A stretch of DNA of 64,000 nt from Narcine bancroftii (taxonomy: Eukaryota): NCBI RefSeq assembly GCF_036971445.1, contig NC_091474.1, positions 195,796,001 to 195,860,000 of the forward strand, written 5' to 3'. Under the pieces are notes generated by a model. It had not been told where the DNA came from. It did no database searches and saw nothing but the letters and a program-made list of their open reading frames with translations. This document shows, piece by piece, positions 1 to 64,000 of the stretch; the first letter of the stretch is position 1, and each line of letters opens with the position of its first letter. The translations under genes and the position numbers were made by a program.

Positions 1-2800
1 AAACAAGGGGACCACATTTGCCATTCTCCAATCCTCCTGCACATCCCGTGTGGCCACAGAGAACTCAAACATCATAACCACTGTTCCAGACATCTCTTGT
101 AATGGCACTAATTTACCACAGCTTACAAACAAAGAATACACTCACTTGTTTCTTTCAGCACACCATGAAATTATTGACTAGACTTGTTGCATTCTTCAAC
201 TCCCCAAAGACCACCCAGCAAAATTCCTCTAACCTTCTCACTAGCTCACTGCCACATGGACGATCCTGACACTCTCATTCTCCTCCATACGCGACTGCAC
301 ATTCTTGCCTCACTTCCCACAGCAACCTAGAATATATCGCATCCGTCCCCATGGACTTATCAATCTTTAATGTTTTTAAGACAATGCTTCCTTCTTTGTC
401 TTGACTAGTTGCCTCACCTGTTTCGTCAACTATGGTTCCCTTTTCCTACCATCTTTACTCTATCCAAGTGGGACAAGCCTATCCCGAACCCAATAGAAGT
501 GGTCCCTAAACTTCCTCCACATTAATTCTGTACTTCCACCCTTGAACATCTACTTCCAATTTACTCTTGATAGTTCCAGCCTCACCCTATCTTAATTATT
601 CCTTCCATAATTAAACTCTTTGCCATTTTGTCTGCTTTTATCTTTATCTATAGCTGTGCTAAAAGTCAAGGAGTTGTGGTCACTCTCACCAAAATACTCA
701 CCCACCAAGAAGTCTGCTGCATGACCAGGTTCATTATCCAGTATGGCCTCTTTTCTCGTCGGCTGGTCCACATACTGTGTCAGGAATCCTTTTTGAACCC
801 ACCTGACAAATTCAGCCCCATCCATCCCTCGCAGTCAGGAAGTCCCAGTCAATATTAAGCAAGTTGAAGTCTCCCATAGCAATAACCCTGTATTTCCTGC
901 ACCATTCCAAAATCTGCCTGCTTATCTGCTTCTCAGTATCCAAAGGAGCATATTTGCGGACCTATAGACTACTCCTAGTGCAGCGACTACTCCCTTCCTA
1001 TTTCTGACTTCCACTCATACTATCTCAGTGGACACTCCCTCAGCACCATCCTCTCTTTCTATAGCCATTATACTATCTCTGACCAGTTGTGCTACTTCCC
1101 CGCCCTCTCTTACCTCCCATCCTATTCCTTTTAAAAGACCTAAATCCCAGTAGCTGCATCAGCCAATCCTGCCCTTGCTCCAGTCGTCTCAATAATGGCC
1201 ACAACATTTTTGATCCACATACTGATCCATGTTCTAAGTTCATGGCCTTTATTCCTAATAAAACATTTACATTTTGTCTCCTGCCTGTCTTCCCTTACAA
1301 ACTCAGAGTACATTGCATCATGTTTTTGACCTGCTGCCCTATTCTCTGCACTCACATTCTGGTTCCCACTGTGCCCCCACCCCCACCCCCACCATCCCTG
1401 GCCAAGCTAATGTAACCCTTCCCAAAAGCTCGAGCAAACTTGCCTGCCAGAATATTGGACACTTTCCAGTTTAGATGCAGCCTGTCTATTTTGTACAGGT
1501 TTGACCTTCCCCAGAAGAGATCTCCATGATCTCTTCCATCTAGGTTATTTATAAAGGCACCAACTCTTCAGCCATGCATTCATCTGCCACAACTTCCTAA
1601 TCCTACCCTTTCTGGCATAGACAGCAATCCCTTGATTACCACCCTTAAGATCCTGCTTAACTTATTTTGTAATTCCCTATATTCCCTCTTCAGGACCTCA
1701 TCCCTACTCCTATCCATGTCATTGATCCCCACATGTCCCATGACATCTGGCTGCCCACTCTCCCCTTCAAGCATCCTGTGAAGTCGATCGGAGACCTCAC
1801 TGACCCTAGCACTTGGGAAGCAATATACCATCCAAGAGCTTCAATCTTGTTCACAAACCTCCTATCTCTTTGCCTAACCAATGAGTGTCCAATCACTAAA
1901 GCTGTCCTCTTTCCCCCTCCCCTCCCTTCTGAGCCAAGAGGTGTGACCACTATAACTTGTCCCTGGTAGATGGTTTCCCCCTCCCCCCAACAGTATCCAC
2001 TCCGCCCAACAGATTCAAAAACGATATATTTATTGTTGAGGGGAATTGGCATGCGGTGCTCTGCACTGTCTGCTTATTTCCCTTCCCTCTCCTAAGAGTC
2101 ACCAGCTACCAGCCTCCTGAATTTTGGCAGTGACCATCTCAGTGAACCTCCTCTCTATGACTGCCTCTGCCTCCTGAATGATGCAGAGTTCATCCATCTT
2201 TAGCTTTACTTCCCTAACTCAGTCTCCAAGGAGCTGTAGCTGGATGCACCTCTAGAAGGTGTAGTCATCAGGGACAATTGTGCTGTCACAAATTTCCACA
2301 TGCTGCATTCCAAGCATTTCCACTCCCCTAGCTGCTGTCTTCATTGTCTATTCCTTTTTAAACACTAAAGTCACATCCGACCTTACCTTACTGGAAACAA
2401 GCCCGCCCCCAGCCTCTGCTCACCAAAGCCTTGTGAGACAAATCTTCAAACTCCCACTCATATCCTGAACTACTCACGCACTGGCTGCTCCACTTGTGCT
2501 TCTCCTCTTTTAATTTGTCACTGCCCCTTATCTGTAGTCCTCACTCCTACCAAATCACCATCCTGTTTAACCCTTAAATTGTCATCTGCTCCCTTTTTAA
2601 ATACACTCACCTAACACTGGTTCCTTATACTCACAGCTCTTCCAAGTCCCAAGCTCCTCCTCTTCCAATGACAGTCCCAAAATTACAATGGCCCGAGCCC
2701 CTCTCCACTCCATTTTTAAATACGCTCACCAAAGCCACTTCGCAACAGCTCTCCTGAAACCCTCACTCCTCCTTCTACAGTAACGTTCCCAAAATTACAA
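1..2800 (-). mobile_element. Degenerate CR1 LINE, 5' part (5'UTR, ORF1 esterase, ORF2 endonuclease)
   Basis: Minus-strand remnants LVIGHSLVRQRDRRF and CFPSARVSEVSDRL..PDVMGHVGINDM match the SGNH-esterase ORF1 of CR1. FLTQYVDQPTRKEAILD..FGESDHNSLTF matches the CR1 APE C-terminus. Many stops and frameshifts. Confidence 0.85.
98..300 (-). mobile_element. Truncated LTR-like fragment inside the CR1
   Basis: Reverse complement is similar to 24410-24619, including the TGTAAGCTGTGGTAAAT...TACA end. Confidence 0.5.
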
Positions 2801-3214
2801 TCTGATAGATCATTTTATGGGATGCTTATTTAAGAATAAAGCAGTCTCCATTTATTACCTAGTGAACCATTTCTATGTTTATTTTGGGTGTATGTTCTTC
2901 TATTTGAAAAGTTATATGATTGATAATCTAAGAACCAGGGAATTGAATAAAAAAATACATAAAGGAGACATGTGACATGCAAGTATTAAAATAAATTAGA
3001 AACTGAATTATGAAGCTGGCACAGGAACTGTGACACCTGGACAGAATGTGGGAAATTTTGGCACATACGCTGTGATTAACACTTGAGCTTGAACTTTTGT
3101 TGTTTTTTTTAAAATCCTAGAGACATTTCGAACATGAAAATGTATTCACTGCAGCTTAAACTGGGAACAATAGAACATTCTGCAATCAAATTTGTTGAAA
3201 TCAGAGTACAAGGT

Positions 3215-3410
3215 GAAGGAGAAGCTGGAGGAACTCAGTGGGTCAGACAGAATCCATGACTCAAAATGGTCAGCCAGTGTTTTAGGTTGGAACCCTATAT
3301 CCATAGATACCCAACCTGAAACATTGACTGTACATGCCCACTGAGTCCCTCCAGCTTTGCTTACTTCACTCAAAATTCCAACATCTGCAATTTTTATGTC
3401 TCTCTTTTTA
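3215..3410. mobile_element. Penelope-derived inverted pLTR hairpin (old)
   Basis: Arms GCTGGAGGAACTCAGTGGG and CCCACTGAGTCCCTCCAGC, followed by the tail AATTCCAACATCTGCAATTTTT. Confidence 0.6.
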
Positions 3411-4099
3411 CAAGATGATGGAAACCATAAGATATTGGAGTCGAAGTAAGTAATTTGGCTCATTGAGTCTCCTCTGCCATTCCATCATGAGCTAATCCAT
3501 TCTCTCACTCAGCCCCACATTCCTGCCTTCTCCCCATAAACCTTGATACCCTAACTACTTATGGCCTTCACCTTCTGATTACTGTGAGTTTTCATCAATG
3601 TGTTCGGTGTTTTTTTGTTCTCTTCATCTTAAAACAAAATTAAATGTACATTAATGAATCATAAGGATGAGAGTTTTTCAGTTCTGGGAGAATAACCTCC
3701 TTGACATGATTTCAAGTTAGTGAAGGAGAAGAAAAAGATAGGAAAGTATAACAGACTGAGTCCACATCATCAACATTAATACTGTTTTTACTTATACCTT
3801 TCCTATCAACTAACAATGTTGGATGAGGTGGAACAGTGCTGGTAAAAGCTCTGCTTTAGTCCATGTGATAGCATGCAGTGATTAAATTGAAGATTACCAG
3901 ATTCTTCAAGGCAGTATGAATAGGTGGGAGAACTGAAGTTTTTATTTTGATTACGAGGAGAAAATCTGTCAATTAAATGGAACATAGAAGCTGCCCGTGA
4001 TAATGCATGTGGACATTTGTGGAGAAAGAGAGTTTGCAATTGTAGATGTTATAGAAAGAGATGGACTTTTAACCCATTATTCTTGCCTTATTATGTTCC

Positions 4100-4350
4100 A
4101 GGCATTACATATCAGCCTCTGACCCACACCTCCTCCTCCCAGTTCTATCTGCCCCATGCCTCCCCAGTCCATTTGCTGAATTCATGTTCCCTTTTCTGCT
4201 TCCACCCATCACCCCATCAGCCTCTATCTCAACACTCCCTTCCACTTTTATATGGGCGATCTCTCAGTCCTGATGCAGGTGGTTAATTCAAAATGTCACC
4301 CATCCCTTTGCCTCCACATCTGCTGAGTTCTTCCAGCAAATTGTTCTTTG
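4100..4350 (+). mobile_element. Penelope-like 3' fragment
   Basis: Pyrimidine-rich tract, then GTCCTGATG...AAAATGTCA and CTGCTGAGTTCTTCCAGC, which are pLTR motifs seen elsewhere in the window. Confidence 0.5.
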
Positions 4351-5299
4351 TGCTTGACACGTGCTTTGGATAGAAGAAAGGTTAATACAGAATGAAGGAA
4401 ACTGAACAATGGAGAAATGGAAATGTATGACATAGAAGTGTATGCTGAATGACAATGTTTCTGAATTCTATGTTAATAAGTGGATTAAAATGCAAAAGTA
4501 TGATAATAAGGAGCTTTTCCATATTACAACATATAATTATATATCTTTGCAAACATTTATGAAGATTTGCTTTCACACCATCGGTCTTAACCAACCTCTG
4601 AGAAAAAAATTGGAATAAAAATACACAAAAATCATTAAGGGGTGGGGGAATGGAGGTTTACAGACTAATTCAATGATTCAGCTCTTGTGCTTATTTCTAA
4701 TTTTCTATGAAGGTTCACTTCACCATCATGAATGGGTGTAGTAAGCCACGCATCTTAAGTATTCAAATGAGATGTGGGCATTCAGGAGTTTTCTGAACCA
4801 ATATAAACAAAGCCTGAGAAAGTGCAATGCGCTTGTCCTGTTGAATCATACTAAAGTGAATCAAATCAACTTTATGTTGATGTAGACCTCATAGAAATTG
4901 AGATGACTCATTATTCCCCAATGAGAAAAATATTTCCACTACATCAGGTGTGAAAATCTTTCATCATTCTAATAAACTTCATATATATATGTAATAGAAG
5001 TATCGTGTAAAGGTCAAAGAGGCAAGGTCCTGTCTCTATATTACTTTCTGTAGGACCTTGCTGTATTCTTCACTTTTTCCAAGTACCCGTAGAAAGAGAA
5101 CAAAACAATAATGGGAGCATCATTGGGCCAGAATTTTTTCTTCTAAACTGCACAATGATTGGGTAAGGGCAGGATATGTTGTAATTTGATAACCCTTGTA
5201 AATGAATAATGTAAGACTTTATCTGGTAACTCACATAAAATGCACACTTTGCAGGTACGGCTTAATGTTTCATGCATTGATTAGAACCATGGATAATTA

Positions 5300-6450
5300 T
5301 CATGGAAAGGCTGTGGATGTTGTCTGCATGGACTTTAGTAAGGCCTTTGACAAGATTCCATATGGGACGTTAGTCAGGAATGTTCAGACACTGAGTATTC
5401 ATGATGAAGTAATGAACTGGATTCGACAATGGCTGGACGGGAGAAAGCCGAGAGTAGTGGTGGATGATTCCTTCTCAGACTGAAGGCATGTAACTTGTGG
5501 TGTGCCTCAAAAATCAATGCTGGGACTATTGTTGTTTGTCAATTACATCAATGATCTGGATGATAATGTGGTAAATTAGATCAGAAAATTTGTAGGTGAC
5601 ATTAAGATTGGAGATGTTGTGCACAGTGAAGAAGGTTTTCAAAGCTTGCATAGGGATCTGAACCAACTGAAAATATGGGCTGAAAAATGGCAGATGGAAT
5701 TTAATGCAGACAAGAATAAGGTGTTGCATTTTGGAAGGACGAACCAAGACACATCACGGTTAATGGTAGGGCTGAGGAGTGTAGCAGAACAGAGGAATCT
5801 GGGAATACAGGTATACCATTCCCTGAAAGTGGTGTCACAATTGGATCAGGTTATAAGATCTTTTGGCATATTGGCCTTCATAAATCAAAGTTGTAAAATA
5901 CTTTGGTGAGGCCAAATTTGGAGTATTGTGTGCAGTTTTGATCACCTAACTGCAGGAAAGATATCAATAAGATAGAAAGAGTGCAGAGAAAGTTTACTAG
6001 GATGTTGCCTGGATTTCAGGAACTAAGTTACAGGGAAAAGTTAAACAGGTTAGGACTTTATTCCCAGAAGCATAGAACAATGACAGGAAATTTGATAGAA
6101 GTATTTAAAATTATGAGGGGGATAGACAGAGTAACTGTAGATAGGCTTTTTCCACTGAGGATGGGTAAAATACAAACCAGAGGACATGAGTTAAGTGTGA
6201 AAGGGGAAAAGTTTAGGGGGAATTTCTTCACACAGAGAGTGGTGGGGTGTGGAATGAGCTTCCAGCTGAAATAGTGATTGCGGGCTCAATTTTAACATTT
6301 AAGTAGAATTTGGGCAGGTACATGGATGGAAAAAGTATGGAGGGCTATGGACTGGGTGCCAATCAGTGGGACTAGGCAAAAAAAATGGTTTGGCACAGAT
6401 TAGAAGGACCAAAGAGGCTCGATTCTGCGCTCTAATGTTTTATGGTTCTG
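5300..6450 (+). mobile_element. 5'-truncated CR1 LINE (RT to 3'UTR)
   Basis: AVDVVCMDFSKAFDKIPY, WAEKWQMEFNADK..VLHFGR, QRKFTRMLPG..SYREKLNRLGLYS, TRGH..FFTQRVV. Confidence 0.92.
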
Positions 6451-6994
6451 TTACAAATCGTGTGTGTGTTGGGGGTGGTGTTAATATTGAACAACAAAGA
6501 TAGATGCTCTTGGAATAAATAAAGAAAAGAACTGGTGCAAATTTATCATTGGTGCAGATTCTCAGAAATATTTAGAATAAGTTCATTTGACACATTTTAT
6601 CCATGCAAGTTCTTAAACATGATAATCAATAACTAAATCTAATTTTTTCACCTGTTTGCTTGGATTTGGGAATAATGCTTCCCATGGTGTAAACTTTGCC
6701 ATGACTTCCAAGTATCCTGAAAGTTGACAATGCTCTCTTCTGTAAAGGAAACTATTTTTGTTTTCTCATTTCTTTTCTTCCCCCAGGTGTAATTGCGTCA
6801 TTACAATCAATTCAGTGAACCATTCTGGCAGTTGCATATTCTAGCATGCTAAGAAATCTGTTCCAAAGTTCTCTTTAGTTCGCTTTTATGGTTTACTTAA
6901 ATTTACATTGCCTTAATTATGTCTTGTGTCCAAGTGATTTCAGGATGGTGCATGATAATAATGGTTGAATCTGGTTTGTTGATATTGAAGGGGA

Positions 6995-7205
6995 AGCATG
7001 GTTGACGCAGCTATTATTGCAACTCTATTACAGCGCCAGCAGCTCATGTTTGATTCCAGTGCTGTCTGTAAGGAGTTTCTATGTTTTCCTTGTGACCTGC
7101 ATGGATTTCCTCCAGGTGTTCCAGTTTCCTCCTGCCCTCCAGAAACCTATGGGGTTTGTCGGTTAATTGGTATGTTTGAGTGGCATAGCCTCGTAAACTC
7201 CAGTT
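6995..7205 (+). mobile_element. tRNA-derived V-type SINE (degenerate)
   Basis: Similar to 62774-63030, with core GGATTTCCTCCAGGTGTTCCAGTTTCCTCC. Confidence 0.7.
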
Positions 7206-10200
7206 AGCGATTATTTTGGCTTGAAGTGTATGGCACTTCAATCTAATCAATACAATCCATCACAGGGCCTTTCACGTGGGTTCTGTATGTCTAGATTTTT
7301 TAAAAATTATATATATTTGTAATTTCTGTAGATTCTTATACATTACTGTTTATTAAAGCAATGGAAATTTTAACCAGACGTCCTTTATTGAAGGTGAATA
7401 ACATCAATCAATAACAGTGGCTGATGCAACATGTATTAAAAGGCATGGTGCACATTTCTTCAAGTTGGATGCATAAATGATGTACTACAGTATATCACTC
7501 CATCACAAACCTCTTCAATAGTACTAAGAGTTGGAAACACATGCTAATACCTTTATCTTCTATCCAGTCTTTTTGAGCTGAGCTCAGGGAATCGTAGACA
7601 GGGACTTATATGATCTGGGGAGCGTTGTTTCATTTCATGTCATGTTTCCTTTCTGCATCACTGGGGAATGTATGTAATGTTTATTGTTCCTTTAGAATCC
7701 AGGGTTTTTCCGTATTTTAAGACAAATAATTGTAAATGAGACAAATGGATGCCATTTAACCCTGGGGCTCACAATCACCAGGCTGTGACTCTGGACTTAG
7801 AATGCTGTCTAGACCTCTCAAATGCAATCCATTCCTTCTGAACCGTCCATTACTTTGTATTTATTGGTTATTGGGCCACTTATCACACGGAGTTTACACA
7901 GCAGGGAACTGGGATAAATGCCAGTTTTCTTTTCTGTGTCGCTTGATCCAAGACAACAAATAAATCTCCTGTCCTCCTACACAACTTCTTTACTGAAGCA
8001 TATGGGCTCAATAAAAATGTGGCATTTTCTTTGCTGGATGAGAAAGTCTCCATGTAAGGACATTCTTTAAATCGGTGGCATTGCCAGGAATCTTTAGGAT
8101 AATTATTTTGTAGCTAGCTTTTAATTTTATTTAAATTGAAGTTTCTTCTGTGATTTCAAAATTATTAATTTATCTTTGACATGGAACTTATCTGGCATTT
8201 AATTTGTACAAGTGCCAATGTTAAAATAAATATTAAATTGTTGGACCTTTATTTAATTGGGACACATTTATTTTCCTTGAAACCTTCACACTTTCTCAGT
8301 GGAATCCAATTCTGGATGAGGATGACTTCAGCTCCAGTTTTGTGGGTCCTGCAGTGGCTGATATGGAACATGCAGACTTCACTGCAAGTTGGGCAGGAGA
8401 TTCCTGATGGGGAAGGTGCATTCCTTCAGCTGCTTCTACTGTGTTTCTATTTATTCCTCTCAAACAGATCAGGTTCTCACTGCCAACCAAAATGTTCCTT
8501 CTCCACTTTGAACAGCCATGGACCAGAAAATCCTACAAGTTCATGGGGATGTTGCACACTTTTTCAAAGTAAATTTGTGGACATCCTTGAATGGCTTCCA
8601 ATGTCTACCTGGTAATGTCTTTCAATTCAAATTAAGCAAATTGTGTGATACGAACAAACATTCCATCACACTGGCTTCCATAGATCCAAAGATATGTCAA
8701 TACACTTTAGCGATAAAGAGACATTAAAATATGTAATGTAAAATGTATCACTGTGCTGTTAAAAGTTCACATACAACTGAGCATACTCATTGTGCTATAT
8801 AAGAACTTAAAGGACATTTCTGGGATTTCCTGAACCACTTGAGCTGAATGGATAGATCACAATGTTAATTTTGTAACTTTATTTGAAGTGTGACTCAGCA
8901 GTTCACATTTTAATTGCATGTGCACGTGTGTGGATGCATGTGTGTGCACACATATGCGTGTTTGTATTCCTATCTGTGTGTGATGTACTATGAACATTAG
9001 TATAGAAAAGATATGCTTCAGAAAAATCACTGTAAAAAGGACGTCATTCTGCACAAATGTGGTTTAAGTGTGTAAATGCTGAAGGGAAGATCTCAATGTA
9101 ATGTTTATCTGATATCTTTTCTCAGCACCATTAGCTCATTTGAATGCCACTTGGAAATGCTGCTTCTCAGCAGCTGACTTTCTTCATGCTGAACACTCTG
9201 ACCCTGACGATGCTTACTGTTCTTTTGGGCTGAAAATGAGATCTGGCATTTAATTTCAAGGTCTCAGCCACCAATCTGTCAAAAGTCTTCATTTTCCGAG
9301 TGCCCACTAGAACTGCTGACGCTCACAGCCAACTCTGAGCGCTTTCATCTTTCACTGGCAATAAACATGTCGCAGTGGTGGGGTGAAGTGCAATCTGGAA
9401 TTAAATTTACTGCACATAAAATATGGTGCTACTTTTATTGGTTGAAATACATGCCACTCATAATTTATTTGCAGTTGCCAGACTAACATAAAGTGAGAGT
9501 GTTTCTAGATTCTCAATGTTGGAGGGGAGATAAACTATATCCAATGCTAACACCTCCAATATCAGCAGTTTCCCTTTTTACAAGGACACAAATTACATTC
9601 TTGAAATGTTGATGTGATTTCTGAGATGTGTTTTCTGAAAAAAAAACTTTATTTTTGTTGATTACTTTAAAATATATGCATCCAATAAAGTGATGAAGAA
9701 ATATTTAGTGATGTACCTCAACTGTATGATATTTTAGAGTGCATTAATTCAAGGAATCTGAGAATCTTTGTGAAGCCATGGAGCTAATATTTTTTTCCAA
9801 AGTCATCTCTCTCTATTTTATCTTGCGATATGACCATGGGATTAATTAGGCTTCTTCAATTTCTGGAACCCAAAATTAAGACACATTGCTAAGCATTTTG
9901 AGGCAGAAGTTACCAAAATCAGATTACTTGCTGTACAATTTGTATTTTAATAATGGCATTCCTGAGATTGTCCTTCAGATGGACTGCTGGAATTGCTCAC
10001 TTGTTTTCGGGCAGGCCTCTTTATTAGGCAAATTATGTCCAAATGTTTACCAATGGGATCATGGTCATAATGTTGTCATGCTCATGGACTGAATTTCCTC
10101 TGTTGTCACACAGACTGCTTGTACTAGGCACTAAAGTAACAAAAGGTTCCAAACACTTCTTTTGATATCACTTTTATGGGGACGAGAAACAGGAGAAAAA

Positions 10201-11119
10201 TACGAGGTTAGTTCCTCCTTTCCTCTCCAGCCCTGAACTTCATCATTGCTCCATCTCTCCAATAAATTTGCATATATCCAGGACTATGCTAAAATTTCTC
10301 AAACCTCATTGGTGGCCCATAAGGCAGGATGCCAATGTGGTCCTGTGGTCACTCAACCAAAATCCAAAATTAACCTGCTTCTGTATCAGACATGCAGGCA
10401 TTATCTAACTAAAAATATATCTGGCGAGGGAGTCTCCGAAACGCTGACTCTTTATTTCTTCCCACATAAGCACGTGACCTGCAGAGTACTTACAACAATT
10501 TATACTTTTCTGTTAGATTTTCAGTAGCTGGAGTGTTTTTATTTAACTAAAGGATGTGTCTTAATTTATTTGTGTGGGTGTGTGGGTGTGCGGGCGGGCG
10601 GGCACGTGCGCGCTTGCATATTATAAACCACTGGAATAAGAATTTTGCCAGAAGACGAAGGTGATGGTTAGTAAAATGGCTGAAGTTGGCAAACCCTCAT
10701 GATTTATACAAACACTACCATCCATTTTCCCTGTCGATTATATTTTATTTAAAACTGATGGATTCTAATTAAAATGTGCTTGACGTGTTTAATCATTTAA
10801 ACCGCATTCCATCTTAACATTAGTAGCATCAGAATAGAAAGCAGCGCTGACACAATGATAAAAAAGTCCGAAAATGGCAGTTTAGGTAATAGTGTGCAAT
10901 TCAACACAGTTTAACCAACTGCATCTACCTTTTGATTCTAACTTTTAATCATTTTACTCAATATTAATGTGATGAAAACACTCTGTTCTTAAAAAAAAAT
11001 TCAACAGCTCCAAAAAATGTCTTTAGCACATTTTGAAGTGGGTGAATATTAAGATTGAGAGAGCTGTATTTCCTGCTAAGCCTGCTTTCTTTTTCAATGT
11101 GGATATTTTTTTAGTAGCA

Positions 11120-11263
11120 TCCCTTGATGAAAAGCTCAGGCTCGAATCGTTGGTTAAGTATCTTTATCTTTGCTCTATAAAGTACACTGTTTGACCAGTT
11201 GAGTTTCTCCAGTATTGTGTTTTTACTTCAATCATGGTGTTTGCAGACTTTCGTATTTTACTC
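11120..11263 (+). mobile_element. Penelope pLTR/tail fragment
   Basis: CTTGATGAAAAGCTCAGGCTCGAATCGTTGGT..TATAAAGTACACTGTTTGACC..TGAGTTTCTCCAG..TTTTACT, same family as 60558-60786. Confidence 0.75.
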
Positions 11264-11439
11264 CTTGCTGGGCCCTCTTTTATGTGTTATAACTGACATT
11301 ACGTTTTACATAATGGGATGTGATAAAGAAATCATGAACTTCCAAAATAGGATTAATAATGCATTCAAAATAAATCCAAGAGAAAAGTAATAGTTTTACT
11401 GATATTCTATAAGAATGCTATTTTGGTCTTTTATCAAAG

Positions 11440-11695
11440 GCTAAGAAAAGTTTAGGAAGTAAACTTTCAGAGGTAAGTTTTTTTTTACATAGAAGGTGGT
11501 AGGTGCCTGGAACACATTGACAGAAGTGGTGGTGAAGGCAGGTACAAAAGGGACATTCAAAAGACACTTAGATAGCTGCATGGTTGTCAGAAAAATAAAG
11601 GATTATGGGTGTAAGGTAGATTATTATGGAGCAGGTTTACATAAGGTCAGCATAACACTGAAAGGTCTGTACTGTGCAGTAATGTTCTATGTTCA
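11440..11695 (+). mobile_element. CR1 3' fragment
   Basis: VVGAWNTLTEVVVKAGTKGTFKRHLD followed by a CTGTACTGTGCAGTAATGTTCTATGTTC tail. Confidence 0.75.
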
Positions 11696-12074
11696 CTCAG
11701 TGATCTTGCTTCAGCATACTTTGTATGTGGTATATGGGCTTCTTTGTGGGTTCTGTAATTTTTGGCAAAAGTTATTAAGAAACAAAGAATGCTATTTGTT
11801 GTTTATAAGACCTCCCTGCTGTACATCATGATGTCACCCTTCCATATATATATATATATACATATACATATGTGTCAGTAGCCATGTTAGTCTGATGGTA
11901 TTAAAAAATGAGAAAAGCACCACATTTCTGAGTCCTAATTGTGTATTGCATACACAACACTATCAGAAACATCATAGACCATATTCGCTGATGATTGGCA
12001 TTGCCAATCTTCTCCCCACTAAATAGATGAAGATTAAGAACGCCCTCTGGCCTACCCAATGTACATTTCCAATT

Positions 12075-12266
12075 NNNNNNNNNNNNNNNNNNNNNNNNNN
12101 NNNNNNNNNNNNNNNNNNNNNNNNNNNNNNNNNNNNNNNNNNNNNNNNNNNNNNNNNNNNNNNNNNNNNNNNNNNNNNNNNNNNNNNNNNNNNNNNNNNN
12201 NNNNNNNNNNNNNNNNNNNNNNNNNNNNNNNNNNNNNNNNNNNNNNNNNNNNNNNNNNNNNNNNNN
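12075..12266. other. Assembly gap (N run)
   Basis: Run of N. Confidence 1.
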
Positions 12267-12868
12267 ATATTCTTGTGGCAACATAAATAAACTGTAGTTT
12301 TAACCAAGTGAGTGTTTTGCCACATCATGAGCATTTTTAGCTGCTGCCTCCATGCAGTTACTCTGTTCATTGTTGTAAAATCATTTTCATGTAATTTTCC
12401 CTCCTGTATGTCCTTTTATTTAATCACATGCTATTTTTTGGATAATAAAATGACTTGTTCCTGTATGTCAAATTTGTATTTGCCTTCTGCTCTGATGCTG
12501 ACCTTGCTTGATGCTACTTGATCTTCCTTTTTATTGCAATACTTTACTCTGTGCTCTTTAAACTGTTGTGTGCAATGTTAGAGATGACCAATTAGTCTGT
12601 TCACAGAAGAGCTCTTCTTACCATACCAACTATTTTGTGACAAGTAAACAAAAACTTATTCACATTATTAAAAGTATCCAACATCCGGCTTCTGCTCCAA
12701 TATATGGAAATTTATGTTACCTTTTGTCAAAATCAGCTTGTCACCTGGGTTTGATCCTAACCTCAGCCGCTGAGTGTGTTGTGCTTAAACATTCTCTGCA
12801 TGACCATGTGGGGTTTTCCACATCCCAAAGCTTTGCCAGTGGATTAAGTGGCAATTGTAACTTATGCT

Positions 12869-13107
12869 TGTGATAGTACAGATTCTATCACCAATGTGTA
12901 TATGTACATATGTACATATGGTAGTGTAGGATGACTGTGATTGGCTGAGAGTGTAGCCACACCTACTGGCAGGTCTTAAAGGATTGCTCCTAGCCAGACC
13001 AGGTCATTCTGGACTAGTCGACCTACCTGTGATATGCTCCAGTCTTTTAGTTAATAAAAGCCTTGGTTTGGATCAACAAGTCTTTGGTTCGTTCGACGCA
13101 CTCTACA
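12869..13107 (+). mobile_element. Solo LTR (~235 bp family) inserted in a SINE remnant
   Basis: TG...CA ends, perfect 5-bp TSD ATGCT (12864-12868 / 13108-13112), internal AATAAA, near-identical copy at 22122-22352. Confidence 0.92.
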
Positions 13108-13779
13108 ATGCTTAAGTGCAAAAAATGGCAAAAGATCTAAAGGGGAGATGATTGGCACAGGGTAAAGGGAAGGAGATTGGGACTGGGACTTCTCTGCTGG
13201 AATTCTGATGGATTGCATGACCTCTGTTTGTGCTATGCAAAGTAAGAGGGTAAATAAATCTTGTCAACTAATGTATGCCTTATGCCATTGACCAAATGAT
13301 GAGCTAATCTGATGATGAACCTAACCTAAACTACCTTCTTCGTTGCTACCTAACTGCCACATTGTTCATTCTTTACTCCATCTGGAGAAGAATTTTGCCT
13401 ATGCTTTGACTATGAACCTAAGATTAGGAGTAACCATCTGTAAGAGTAGAAATACCAAGCTATATTTTACCAATCTATGGCATTGTATTTTGCACTTCCA
13501 CCCACTATGCTACCTGCCTGCCTCCACTTTTTCTATTTTAATGTTTTTTTGAAACCATTCTTTATCTAATAAGATAAAAATTCCAATGTTTTGCCATGGA
13601 AAAAATTATGCAAAGTGTTGTCAGATGGATTTAATAACAATTTTCAAAGATCATCTGCATGTAAATTAGGGCTTACATTTTAATTAAAAAGTGAGAGAGC
13701 CATTCCGTGCACATCCATAGCTCAGATTCTTAGTGTATAGGTATGAATAAGCATCCAAGCTCTGGCATCTGGCCTGTAC

Positions 13780-13985
13780 CAAGTAGAAGTCAGTTCACTA
13801 AACTACAATGGCACTGCCTTTATTTGCAGATTTGATAACAAGACTGGGATGGGTGCAAAATGGGTACTAGGTGTCTGGAGGATGCAAGGTTGGAATGGAA
13901 GAAGAGAGTGGAGAAGCTGAAGCAGTGGATTTTTCAATAGAAATGGGAAATTAAGAGGTTAAGAGATGGTAAAGGGCTTGAAGAG
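13780..13985 (-). mobile_element. Penelope-like RT fragment, inverted copy of 14758-14953
   Basis: Minus strand encodes PSLVIKSANKGSAIVV, a decayed IKPADKG motif. Reverse complement aligns with 14758-14953. Confidence 0.7.
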
Positions 13986-14689
13986 TGCATATTCTTGATA
14001 TGATGGCCATCAGGATTAGAAAAGTTTCCAGGTCTAGTTGGGGCTAAACCTTTTCTGTGCCATTCTTTCATCTCCTTGGCATCTTAATTTTTTTTTTGGT
14101 AGACGATAGTTCCATAGTTGCATTAGGAACTTTGGCCCCAGATTGGTTAAGTGAGTGTCATTACACTGATCATGAGGAGGATCAATATTGTCCTCATCTA
14201 GTGTCCACGTGGAGACACTTACACCAACAAACCCTCTTGCTTAGTGAGGCTGAGCCCTTATCCTGAGCCATGATATTTCAGCTATTGATTTGAGACTAGT
14301 AACTAATTCTTGTTGAGCCAGCAGTGCATTATTAATCACATTCTTTGCCAATAGTATTAAAACCTGGTATTATTTAAAAAAAAACAATCCATCATGAGAT
14401 TTATGGAAATAGTCTCTATATTGTTTGCACTTGACCTGCAGTAGGCAACAGCGATAGCAATCTTACACCACTTGCAGTCTCATGCAGTTAAACTAGACAT
14501 TTAATTTGCAGATTTTATAGACATTCTTATTTAACCATTTCAGGTCATGAAAATGAGAGTTGACTCCTGAAATGCTGGAAGTGTATGATCACACAAAAAA
14601 AAACTGCTGGAAGAACTCAGCAGGTTGAGCAGAATCTCAGTGGCGGAAAGGACTTGTTAACATTTCAGGTTGAAACACTTCATTAAGAC

Positions 14690-15607
14690 ACAGTCCTCCA
14701 CAGCCTTCAACCAGGTTGCACACTATCCCTTCACTTCCTGAGTCCTTCTCTAGGACACCCTCTTCAAGCCCTTTACCATCTCTTAACCTCTTAATTTCCA
14801 ATCTCTAATGAAAAATCCACTGCTTCAGCTTCTCCACTCTCTTCTTCCACTCCAATCTTGCGTCCTCCAGGCACCTAGCACTCACTTTGCACCCATCCCA
14901 GTCTTGTTAATAAGGACAGTGCCATTGTAGTCTAGTGGACTAACTTCTACCTGACTTCAAGGAAATACAGAAATAGATTGACAAATTGCAAATTAATCTG
15001 ATGTATTCCTAGTCATAATATTCACAGTATTGATGACCTTGTTGGGTATTCATGACAAGAAGAGTAAATAAAATTCCAATACACTAATAGCAGTGGTGGG
15101 GGAGGGAGTGCAGTACTATCTTTGGCTTGGCTTCGCGGACGAAGATTTATGAAGGGGGTAAAAGTCCACGTCAGCTGCAGGCTCGTTTGTGGCTGACAAG
15201 TCCGATGCGGGACAAGTCCGATGCGGAGAAGGCCACTCCGATATAAAACCTACGACCCAAAGACCTCGCTGCCACGTCCCAGCTCGCTCGGCCACGGCAC
15301 ACGAACCATGGGTGTAAAGGGTGGGGCCAGTACTGCGCGCACTGCACTCCACCTAAAAGCTCCTTTGCGCAGGCCCGAGGACAGGTCCACGTCCTCCCCC
15401 TCCACGTGCAGTACTATAATGACGTGGGAAGTGCAGGAATGGGGATTAACAGGTTGGAGGTTGCCAGAGCTTGGATGCTTCTTCATACCTAACCCTGGAT
15501 CGTGACCCTAGCCATGAACATCAGGCCATCACCTTGATCTCTCCGCATCAGGAGATCTGTCCTCTGCAACCTCCAACCTGTTAATCCCCATTCCTGCACT
15601 TCCCACG
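14690..15607 (+). mobile_element. Penelope-like RT fragment interrupted at 14957-15464
   Basis: 14758-14953 (decayed DKG-AVVV region) continues at ~15470 with LDASSYLTLDRDPSHEHQAI..SGDLSSATSNL. Confidence 0.65.
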
Positions 15608-15775
15608 TCATTATAGTACTGCACTCCCTCCCCCACCACTGCTATTAGTGTATTGGAATTTTATTTACTCTTCTTGTCATGAATACCCAACAAGGTCATC
15701 AATACTGTGAATATTATGACTAGGAATACATCAGATTAATTTGCAATTTGTCAATCTATTTCTGTATTTCCTTGA
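14957..15775. repeat. Perfect 210-bp inverted duplication (left arm 14957-15119 plus 15418-15464; right arm 15566-15775)
   Basis: Base-by-base reading shows exact reverse complementarity once the RTE insert and one TSD copy are removed. Confidence 0.95.
15120..15405 (-). mobile_element. Short bipartite RTE insertion with 12-bp TSD
   Basis: RTE 3' end (CTTTGGCTTGGCTTCGCGGACGAAGATTTATG) as in the other copies. TSD GTGCAGTACTAT at 15108-15119 and 15406-15417. Confidence 0.9.
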
Positions 15776-16176
15776 GTAAAAGCTGACGGAACTTACAGGA
15801 TCTAATACAGCAATGCGTGCTTGATTTCAAATCATGTTCAATATATTTTTAAGACCAAAACTAAAGAATTTCAAAGATATTAATTGTGGGTCAGCCATCA
15901 GGATTTATTAGCTCTATTCAAAGCTTATTTGAGCGATAACAGTGAACTGTTGCACTCAGCCCAGGAAGGGATTAAGTACTGCAATGGATATTATTTTTCT
16001 TTCTGTCACTTGAGTCAAATGTGGAGCAGCCAGATGTAAATTAAAGCTCCATTTATTCTTAACGATGTACCTTAGCCTCCAATCTCAAAAGAGCATTTCC
16101 TCTTGCACCACTGTTATGTTTACCATTTCCAGCAGCAACAATTCTGACAGTCTCTCTGAATGAAGTTGCCAATTTA

Positions 16177-16770
16177 GTGGTGCAACTGTACAAGGTACTG
16201 GTGAGACCACACCTGGAGTACTGTGTCCAGTTCTGGTCTCCATATTTGAGGAAGGATATACTGGCTTTGGAGATAGTCCAGAGGAGGTTTACTGGGTTGA
16301 TCCCTGGGATGAAGGGGTTGACTTATGATGAAAGATTAAATCGTCTAGGATTGTATTCGCTCGAGTTCAGAAGAATGAGAGGAGATCTTATAGAAACATA
16401 TAGGATTGTGAAGGGTATGGATAGGATAGATCTAGGAAGGTTTTTTGAGCTGGCCGGGGAAACTAAAACCAGAGGACACAGTCTCAAGATTCGGGGGAGT
16501 AGATTTAGGACAGAGATGAGGAAAAATATTTTTTCCCAGAGAGTGGTGAATGTTTGGAATTCTCTAACCAGGGAAGTGGCTGAGGCTGCTTCATTAAACA
16601 TATTTAAAATTTGGTTAGATAAATTTTTACATGATAGAGGAATTAGGGGATATGGGGAGAAGGCAGGTAGGTGGAGTTGGGTCATAAATTAGATCAGCCA
16701 TGATCGTATTGAATGGCGGAGCAGGCTCGATGGGCCATTTTTGGCCTACTCCTGTTCCTACTTCCTATGT
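16177..16770 (+). mobile_element. Young 5'-truncated CR1 with open ORF2 C-terminus (171 aa)
   Basis: [69 protein letters not shown]; 3' tail CCTGTTCCTACTTCCTATGT. Confidence 0.95.
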
Positions 16771-18014
16771 ACATACCCGATTATCAACTTGCCAAATGGT
16801 TTTGCAGGGAAGCACCTCAAATAATGTGGCCCACCTGGGACCATTTCAAGTGAGAAAACCACACAGAAGTGAGCCAGCAAGTGGGAAAATATAGGAAATG
16901 TTGTCACTCAAGCAGAGATCAGCTACAGTGAATGATAGGAATTCCTCTGCAGTGAAGCCAAACAGATGGGCAGAAGATTAAGAGAATTGAAATTCTATAT
17001 TTTAAAATGATGTGATTCCCTTTAATCCTCGCGCAATCTTTTCCAACTGCTAAGCTTTTGTTTAAATTACTTTTTGAAAATGACCTCAAATTTAGGACTT
17101 CATCTTTCTGCTAATAATTCAGGGCTGGACTTTTAAGTTTTAAACTATCTAAACTTATCACTGCAGCCTCTTATCATTCTCAATCCAGCGCCCAGAGGGA
17201 TTTCCCAGGCAAAAATGCTGCCATAGCTCCCCATTCTGCTCTCACTCAGGACTAGGGTTACAATCACAAAGGGAACCCGGCCTTTGTATTGGGAGAAAAC
17301 CCTGTCAGTATGGCCAGCAGAGCCAGTGATGATGACGGTTCTGGTTGTGGGTTGAGTTCCATTGTAACTGTCTTAGCTTATTTTTACCGAGCTGCTCCGT
17401 GACTTTTTAACTTCCACCCATTGCTGTATAACTTGGAAACACATAGGAAAGCGAATACAATTTCCTTGCATTCTGCAGCCTACTCTGAAATTAAAAGCAT
17501 TAAATAACTCTTGTAGATTCAAGGAGGATAGTGAGTGTTTCAAATTGGAAATATGATTGCCATAATAATGACATTTCTTTGGATCTCAAGATTGCATTTG
17601 TACTATTGAACTATTCTTGAATGGACTTGAAGTTGTGATTTCGTGTTAAAATTGTCTTCCTCTTACATCGAAGAGTTCCTGCCTTGAAGCCCACTGTTGG
17701 CATTGATATTGTGAGGTGCTTTATGCCAGAAAGTGTGAAGTGGTTGTGGGTCCAAACAAATGATTTTTTACTGTGTTGTTTTTTCCTTTTTTGACTACTC
17801 CTTCAGTAAAGATGACATTAATTTGTTATGTGGCACCAAGGATTCCTTCCACTGCAATTCAGAAGAGAGGAGATGGGGAGCAAGCAGGCAAAAGACTTCA
17901 TCACCACGTGCAGTGATTATAATTGATGTAATTGGAATATAATACTCAGATGCCAATAGTTTACACCAGCCTCTATTTGTTATTTTTTCTGGGTAAATGT
18001 CATGGCATGGTCTG

Positions 18015-18465
18015 AGTAAAAACACAAATTGCTGGGGAAACTCAGCTGACCAAAGATGGTCCTTTATGTAGCAAACATAAAAATGCATAACCGATGTTTT
18101 GGGCCCTTCATTAGTGTTTGGAAGGTGTAGGCAGGCATCCAAACAAAAGGCTGGGGGGGGGGGGGGGAGGGGAGTTGAGCAAAGACAGGAGATGATAGGT
18201 GGAGAGGGAAGAGAGAGGACAGCAGCGATTGGGAGAGGAGGGATGGCTGGGTAAGTGGAGGGGAGAGAATTGAAAATAACTGAAAAGGGGAGGGGAAAAA
18301 ATGTGATCAGGTTAGCAGAAACCAGAGAAGTCGATATTATTGCCATCTGGCTGGAGAGTGCCCAGTGTTGTTCCTCCAATCTGCAGGTGGTCTGGGTGGG
18401 ATAGTATATAATGCCATGAATAGACATGTGAGTATGGGAGTGTGACTCAGAATTGAAATGGTCTG
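18015..18465 (-). mobile_element. Penelope-like 3' end (GIY-YIG C-terminus plus pLTR)
   Basis: HFNSESHSHTHMSIHG..QTTCRLEEQH on the minus strand, a purine-rich tract, and pLTR AAACACAAATTGCTGGGGAAACTCAGC. Confidence 0.85.
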
Positions 18466-20574
18466 AACTGACCAATAAATCTGCATATAAAGTTGGAAAG
18501 TGCATGGCCTGCGCATGCTAAGACTTGTATGTTGTTTGGTCCTCAGTGTTGAATATCAATGTGTATTGGATTACAAATGTTAAGATCTTGCTGATAAAAA
18601 TTATTATTATTGCTCCAGCTGTGGTAACTATAAAATGTTTTTTTTATATACAATGAAGACTTATACAATTGAGATTATATAAAGAATAAAGTTTGCTGAA
18701 CCTTAAAAATATAAGGTGAACAATATTTTTCAAATAAATTCTGCTCAAAAGTAAATGTTAACATTATTTAGGATTACAAATATAAAGATTATTTCAAGTT
18801 TAAATGCACTAAGGCAAAGTACATTTTTGATTGCCAGAAGTTACTGGTGTGGAAGAGATGGGGAAGTGGAGAGGGGGAAGGATCAGGGTGAATGGGTGGG
18901 AGTGTGTGTGTGTGTGTGTGTGAGGGTGTCAGGAGAGAAAATAAATTTTGAGTATACTCATGTTTATGATTATATTTTAAATAACAATATATTTCCCCCT
19001 CTCCCTTTCTAACCATCCCAGTGAGATATACTAAATGAAGTGAAATATACCTAATAGTTCCGAGCAGGCATTTTTCCTACTACTACTATATTTTGTTTCC
19101 TGTCAGATTCTATCTGGTCAAACATGTATCCTTTTGCAAGATGAACTACAGCTTTTCTGTACTGTAGACTGTGTGCTATAATTTTCCACTAACCTGTTCT
19201 CTGCAGAGCCCAAACAGAAATAAAAATATATTGTGTGCACTTCATCGCTGAGACTCCTGACCTCTGCTGCCAGTCCAACGACTGTTATGATGGATGCTCC
19301 GTGTCTCTTTGCCTTTAATTGCTCATAAATTGTTAGACCCATGAAACACAAAGTCATCCTTGTCCTCATTTTAGTAGAGGTTGGAGGTCAGTCTAAGAGT
19401 AATAAGATTAAAGAGTGGGTAACAGAGGATTTTGGTATTCACTTTGGCAGGCAACATTCATCAGGGTGCAGATTAATAGCAGAGATTTCTGGGATTGCAA
19501 GCTTCCCATAAAACCTCCAGAATTGGCTGTAAAATCAGACTGGTGCTTGATTTGGGTTTCCTGGATGTTATTTTTTTGAAGCTATTGTACATCATTCTTG
19601 AGCTTGTATTGGGACAACTCACAGGGTGTGGAAAAAAAAATCCTGGACATTAAGAACGGATCATCACCTTCCACTCATGGTGTAAAGTGTAATATAGGAG
19701 TCAGAGATTTTTATTCTTCCAATAACATCATGAAATATGAATAGATGTACTAATTATATTAATCATAATTAAAATAAATTACTAATGAGACACTTGGTCC
19801 ATGACATGCCAGAACATATCAGAAAAGAATATGTTGGAATCTGCAAGGAAAGAACAACTACAGGCTCTTGTCCAAAAGTGGAATTTTATCATGATACTCA
19901 TGTGGTATTCATAATTCCAGGATTAACCCATAAATGCTTGGAAGAGTATAGCACAGAAAAACACTATTTACCCTTTGTCTTATGATTGTTCTTTTCTAGG
20001 GCAATTCCACAGTCTCACTTAAGTTTCCCTCCTATTTTGAGAAAGAGCTTCTTCCTCTGCCACTCCTCTTCCCTAATGGTCAATGATTGCAACATGGTGC
20101 TTCTTTCTTAGTCCCGGTAGCCTTCCATCTACCTCCTCTGGGAGGTAGATCTGAATGTGGATTGCAGGGTTCTGTGTGTTTCTTTTGTTATGAGAGTTTC
20201 CCTCCCTTGCTCACTTTCTTGCAGCATGCAATTCATTGCATCAGCAGAATCTGTCCAAATGTGCCCGAGCTCTGTTCTGTGGTCCTAACACCTTTGTGGG
20301 CTCAGTGCTGCTGTGGGTTGTGCCTGTAAGGAATGACTAGGCCTTGGGTAGAAGAAACTCAAGCCCCACCCTGACAGTGTGCTAAAATGTCATAGTGCCA
20401 AAAGCCTTTTCCACTTTCCCTGCACCTCTGTTCATCAGAAATATTTCAAATGGTTATATTGCATTTAATTAATGGAATAATTATCAGACTTTTTTTAAAA
20501 AACTAATTAAGTCAAAAAAGCAGTTAAGTCCCATAAATTAATTGGAAACAGTGATGGATAGTGTGTATCTGAAA

Positions 20575-21877
20575 GCCAGAGAGATTGAAGCATATCACCT
20601 CCTATCTGAGAAGCGACATGGATACATTCCAGTTTGTCTATCTAGCAACAGGTTGATGGCAGATGCCATCTCAGTGGCTCTACACAAAGCCATGGAACAC
20701 CTGGAGAGTAAAGGTGCATTCATCAGGATGCTGCTTATTGACTACAATTCAGCATTTAACACCATCATCCCCTCAAAACTGATCAGCAAATTCCAAGACT
20801 CAACACCACACTGTGTAATTGGATCATGGATTTCCTCACCACCAGACCACAATCAGTAAAGATTGGCAAGAACTTCTCCTTCACAATCTCCAGTAATGGA
20901 GCACCACAGGGCTCTTCCTCTACTCACTTTACACCTACAACTGTGTGGCTTAGTACCACAATAACACCATCTACAAATTTGCCAACGATACCACAATATT
21001 GGGTTGTATAAAGAAGGGTGATGAGTCAACATATAGGATGGAGATTGAAAACTTGGCTGAATGGTGCACCAACAACAACCTTGCACTCAATATCACCAAA
21101 ACTAAGGAGTTGATTGTTGATTTCAGGAAGGGGAAGCCAGAGGTATACAATCCAATGATCATTAGGGGATCAGAGGTGGGGAGGGTGAGCAAATTTAAGT
21201 TCTTGGGAGTCACTATCTTGAAGGATCTTTCCTGAACCCAACACACTAATGACATCATGAAGAAAGCATATCAATGCCTCTATTTCCTCAGGTGTTTGTG
21301 GAATTTTAACATGACACCAGAAATACTGGCAAATTCATATAGATGTGTAGTGAAAAGTGTGTTACCAGCTGCATCATGGTCTGGTAAAGGGTAACCAATA
21401 CCTCTGAACAAAAAGCCCTCCAAAAGCTACTGGACACAGCTTGGGACATCACAGGCAAAACCTTCCCTACTATTGAGAACATCTACAGGGAATGCTACTG
21501 TTGGAAAGCATCAGCAATCTTCAAATATCCACATCACCCAGCACATGTTATGTTCTCACTGCTGCCATCAGTGAAGAGGTATAGATGCCACAAGACTTGC
21601 ACCACCAGGTTCAGGAACAGCTACTACTCCTCCACCATCAGATTCCTCAACAACAAACTCCATCAGGGACTCATTTAAGAACTCTTACTTGTGGACTTTA
21701 TTGATTTTTTAAAAATTTCCTACATGGCAGACAGTTTGTAATCTGCTTGCAGTTCTTTATTTACATGTATATGCTGCGTACAGTTGGTTTTTTTTTGCCT
21801 TACCAATAAGTGGTAATTCTGCCTCATCCAACCCCACAGGGTTGGATGTGATGTAATGTATGCACTCTGACAGTAAA
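20575..21877 (+). mobile_element. Rex1/Babar LINE, 5'-truncated
   Basis: [70 protein letters not shown]. Confidence 0.92.
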
Positions 21878-22099
21878 TTACTCCTCAGCTTCAATAGGAT
21901 TTTGACTGAAAAGTGAACTCACTCCATAAACCCACCTTATCATTGTATAAAAACCCAGAATTATTCCCTTAGAAGCTCTAATTTTGAAAATACATCTGTT
22001 ACAAAAAGATTTTGTGGGCGCAGCTGAAACCATCATCCAAATCAACTTTCTGTTCATCAACTCCATCCTACTTCAGGTGAACTACCAACTTATGAATGG

Positions 22100-22522
22100 T
22101 GATACAAGCCCAGAGGACCCCTGTTATAGTACAGATTCTATCACCAATGTGCATATGTACAGATTGTAATGTAGGATGACTGTGATTGGCTGAGAGTGTA
22201 GCCACACCTACTGGCAGGTCTTAAAGGATTGCTCCTAGCCAGACCAGGTCATTCTGGACTGGTCGACCTATTTGTGATATGCTCCAGTCTTTTAGTTAAT
22301 AAAAGCCTTTGTTTGGATCAACAAGTCTTTGGTTCTTTCGACGCGCACTACAACCCCAAAACCCAGCAGCAATAGATATTCACCAAGACAAATGGCTACT
22401 TAAAGAAAAGTTGCTTTTAATTATCTTTAAACATGAAAACAGAATCACACTTTAACTTATCATTATTTTGACTTAACTAACCTAACTTAACCCCCTTCTA
22501 ATTCTAAGTACATATGTATGTA

Positions 22523-22576
<54 letters not shown>

Positions 22577-23069
22577 GTTCAGAAAAGTTCTTTGGTTCAC
22601 AGTCCAATCTCACTTCTCATTCCTCCAAGTTCACCAGTTGCAGGCAATTCTTATACTGTGCACAGAAGTTAACATTTATATTCACCAGGCTTTGGTGCTT
22701 GAAAGGTAATTGGTTACTGCTTAGGAAGGTTCTTGTTGGTTTAGGGAGAGAGATTTGTTGTTGTTCCAGGACAGCCACAACTGATTTACTTCTATCAGCC
22801 ACTTCAATGTCTTGCCGCAGAAACTTGCCCCCTCGGGGTTCTCCAGATGATAACCTATTTCTTTCAGGTCACTACAGAGTGCCTTTTTGTTTCTCCTACT
22901 TCAAGTGAAACATTAGACACCCAGTCCTCTCCTCTTGCATGAACCACAAGGGCTTTTACCAGGCTAAACTAAGCACTCACAAATGGAGTTTTCCACAAGC
23001 TTGCCAGCTTGTCCTATTCCAGTTTCATTTGCTGCTGCTAACTGTAAAACTGTAGAACTGATCTCTGAG

Positions 23070-23104
<35 letters not shown>

Positions 23105-23401
23105 GAGAAATCCTGTTTTACTCTCTCTGCTTGCAAAACCACATGACCCTCTTAGAACAGCAAGTTCCACTACAATCTCTGGCTCCGAAAGTTCTTTCAT
23201 CTGTTGCCTTTTATAAACAGCAATCCATTAGTGAAGTTTCTTGGGCACTCTCCAAAGCTTTTGCAAAGTCTCTGGGGTTCTGACATATGTAGCATTAGCA
23301 GAGCTCCAGTATTTTAAATAAGATCTGTTTTAAAGTTTTGTATGTAACCTACACTAACAATTTAGCTCCCAAAAATATATCTATATCCATATTCTGTCAC
23401 A
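22100..23401 (-). mobile_element. Solo LTR (~1 kb family) containing a nested small solo LTR and a (TG)25 tract
   Basis: TG...CA ends, 4-bp TSD ATGG/AAGG (1 mismatch), aligns to 30269-31292 and to the reverse complement of 44110-45088. Strand inferred from AATAAA position. Confidence 0.85.
22122..22352 (+). mobile_element. Solo LTR (~235 bp family) nested in the 1-kb LTR
   Basis: TG...CA ends, perfect TSD ACCCC (22117-22121 / 22353-22357), same family as 12869-13107. Confidence 0.92.
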
Positions 23402-23842
23402 AAGGTCACATCAGATCCTGGTCACCTCTCCCCTTCCTTCAGTCAGAAGGTATGTGAGATTAAAAACGTATGCCTGATTCAAGGATTTTCTTCTATTTTC
23501 AGACTTTTGAATGGACCTCCCAACTGCATAAGATGGTGCCTGAATGCTTGAACAATGCTTTTCTCTTTAACCCTATGCCATGCAGCAGTGCCTGCTGTGC
23601 CATGGAGAAGTTGACTTGCCCAGATAGCATGCAAATCAAAGTTTTTCCACTGCATCTCAGTAAATATGATAATAAACAATTCAAACACTTCTTCACCATA
23701 TGGGAGGGAAGGGAAAACTGCAGGAGGAGTTCAACAGGTCATGCTTTAGATTTCAGCATCTGCAGCCTTGTGTGCCTCATCAGGATTCTAGCTGCAAAAA
23801 TATTTATTTTGTCAGAAGTTGTGATGTTTCTTCCCCATAATA

Positions 23843-24160
23843 TTCAGAATCAGAATTTATTGTCATGAACAAGTCACAAAATTCATTGTTTTATGGCAGC
23901 GTCTTAGTGAAAATATTCATAAACTATTTTATAACAATGTTTTTTTTTAAGTAGTGCATGAGAAGTAAGGCAGTGTCTTTGGTTCATTGATTATTCGGGA
24001 ATCTGATGGCAGCGGGGAAGTAGCTGTCCTTGTGCTGCAGAGTGCTCGTCTTTGGGCTCCTGTACCTTTTTTCCTGATGGTAGCAGAGTGAAGAGGGCAT
24101 GGCCTGGGTGGTGGGGGTCCTTGAGGATGTAGTGCATCTTTAGGACACTGCCTCTTGCAG
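23843..24160 (-). mobile_element. Rex1/Babar 3' end
   Basis: TCAGAATCAGAATTTATTGTCA tail, and minus-strand DPHHPGH-like and SYFP-like motifs. Confidence 0.75.
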
Positions 24161-24183
24161 ATGTGGACTCTGCTGCTTGCAGA

Positions 24184-24619
24184 TGTAATCAGAAATACGA
24201 GTATCAAGGGTATTTAAGCAGCCCAAGCCTTTCAGACAATGTTGAACTGTGATGATGATGACGTTGAGAGTGTCACGGTCATGTATTTGCCTTCGTCAGG
24301 AGCGGTGCCAGATGCTGCTGATGCCGTAAGCGATGTGGCTCACATGAGTGAGAGCGTGCACGCGCAGGAGTTTTGTGTGTCAGTCTGTGGGTGATGAATC
24401 TTGGGTGCTGGAGGAGCAGAGTAAGAGCGTCAGGATCACCCGTGTGGCAGTGAGCCAATGAAGAAGTCAGAGGAGTTTAGCTGGGGGGTGAAGGGGAGAT
24501 GAAGAATGGAATGTTGTTTCCAGTGAATAATAAAGAAAGTCGATTTCATGGTATACTGAAAAAAAATGAGGGAGTGTATTTTTTATGTTTGTAAGCTGTG
24601 GTAAATCAGTGCTGCTACA
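24184..24619 (+). mobile_element. Probable solo LTR (436 bp)
   Basis: TGTA...TACA ends and a partial second copy at 98-300. No clean TSD. Confidence 0.5.
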
Positions 24620-24639
24620 AGAGATTATTATTATTAGTG

Positions 24640-25405
24640 CAATGTATAGAAATTTTTATTTGTTGCAGCCATACATAGTCTCAAGATAGCAAAAATTAAA
24701 TTACCACTGGATAATGAATATTCGCAGTTGCAAGAAAACAAAATGTTTCGCTAGTGTACATAAACCTTTTGTTATTCTCAGAGTGGTTTATGGATATGTA
24801 TGGGGTAGTATGTGGAAGTTGAAGAGCCTGTTGGAAAAAAAAATCTCTTTTTGAGCTTTGAGGTGATGGTTCCAAGACTTCCATACCTTCTGCCTGAAGG
24901 TAGCAGCTAGAAGAGGTTGCGACCAGGTTATATTGGCTGCTTCTTGAGGCAACGTTGCAAGATGGGCTTGGCTAATTTGTCACTTTCGTTACCTTCTGCA
25001 TTCTTGGGCACTTATATTTCCAAAGCAGTCTGTGATGCAACCACAGATAGCTTTAGAAGTTCAATAGAATATTTGACAACATGCCAAATCTCCTCAGACC
25101 TCTGAGAAAGTAAAGGTTTTGTTATGCCTTCTTCATTGTTGACCTGCCGCACTGACTCAAGGGCAGGACCTCGTATATGTAGACTTCCAGGCATTTGAAG
25201 GTATGAACCTTCTCCACTGCCTTCTCGTCAATGAAGATAGGTTCCATTGGCCTCCCCTTTCTGGAGTCCACAAGAAGCTCCTTTGTTCTGTTGATGTTGA
25301 GAGCAAGATTGTTGATCTGATTCAACACAATATCCATCCGATATTCAAACCATTCATAGCCTGTTATTTGACTAGCATCAGTGATGTCATCAGCGAATTT
25401 AGAGA
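24640..25405 (-). mobile_element. Rex1/Babar fragment
   Basis: NNLALNINRTKELLVDSRKG..VEKVHTFKCL on the minus strand. Confidence 0.8.
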
Positions 25406-25899
25406 TTGTGTTGGAGTCCCAAGTCCATTGACATCATGTGTCAAACCAATTCAGCTCAAGGTATACCACCTATTTAACATTAGGCCCACAGGAAATTAGG
25501 GTAGAGCAAAGTGATCTTTGTTCCTCTTTCTGTTCAGTGCCATTAGCCTGGAAAAATAACCCAGCCTGTAAAGGGTGATATGTTGGCACTGTATACAACA
25601 ATAAATGGTCCAGGAAAGGCCAGCATTTATACCACATCTTTTAAAATCCTGGTGATAAGGAAGGTTCTTGAATTACTGTAGTCTTTCCTAGGTAGTAAAA
25701 AGGGACATCCAGGAATTACACCCAGCAATGATGAAGGACCAAATATATATTTCCACATCACAATGAGAGAATGCGGTTGGTGTTTTTTTTTCCGTGTGCT
25801 TGAAGCCCTTGTCCTTCATGGCACAGGCTGTGTTTGGGAGCTGAAATGAGTAACTGTTGAGCATTTTACACCCACTATGAGAACATCTGAAAATGGGGG

Positions 25900-26642
25900 T
25901 GCTGCTGTATCAGCAGTGCTGCCGCTGGTGCGGACCTGCAAGGGACTGAGGAGCAGAGATACAGCACTCCTGTGGGATCCAACCACCCAGTCCACTGCCA
26001 TCAGCTTCACACAGGCTTTGATCGGCAGCAGTTTTATTTAAAATCCTGTGACCATGGGGTTTGCACCCAAGATAGTGCCACCTTTGATCGGCATCAGCCA
26101 CAAGGGGTTGTAGAGTACAGGGGATCAAACGACCAGAAAATAGGGAGACAATCCACCATCTGAGAAAGAGAAGCAGAGGAGATGACCCACAGGATGGTGA
26201 GGGGGCTCTGTGGTTGAAAATCCCCCTCATGTGATGGGCTGCTGGTGACTTGAGGCGAGGAACCCACGGAGGCTGTGGGCTGCTGAAGACTCGTGACAGG
26301 CTGGAGACTGGTTAGAAACTGGCTGAAGGGGTACCAGGTATCAGAACCGGGATGTGGGGGGGTGCTGACTGTGTCGAAGGTTCAGATCTGGAGCTCGAGT
26401 TGCTAATGGTTCGGACTGGACTCTGTGTGGCTGTGGAAGCAAATCTACAGACACTCAATGACTCTGGGGGGGGAGTGGTGGGGGGGGGGGGGAACTCTCC
26501 TTTACTTCCTCTAACTGTAAGCGGCACTTCAGGCAATTTCTGCCCATGGCAAATCTGTCTGCCTTTTCAGCAGGCAAATGTAATTTCATGTAATATGACA
26601 CTGTTTTATTACAATGACAATAAATTGAATCTTGAATCTTGA
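25900..26642 (+). mobile_element. Non-coding retroposon with a Rex1-like 3' tail
   Basis: GC-richer block ending GACAATAAATTGAATCTTGAATCTTGA. No recognisable ORF, 5' boundary uncertain. Confidence 0.45.
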
Positions 26643-26684
26643 GCCAGTGCAGTAGAGTTTGGTGTGCCAATCAAACAGGCTATT

Positions 26685-39533: not shown

Positions 39534-40398
39534 CAGTGGTTCTCAATCTTTTTCTTTCCACTCACATGCCACTTTAAGTAATCTCTATGCCATTGTACTC
39601 GAGATGGCAGAGGTCGACAGCATCGAGTCCACGCTGCTGAAGATCCAGCTGCGCTGGATGGGTCACGTCTCCAGAATGGAGGACCATCGCCTTCCCAAGA
39701 TTGTGTTATATGGCGAGCTCTCCACTGGCCACCGTGACAGAGGTGCACCAAAGAAAAGGTACAAGGACTGCCTAAAGAAATCTCTTGGTGCCTGCCCCAT
39801 TGACCACCGCCAGTGGGCTGATAACGCCTCAAACCGTGCATCTTGGCGCCTCACAGTTTGGCGGGCAGCAACCTCCTTTGAAGAAGACCGCAGAGCCCAC
39901 CTCACTGACAAAAGGCAAAGGAGGAAGAACCCAACACCCAACCCCAACCAACCAATTTTCCCCTGCAACCGCTGCAACCGTGTCTGCCTGTCCCGCATCG
40001 GACTTGTCAGCCACAAACGAGCCTGCAGCTGACGTGGACTTTTTACCCCCTCCATAAATCTTCGTCCGCGAAGCCAAGCCAAAGAAGATGCCATTGGTGT
40101 TCTGTGATTAGTAAGGGATTGTTTAAGGCGGTATGTGAGTGGGGAGGGAAGGTTGAGATTCACTGCTCTAGATCCAATTGTTACTGAAATACTTTGCTTG
40201 AGAAAAATTGTTATTGGCCCATTTCCTTTGGAGTTATGAAACTGTGCACATAACGAGTCAATTAGGCACGATTAAAACAGTGGTTTTCAAACTTTTTCTT
40301 TGCACCCGCATGCCACCTTCAGAAATCCCTTACTAATCACAGAGCACTTATGGCATAGGGAATACTTAAAGTGGAAAGAAACAGGTTGAGAACCACTG
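39534..40398. mobile_element. Non-autonomous hAT/Charlie-like DNA element
   Basis: TIRs CAGTGGTTCTCAA and TTGAGAACCACTG, plus internal TIR copies near 40152-40165 and 40278-40291. The 8-bp TSD is not clean. Confidence 0.8.
39596..40087 (+). mobile_element. Young RTE LINE, 5'-truncated, 9-bp TSD
   Basis: Open ORF end QLRWMGHVSRMEDHRLPKIVLYGEL..RGAPKKRYKD..CNRCNRVCLSRIGLVSHKRAC, tail GCCAAGCCAAAGAAG, TSD ATGCCATTG (39587-39595 / 40088-40096). Confidence 0.95.
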
Positions 40399-41871
40399 GG
40401 TTAGCACAATGCTATAACAGCACCAGTGTTCAGGGTTCGAATCCGGTGCTCTTTGTAAGGAGTTTGTACGTTTTCCATGCATCTGCTTGAGTTTTCCTCA
40501 CACGTTCCTGTTTCCACCATTCCTAAAAGTATGCAATTAGAGGTTAAATTGGTTGTTAATTCAGTTGCACGGGTTTAAATGGCCTCAATTGGCTTCTACT
40601 GTGTTGTAAATAAAATTTAAAGATATTATTACCTCATCTAATATCGTAGTTATTGCCCTGAATTGAATTACATGGTTAAATATTGGAACCATTATCAAGA
40701 TATAATTCAGTTCAGAACTGTGGTTCATGTCTTGATAGCATTATTACATCATGTACACTTGACAATATCTAACATTAATCCATGTAGCCAATTTTTGAAT
40801 ATTAATTACTCAGGCCAGTACTGCAGCCAATGTCTGAATGTCCTTAACAGACCTGGTGTCTCTGCTAGTGTCAGTAATAGTATTTTGATCCTCACTACTG
40901 TACTATATATCCTGTATAATCCGTTCTGGTCCTTTATCCATATTCGAGTTATCACTTCTGGATCAATGCAACTTTGTTTTTAAAGTAAAATCCTTGGGCC
41001 TAAAGAAGTCATATGAGCCTAAAAGGTAGCCATAGGGCAATAGTAGAAGCTGAAATAAAAAGATCATTGCAACATTCCAGTCAATAGCAACTAATTTGCA
41101 TCAGTCTATTGAACTGTGGAACATTTGAAAGGGAGTAACTTTAACACAGTCATTCAATGCAGCTATAAGCATGATGAAGAAAAATTAATTTGGTACATCA
41201 ATGACATGGACACATCTAAAATAATCTTACGTTTCATAAATTGGAGGTGTTGTCCTTAGACTGAAGCTTGATTGAATAAATTCAACAATGTTTTCAATAC
41301 AGAGTTAAAACAGGAAAGAATCTTCATGTCATAACTTAAACATGGAAAGAGGGTACTTATTTTCTGTCAGCCAGAATGTGCATCTTTTAAAGTCTCGGAT
41401 CAATCAATCTTTTCTTAACTACCGATAATACAGCATGGCCTGTAGTTTTATGTTGCGGTAAGCACACCATATTCTGAGTAAAGCTTCCTTCTTTCACTAC
41501 TCTAGCCTAGTAAATCTGGATGTCCTATTGTTATCATTTCTTTTTGATCTGCCTCATTAAAGAGTACTGATGGAACTCTTGGCCATGTCCAGGCATAGAT
41601 TTATAAGCATTGATCCCTGGGCATGCACAAATTGATAGAACTTGAATGTAAAGCACAATTACCCTCACCTCAACCTCTTGGCTATACTTAACAAACTTTT
41701 ATTCTGTAGTACAACATCAGATGAAAATTGATCACAGTTTGTGACAATGCCAACACTTTGCAGATTCACCACAGAATGAAAATCGAATTCAGTTGATAAC
41801 CGATAATGATAAACTTTTCCAGAGATGGTCCAAATTTAAGATCCATTAAGAAGCTTGAATGGGCAAAACAA

Positions 41872-42403
41872 ATAAAAATATGATGCTGGAGAAACTCAGC
41901 ATGTCAAACAGTATACTTTATACAGCAAAGATAAAGAAATAAATAACCAATGTTTTGGGCTTAAACCTTTAATTGATATGGATTCCCAAACAAAATGGTG
42001 GGAGAGGAGGGTTAGGGGAGGATCATGGAGGGAGGACACACTACCAAACAAGGTGAGGTGAGGGGAGATGGCTCTGTGAATGGACAGGGAGTCGGGTGGA
42101 GAGCTGGAGGAAAGAAGACAGGGATGGAGAAGAGAGAGAGAGAGAATGGGGAGTAGGCTAGCAGAAACGGGAGAAATCAGCGTTAATGTCATCTGGCTGG
42201 AGAGCGCCAAAACCAAAAATTAGGTGTTAATCCTCAAATTTACAGGTGGTCTTGGTTTGACAGTACATGTGACTCTGAACAGGCATTTTCCATGACCCAA
42301 TGAACATTTCTTTGCTATATAAAGTACACTATTTGAACTGCTGAGTTTCCCCACCGTTGAGTTTCAACTTCAACCACAGGGTCTGCAGACTTTCTTATTT
42401 AAC
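41872..42403. mobile_element. Penelope 3' fragment with inverted pLTR
   Basis: Arms GCTGGAGAAACTCAGC..TACTTTATACAGCAAAG and CTTTGCTATATAAAGTACAC..CTGCTGAGTTTC. Degenerate 13-bp TSD ATGGGCAAAACAA / ATGAGCAGAGCAA. Confidence 0.8.
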
Positions 42404-42653
42404 ATGAGCAGAGCAAGCATTAACTAAGGAGTAGGTTGGGGTTGCAGCACATGAAATGAGAATGCAAAAAGAAAAATTAAATTGTGTAATTTGCAATTTT
42501 ATTCAGTTATTTTAGTAAAATAATTGTTGTGACTGAACGGGTCTGGGTAATGAAGATACACAAAAAGATTCTATAAATTGGATTCCATGATGCCAGTAAC
42601 TTCATGAATTTTTCAATCAAATTTCAACTTAACCTAGAGTAGATATAGCTGGA

Positions 42654-42824
42654 ATAAAAACACACAATGCAGGAGAAACTCAACTGGTCAAACAGTGTCC
42701 TTGAAATAGCAAAGGTATAAAAAAACCTTTTCTCTATAAAGGGCACTGTTTGACCAGGTGAGTTCCTCTAGCATTGTGTGTTTTTACTGCAACCATGGTG
42801 TCTTGAGGTTTTCGTGATTTACTT
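42654..42824. mobile_element. Penelope pLTR hairpin with perfect 14-bp TSD
   Basis: ~60-bp inverted arms with a tail on one side. TSD TAGATATAGCTGGA at 42640-42653 and 42825-42838. Confidence 0.88.
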
Positions 42825-43074
42825 TAGATATAGCTGGAGACACTTTCAGGGTAATATGATGCCAGATGTAAAATTAGACTGAGAACTATGATGTTTGGTT
42901 CATATTAGCAAATCTGATGTTTTCCCTACATCAACTGCACATTAAATGACATAATTATTTGTGTAACAGATGTTTCCAGAGATTCCAACACAAATTACAG
43001 CAGAAAGCATCACACAATGACTACTGTAGATTAATATCTGTCAAACCTGTATTACATAATTCCACTTTAAACCC

Positions 43075-43232
43075 ATAATATGCTGGAGGGTCTCCGTGGA
43101 TCAGGGAGTATCCATGGAAGGCAAAGGAGAGTCAACATTTCGAGCCAAAGCCCTTTATCAGGAATGAGTTCTTCTAGCATTTTATGTGTTTCTCCATTTT
43201 TCCAGCATATGCAGCCTTTCTCCTTTACCTCC
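43075..43232. mobile_element. Penelope pLTR hairpin (second family)
   Basis: ATGCTGGAGG..; minus-strand CCTGATAAAGGGCTTTGGCTCGAAATGTTGAC; right arm GAGTTCTTCTAGCAT plus tail. Confidence 0.65.
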
Positions 43233-43964
43233 GTAATGTGATCCATAATGTTGCTTTCCTCAGCAAAACTCTGTTTAAACTATCACATCAGACAGGGCAC
43301 ATACTGAATTAACTGCATACAATTTAAATACTTTATAAACTCCGCAGAGCATGCTATAAATGACATGGAGTGCTGAAGAGTACTGCATTCACAAGCAAAG
43401 AATTTCCCTAATAGTTGTCATTAAGCTTTGTGTGTTCTGCCTGACGATATTTGGCCATATTTTCATGCCTGGGCTCTTTCTCCAGTTCGGGGGTTGAAGG
43501 TGTCATCAAGGTCATGTTGACTCTAAATTTCCCCAGGGGAAGATGTTTAGAAGAAGTCTGGCATTTCACAACTTACTGCTCACAGCTGAGTCAAAGAAGT
43601 CATCACAAAGATGTCAATTCACCACTTTGAAGTGAGTGATGAGCAGGTGGCATCTTGGACACGAGGGTTTCTGCAATATTGGCTTGAAATGGATGTAGTC
43701 AGCCATTGATTATATTTGTTCTCAGAAAACCTCAATAGTTCAGGCTTTTTATAAATAGCGTGGAAGATTCAATTCTCTGCTGGTCATTATGAATCACAGG
43801 AAGTTCCTGTTATGAATGCTATCTTTCTGGAAGCATACAAATTGAGGGAGTGTTCAGCATTATACATTGTTTAATGACACCATTACCTGTAGGCATGACA
43901 CAGGGGTTAAGAAGTCTCCTCTGGTTTCCTGCCTGTTGAGGCCATGCACTCTTCAACAATAATG

Positions 43965-45180
43965 GGGAGGCACATTGCCGTAGTGGTAAGCACAACACAT
44001 TTACAGTGCCAGCAATCAGGACAGGGGTTTGAATCCTGTGCTGCTTGTAAAGAGTTTGTATGTTCTCCCTGTGTCAGTATGGGTTTTCCTTGGGAGCTCC
44101 AGTTTCCTCTCTGACAGAATAAAGAGGTATGTTTTTGGGAGATAAATTAGGAAAGGTTTGTTAGAGTAGGTTACATACAAACGCTTTAAAACAGATCTTA
44201 TTTAAAATAATTGAGTTCAGCTAATGCTAGACACATTGGCCCCACAGCCTTTGCAAGAGCTTTGGAGAGTGCCCAAGAGACTTCACTAATAGATTGTTGT
44301 TTTAAAAAAAGGCAGCAGATGAAAGAGCTTGTCAGAGCCACAGATTGTCTGGAGCTGTTCTAAGAGAGTCAAACAGGATTTTTTCTCTCAGAGAGAGGGA
44401 GAGAGACACAGAGATCAGTTATACAGTGTTAGAGGCAGAAACTGCAGCTGGGACTGGAACAGGACAAGCTGGCAAGCTTGTGGAAAACCCCATTTGGATG
44501 ACAGATTGTGAGTTCTTGGTTCAGCCTGGTCAAAGCCCTTGTGGTTCATGCAAGAGGAGAGGACTGGCTATCTAATGTTTCACTTGGAATAAGAGAAACA
44601 AAAAAGGAACTTTGTGGTGTCCTGAAAGAAAGAAGTTATCATCTGGAGACCCCTGAGGGGCACAAGTTTCGTCAGCAAGACACTGAAGTGGCTGATCAAA
44701 AAGGAATCAGTTCTGGATGTCCTGAAACAACAAATATCTCTCTAAACTGACAATAACCTTCCTGAGCAGTAACCATTTACCTTTCAATCACCAAAGCCTG
44801 GTGAACTTTATAAATGTTAAATTCTGTGCTCAGTATAAGAATTGCCTGCAACCAGTGAACTTGGAGGAATGAGAAGTGAGATTGGACTGTGAAGCAAAAA
44901 AACTTTTCTGAACCTACACACACATTACATTCATGTGCTCTTAGCATTAGAAGGGGATTAAGTTAAGTTAATAATAAATAAGTTAAAGTTTGATTCTGTT
45001 TTCATGTTTAAAGATAATTAAAAGGAACTTTTGTTTAAGTAACCATTTACCTTGGTGCTGGATTTTGGGGTCCTCTATGCTCGTATCACCTCCCACTATT
45101 CAAAACATAAAGGGGATGTAGGTTAATTGGGTGAAATGGCCTGTTACCGTGCTGTATGTCTAAATTTAAAAAAATTTTAA
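43965..45180 (+). mobile_element. V-type tRNA SINE split by a solo LTR
   Basis: A and B boxes (GGTTTGAATCC) and V core ending AGTTTCCTC. The SINE resumes at 45093 with CCAC..GGTTAATTGG..GCTGTATGTCTAAATTT. Confidence 0.85.
44110..45088 (+). mobile_element. Solo LTR (~1 kb family), opposite orientation to the other two
   Basis: Perfect 4-bp TSD CCTC (44106-44109 / 45089-45092). Reverse complement of the 30269-31292 family. Confidence 0.9.
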
Positions 45181-45438
45181 AATAGCTAATGAGCATGGAA
45201 TAATGAAGCACAATTTGTACTAGAAATGATATGGAAAAGGCTACAGGTTTGCTGAAGATTCTACAATACATGTCTGCTTCATGACCTTGTCAATCAACTA
45301 CAGCTTACGTTGCCGAAAGAAGGAGGGAGAAGAGTCCTTAAGACCTGAAGAGCAATAGCAACCAGAGGGAGGGTATTTCCTGCTAATCCCTGCTCAAGAT
45401 TCACAACCTCATCTTCAAACTGAACAGTAGAGACTTCG

Positions 45439-46671
45439 TGTTATGCTCCAAGACAGCAGCAATAGAAATTAGCCCAGACAATGTTATATTTAAAATAATA
45501 TTTTTATTATTAATTACCAATTATATAACACTTTATTTAATTTAGCTAAACTTATCTAAAACTATCTACCTAACCTCCAGCTANNNNNNNNNNNNNNNNN
45601 NNNNNNNNNNNNNNNNNNNNNNNNNNNNNNNNNNNNNNNNNNNNNNNNNNNNNNNNNNNNNNNNNNNNNNNNNNNNNNNNNNNNNNNNNNNNNNNNNNNN
45701 NNNNNNNNNNNNNNNNNNNNNNNNNNNNNNNNNNNNNNNNNNNNNNNNNNNNNNNNNNNNNNNNNNNNNNNNNNNNNNNNNNNNNNNNNNNNNNNNNNNN
45801 NNNNNNNNNNNNNNNNNNNNNNNNNNNNNNNNNNNNNNNNNNNNNNNNNNNNNNNNNNNNNNNNNNNNNNNNNNNNNNNNNNNNNNNNNNNNNNNNNNNN
45901 NNNNNNNNNNNNNNNNNNNNNNNNNNNNNNNNNNNNNNNNNNNNNNNNNNNNNNNNNNNNNNNNNNNNNNNNNNNNNNNNNNNNNNNNNNNNNNNNNNNN
46001 NNNNNNNNNNNNNNNNNNNNNNNNNNNNNNNNNNNNNNNNNNNNNNNNNNTGGGTATGCGTGGTGTGTGTGTGGTGTGTGTGGGTGAGTGTGTGTGTGGG
46101 TGGGTGCGTGTGTGTGTGTGTGCAATACCCAAGCAACGACAGCTCAGGCACAATTCTTGAAAGGCAGTTCAAAGTTCACTTTAAGAAATTCAAAGGTTGA
46201 CAAACAGGTTTTAAATCGATGCAAGACGCAATGAAGTTCACGAGAGACCAGGGTGACAAATGTTTATTAACTCAGAAATTTTTTGTCAAACTGCTTCCAG
46301 AGAAATGTCCTTTTCTTTTAGCCACAGTGGGGTTCAACAATTCCCTTCAGAAATGACTTTTCCTTTGCCACGATGGGATTCAACATGTCCTGTTTTCAAG
46401 GTGATTGTTCCTTTTGTTGGTTTTAGAGTGGTATTCTCATTTCCCTATAACACAGAGAAATCTAACAAATTCTCTATTATTACAGGGGGCCACATCAGCC
46501 CAGCATCCCTTCAAAAGATACTTCCTTAAAATAGCCCCTGAGCAAAACTGAACTGTGTTTGCAACATGCTGGTCACATGGTCTTTTGTGCCGGTGTTCTC
46601 GGGACACTGCCTTGCACCTCTTCAAAAGTATCCAATTTGAGTACACGCTATCCTCGGCCTGCCAGTTCACA
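45439..46671 (-). mobile_element. Possible solo LTR related to the 1-kb family, spanning the gap
   Basis: Start TGTTATG..CAGCAGCAATAGAAATTAGCCCAGACAATG resembles the 1-kb LTR start, with a TG microsatellite at a similar position. TSD not clean. Confidence 0.4.
45584..46050. other. Assembly gap (N run)
   Basis: Run of N, adjacent to a TG-rich microsatellite. Confidence 1.
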
Positions 46672-46754
46672 GTCACCCTCCCCTATTTTGCAGAGCAGGC
46701 AACTTGATTTATTCTCATAAATAAAAATAACTGAAAATACGTCTCAACTGATGA

Positions 46755-46925
46755 ACAAAGAAAGAATTGATGGAGGAGCCCATCAGGTCAAACAGCATAC
46801 TTGGGTAGAAAGGGTCAGTCAACGTTTTCAGGACTGAACCCTTTATCAAGTTGCTGTTGACCTGTTGAGTTCCTCCAGCATCTTTGTTTGCTCAAGATTT
46901 CAGCATCTTCAATGTGTGTGTATTC
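46755..46925. mobile_element. Penelope pLTR hairpin
   Basis: Arms TGGAGGAGC..CAGGTCAAACAGCA and TGCTGTTGACCTGTTGAGTTCCTCCA, flanked by AACTGATGAA / AATTGATGAA. Confidence 0.7.
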
Positions 46926-47358
46926 CTAATTGATGAAACTGTTTTACAGAGTATACTGTAAAAATACAATTTCTCATTGCAAACCAAATGATGTTCCCCA
47001 CACAACAAGTCCACCAATAATCAGCTTGGAAAACGTAGATAACAAATAAAATCTCACATTCTTCTATACAGGTCCACCTGTACTGAATATAACAAATAAA
47101 TAAATGAATTCACTCCAGTTGCTTGTTAACTTAATGCAAGATCTCGTTATTTACTAATTTAATGAACTAAGGACTCCACGTGGAATTTTTTTTTGCTGGG
47201 ATCTTCACTCCAGTTGCAAAGAGTGATGTCCAAGTCACTTCGATGTAGCTTGTGACACAGTGAACTTTTTTAAAACTATCGGTCCATTGTGTAGGGATTC
47301 TCATTCTTGGAGCAAACCATGATAACCCCTTTGGTCGGGCCTTTTATGGTTGGCCGTA

Positions 47359-48560
47359 AGTAAAATGTGAAAATCTGTAAACATCATGGTTGAAGTAAAA
47401 GCACACAATGCTGGAGAAACTCATCTGGTCAAACAGTGTTCTTTATATTCTTTGGCTTGGCTTCGCGGACGAAGATTTATGGAGGGGGTAAATGTCCACG
47501 TCAGCTGCAGGCTCGTTTGTGGCTGACAAGTCCGATGCGGGACAGGCAGACACGGTTGCAGCGGTTGCAGGGGAAAATTGGTTGGTTGGGGTTGGGTGTT
47601 GGGTTTTTCCTCCTTTGCCTTTTGTCAGTGAGGTGGGCTCTGCGGTCTTCTTCAAAGGAGGTTGCTGCCCGCCAAACTGTGAGGCGCCAAGATGCACGGT
47701 TTTAAAAATACACAATCGGCATTTTGGGCTTGAACCCTTCATCAAGATATAACAAAAATGTTAGCAAGCATCTGAGCAAAAGAGTAAGGGTGAAGGTGTG
47801 GTTGCAAATGCAGGAGGTGATAGGTGGAGAAGGGAGGGAGGGGACAACAGCGATCAAGGGGAGGATAGATGGCTAGGTGAAGGGAGGGGGAAGAGAGGGA
47901 GGAGAAATGGAAAAGGGAAAGGGAGGATTGAGGGGAAGAGGAGAGCAGGTTAACAAAAACTGGAAAAGTTGATGTTAATGCGATCTAGCTGGAGAGTGTC
48001 CAGATGGAAAATCAGGTGTTGTTCCTCCAATTTGTGGGTGGTCTTGGTGAGATAGTACACAGGCCATGGACAGATATTTAAGTATGGGAGTGTGATGCAG
48101 AACTAAAATGGTTGGCTACTGGGAAGTCTCTGTCACTGGTGCAGATGGAGCGAAGTTGCTCAGCGAAGCGATCTCCCAATCTGCGCACAGTTTCTCCATG
48201 TAGAGAAGGCCACAAAGGGAGCACCAGATGCAGTAAGTCAGCCCTGTGGATACTCAAGTGAAGTATTGCTTCATTTGAAAAGCCTGTTTGGGTAGGTGTG
48301 GGCACAAATTTTGCACCTCTCACTGCAACAAAGGAAGATGTTGGTGAGGGGGTAGATTGGTGGGGAGGGATGAGTTCATGGAGGCAGCAATCACTAAGGA
48401 AGGCCGAGAGGGAAGGTGTGTCTGGTAGTGGGATCCTGTTGTAAGTACGAGAAATTTCGGAGGATAATGTGTTGAATGTGGAAGCTGGTGGGGTGGTGGA
48501 TGGGGATAAGGGGGATTCCATGTTTGTTGCGTCGGTTGGCCTGTTGGATCTCTTACCATC
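47359..48560 (-). mobile_element. Penelope-like element 3' part (GIY-YIG endonuclease, pLTR, tail) with RTE insert
   Basis: LHGETVRRLGDRFAEQLRSI..FPVANHFSSASHSHT on the minus strand; pLTR and tail at 47359-47447 and 47703-47750. Confidence 0.9.
47448..47702 (-). mobile_element. Young RTE 3' end inserted in a Penelope pLTR
   Basis: Almost identical to the reverse complement of 39832-40086. Confidence 0.95.
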
Positions 48561-50684
48561 TCTCCTTAATGCTCAGGTTTTTATGCTTATCAGAATTTAC
48601 AGTCACTTCAAATAAGTGAGGAAGATATCTGTCACTCTTCTGCAGTCTCTCTCTTCTCTAGGTGTATTGGGCTGCTCTGTTCTATGTGCTATTATAGTTA
48701 ACACCCTTTCCTGACTGCTGCACAGCTAAATGTTAGATTATGCAACGATGTGGATGACCTCTCAATGGGAATTGTCCAGATCACATTTTAGTGCTGCTTT
48801 GTGGGTATAAACCCTCGGAACAACATACCAAATTGGATTTTAGTATTCTTTTTTGTAGGGGATCGAAATTGAGCAGTTGCGTTAAAACCATCATGCTGTA
48901 GTACGACAAAAATGGGCGCCACCTCATTTCTATCAACAATTTATGCAAATTACATGTTTGTAAATGGTTACATTTAAACTGAAAACATTTAAAATTCCAT
49001 TCTGCCTTTAGGTGCTTTCAGTTTCTAATGACATATTTTGGACATTTGCATGTGCACAGTTATGAGCCTCCACATTGGCACATAAATGATATGCATTATA
49101 ATTGTGTTGTTTGCTTTGGCTTTTTAACACTAATTCTGTATTTCATTACTTCCAGGCTCAAATATATCAAAGCTCTCCATAAATTTCAGCTTATCTAAAA
49201 CCCTTTCACTATGTAAGGACTTCGTACATTCTCCCATGTTCCAAAGACATATGGGATTAGAAGATTTAAGTGGTGTAGGCTTCTCTTCTTCCTGATACAA
49301 TAGCATTGAGTTCTTCAACTTTTCCCATATAAAACTATTCTGGTACATAAACCCCATGATGTTTCCACCTCTCACTATCTCTGTAACTCTGCACACTTCT
49401 TTAACCATCCATTTCTCCCTATTCCAAGCTCCAGCTTTGGCCCTTCCTTTGCCCTAATTTGGAAAGCCTGCCTTTAGTAGCTCTGGCCCGTTGCTCCGAA
49501 ATTCCTAGCTAAAACATATATAATTGATTGAACTTTTCGTCAGCTCTCCTGTAAACTTTAATTAAATGAGCTTTGTTTTTAATTGCGTTTCTGTGTAATC
49601 CCTTTGAAAATGTTCTTCTGTGCTAAAAACATAGCACAGATGCAGGTTTTTATTGTTGCAGTTATGCTTTATATGTGTATATATGTGAAGTTATCTAAGA
49701 GTCTTAATTACTTACTTTTTTTTTGTCTTTTGTGTTGTCCCCAAGGCTTCCTAAATTGTATCCCAAAATTGAGCACTTATTTCGAAGTTAAACACTCACT
49801 GTAGATAATGTGACTAGTTACAGCACTTACAGTTTACATTAATAGCATTCTTGATGTTGCATATTATACCATTTGAACACATGGACATATCATCAAATAA
49901 GCCTCAGTGGTGTTCGACGTGAATATGGTAAAATTGCTACACTCCTCAAAGAAGTTAATGCTATCTCCTGTCTCCGGTTTAAAATGGTCCTTCCAATCCA
50001 TCTTTGTGTGGAAGCAATTATAATTTATAATTTTCATTGTCCTGCAATTTAGGCTCATGTAAAGTACTTATGGCTAATTTATTATCCTTTTAAAATTTAC
50101 AAGGTGAAGATTGATTGCAATTATTTCTGGAATCATTATTCTGTCAGCCAAAAGAATATTGAGTCCAATATTTGCTAACCTCATCCAAAAGTTTTCAGAA
50201 AAAGCTAAATGACGATGTTCCTAAGGAATCCAACGGTTCTTTCTTTTGTCTTCCCCTAAGGTGGTTGTGGCTGAAAAGAGCAAGACCCTGGTAATTAGAG
50301 CAGGATCCATGTACACTCTATCATCTTCAAAGTTTAAGAGCAAATGTCCAGAAAAGATTACTCTTTGTCTTAAAACATCGGGTCTGAGATCAGGAAGAGG
50401 ACATTTCCAGATATAGGATTCCTTTGCCTCTACCCTGCAGAATTTACCCTGCTCCACATTATTCTCTACCTGGTCAACTTCGAAGAGTGTCAATTCTTAC
50501 CACTCAGTTTTAATCTGGGAGAGCCTGTTCTCATGCTGATCCTGGATTCTTAAGCATTTAGGAACCAGCAATACTTTTATTGAAAAAGAAAGTGTTCTCA
50601 TGCCATTGTGGAGCAATGTGAAAAGAAGGTTAATTTGCGTCTGTTGGAAAACTTGCACAATAATCCTCTGCAACGACAAAAAAT

Positions 50685-51780
50685 GCCATTCACCAGGTTG
50701 ATTCCAGAAATGAAGGAGTTGTTTTATGAGATGAGTTACCAGAATACTCACTAGAATTCATAAGAAGAAATCTGATAGAAACAAAAAATTATAAAAAGTC
50801 TCAATAAAATAACATAGAGGCTGAAAAGTTGTTTCTGCAGGTAGGTGGGACTAGAACGAGGGGACATAGCCTCAAGATTCAGGGAGTACATTTAAGACAG
50901 AAATTAGGAGAATCTGCTTTTCTGGAGAGTAGTGAAAATGTGGAATTCTCTGCTCAAGGAAGCAGCAGAAGTTGCCTTCTTAAGTATACTGTATATTTTG
51001 GCATATAAGTCGACTATCAGATTGGTCAAACCCCCCCCCCCCTCCTTTTTAGCCTAATTTTAATGGTTTTTGTGAAATATTGGGTGTATAAGTCAACCCC
51101 TCATTTTTGGGCTGACTGGGTCTCCCAGCAACAGCCCAAAATTTGTTAAAACCCCCGAATCACCAAGTGACAAAGCTGTAAAAAAAACCTTGTTCTCCCC
51201 AGTAGGAGTGACAACATTGTACTCCTGGTGGGAGCAGGAATCTCGGACCTACATCACAGGAGTGGTGACCTCGTTTTCTCAAGCAGAAGTGACGACCTCG
51301 GCCTACATGGCAGGAGTGGGAACCTCGGCCAAGAAGGAGCGAGCACCTCAGGCTCTACAATTGTAGAATGTCTGGGCCGATTATGGTGGCGCCCGGCAGT
51401 GGGGAGATGCCGAGGACTGGCAGTGCTAATGGTGAGGAGATGCTTCCAGAGTAGACTAATACACCAAATCAGAACTTCCATGGCTGATTTATAAGCCAAA
51501 TCAGAGCCAAACAGTTTTTGACCTGAATTTAAGGTCTCAAAAGTATAACTGGCATATAAGTAGACCCAATTTTTGAGTGTTTCCGGACTCAAATTATTTG
51601 CTGAAATATACAGTATTTAGGACACAGTTCTATATATTTTTGCATAATGGAGCAGTTAAGAGTAAAAGGGAATAGATAGGCAAGTGGAGCTGAGTTCACA
51701 GCCAGCTCAGCCATGATCTTGTTAAATGGTGGAGGAAGTTTGATGGGCTGGATGGCCTACTCCTGTTCCTATTTCTTGCC
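50685..51780 (+). mobile_element. CR1 3' fragment split by a TA-specific MITE
   Basis: TTCACCAGGTTGATTCC..AGAACGAGGGGACATAGCCTCAAGATTC; 3'UTR GGCCTACTCCTGTTCCTATTTCTT as at 16743-16770. Confidence 0.85.
50989..51613. mobile_element. Tc1/mariner-superfamily (Tc2-like) non-autonomous element
   Basis: TIRs CTGTATATTTTGGC and GCTGAAATATACAG, TA TSD (50987-50988 / 51614-51615), repeated TATAAGTCGAC-type subterminal motifs. Removing it restores the CR1. Confidence 0.85.
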
Positions 51781-52573
51781 ATTCCAAATTTAGCAAAGAA
51801 TTACTAATAGAAAAGGGATGGGGTGAGAAAGGTTAGTGAGGGTTAGAAAAAAATGAGCACAGGGGAAGATCAAAAAGATATGGAAACTGGAACCAGGTAG
51901 AGGTGGGGGGGGGTGGTGGGGGGGGTGGTGGGGGGGGTTACCCAACATTGAAAAAATGTCATCCATGCTATTAGGTAACCCCCATATCCATATGATTTCT
52001 ATCTCATTCCCTATTCTTATACTTTACTCCCCAGCCCCCCTCCATCCTAATCTTTTCTTCCTCCACCTGTCTCTACATCTCACATCTTGTGTCCTACATA
52101 TCTTCTGAGTTCCTTTCCCAACTTCTTTCCCCTCTTGAGGTCAGTTCTCCTTTTTTTTAAATCTAAGTTTTAATAAAGGATCCCGACCCAAAACAATGAC
52201 CACTTCTTCCCATGATTCTCTCTGACCTTCTGCGTTCCTACCGAAGTTGATTGATAGGCCAAGAGATAGTCAATTGATCAAAGACTAATATGGTTGATAG
52301 TCAAATAAATAAAAAGTGCAGACAAAATGTTATGTCCTCAAAACATTGAAAGTTGAAGAAGTTCAAAATAACAAAAAAAAGTGTTATTTCTGGTCATGAG
52401 TTTACACAACTGGGATTAGTGAGATAATAGAGTATGAGGCAAATCATTCTCACAGATGTCAACAGTCTTTATTGCATTGGTAGAGAAGAATTTTCAGAAA
52501 AGTGAAAATGTATTTATTTGAATCCAAATAATTGACAAATGATTTGGTGGCATGTTTTGTCTTCGGAATTTCT

Positions 52574-53485
52574 TCAGGTTTCAGATTGATTATCAGAGTA
52601 TATACATGACATCATATAATATCTTGAGATTTCTTTTTCCTGCATGTGTGGCAGAATTACTGCTAATTGGAGGTGCAAAAAATAAACTGCACAGTATAAA
52701 CATGTAAACAAATAAAAGAACTCTAAACAGATAATGAATGTAAACAAACTGACTTTGCAATATAGAAAGAACAAAAGAAAATCAATAAAGTGCAGAAGTA
52801 AGAGTCCTTAAATGAGTTTGTCATTGAGGAGTCTGATGGTGGAGGGGTAACTGCTGTTCCTGAACATGGTGGTATGAGTCTTGTGGCACCTATATCTCTT
52901 TCCTAATGGCAGTAGCAAGAACGGAGCTGCTGCCCTCCGATGGCAATGTTCCCTGTAGATGTACTCAATAGTGGGGAGGATTTTGCCTGTGATGTCCTTG
53001 GCTGTGTCCACTATCTTTTGGAGGGCTTCAAGCTCAGGAATATTGGTGTTCCCATACTAGACCGTGATGCAGCTGGTCAACACACTTTCCACCACACCTC
53101 TGTTGAAATTTCCCTGTGTTTTTCGCGTCATACCAAACCTATGCAAACTCCTGAGGAAGTAGAGGCGCTGATGTGTTTTCTTCATGATGCCATTGACGTG
53201 TTGGGTCCAGAAAAGATCCTCCGAGATAGTGACTCCCAAGAACCTAAATTTGCTCACCTTATCTCCACCTCTGACCCACCAATGATCACTGAATTGGCTA
53301 CCTCTGGTTTTCCTTTCCTGATGTCAACAATCAGCTCCTTAGTTTTGGTGACATTCGCTGTACGATTGTTGTTGGTGCACTATTCAGCCAAGTTTTCAAT
53401 CTCCATCCTGTATACTGACTCATCCCCTTCCTTTATACAACCCTATACCATGGTATAATCAGAAAATTTGTAGATGGTGTTATTA
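52574..53485 (-). mobile_element. Rex1/Babar fragment, same family as 20575-21877
   Basis: KFRFLGVTISEDLFWTQH..KKTHQRLYFLRSL..VVESVLTSCITV; FRNSSYPSTIRLLN. Confidence 0.92.
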
Positions 53486-53731
53486 TAGCTGTATATAGCT
53501 GGTTAGTGTAGCCGCACTTAGCACAATACTGTTACAGTGCTAGCGATCAGGGATTCAAATTTATCCAGTACTAGAATCATATTTTTCATATTTAAAAATA
53601 ATATTGCCTGGCCAAAATAAAAAAAACAGAAATTTCCAACTCATAAATCTTCAAATAATTTGATCAAATTCATAAGACATAATTTACCATGCACAAAACA
53701 ATGCTGCCTATCTCTGATCAATCCTTGCCTT

Positions 53732-55010
53732 TCTTTTTTGAATATTTTATTTAAAATGTTTCCATACATGTAGTGATCATCATTAATATAGTAGAACGGA
53801 TTTTAAAATAAACAAATTAACGTTACATACATGATGGTTTTCACCCCATCCCAAAACCCTCTCCCTCCAACCTCCCCTCTCAGAAAAATGATATATATTC
53901 TATAATATATTCTATATTCTATAAAGAAGAAAGAAAGAAAGAGAAAGTTTTTTGATTGCATAGAGAGGTGTCATCCGGCACATCTCCAGATTCTTCATAA
54001 CCACTCAGAGGAGAATCTCGCAGGTCTAGAGGCATAGGAAGGAAATCATTATGAATTTAATCTCATTATTTGGGTGTACAGGTGCCAAATTTTCAAAAAC
54101 ATAGGGTACTTTTTCCTCAAATTATATGCAATTTTTTTCCAAAGGGATGCAACTTTGAATTTGTGCATGCCACCTTGAAAGTCCCAAAGATATATCACAC
54201 TTCCAAGTAACTGCAATGCATTTCCTTGCTACTGTTAATGATAATTTAACAAATTCCAATTGATAATTTGAACATTTTAATTTAGCTCTTGTACCTTCAA
54301 GATTTTCTAATAAAAATAAATCAGTACTTTGCAGAAAGACAATTCCTGTAACTTGTTCCAAAAAAAATCTGTAAATCTACCCAAAAGGGCCTTATATTGG
54401 GACAAGACCATGTTGAATGTATGAAAGATCCTACATCTTCACCACACCTACAACATAGATCCGATTAATCTGACTGCAGTCTATTCAACTTCTGTGGTGT
54501 AAGATATAGCTGATGTAAAAAAATATATATTGGACTCATCTATATCTTACATTAATAGTATTAGACCTACAATCCTTGCATAAATCTTCCCATATTTGCT
54601 GATGGATTATAATATTTAAATCTGTTTCCCATCTCTGTCCTTTTTTGGGAGTTCCTGCTTGTAAAAAGAATGAATATATCATAGAAGTAAATTTTTTAAT
54701 TATTCCTCTTCTAATAAGAAGTTCTACTTCAATATAAATAGATAAAAACATAGTTGGTCCAAGCTTATCCCTCAAATATGTTCTTAATTGAAAATAACAG
54801 GAAAGAGTATTATGTGGTAGAGCATATCTGTTCCTCAGTTGCTCAAATGACAGTAATTGACCCTTTCGTAACAATCTTCAACCTTTACAATCCCCTTACA
54901 AAACCAGGTATTCATAAACTGATTATCCCTTGAAAAAGCTATAAGGGATTTTGGATCAATGGCATTTTAGGCGATATGGACTCTTTTAAACTAATATCAT
55001 ATTTTATTCC
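53732..55010 (-). mobile_element. Fish-type L1 3' portion
   Basis: LLSFEQLRNRYALPHNTLSCYFQLR, poly-T start, colinear with 29352-32900. Confidence 0.88.
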
Positions 55011-55605
55011 AAAGCCTTGCTTTTCAAAGCAAAAGATAGGTGGGACCTATACAGTGAATAGTAGGAATTAGGGGAGTGTTATGGAGCAGAGGGATCTAAG
55101 AGAACAGGTGCATTGTATCTTGAAAATAGTATCACAGGTAGATAGGGTGGTCAAAAAGGCTTTCATCAGTCAGAGTGCTGAGTATGTTGGGAGGTCATGT
55201 TATAGTGGTATAAGATATTGGTGAAGCACCATTTGTAGTGTTGTGTTCACTTTTGGTCACCATGTAGCAGGAAAGATTTTGTGAAGATGGAGAGGATGCA
55301 GAGAAGAGTTTTGAAGATATTGGCAGGGATGAGGCCTGAGCTGTAGGGAGAAGTTGAGCAGACCAAGGCTTTATTTCTAGGAGTGCAGTAAGATGATCTC
55401 TCAGACGCATAAAAAATCATGAGATATATAAATGGGGTGAATGCAGGGTGTCTTTTGCCCAGAGTAGGGGAATTGGTAACCAGAGGACTTAAGTTTAAGT
55501 TGAGGGGGAGACGTTTCATAGGAACTCGAGAGGCAACTTGTTTACACAGTGAGCGGTAAGTGTATGGAATGGGCTGCTGAAGGAGGTGGTTGAGGCATGT
55601 GCTAT
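55010..55605 (+). mobile_element. Degenerate CR1 fragment
   Basis: GAGCAGAGGGATCTAAGAGAACAGGTGCAT..GTATAAGATATTGGTGAAGCACCA..ACCAGAGGAC, colinear with 5780-6300. Confidence 0.8.
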
Positions 55606-55700
55606 TGTTCAAGTTTGTTTTCATTCAATTGTACAAAAATGCATTGTCCAGTCCTCAGTGCAAGAACATTGCCAACATACATACAGACATAACACATAGA

Positions 55701-55876
55701 TGTCATGATAATGAATATGTATGAGATGTACCGGAAGTCACGTGGTATGAGAGAGAGATAAGAACACAAGCAGGAGAACAAAGGAAACCGGAGAATAAAA
55801 AGACACTAAGAAGTTTACCTGATAAACTTGTGTTTAATGTTTTATTAACTTCACATTTCGGGCCACAAATGTGACA
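55701..55876 (+). repeat. 5' LTR (176 bp)
   Basis: TGTCA...TGACA ends. Differs from the 3' LTR by 2 substitutions and one GA unit. Confidence 0.97.
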
Positions 55877-55877
55877 T

Positions 55878-55891
55878 TGGCGACGAGGATG
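55878..55891 (+). promoter_or_regulatory. Primer-binding site, tRNA-Ser(GCU)
   Basis: TGGCGACGAGGATG is complementary to the vertebrate tRNA-Ser(GCU) 3' end CATCCTCGTCGCCA (tRNA sequence recalled, not searched). Confidence 0.88.
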
Positions 55892-56006
55892 AAAGAAGCT
55901 TGAAGAAAATTAAAGACTAAACAAGATTACAGAGGATTACAGACAACTTCAAGGTGATAAGAATTTTCTCTGTGTCTCAGTACTTTTGGGGCTGGAATAT
56001 TTCCTC

Positions 56007-59000
56007 ATGGCTGGGGCAGACAGTGACTTTCTAACACATAGTGGAATTGCTCATTTTGACCCAATGGGTGATGCAAGCACTGTAAGTGTGAAGTGGAAGG
56101 CATGGCTGGAAGAATTTGAATCCTATGCCGACAGACGTGGCCTATTTCTAGATACCGGTACAGTTGAACAAAAAGCGCAGAGAAGGGCGTTACTTCTTTT
56201 CACTGCTGGACCTGCAGTTCGGGAAACATTTAAAACACTTTTGAATACTGGAAGAAAGGATGAGTACCGGAAAGCGGTAGATGCATTAAATGCACACTAT
56301 GTAGTGACACCGAATGCTACATTTCAACGCCATTTGTTTCGGAGAACGAGACAAGAAGATGGCCAGACAATTGCTCAGTACGTGATGAGACTACGCCAGC
56401 TAGCTGTTGGATGCAATTACATGCCAGCTGATTTGGACAACCAATTATTGGATCAAGTCGTACAGCCACTGTAGATCAGATAAACTCAGAAGACGTCTAC
56501 TGGAAAGAGGGAGTGAGTTGGAACTCACCGATGCTTTAGCCATTGCTGCTGCATTAGAGGCTGTTGAAGGGCAATTTCATACCATGACCCTGAAAGACAA
56601 CTCAAGCCAGCAAATTAAGAGGCTCTCACATCGCCATAACCAGCCATAACCAGCCAAGATATACGTCGACGCAGGACGTGGAGTGTTATCGATGTGGAAA
56701 CCGAGATCACTTTGGAAAAGACCCATATTGCCCGGCCAAAGGCAAAGTTTGCAGAAAGTGTGGAGGTAAGGACCACTTTGCAAAGAAGTGCAAAAGCAAG
56801 TCCAATGCAGACCAGAAGAGGAAGAATACAACTTCCAAACCCTGGGAGAAAGGAAAGTATGCTGGAAAGAAAGATACCATTCGCCAGATAGACAGTGACG
56901 ATGATGATACCCAGGAGGGACAGAGTTGTTACCAATTTACGTTGAATGAAGTACATCATGAGAAGGTCCCAGTGATCATTGGTGGAGTGACAGTGCAGGT
57001 CATTGTAGACTCAGGCAGTGACAGTAATGTGATTGATCGACATTTATGGGAGAAGTTGAAAAGGAAAAAGATCATCTGTACCTCAAAGAAGTGTTCCAAG
57101 AAACTATATCCATACACAGCAACAAAGCCATTGCAGACCATTTACTGCAACTGTTGAAGCTGGAGATAAGTACACTGAAGCAGAGTTTATGGTCATAGAA
57201 GAGAGGGGAGAACCATTGCTGAGTAGAAGCACAGTGCAAGATCTGGCAATACTTCATATTGGAGCTTGTGTCAATTCAATTCAGTCATACGAGGATATGA
57301 AGCAAGGATTCCCCGCAGTCTTCCAAGGAGTAGGAAACCTGAAAGGTCGACAATTGAAGCTAGCGGTAGATGAAACGGTCAAACCCAAGGCACAACCAAT
57401 GCGCCGAACTCCATTTGGACTTCGTGGGAAAGTCGAAGCCAAAATTAAAGAATTGATCGAACAAGACATTATAGAACTGGTGGAACATTCGACACAATGG
57501 GTCAGTCCCGTAGTGATTGTGTCCAAACCAAAGGGTGACATAAGACTATGTGTTGACATGAGAATGGCCAATGAAGCTATAATTAGAGAATGACACCCTA
57601 TACCAACAGTGGAGGAAATACTTCAAGAACTAACTACCAGCAAGATATTTTCAAAAATTGATCTGAAGTGAGGCTATCATCAATTAGAGCTGGATCCAGG
57701 TTCCTGGGATGTGACAACATTTGTGACTCACTGTGGATTGTATCGTTACAAGAGACTATCATTTGGAATTAATGCAGCTTCGGAGATCTACCAGTATGAA
57801 ATCCGTCGAGTGATTCAAGGCATTCCTGGAGTTGCCAACATTTCTGATGACATCATAGTCCATGCACCAACGAAGGAAGAGCATGACAAACGGTTGAGGC
57901 GTGTACTATCTAGACTACAGGAGGCAGGCCTTACCGTGAATGGAAACAAGTGCCAGTTCGGTGTGTCAGAAATGGACTTCATGGGACACAGACTTACACG
58001 GAAAGGACTAAACCCTGCAGAGGCCAAGGTGAAAGCTATTGAAGAGGCACGTGCACCTCAGAACGCAACAGAGGTGAGGAGTTTCCTGGGATTGGTCAAT
58101 TTTTGTGCAAAGTTCATTCCTAATTTTGCTACAGTGGCAGAACCACTAAGGAAACTAACCAGGAAAGGTGTACCTTTTCATTTTGGATCTGAGCAGAAGA
58201 AAGTGTTCACAGCGCTGAAGCAAAGCCTGACAGATGCAAAAACTCTTGGATATTACGATCCGGCGGCATCAACCAAAGTTATAGTGGATGCCAGCCCGGT
58301 TGGTTTAGGAGCCGTGTTGGTCCAGATGCATGATGGAGGACCAAGAATCATTGCCTATGCCAGCAGATCGTTATCAGATGTGGAAAGAAGATACTCTCAG
58401 ACAGAGAAAGAAGCACTCGGACTTGTATGGGCCTGTGAGAGGTTCCATGCATATTTATATGGCATTGAATTTGAACTCATCACAGATCATAAGCCGTTAG
58501 AGGTGATCTATGCACCTAGATCCAAACCATGTGCCAGAATAGAGAGATGGGTACTCAGACTACAACCCTACAAATATAAAGTAATCCACATTGCAGGGAA
58601 AGCAAACATTGCAGATCCACTGTCCAGATTGGTGAAGGATGGATGTCCACAATCCAAGTCAGAATTGGGAACAGAAACAGAGAGCTTTGTACGCTTCGTA
58701 GCTATTCAGGCGACACCGAAAGCTGTGACTACGAAGGAAGTCGAGAGAGAATCCGAACATGATCCAGAACTCATGGAAGTAAGAGAATGCATACAGAGTG
58801 GACAATGGGACAAGTGTACTCACAAGGCTTACATTCCCATTAGAGACGAACTTTGTTGCATCGGACAGTGTGTATTAAGAGGTTGCAGATTGGTGATTCC
58901 GCAAAGATTGAGACCGAAGATCGTATCCTTAGCGCATGAAGGACACCTAGGTATTGTTGGTACCAAGCCAAACCTCAGAACCAAGGTATGGTGGCCAGGT

Positions 59001-60101
59001 TGTGATAAAGACGCAGAGAAATTTATTAAAACTTGTCACGGATGTCAAATCACAAGTAGGAGTAATCCGCCAGAACCGATCCGGAGTACACAACTCCCGA
59101 CAGGACCATGGATCGACGTAGCTGTTGATTTTCTTGGACCTTTACCGACGGGTGAATCAATTATGGTAGTGATAGATTACTACAGCAGATACTCTGAGTA
59201 CGTGGTGTTGAAGTCCACAACCACTGAAAAAACAATACAAGCGTTAGCAGAGATATTCGCAAGATATGGATTACTTGTTACATTATACTCTGACAATGGT
59301 CCACAATTCATTTCAGAGACATCTACGGAATACATGAGGACAACAGGTATCCACCATCATAAAGTAACTCGGAAATGGCCGCAAGCCAACGGAGAAGTAG
59401 AGAGACAAAATCAATCCATTGAAAAACGATTGAGGATTGCACACGCAGAAGGACAAAATTGGTGAGAAGCATTGCTATCTTATGTGGCTGTCTATCGAGC
59501 AACGCCTCATGCAACCACTGGAAAAAGTCCTGCAGAAGCATTTTTTGGGAGAAAAATCCGCACAAAAATGCCAGAAATAAAGGAAATCCGAGACGACCAG
59601 GAGATGAGGGACCATGATGCTGAAAAGAAAGGTGCAGCAAAGCTGTACACAGATTCGAAACGTGGAGCCAAGTACTCAGACATCATGCCAGGAGATAATG
59701 TTCTAGTGAGGCATGAAGGTGGTGGTAAGCTAGATACACCTTATTACCATCAACCCTATACTGTCGTATCCAGAAGTGGCAGTATGGTGACAGTCAAGTC
59801 TCCGACTGGAGTCCTGTATAAGAGAAATGTATCAGATGTAAAAAGGTACCAGTCCAGAGATACATCGAGCGAAGAGGTTGAAAGGCCAATACGAGATGCT
59901 GAAATTGAGAGACCTGATGATGTTCCAGAGGCAGTTACCAGCACTCCTGATGAAGTGACTAGAGCACCAGAAACACCCGAAGCCATGGCGAGCAGTATTG
60001 CCGACGCCGAGAGTGAACAACCGAGAAGCGACGACAATATCGCAGGCAGGCCGAAACGAAACCGGAAAGTGCCCAAACGATACGAAGACTTTGTGCCATA
60101 G
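56007..60101 (+). pseudogene. Disrupted gag-pol polyprotein
   Basis: Gag WKAWLEEFESY; knuckles CYRCGNRDH..C and CRKCGGKDHFAKKC; protease IVDSGSD; RT RLCVDMR..NISDDIIV; RNase H VDASPVG..YSQTEKEAL; IN HEGH..CHGC, VDFLGP, SDNGPQF, NGEVER. Frameshifts near 56460, 56650-56680 and 57140. In-frame TGA at 57591, 57669 and 59463. Confidence 0.95.
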
Positions 60102-60269
60102 TTTTAATAAGAACTTTGGGACAGTATTTTAATCTTATATCATAAAGTGCATGTATGAGTGCTGTAGGAAGTAAATTTTATGTAGTTGAGTTATAGTATT
60201 ACCATTAGTTACGATGTTTGTATGTTTCCGAGGGATATTGGTAAGTGAAGGTAAAGTTTATTTCTGATT

Positions 60270-60279
60270 AAAGGAGGGA
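60270..60279 (+). promoter_or_regulatory. Polypurine tract
   Basis: AAAGGAGGGA directly before the 3' LTR. Confidence 0.9.
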
Positions 60280-60457
60280 TGTCATCATAATGAATATGTA
60301 TGAGATGTACCGGAAGTCACGTGGTATGAGAGAGAGAGATAAGAACACAAGCAGGAGAACAAAGGAAACCGGAGAATAAAAAGACACTAAGAAGTTTACC
60401 TGATAAACTTGTGTTTAATGTTTTATTAACTTCACATTTCGGACCACAAATGTGACA
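60280..60457 (+). repeat. 3' LTR (178 bp)
   Basis: Direct repeat of 55701-55876. Confidence 0.97.
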
Positions 60458-60557
60458 ATATACAGACCGTAAATATATTTCTAAATAAATAGTAGTCTCA
60501 GAGGGATTGTATGAGCAGTTCAACGGTCATTCAACAGTCTCACTGCCTGAGGGAAGA

Positions 60558-60786
60558 AGTAAAAACACGATGCTGGAGAAACTCAGGCAGGTCAAACAGT
60601 GTACTATATATCGTACTATATTACCAACGTTTCGGGCTTGAGCCTTTCATCGAGGTATGTATGAATGGCTTCATTTTGTTAACGTATCTTTATCTTTGCG
60701 ATATAAAGTACACCGTTTGTCCTGCTGAGTTTCTCCAGCATTGTGTTTTTACTTCAACCACGGTTTCCACAGGCTTTCATATTTTA
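60558..60786. mobile_element. Penelope pLTR hairpin with 14-bp TSD
   Basis: Inverted arms at ~60556-60613 and 60699-60755 plus tail. TSD TGCCTGAGGGAAGA / TGCCAGTGGGAAGA. Confidence 0.88.
60622..60657 (-). ncRNA. Minimal type-I hammerhead-ribozyme-like motif (variant core)
   Basis: Minus strand UACC-UCGAUGA-A-AGGC-UCAA-GCCC-GAAA-CG-U-U-GGUA gives stem I, a core-like box, stem II, GAAA and palindromic ACGU. It deviates from the CUGANGA consensus. Confidence 0.55.
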
Positions 60787-62773
60787 TGCCAGTGGGAAGA
60801 ACTTGTTTCTCAGCCTGATGGTTCTTTACCTCTTTCCCAACAGGAGTAGCTGAAAGATGTTGTGTGTGATGTAATAGGGGTCATCAATTATTTTTTTATT
60901 GTAAAGTTTAAGAAAAATTTGGACAGATATATGGATAGGATGAGTTTGGAGGAATATGGGCCAAATACAGATTGGTGGGATTAGTACGGGTGCAGATCTT
61001 TGTCAGTGTGAGCAAGCCAGGACAAAGGGTATGTTACCATGCAAAATGACTATTTCAAATCAGAATACCCTTCCTACTTGCCTTTGATAATTTGCAAAAT
61101 ATTATCATGTGAAATTTACATCCAATAAAGTTCTATTTTGTATCCCAGATTTTGCACTTGTAGTGATGGTAAAATGAGTAGTATTTTCCAGTAATTATAT
61201 CGTGAAACATGGAAATGTTAGTATTTCTAGTGAAGTGAAGCAGAAATACCCATCTTCACAGTAGCTTTTTGAAGCTTCAAAAGTTATATTTGATATTTCA
61301 GTTTTTAATTTGATGATAAGCATACATTGCAATGTCCATATTGAGCCATTTTAAAGGTTAAAATATTAATGAAAAACTTTGCCTTTGCATTTCAGTGCAG
61401 TTAGCTGTGATAATTCTTCATTGTGATTGACTATTCAGCTAGTTTGATGACATCACCTTTCCTGGACAAAACTCAATACCTAGTGGCAGTTCATGACACA
61501 AAAATACTGTTATTTTTGTGGACAAAAGTAAGTAAATAATGCTGTCATTTGTGCCTGCCTGCAAAATCCATCTTGTAATTGCAGAAAGACAAATAAAATT
61601 AATGTGGAACAGCTATATTTAATGTCATCAAAAATTGGGATGATTAATTGATCAATAAACTATTCAATTACAAAATCTGTTGAAACACTAGGTTTCAATG
61701 AAATATAGTGTTCCTCTCTTCAAATCCAATGTGAACAATTAAGAATAGCCCTTTGAATATATTTTGTTATAGTAAATGATATTAAGAATGAAAACTAGAT
61801 TTGTATCTGTCTTTGTCTTTCTATATCATACAATATATATTTATGGCTTCATACCATCTCAAGGGTTTACTCCTTATTGCAGCTACCTATATTAATCTGT
61901 CAAGTTTGTAATAATTTTTTTTTATTCATCACTTCCCCAGTGTGGAATGTAACACACGTGGTGGATCGAGAGTAGTATTGCATGTTTCCCAGAAAAGCTC
62001 CTCTCGGTCATATGAAGGGAAAGTTTTGCAATATTTTGAATCTTTTATAAAGTGTCATTGGTATTGACCATTTATGGAAGATGAACATGAATTAATATTA
62101 CCAGGGTAGATGGATCTGAATTTATGCAGAGCACATGGACATTTAAAATACACATCTTTGGACTCTTGTTTTGGGATCATTTCAAATCACAAATTTAGAC
62201 TTATTTTTAAATAATGAATATTTTCTTCTTTCAGTACAAGGAGATGTCAAAGAGGAATATTTATCATTAAGCCAAATTAATATTAGTGCAAGTTGGCATG
62301 TCATTCAAGTGCAATGCATCTTAACCCACACTATGTGGACATTAACATTAATGAAAGAGAAAAAAATTCATTTCAGTTTTTAAACAAAAAATATGTTTCA
62401 TATGCCGTCCGAGAAAAAAAAATCCAAAATCTTGAAATGTACTTCCGCTGTGAGCAACGTAAAAATTAACTGGAATTTACTGCATGTTTGTCATTGTCTG
62501 AATAGTCAGCTGGTTCTGGAAGTGTATGACCAGCAAAGGTTCCTCCTGTTTGAATCCCAAAGTTGCAAATAGTTGTATTTTTCAGCTACTCAGAGTTGTG
62601 CAGTGGCAAGAATGAGTTGGCTACACCATGAGAAGGGCTGTAATTTTTATTTCCTCATTTATACTGTACAATTAGCCCACTCTCACCAAGCCCTAAATCA
62701 ACCAAGATGAGGGCAATGGAGAGAAGGTGAAAGTGCCAAAAGGAGGGAGAAAGAAGGTGTAGTAGAGATATCA

Positions 62774-63030
62774 GGTGCAACGGTTGGCATAACGGTTAGC
62801 GCACACCTTTACAGTGCCAGTGATTGGGGCCGGGGTTCGAATCACCTGCTGTCATTAAGGACTATGTACATTCTCCCCATGTTTGTGTGGGTTTTCCCCA
62901 GGGCTCTGGTTTCCTCCCACCATTCGAAATGTACCACGGAGTGTAGGTTAATTGGGTGTAAATTGGGGGCTGAAAGAGCCTGTTACCATGCTGTATGTCT
63001 AAATTAAAATTGAAATTAAAAAAAAATAAA
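62774..63030 (+). mobile_element. Full-length V-type tRNA-derived SINE
   Basis: A box TGGCATAACGG, B box GGTTCGAATC, V core TTCTCCCCATGTTTGTGTGGGTTTTCC..GGTTTCCTCCCAC, A-rich tail. Confidence 0.88.
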
Positions 63031-64000
63031 TATAATGAAAGATGCTTATGTAGAAAAAGAAAGTTAAAAGAATTGTAAAACATATATAGGGAAAATGGGA
63101 AAGATGCATACTCCTTAAGGTGATACATGCTGAAAGGATCCTAGAAAACTTTTGCAATCTGAATTTTCTCCGACATGGATTATTAGATTGTCCACCAGGT
63201 TTGCTATTCCATTATGCAAGGTGGCATACCATTCAGCCACACTATATTAAACAGGTTCAATGTTCTATTAATATTTATTTACAAATGAGATTACCCTGAA
63301 ACATGAAGCAGGAAACTTTATTAAATCATTCCACATGCTATAAAACATTCAAAGTCCTCAATGATCTCTGCAAATATTTAACTGAGTTTCCATTATAAGA
63401 CAAATAGCTACATTGCTTGGAAACAATTGGGGAAATTCAACATTTTCTTAAAGGATCAAGCAAATTCCTACAGACTCTACAAAGTCGATGGTGAATTTTA
63501 ACATTTTCTTATTCATTTAAAGTAGTGAAGGATCAGGAAATTTTGGCTATTTTATTTGCAAGTCTCTCATGTTTCTGTGAATTCTCACAGGCTAATATTT
63601 CAAAGATGAATAAATTTCTGATGAAATTAATTTATGATACAAGCAACAAAATCAACGGGGATGTAGGTCATTTTGAAAGTGGGAAAATTTTGGGACTTTT
63701 TTTTAAATGATTTTTTTTTCATCCATGAAGTATTTTAGCCAGAAGGTCCGTCTCAATGAACTGAAGGCAATGCCTGAGGTCAGCCTCAGAAAGCAAGGGG
63801 AGGTTGAAACATAAGTGAGAAAACAAGAGGGAATAATAAAAATAAAAAGAGGGAAATATATATTCAGTTTTAATCAGCAACATCTTTTAAAATCCCTACC
63901 TTTTCACTCTTTCAGTCGTCTTCCCATTATACTGAGCTTGCAGCTGGTAAATATCGCAGTTTTCATGTTGTAAGCAGGTGGTTTACGTGTTGCGATTGCT

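What the first reader, a model, noticed from the sequence alone, without database searches (positions are those of the whole stretch)
14957..15775. Perfect 210-bp fold-back duplication inserted ~100 bp upstream of its template
Seen: 15566-15775 (a Penelope fragment end plus unique flank) is copied with no mismatch, inverted, into the middle of the Penelope fragment, whose sequence resumes at ~15465. Both junctions show near-microhomology (ACTTCAAG vs ACTCAAG; TTGCCAGAG vs TTGCAGAG). Only the left arm carries an RTE insert with a TSD, which argues against a simple assembly fold-back. Inference: a very recent replication template switch or repair event, possibly coupled to the RTE insertion. It could extrude a cruciform or form dsRNA if transcribed.
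Basis: partly seen in the sequence, partly recalled or inferred. Interest (0 to 1): 0.7.

Follow-up and report, generated by a model that had tools for sequence, protein, structure and literature searches.

The report
Fold-back repair scar, later retrotransposon hit
A 210-base piece of DNA sits copied backwards 101 bases from its source, in place of 12 lost bases of an old jumping-gene fragment, likely an ordinary DNA-repair scar of a kind that recurs in this genome, and a young jumping gene with its front end flipped likely landed in the copy afterwards.

Summary
The duplication is real: 14957-15119 plus 15418-15464 equals the reverse complement of 15566-15775, with 0 of 210 differences. Read contigs show single depth at the junctions and double depth on the arms, and a second sample spans the left junction. 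The copy replaced 12 bases of a Penelope-like RT fragment. The right junction has microhomology; the left has filler, not microhomology. This is a repair-mediated duplication (Pace 2009; 1000 Genomes 'Inverted Dup'), with the geometry of yeast fold-back repair. Eight more such pairs lie in 1.56 Mb outside the window (3 of 3 tested are two-copy), and an older one overlaps this locus. No link to RTE insertion was found: 0 of 73 other RTE copies sit in such an arm. Nine of 75 copies are; 8 of these 9 have a 12-bp target duplication, against 1 of 66 others at 12 or more. The scan noted both local inverted copies and RTE inversions before on other DNA of this genome. Verdict: ordinary scar; the RTE side result is modestly interesting.

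The parts
14731..14953 (+). Host Penelope-like RT fragment, left part (acceptor flank)
   Evidence: Other family copies align from 14731; family proteins match RT-bearing proteins of cartilaginous fishes
14954..14956 (+). Filler ACT at the left junction, in place of 12 deleted host bases; reads as donor AC plus one extra T, or as a slip on the near-repeat CTAACTTC (14940-14947) / CTGACTTC (14951-14958)
14957..15119 (-). Inverted copy, outer part (= donor 15613-15775)
   Evidence: 100% over 163 nt
15108..15119 (+). RTE target site duplication, copy 1
15120..15214 (-). RTE 3' tail (reference 3501-3597), the non-inverted part
15195..15226 (+). 16-bp tandem slip at the internal inversion junction, ending in a 2-nt overlap with the leader
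   Evidence: (D13)
15225..15405 (+). RTE 5' leader (reference 135-317), inverted against the tail; 2-nt overlap with the TSD
15406..15417 (+). RTE target site duplication, copy 2
15418..15464 (-). Inverted copy, inner part (= donor 15566-15612); last 3 nt are shared with the host
15462..15565 (+). Host Penelope-like fragment resumes; 101-nt spacer 15465-15565 between the arms
15566..15775 (+). Donor: end of the host fragment plus unique flank, with an empty RTE target at 15613-15624
13738..13985 (-). Older local inverted copy of the host segment 14760-15491 as it was before the younger event; 207 matches, 17 mismatches; keeps the 12 deleted bases

Best explanation
A 210-base stretch is copied backwards 101 bases upstream of its source in place of 12 lost bases, likely because a broken or stalled DNA end folded back on its own strand, and a 5'-inverted RTE copy likely inserted into the new copy in a separate, later event. 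Step 1 (inferred): a break opened in the Penelope-like fragment; the lower strand of the right-hand end, ending CTCTGGCA, paired with its own strand at CTCTGCA (15562-15568; 7 of 8 with one bulge), copied about 210 nt, let go and was end-joined to the left end with loss of 12 nt and 1-3 nt of filler. Step 2 (inferred): an active RTE-type LINE cut the left copy with a 12-nt stagger and primed from both cut ends (twin priming), giving a sense tail and an inverted leader inside one TSD. The template was likely a short leader-plus-tail RNA, or the enzyme made the same 3.15-kb jump that such short copies record. No function is implied; it is likely a neutral scar.
For: Exact arms and junctions. The older local copy and the family copies that align across the site keep the 12 nt (10 of 11 in L043-L053, the other alignment stops short). 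The priming site ranks second of the CA-ending sites within 1 kb and is much nearer than the first, which is about 640 nt away. Microhomology + deletion + filler is the commonest class of proximal duplication in Pace 2009 (10 of 39), and the geometry matches yeast local fold-back inversions. The class recurs: 8 spaced inverted pairs without a full-length distant copy in 1.56 Mb outside the window, 5.1 per Mb (95% 2.2-10.1); 3 of 3 tested have two hits genome-wide. Independence: 0 of 73 unselected RTE copies lie inside such an arm; a chance hit is 0.6-1.9% per 420 bp, which gives tens to hundreds of such cases genome-wide by extrapolation. The TSD is a normal one for inverted copies (8 of 9 have 12 bp). 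Three other young copies join leader 318-327 straight to tail 3470-3484; on such an RNA the gap is about 40 nt, within the -24 to +183 of the other seven mapped inverted copies.
Against: No duplication-only allele was seen: junction depth in S1 suggests both haplotypes carry the RTE, and X5 does not cover it. The RTE copy has three minority bases; each occurs in other copies but no sampled copy has them together. If 2-3 arose after insertion, 0 of 210 arm differences has probability 5% to 1%, so they must come from the source, from RT error, or the arms were homogenised. The per-event chance of an independent hit is low for so young a duplication. RTE-coupled inverted capture does occur in this genome: 1 of 73 copies has a 179-nt inverted copy from 4 kb away at its 5' joint. 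A switch to the sister strand at a fork gives the same product and cannot be told apart. The pre-event state comes from paralogues, not from an orthologous empty site. Five of the 8 surveyed pairs were not tested genome-wide.
Confidence: 0.78

Rival explanations
1. The RTE came first, at the native site on a homologue or sister chromatid; the broken end of an empty chromatid copied that RTE-bearing strand, so copy and RTE arrived together.
For: Explains an RTE in only one arm without a second hit, and an RTE that may look older (three minority bases) than the arms.
Against: Needs an inverted invasion of another molecule on a 7-nt match, when the same match lies 101 nt away on the strand itself. 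No RTE-at-native-site allele was seen, though short contigs could not show it.
Confidence: 0.08
2. One coupled event: the RTE endonuclease or its integration intermediate made the break and the fold-back.
For: L1 causes fold-backs and templated insertions in human cells (PMC11702581, passages). One sampled RTE has an inverted local copy at its 5' joint.
Against: In coupled cases the copied DNA abuts the retro-copy; here the TSD and RTE lie inside the copy and both junctions are 46-162 nt away. Insertion into the hairpin stem would put the RTE in both arms (inference). 0 of 73 other copies show this layout.
Confidence: 0.07
3. The inverted arms are a Penelope integration structure (inverted pseudo-LTR; recalled).
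For: The host is Penelope-like and an inverted host segment lies at 13738-13985.
Against: The arms are 100% alike and mostly unique flank, while family copies are only 71-82% alike to the host, apart from one 41-nt match at 90%. The older pair is 92% alike with both ends inside the RT region, so both post-date the element.
Confidence: 0.03
4. Assembly artefact.
For: Perfect identity; S1 may be the assembly's own sample; three of the S1 junction contigs reach only 26-30 letters past the joint.
Against: Double depth on the arms, single depth at all junctions; an independent sample bridges the left junction with 116 and 37 letters.
Confidence: 0.02

Closest known systems
Repair-mediated duplications (Pace, Sen, Batzer, Feschotte 2009, PMC2671141; passages and section 12 read, no supplements)
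   Same: Donor within 5 kb, length near their median of 147 bp, interrupts a TE, microhomology + deletion (1-15 nt) + filler, no poly-A, empty site inferred from the TE family.
   Different: They report 0.08-0.65 per Mb of TE DNA by a stricter screen; my looser screen gives about 5 inverted pairs per Mb of genome, not directly comparable. No cartilaginous fish in their set. A later LINE insertion lies in the copy.
'Inverted Dup' class of the 1000 Genomes SV map (Sudmant 2015, PMC4617611; passages read)
   Same: Copy under 1 kb inserted inverted within 5 kb of its source; stated to be not typically tied to retrotransposition.
   Different: Human polymorphisms; here allele frequency is unknown.
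Local fold-back inversions at double-strand breaks in yeast (PMC11724301; passages read)
   Same: One end folds back on an imperfect inverted microhomology, is extended, unwinds and is end-joined to the other end with little or no homology.
   Different: Yeast: 41-nt loop, 10-nt match, mostly under 14 bp and up to about 150 bp; here 101-nt spacer, 7-of-8 match, 210 bp. Enzymes untested here.
Short-range template switches, four-point model (Walker 2021, PMC7954356; passages read)
   Same: Single inverted repeat; donor lies on the already-made strand, so an intra-strand switch is possible.
   Different: Their copies have median 12 and maximum 128 nt.
5'-inverted (twin-primed) L1 insertions (PMC2912911, PMC4245944, PMC11702581, passages read; Ostertag and Kazazian 2001 seen only as cited)
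   Same: Inverted front half inside one TSD, microhomology at the 5' joint, untrimmed TSD in inverted copies and shorter ones in truncated copies.
   Different: The element is not L1 (as distant from L1 as from R2). TSD is exactly 12 bp rather than 12-18. Those papers describe inversion as almost confined to L1 in human cells. This copy joins positions 3.18 kb apart on the full-length element.

Membership tests
Repair-mediated duplication (Pace 2009) | Donor within 5 kb, two copies only | tested here: met
   101-nt spacer; 2 hits genome-wide
Repair-mediated duplication (Pace 2009) | Interrupts a TE whose two parts are collinear | tested here: met
   Host continues across the site in the older local copy and 10 of 11 family copies
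Repair-mediated duplication (Pace 2009) | Microhomology, deletion or filler at the joints; no poly-A or TSD round the copy | tested here: met
   3-nt exact (7 of 8 imperfect) overlap, 12-nt deletion, ACT filler
Repair-mediated duplication (Pace 2009) | Empty orthologous site in a relative | tested here: inconclusive
   Run X7 (other organism, about 94-97% alike nearby) does not cover the site
Fold-back repair at a break (yeast model) | Dependence on Pol delta and end joining; origin at a break rather than a fork | not testable with these tools
   Only the product is visible
Twin-primed 5' inversion | Opposed halves inside one TSD, inverted half starting at its 3'-most position next to the TSD | tested here: met
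Twin-primed 5' inversion | Microhomology at the 5' joint | tested here: met
   2 nt here; 1-3 nt in 6 of the 8 mapped inverted copies, 0 in one, unresolved in one
Twin-primed 5' inversion | Second priming site close to the end of the first cDNA | tested here: inconclusive
   Gap 3183 nt on the full element, about 40 nt on the short leader-tail form; the template is inferred
RTE clade LINE | Single ORF with AP endonuclease and RT, about 3.5 kb | tested here: met
   1150- and 1241-codon open frames with Exo_endo_phos + RVT_1 in 2 of 4 full copies
RTE clade LINE | TSD peak 10-12 bp starting with A, microsatellite-like tail (PMC6007223, passages) | tested here: met
   Maximum 12 (one 13 in A/G-rich DNA); 29 of 29 TSDs of 7 bp or more in inverted and truncated copies start with A, partly favoured by my tail rule
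RTE clade LINE | RT groups with named RTE elements in a tree | tested here: inconclusive
   No listed hit among the best 120 is named RTE; not L1 or R2; no tree built; the clade name is recalled
Penelope-like element (host) | Penelope-type RT followed by GIY-YIG endonuclease | tested here: inconclusive
   Family frames match proteins with PF28514, PF00078, PF26215 and RVT_1; a GIY-YIG-like stretch is seen by eye but had no Pfam hit; the motifs and the name are recalled

The most novel reading that the evidence does not exclude
A non-L1 LINE in a cartilaginous fish twin-primes in about one insertion in nine and then always leaves exactly 12 duplicated bases, which exposes a fixed 12-nt second-strand cut made before first-strand synthesis ends, with shorter TSDs being host trimming; this insert is a twin-primed copy of a short leader-plus-tail RNA; and it landed in one of some 7,000-34,000 fold-back scars, a density perhaps ten times that reported for other vertebrates.
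Probability: 0.45. Interest if true: 0.5.

Novelty: new member of a known kind. Interest (0 to 1): 0.3.

Why it matters
The duplication itself matters little: it is one more repair-mediated duplication, with no host exon found nearby. Two side results could matter if they hold genome-wide. First, 5' inversion is described as nearly exclusive to L1, and an RTE-type family with many young copies and a sharp 12-bp TSD in inverted copies would make second-strand cleavage, a poorly understood step of LINE integration, measurable outside L1. Second, if local inverted copies are really about 5 per Mb, this genome is a rich record of germline end-joining. Both themes were noted earlier by this scan on other DNA; the exact-12 contrast and the sampled rates are measured here.

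Tried and rejected
Empty or duplication-only alleles: none shown; the joint table was cut and filled by RTE contigs, so this is no proof. In X4 the arm is one 210-nt contig without an RTE branch, but X4 is the same sample as X1, which shows the branch at depth 12.2, so I read it as graph pruning. Expression: no RNA holder listed and X6 laid nothing; no evidence either way. X7 covers flanks only. Host gene: 51 non-repeat open frames of 75 aa or more gave only LTR-retrotransposon domains; short exons would be missed. Hairpin: the strand folds at -267.7 kcal/mol without and -302.8 with the RTE, as any long inverted repeat would; that a 101-nt spacer disfavours a cruciform is recalled, not tested. 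A pairing between RTE leader and tail to explain the 3.15-kb jump: a 9-nt complement exists, but about 1.7 are expected by chance (hand estimate) and those windows rank 13th and 21st of 170 by duplex energy; not supported. Rfam found nothing in the insert, so the ribozyme head named in earlier notes is unconfirmed here. Local clustering of inverted pairs: 3 of 9 in 14% of the sample, p = 0.12. The all-against-all search timed out and was replaced by 8-kb tiles. Rows dropped from the survey of 26 inverted pairs: 13 with full-length distant copies, 1 tail-to-tail RTE pair, 2 spacer-less palindromes, 2 in the window, leaving 8; one of the dropped 13 is the 179-nt capture. One 100-kb block is a satellite array. 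Paper searches: one search returned nothing relevant; and a look into PMC13295347 found no report of twin priming in RTE elements; one search listed none on such duplications in sharks or rays. Ichiyanagi and Okada 2008 and Kojima and Okada 2009 were not read and may bear on this; no supplements were read.

Full report
Observation. The window lies on a 254-Mb contig of a 3.3-Gb genome; the best protein matches of the host repeat family are from rays and sharks. The left arm 14957-15119 plus 15418-15464 equals the reverse complement of 15566-15775 with 0 of 210 differences, the spacer is 101 nt, and a 286-nt insert lies in the left arm between two copies of a 12-bp target. The donor's unique part occurs twice in the genome, both times here.

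Is it real? Contigs of runs X1, X2 and X4 (one sample, possibly the assembly's source) give depth 12-15 on flanks, 13-16 at the left junction, 11.6-13.9 over the right junction and spacer, 12.2 at the RTE/arm junction (X1), and 21.6-26.4 on the arms. Three of these junction contigs reach only 26-30 letters past the joint, as 31-mer contigs do at a repeat. Run X5, from another sample and study, bridges the left junction with 116 and 37 identical letters at depth 3.1. So the structure is real, probably on both haplotypes of the first sample, and not private to it. Identity bounds arm divergence at 1.4%: young, but not shown to be very recent.

The pre-event state. The host is a degenerate RT fragment of a large family (87 matches among 150 scored candidates), with a domain layout I recall as Penelope-like (no Pfam endonuclease hit). 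Ten of 11 family copies, and an older inverted copy at 13738-13985, run through the site with 12 more bases. The event therefore deleted 12 nt. At the right joint 3 nt are shared, and the host's lower strand ends CTCTGGCA against CTCTGCA at the donor start; this site ranks second among CA-ending sites within 1 kb and is far nearer than the first. At the left joint ACT is not host sequence: it is donor AC plus one T, or a slip on a near-repeat 11 nt upstream.

Mechanism of the duplication (inferred). The right-hand end folded back on its own strand, was extended about 210 nt, released and joined to the left end. This is the layout shown in yeast at induced breaks (PMC11724301, passages) and the class named repair-mediated duplication (PMC2671141, passages and section 12), whose commonest signature is microhomology + deletion + filler, and 'Inverted Dup' in human genomes (PMC4617611, passages). 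A template switch at a fork gives the same product (PMC7954356, passages). I was led to the Pace and Sudmant papers by earlier notes and checked the passages myself.

How common? I sampled 1.624 Mb in 15 blocks. Of 26 inverted pairs of 50 nt or more, 85% or more alike and within 4 kb, 8 outside the window have separate arms and no full-length distant copy in the sample: 53-611 nt, 86-99% alike, none with a convincing target duplication round it (best 5 nt). Three were searched genome-wide and each gave two hits; five were not. The rate is 5.1 per Mb (2.2-10.1). The older copy at this locus (92% alike) is another, and the younger break fell inside its donor; local clustering is not significant (p = 0.12).

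The RTE insert. The family is about 3.6 kb, with an intact endonuclease-RT frame in 2 of 4 full copies fetched, as distant from L1 as from R2; the clade name is recalled, as no listed hit bears it. The insert is the 3' tail in one direction and the 5' leader in the other, with a 16-nt slip between: twin-priming geometry. In the sample 9 of 75 copies with a 3' end are inverted (8 of 74 without this one). Eight of the 9 have a TSD of exactly 12 bp; the ninth has an unresolved tandem-array end. Only 1 of 66 others reaches 12 (p = 5e-9); among copies at least 96% alike to the reference and without this one, 4 of 4 against 0 of 34. Ends of the 4 full-length copies were mostly unresolved, and decayed TSDs may be missed. 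L1 shows the same contrast (PMC11702581, PMC4245944, passages), but those papers and PMC2912911 treat inversion as almost confined to L1. Searches found no report for RTE; two key papers were not read. The 3183-nt gap in this copy is unique among the eight mapped, but three other young copies join leader 318-327 to tail 3470-3484 at three different points (a targeted search, 40 of 54 candidates scored), one of them starting at position 133, where this copy's inverted half ends. On such an RNA the gap is about 40 nt.

Coupled or separate? The TSD and the RTE lie inside the copy and both duplication joints are 46-162 nt away. Of 74 RTE copies tested, 8 had a flank with a local copy: this one, three leader arrays, two members of a tail-to-tail pair, one weak direct match, and one true inverted capture at a 5' joint. 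So capture at an RTE joint exists (1 of 73), but none repeats this layout (0 of 73). An independent hit has a chance of 0.6-1.9% per arm pair, enough for tens to hundreds of cases genome-wide by extrapolation. Against this: no duplication-only allele was seen, and three minority bases in the RTE sit uneasily with flawless arms if they are private.

Function. No host exon was found among 51 frames tested. Cruciform and dsRNA remain untested. A neutral scar is the likely reading.

Verdict. Observation confirmed, interpretation partly supported. A new member of a known kind, interest 0.3. The scan had already noted local inverted copies and RTE inversions elsewhere in this genome (unchecked notes); what is added here is read support, sampled rates and the exact-12 TSD contrast.

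Noticed in passing
L064:2500-4261 (about 17 kb before the window): 611-nt local inverted duplication, 96.9% alike, 550-nt spacer, two hits genome-wide.
   Followed up: partly
L105:1004-2083; L103:6575-9476; L058:609-2045; L089:3884-4637; L092:9130 to L093:754; L162:9640-9974; L092:1698-2089: Seven more spaced inverted pairs of 53-404 nt without a full distant copy in the sample; the first two were tested and are two-copy.
   Followed up: partly
L113:3676-4326 (donor L113:7808-7986): Truncated RTE whose 5' joint holds a 179-nt inverted copy (99.4%) of DNA 4 kb away and a 23-nt slipped filler: a likely insertion-coupled capture.
   Followed up: partly
L017:1499-1812, L215, L216: Three young, internally deleted RTE copies join the leader (318-327) to the tail (3470-3484) at three different points; L017 starts at position 133 and has a 12-bp TSD by eye.
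   Followed up: partly
L004-L032: Among 29 loci picked by the leader, several (L005, L008, L013, L020, L022, L032) show opposed RTE halves; far ends and TSDs were not checked and the set is biased.
   Followed up: no
L009, L010, L055, block B12 34386-35888: A 15-nt C-rich unit just before the endonuclease region expands into tandem arrays of up to about 1.1 kb, and a unit of about 169 nt repeats at the 5' end.
   Followed up: no
window 55699-60457: LTR retrotransposon with 97.8% alike LTRs and broken gag, protease, RT, RNase H and integrase frames.
   Followed up: no
window 13600: Read contigs of X1 and X2 lack one base in an A run at full depth: an assembly slip or a sample difference.
   Followed up: no
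L083-L074 block: L074:9230 to L075:335: 485-nt direct repeat, 100% alike, 136-nt spacer, no distant copy in the sample; other unique direct pairs also occur.
   Followed up: no
one search hits: The RT region is 85% alike to a sea-urchin protein and about 80% to lancelet and crustacean proteins, high for such distant hosts; horizontal transfer is possible.
   Followed up: no
L144-L153 (C17, 80.0-80.1 Mb): The whole 100-kb block is a tandem satellite array.
   Followed up: no
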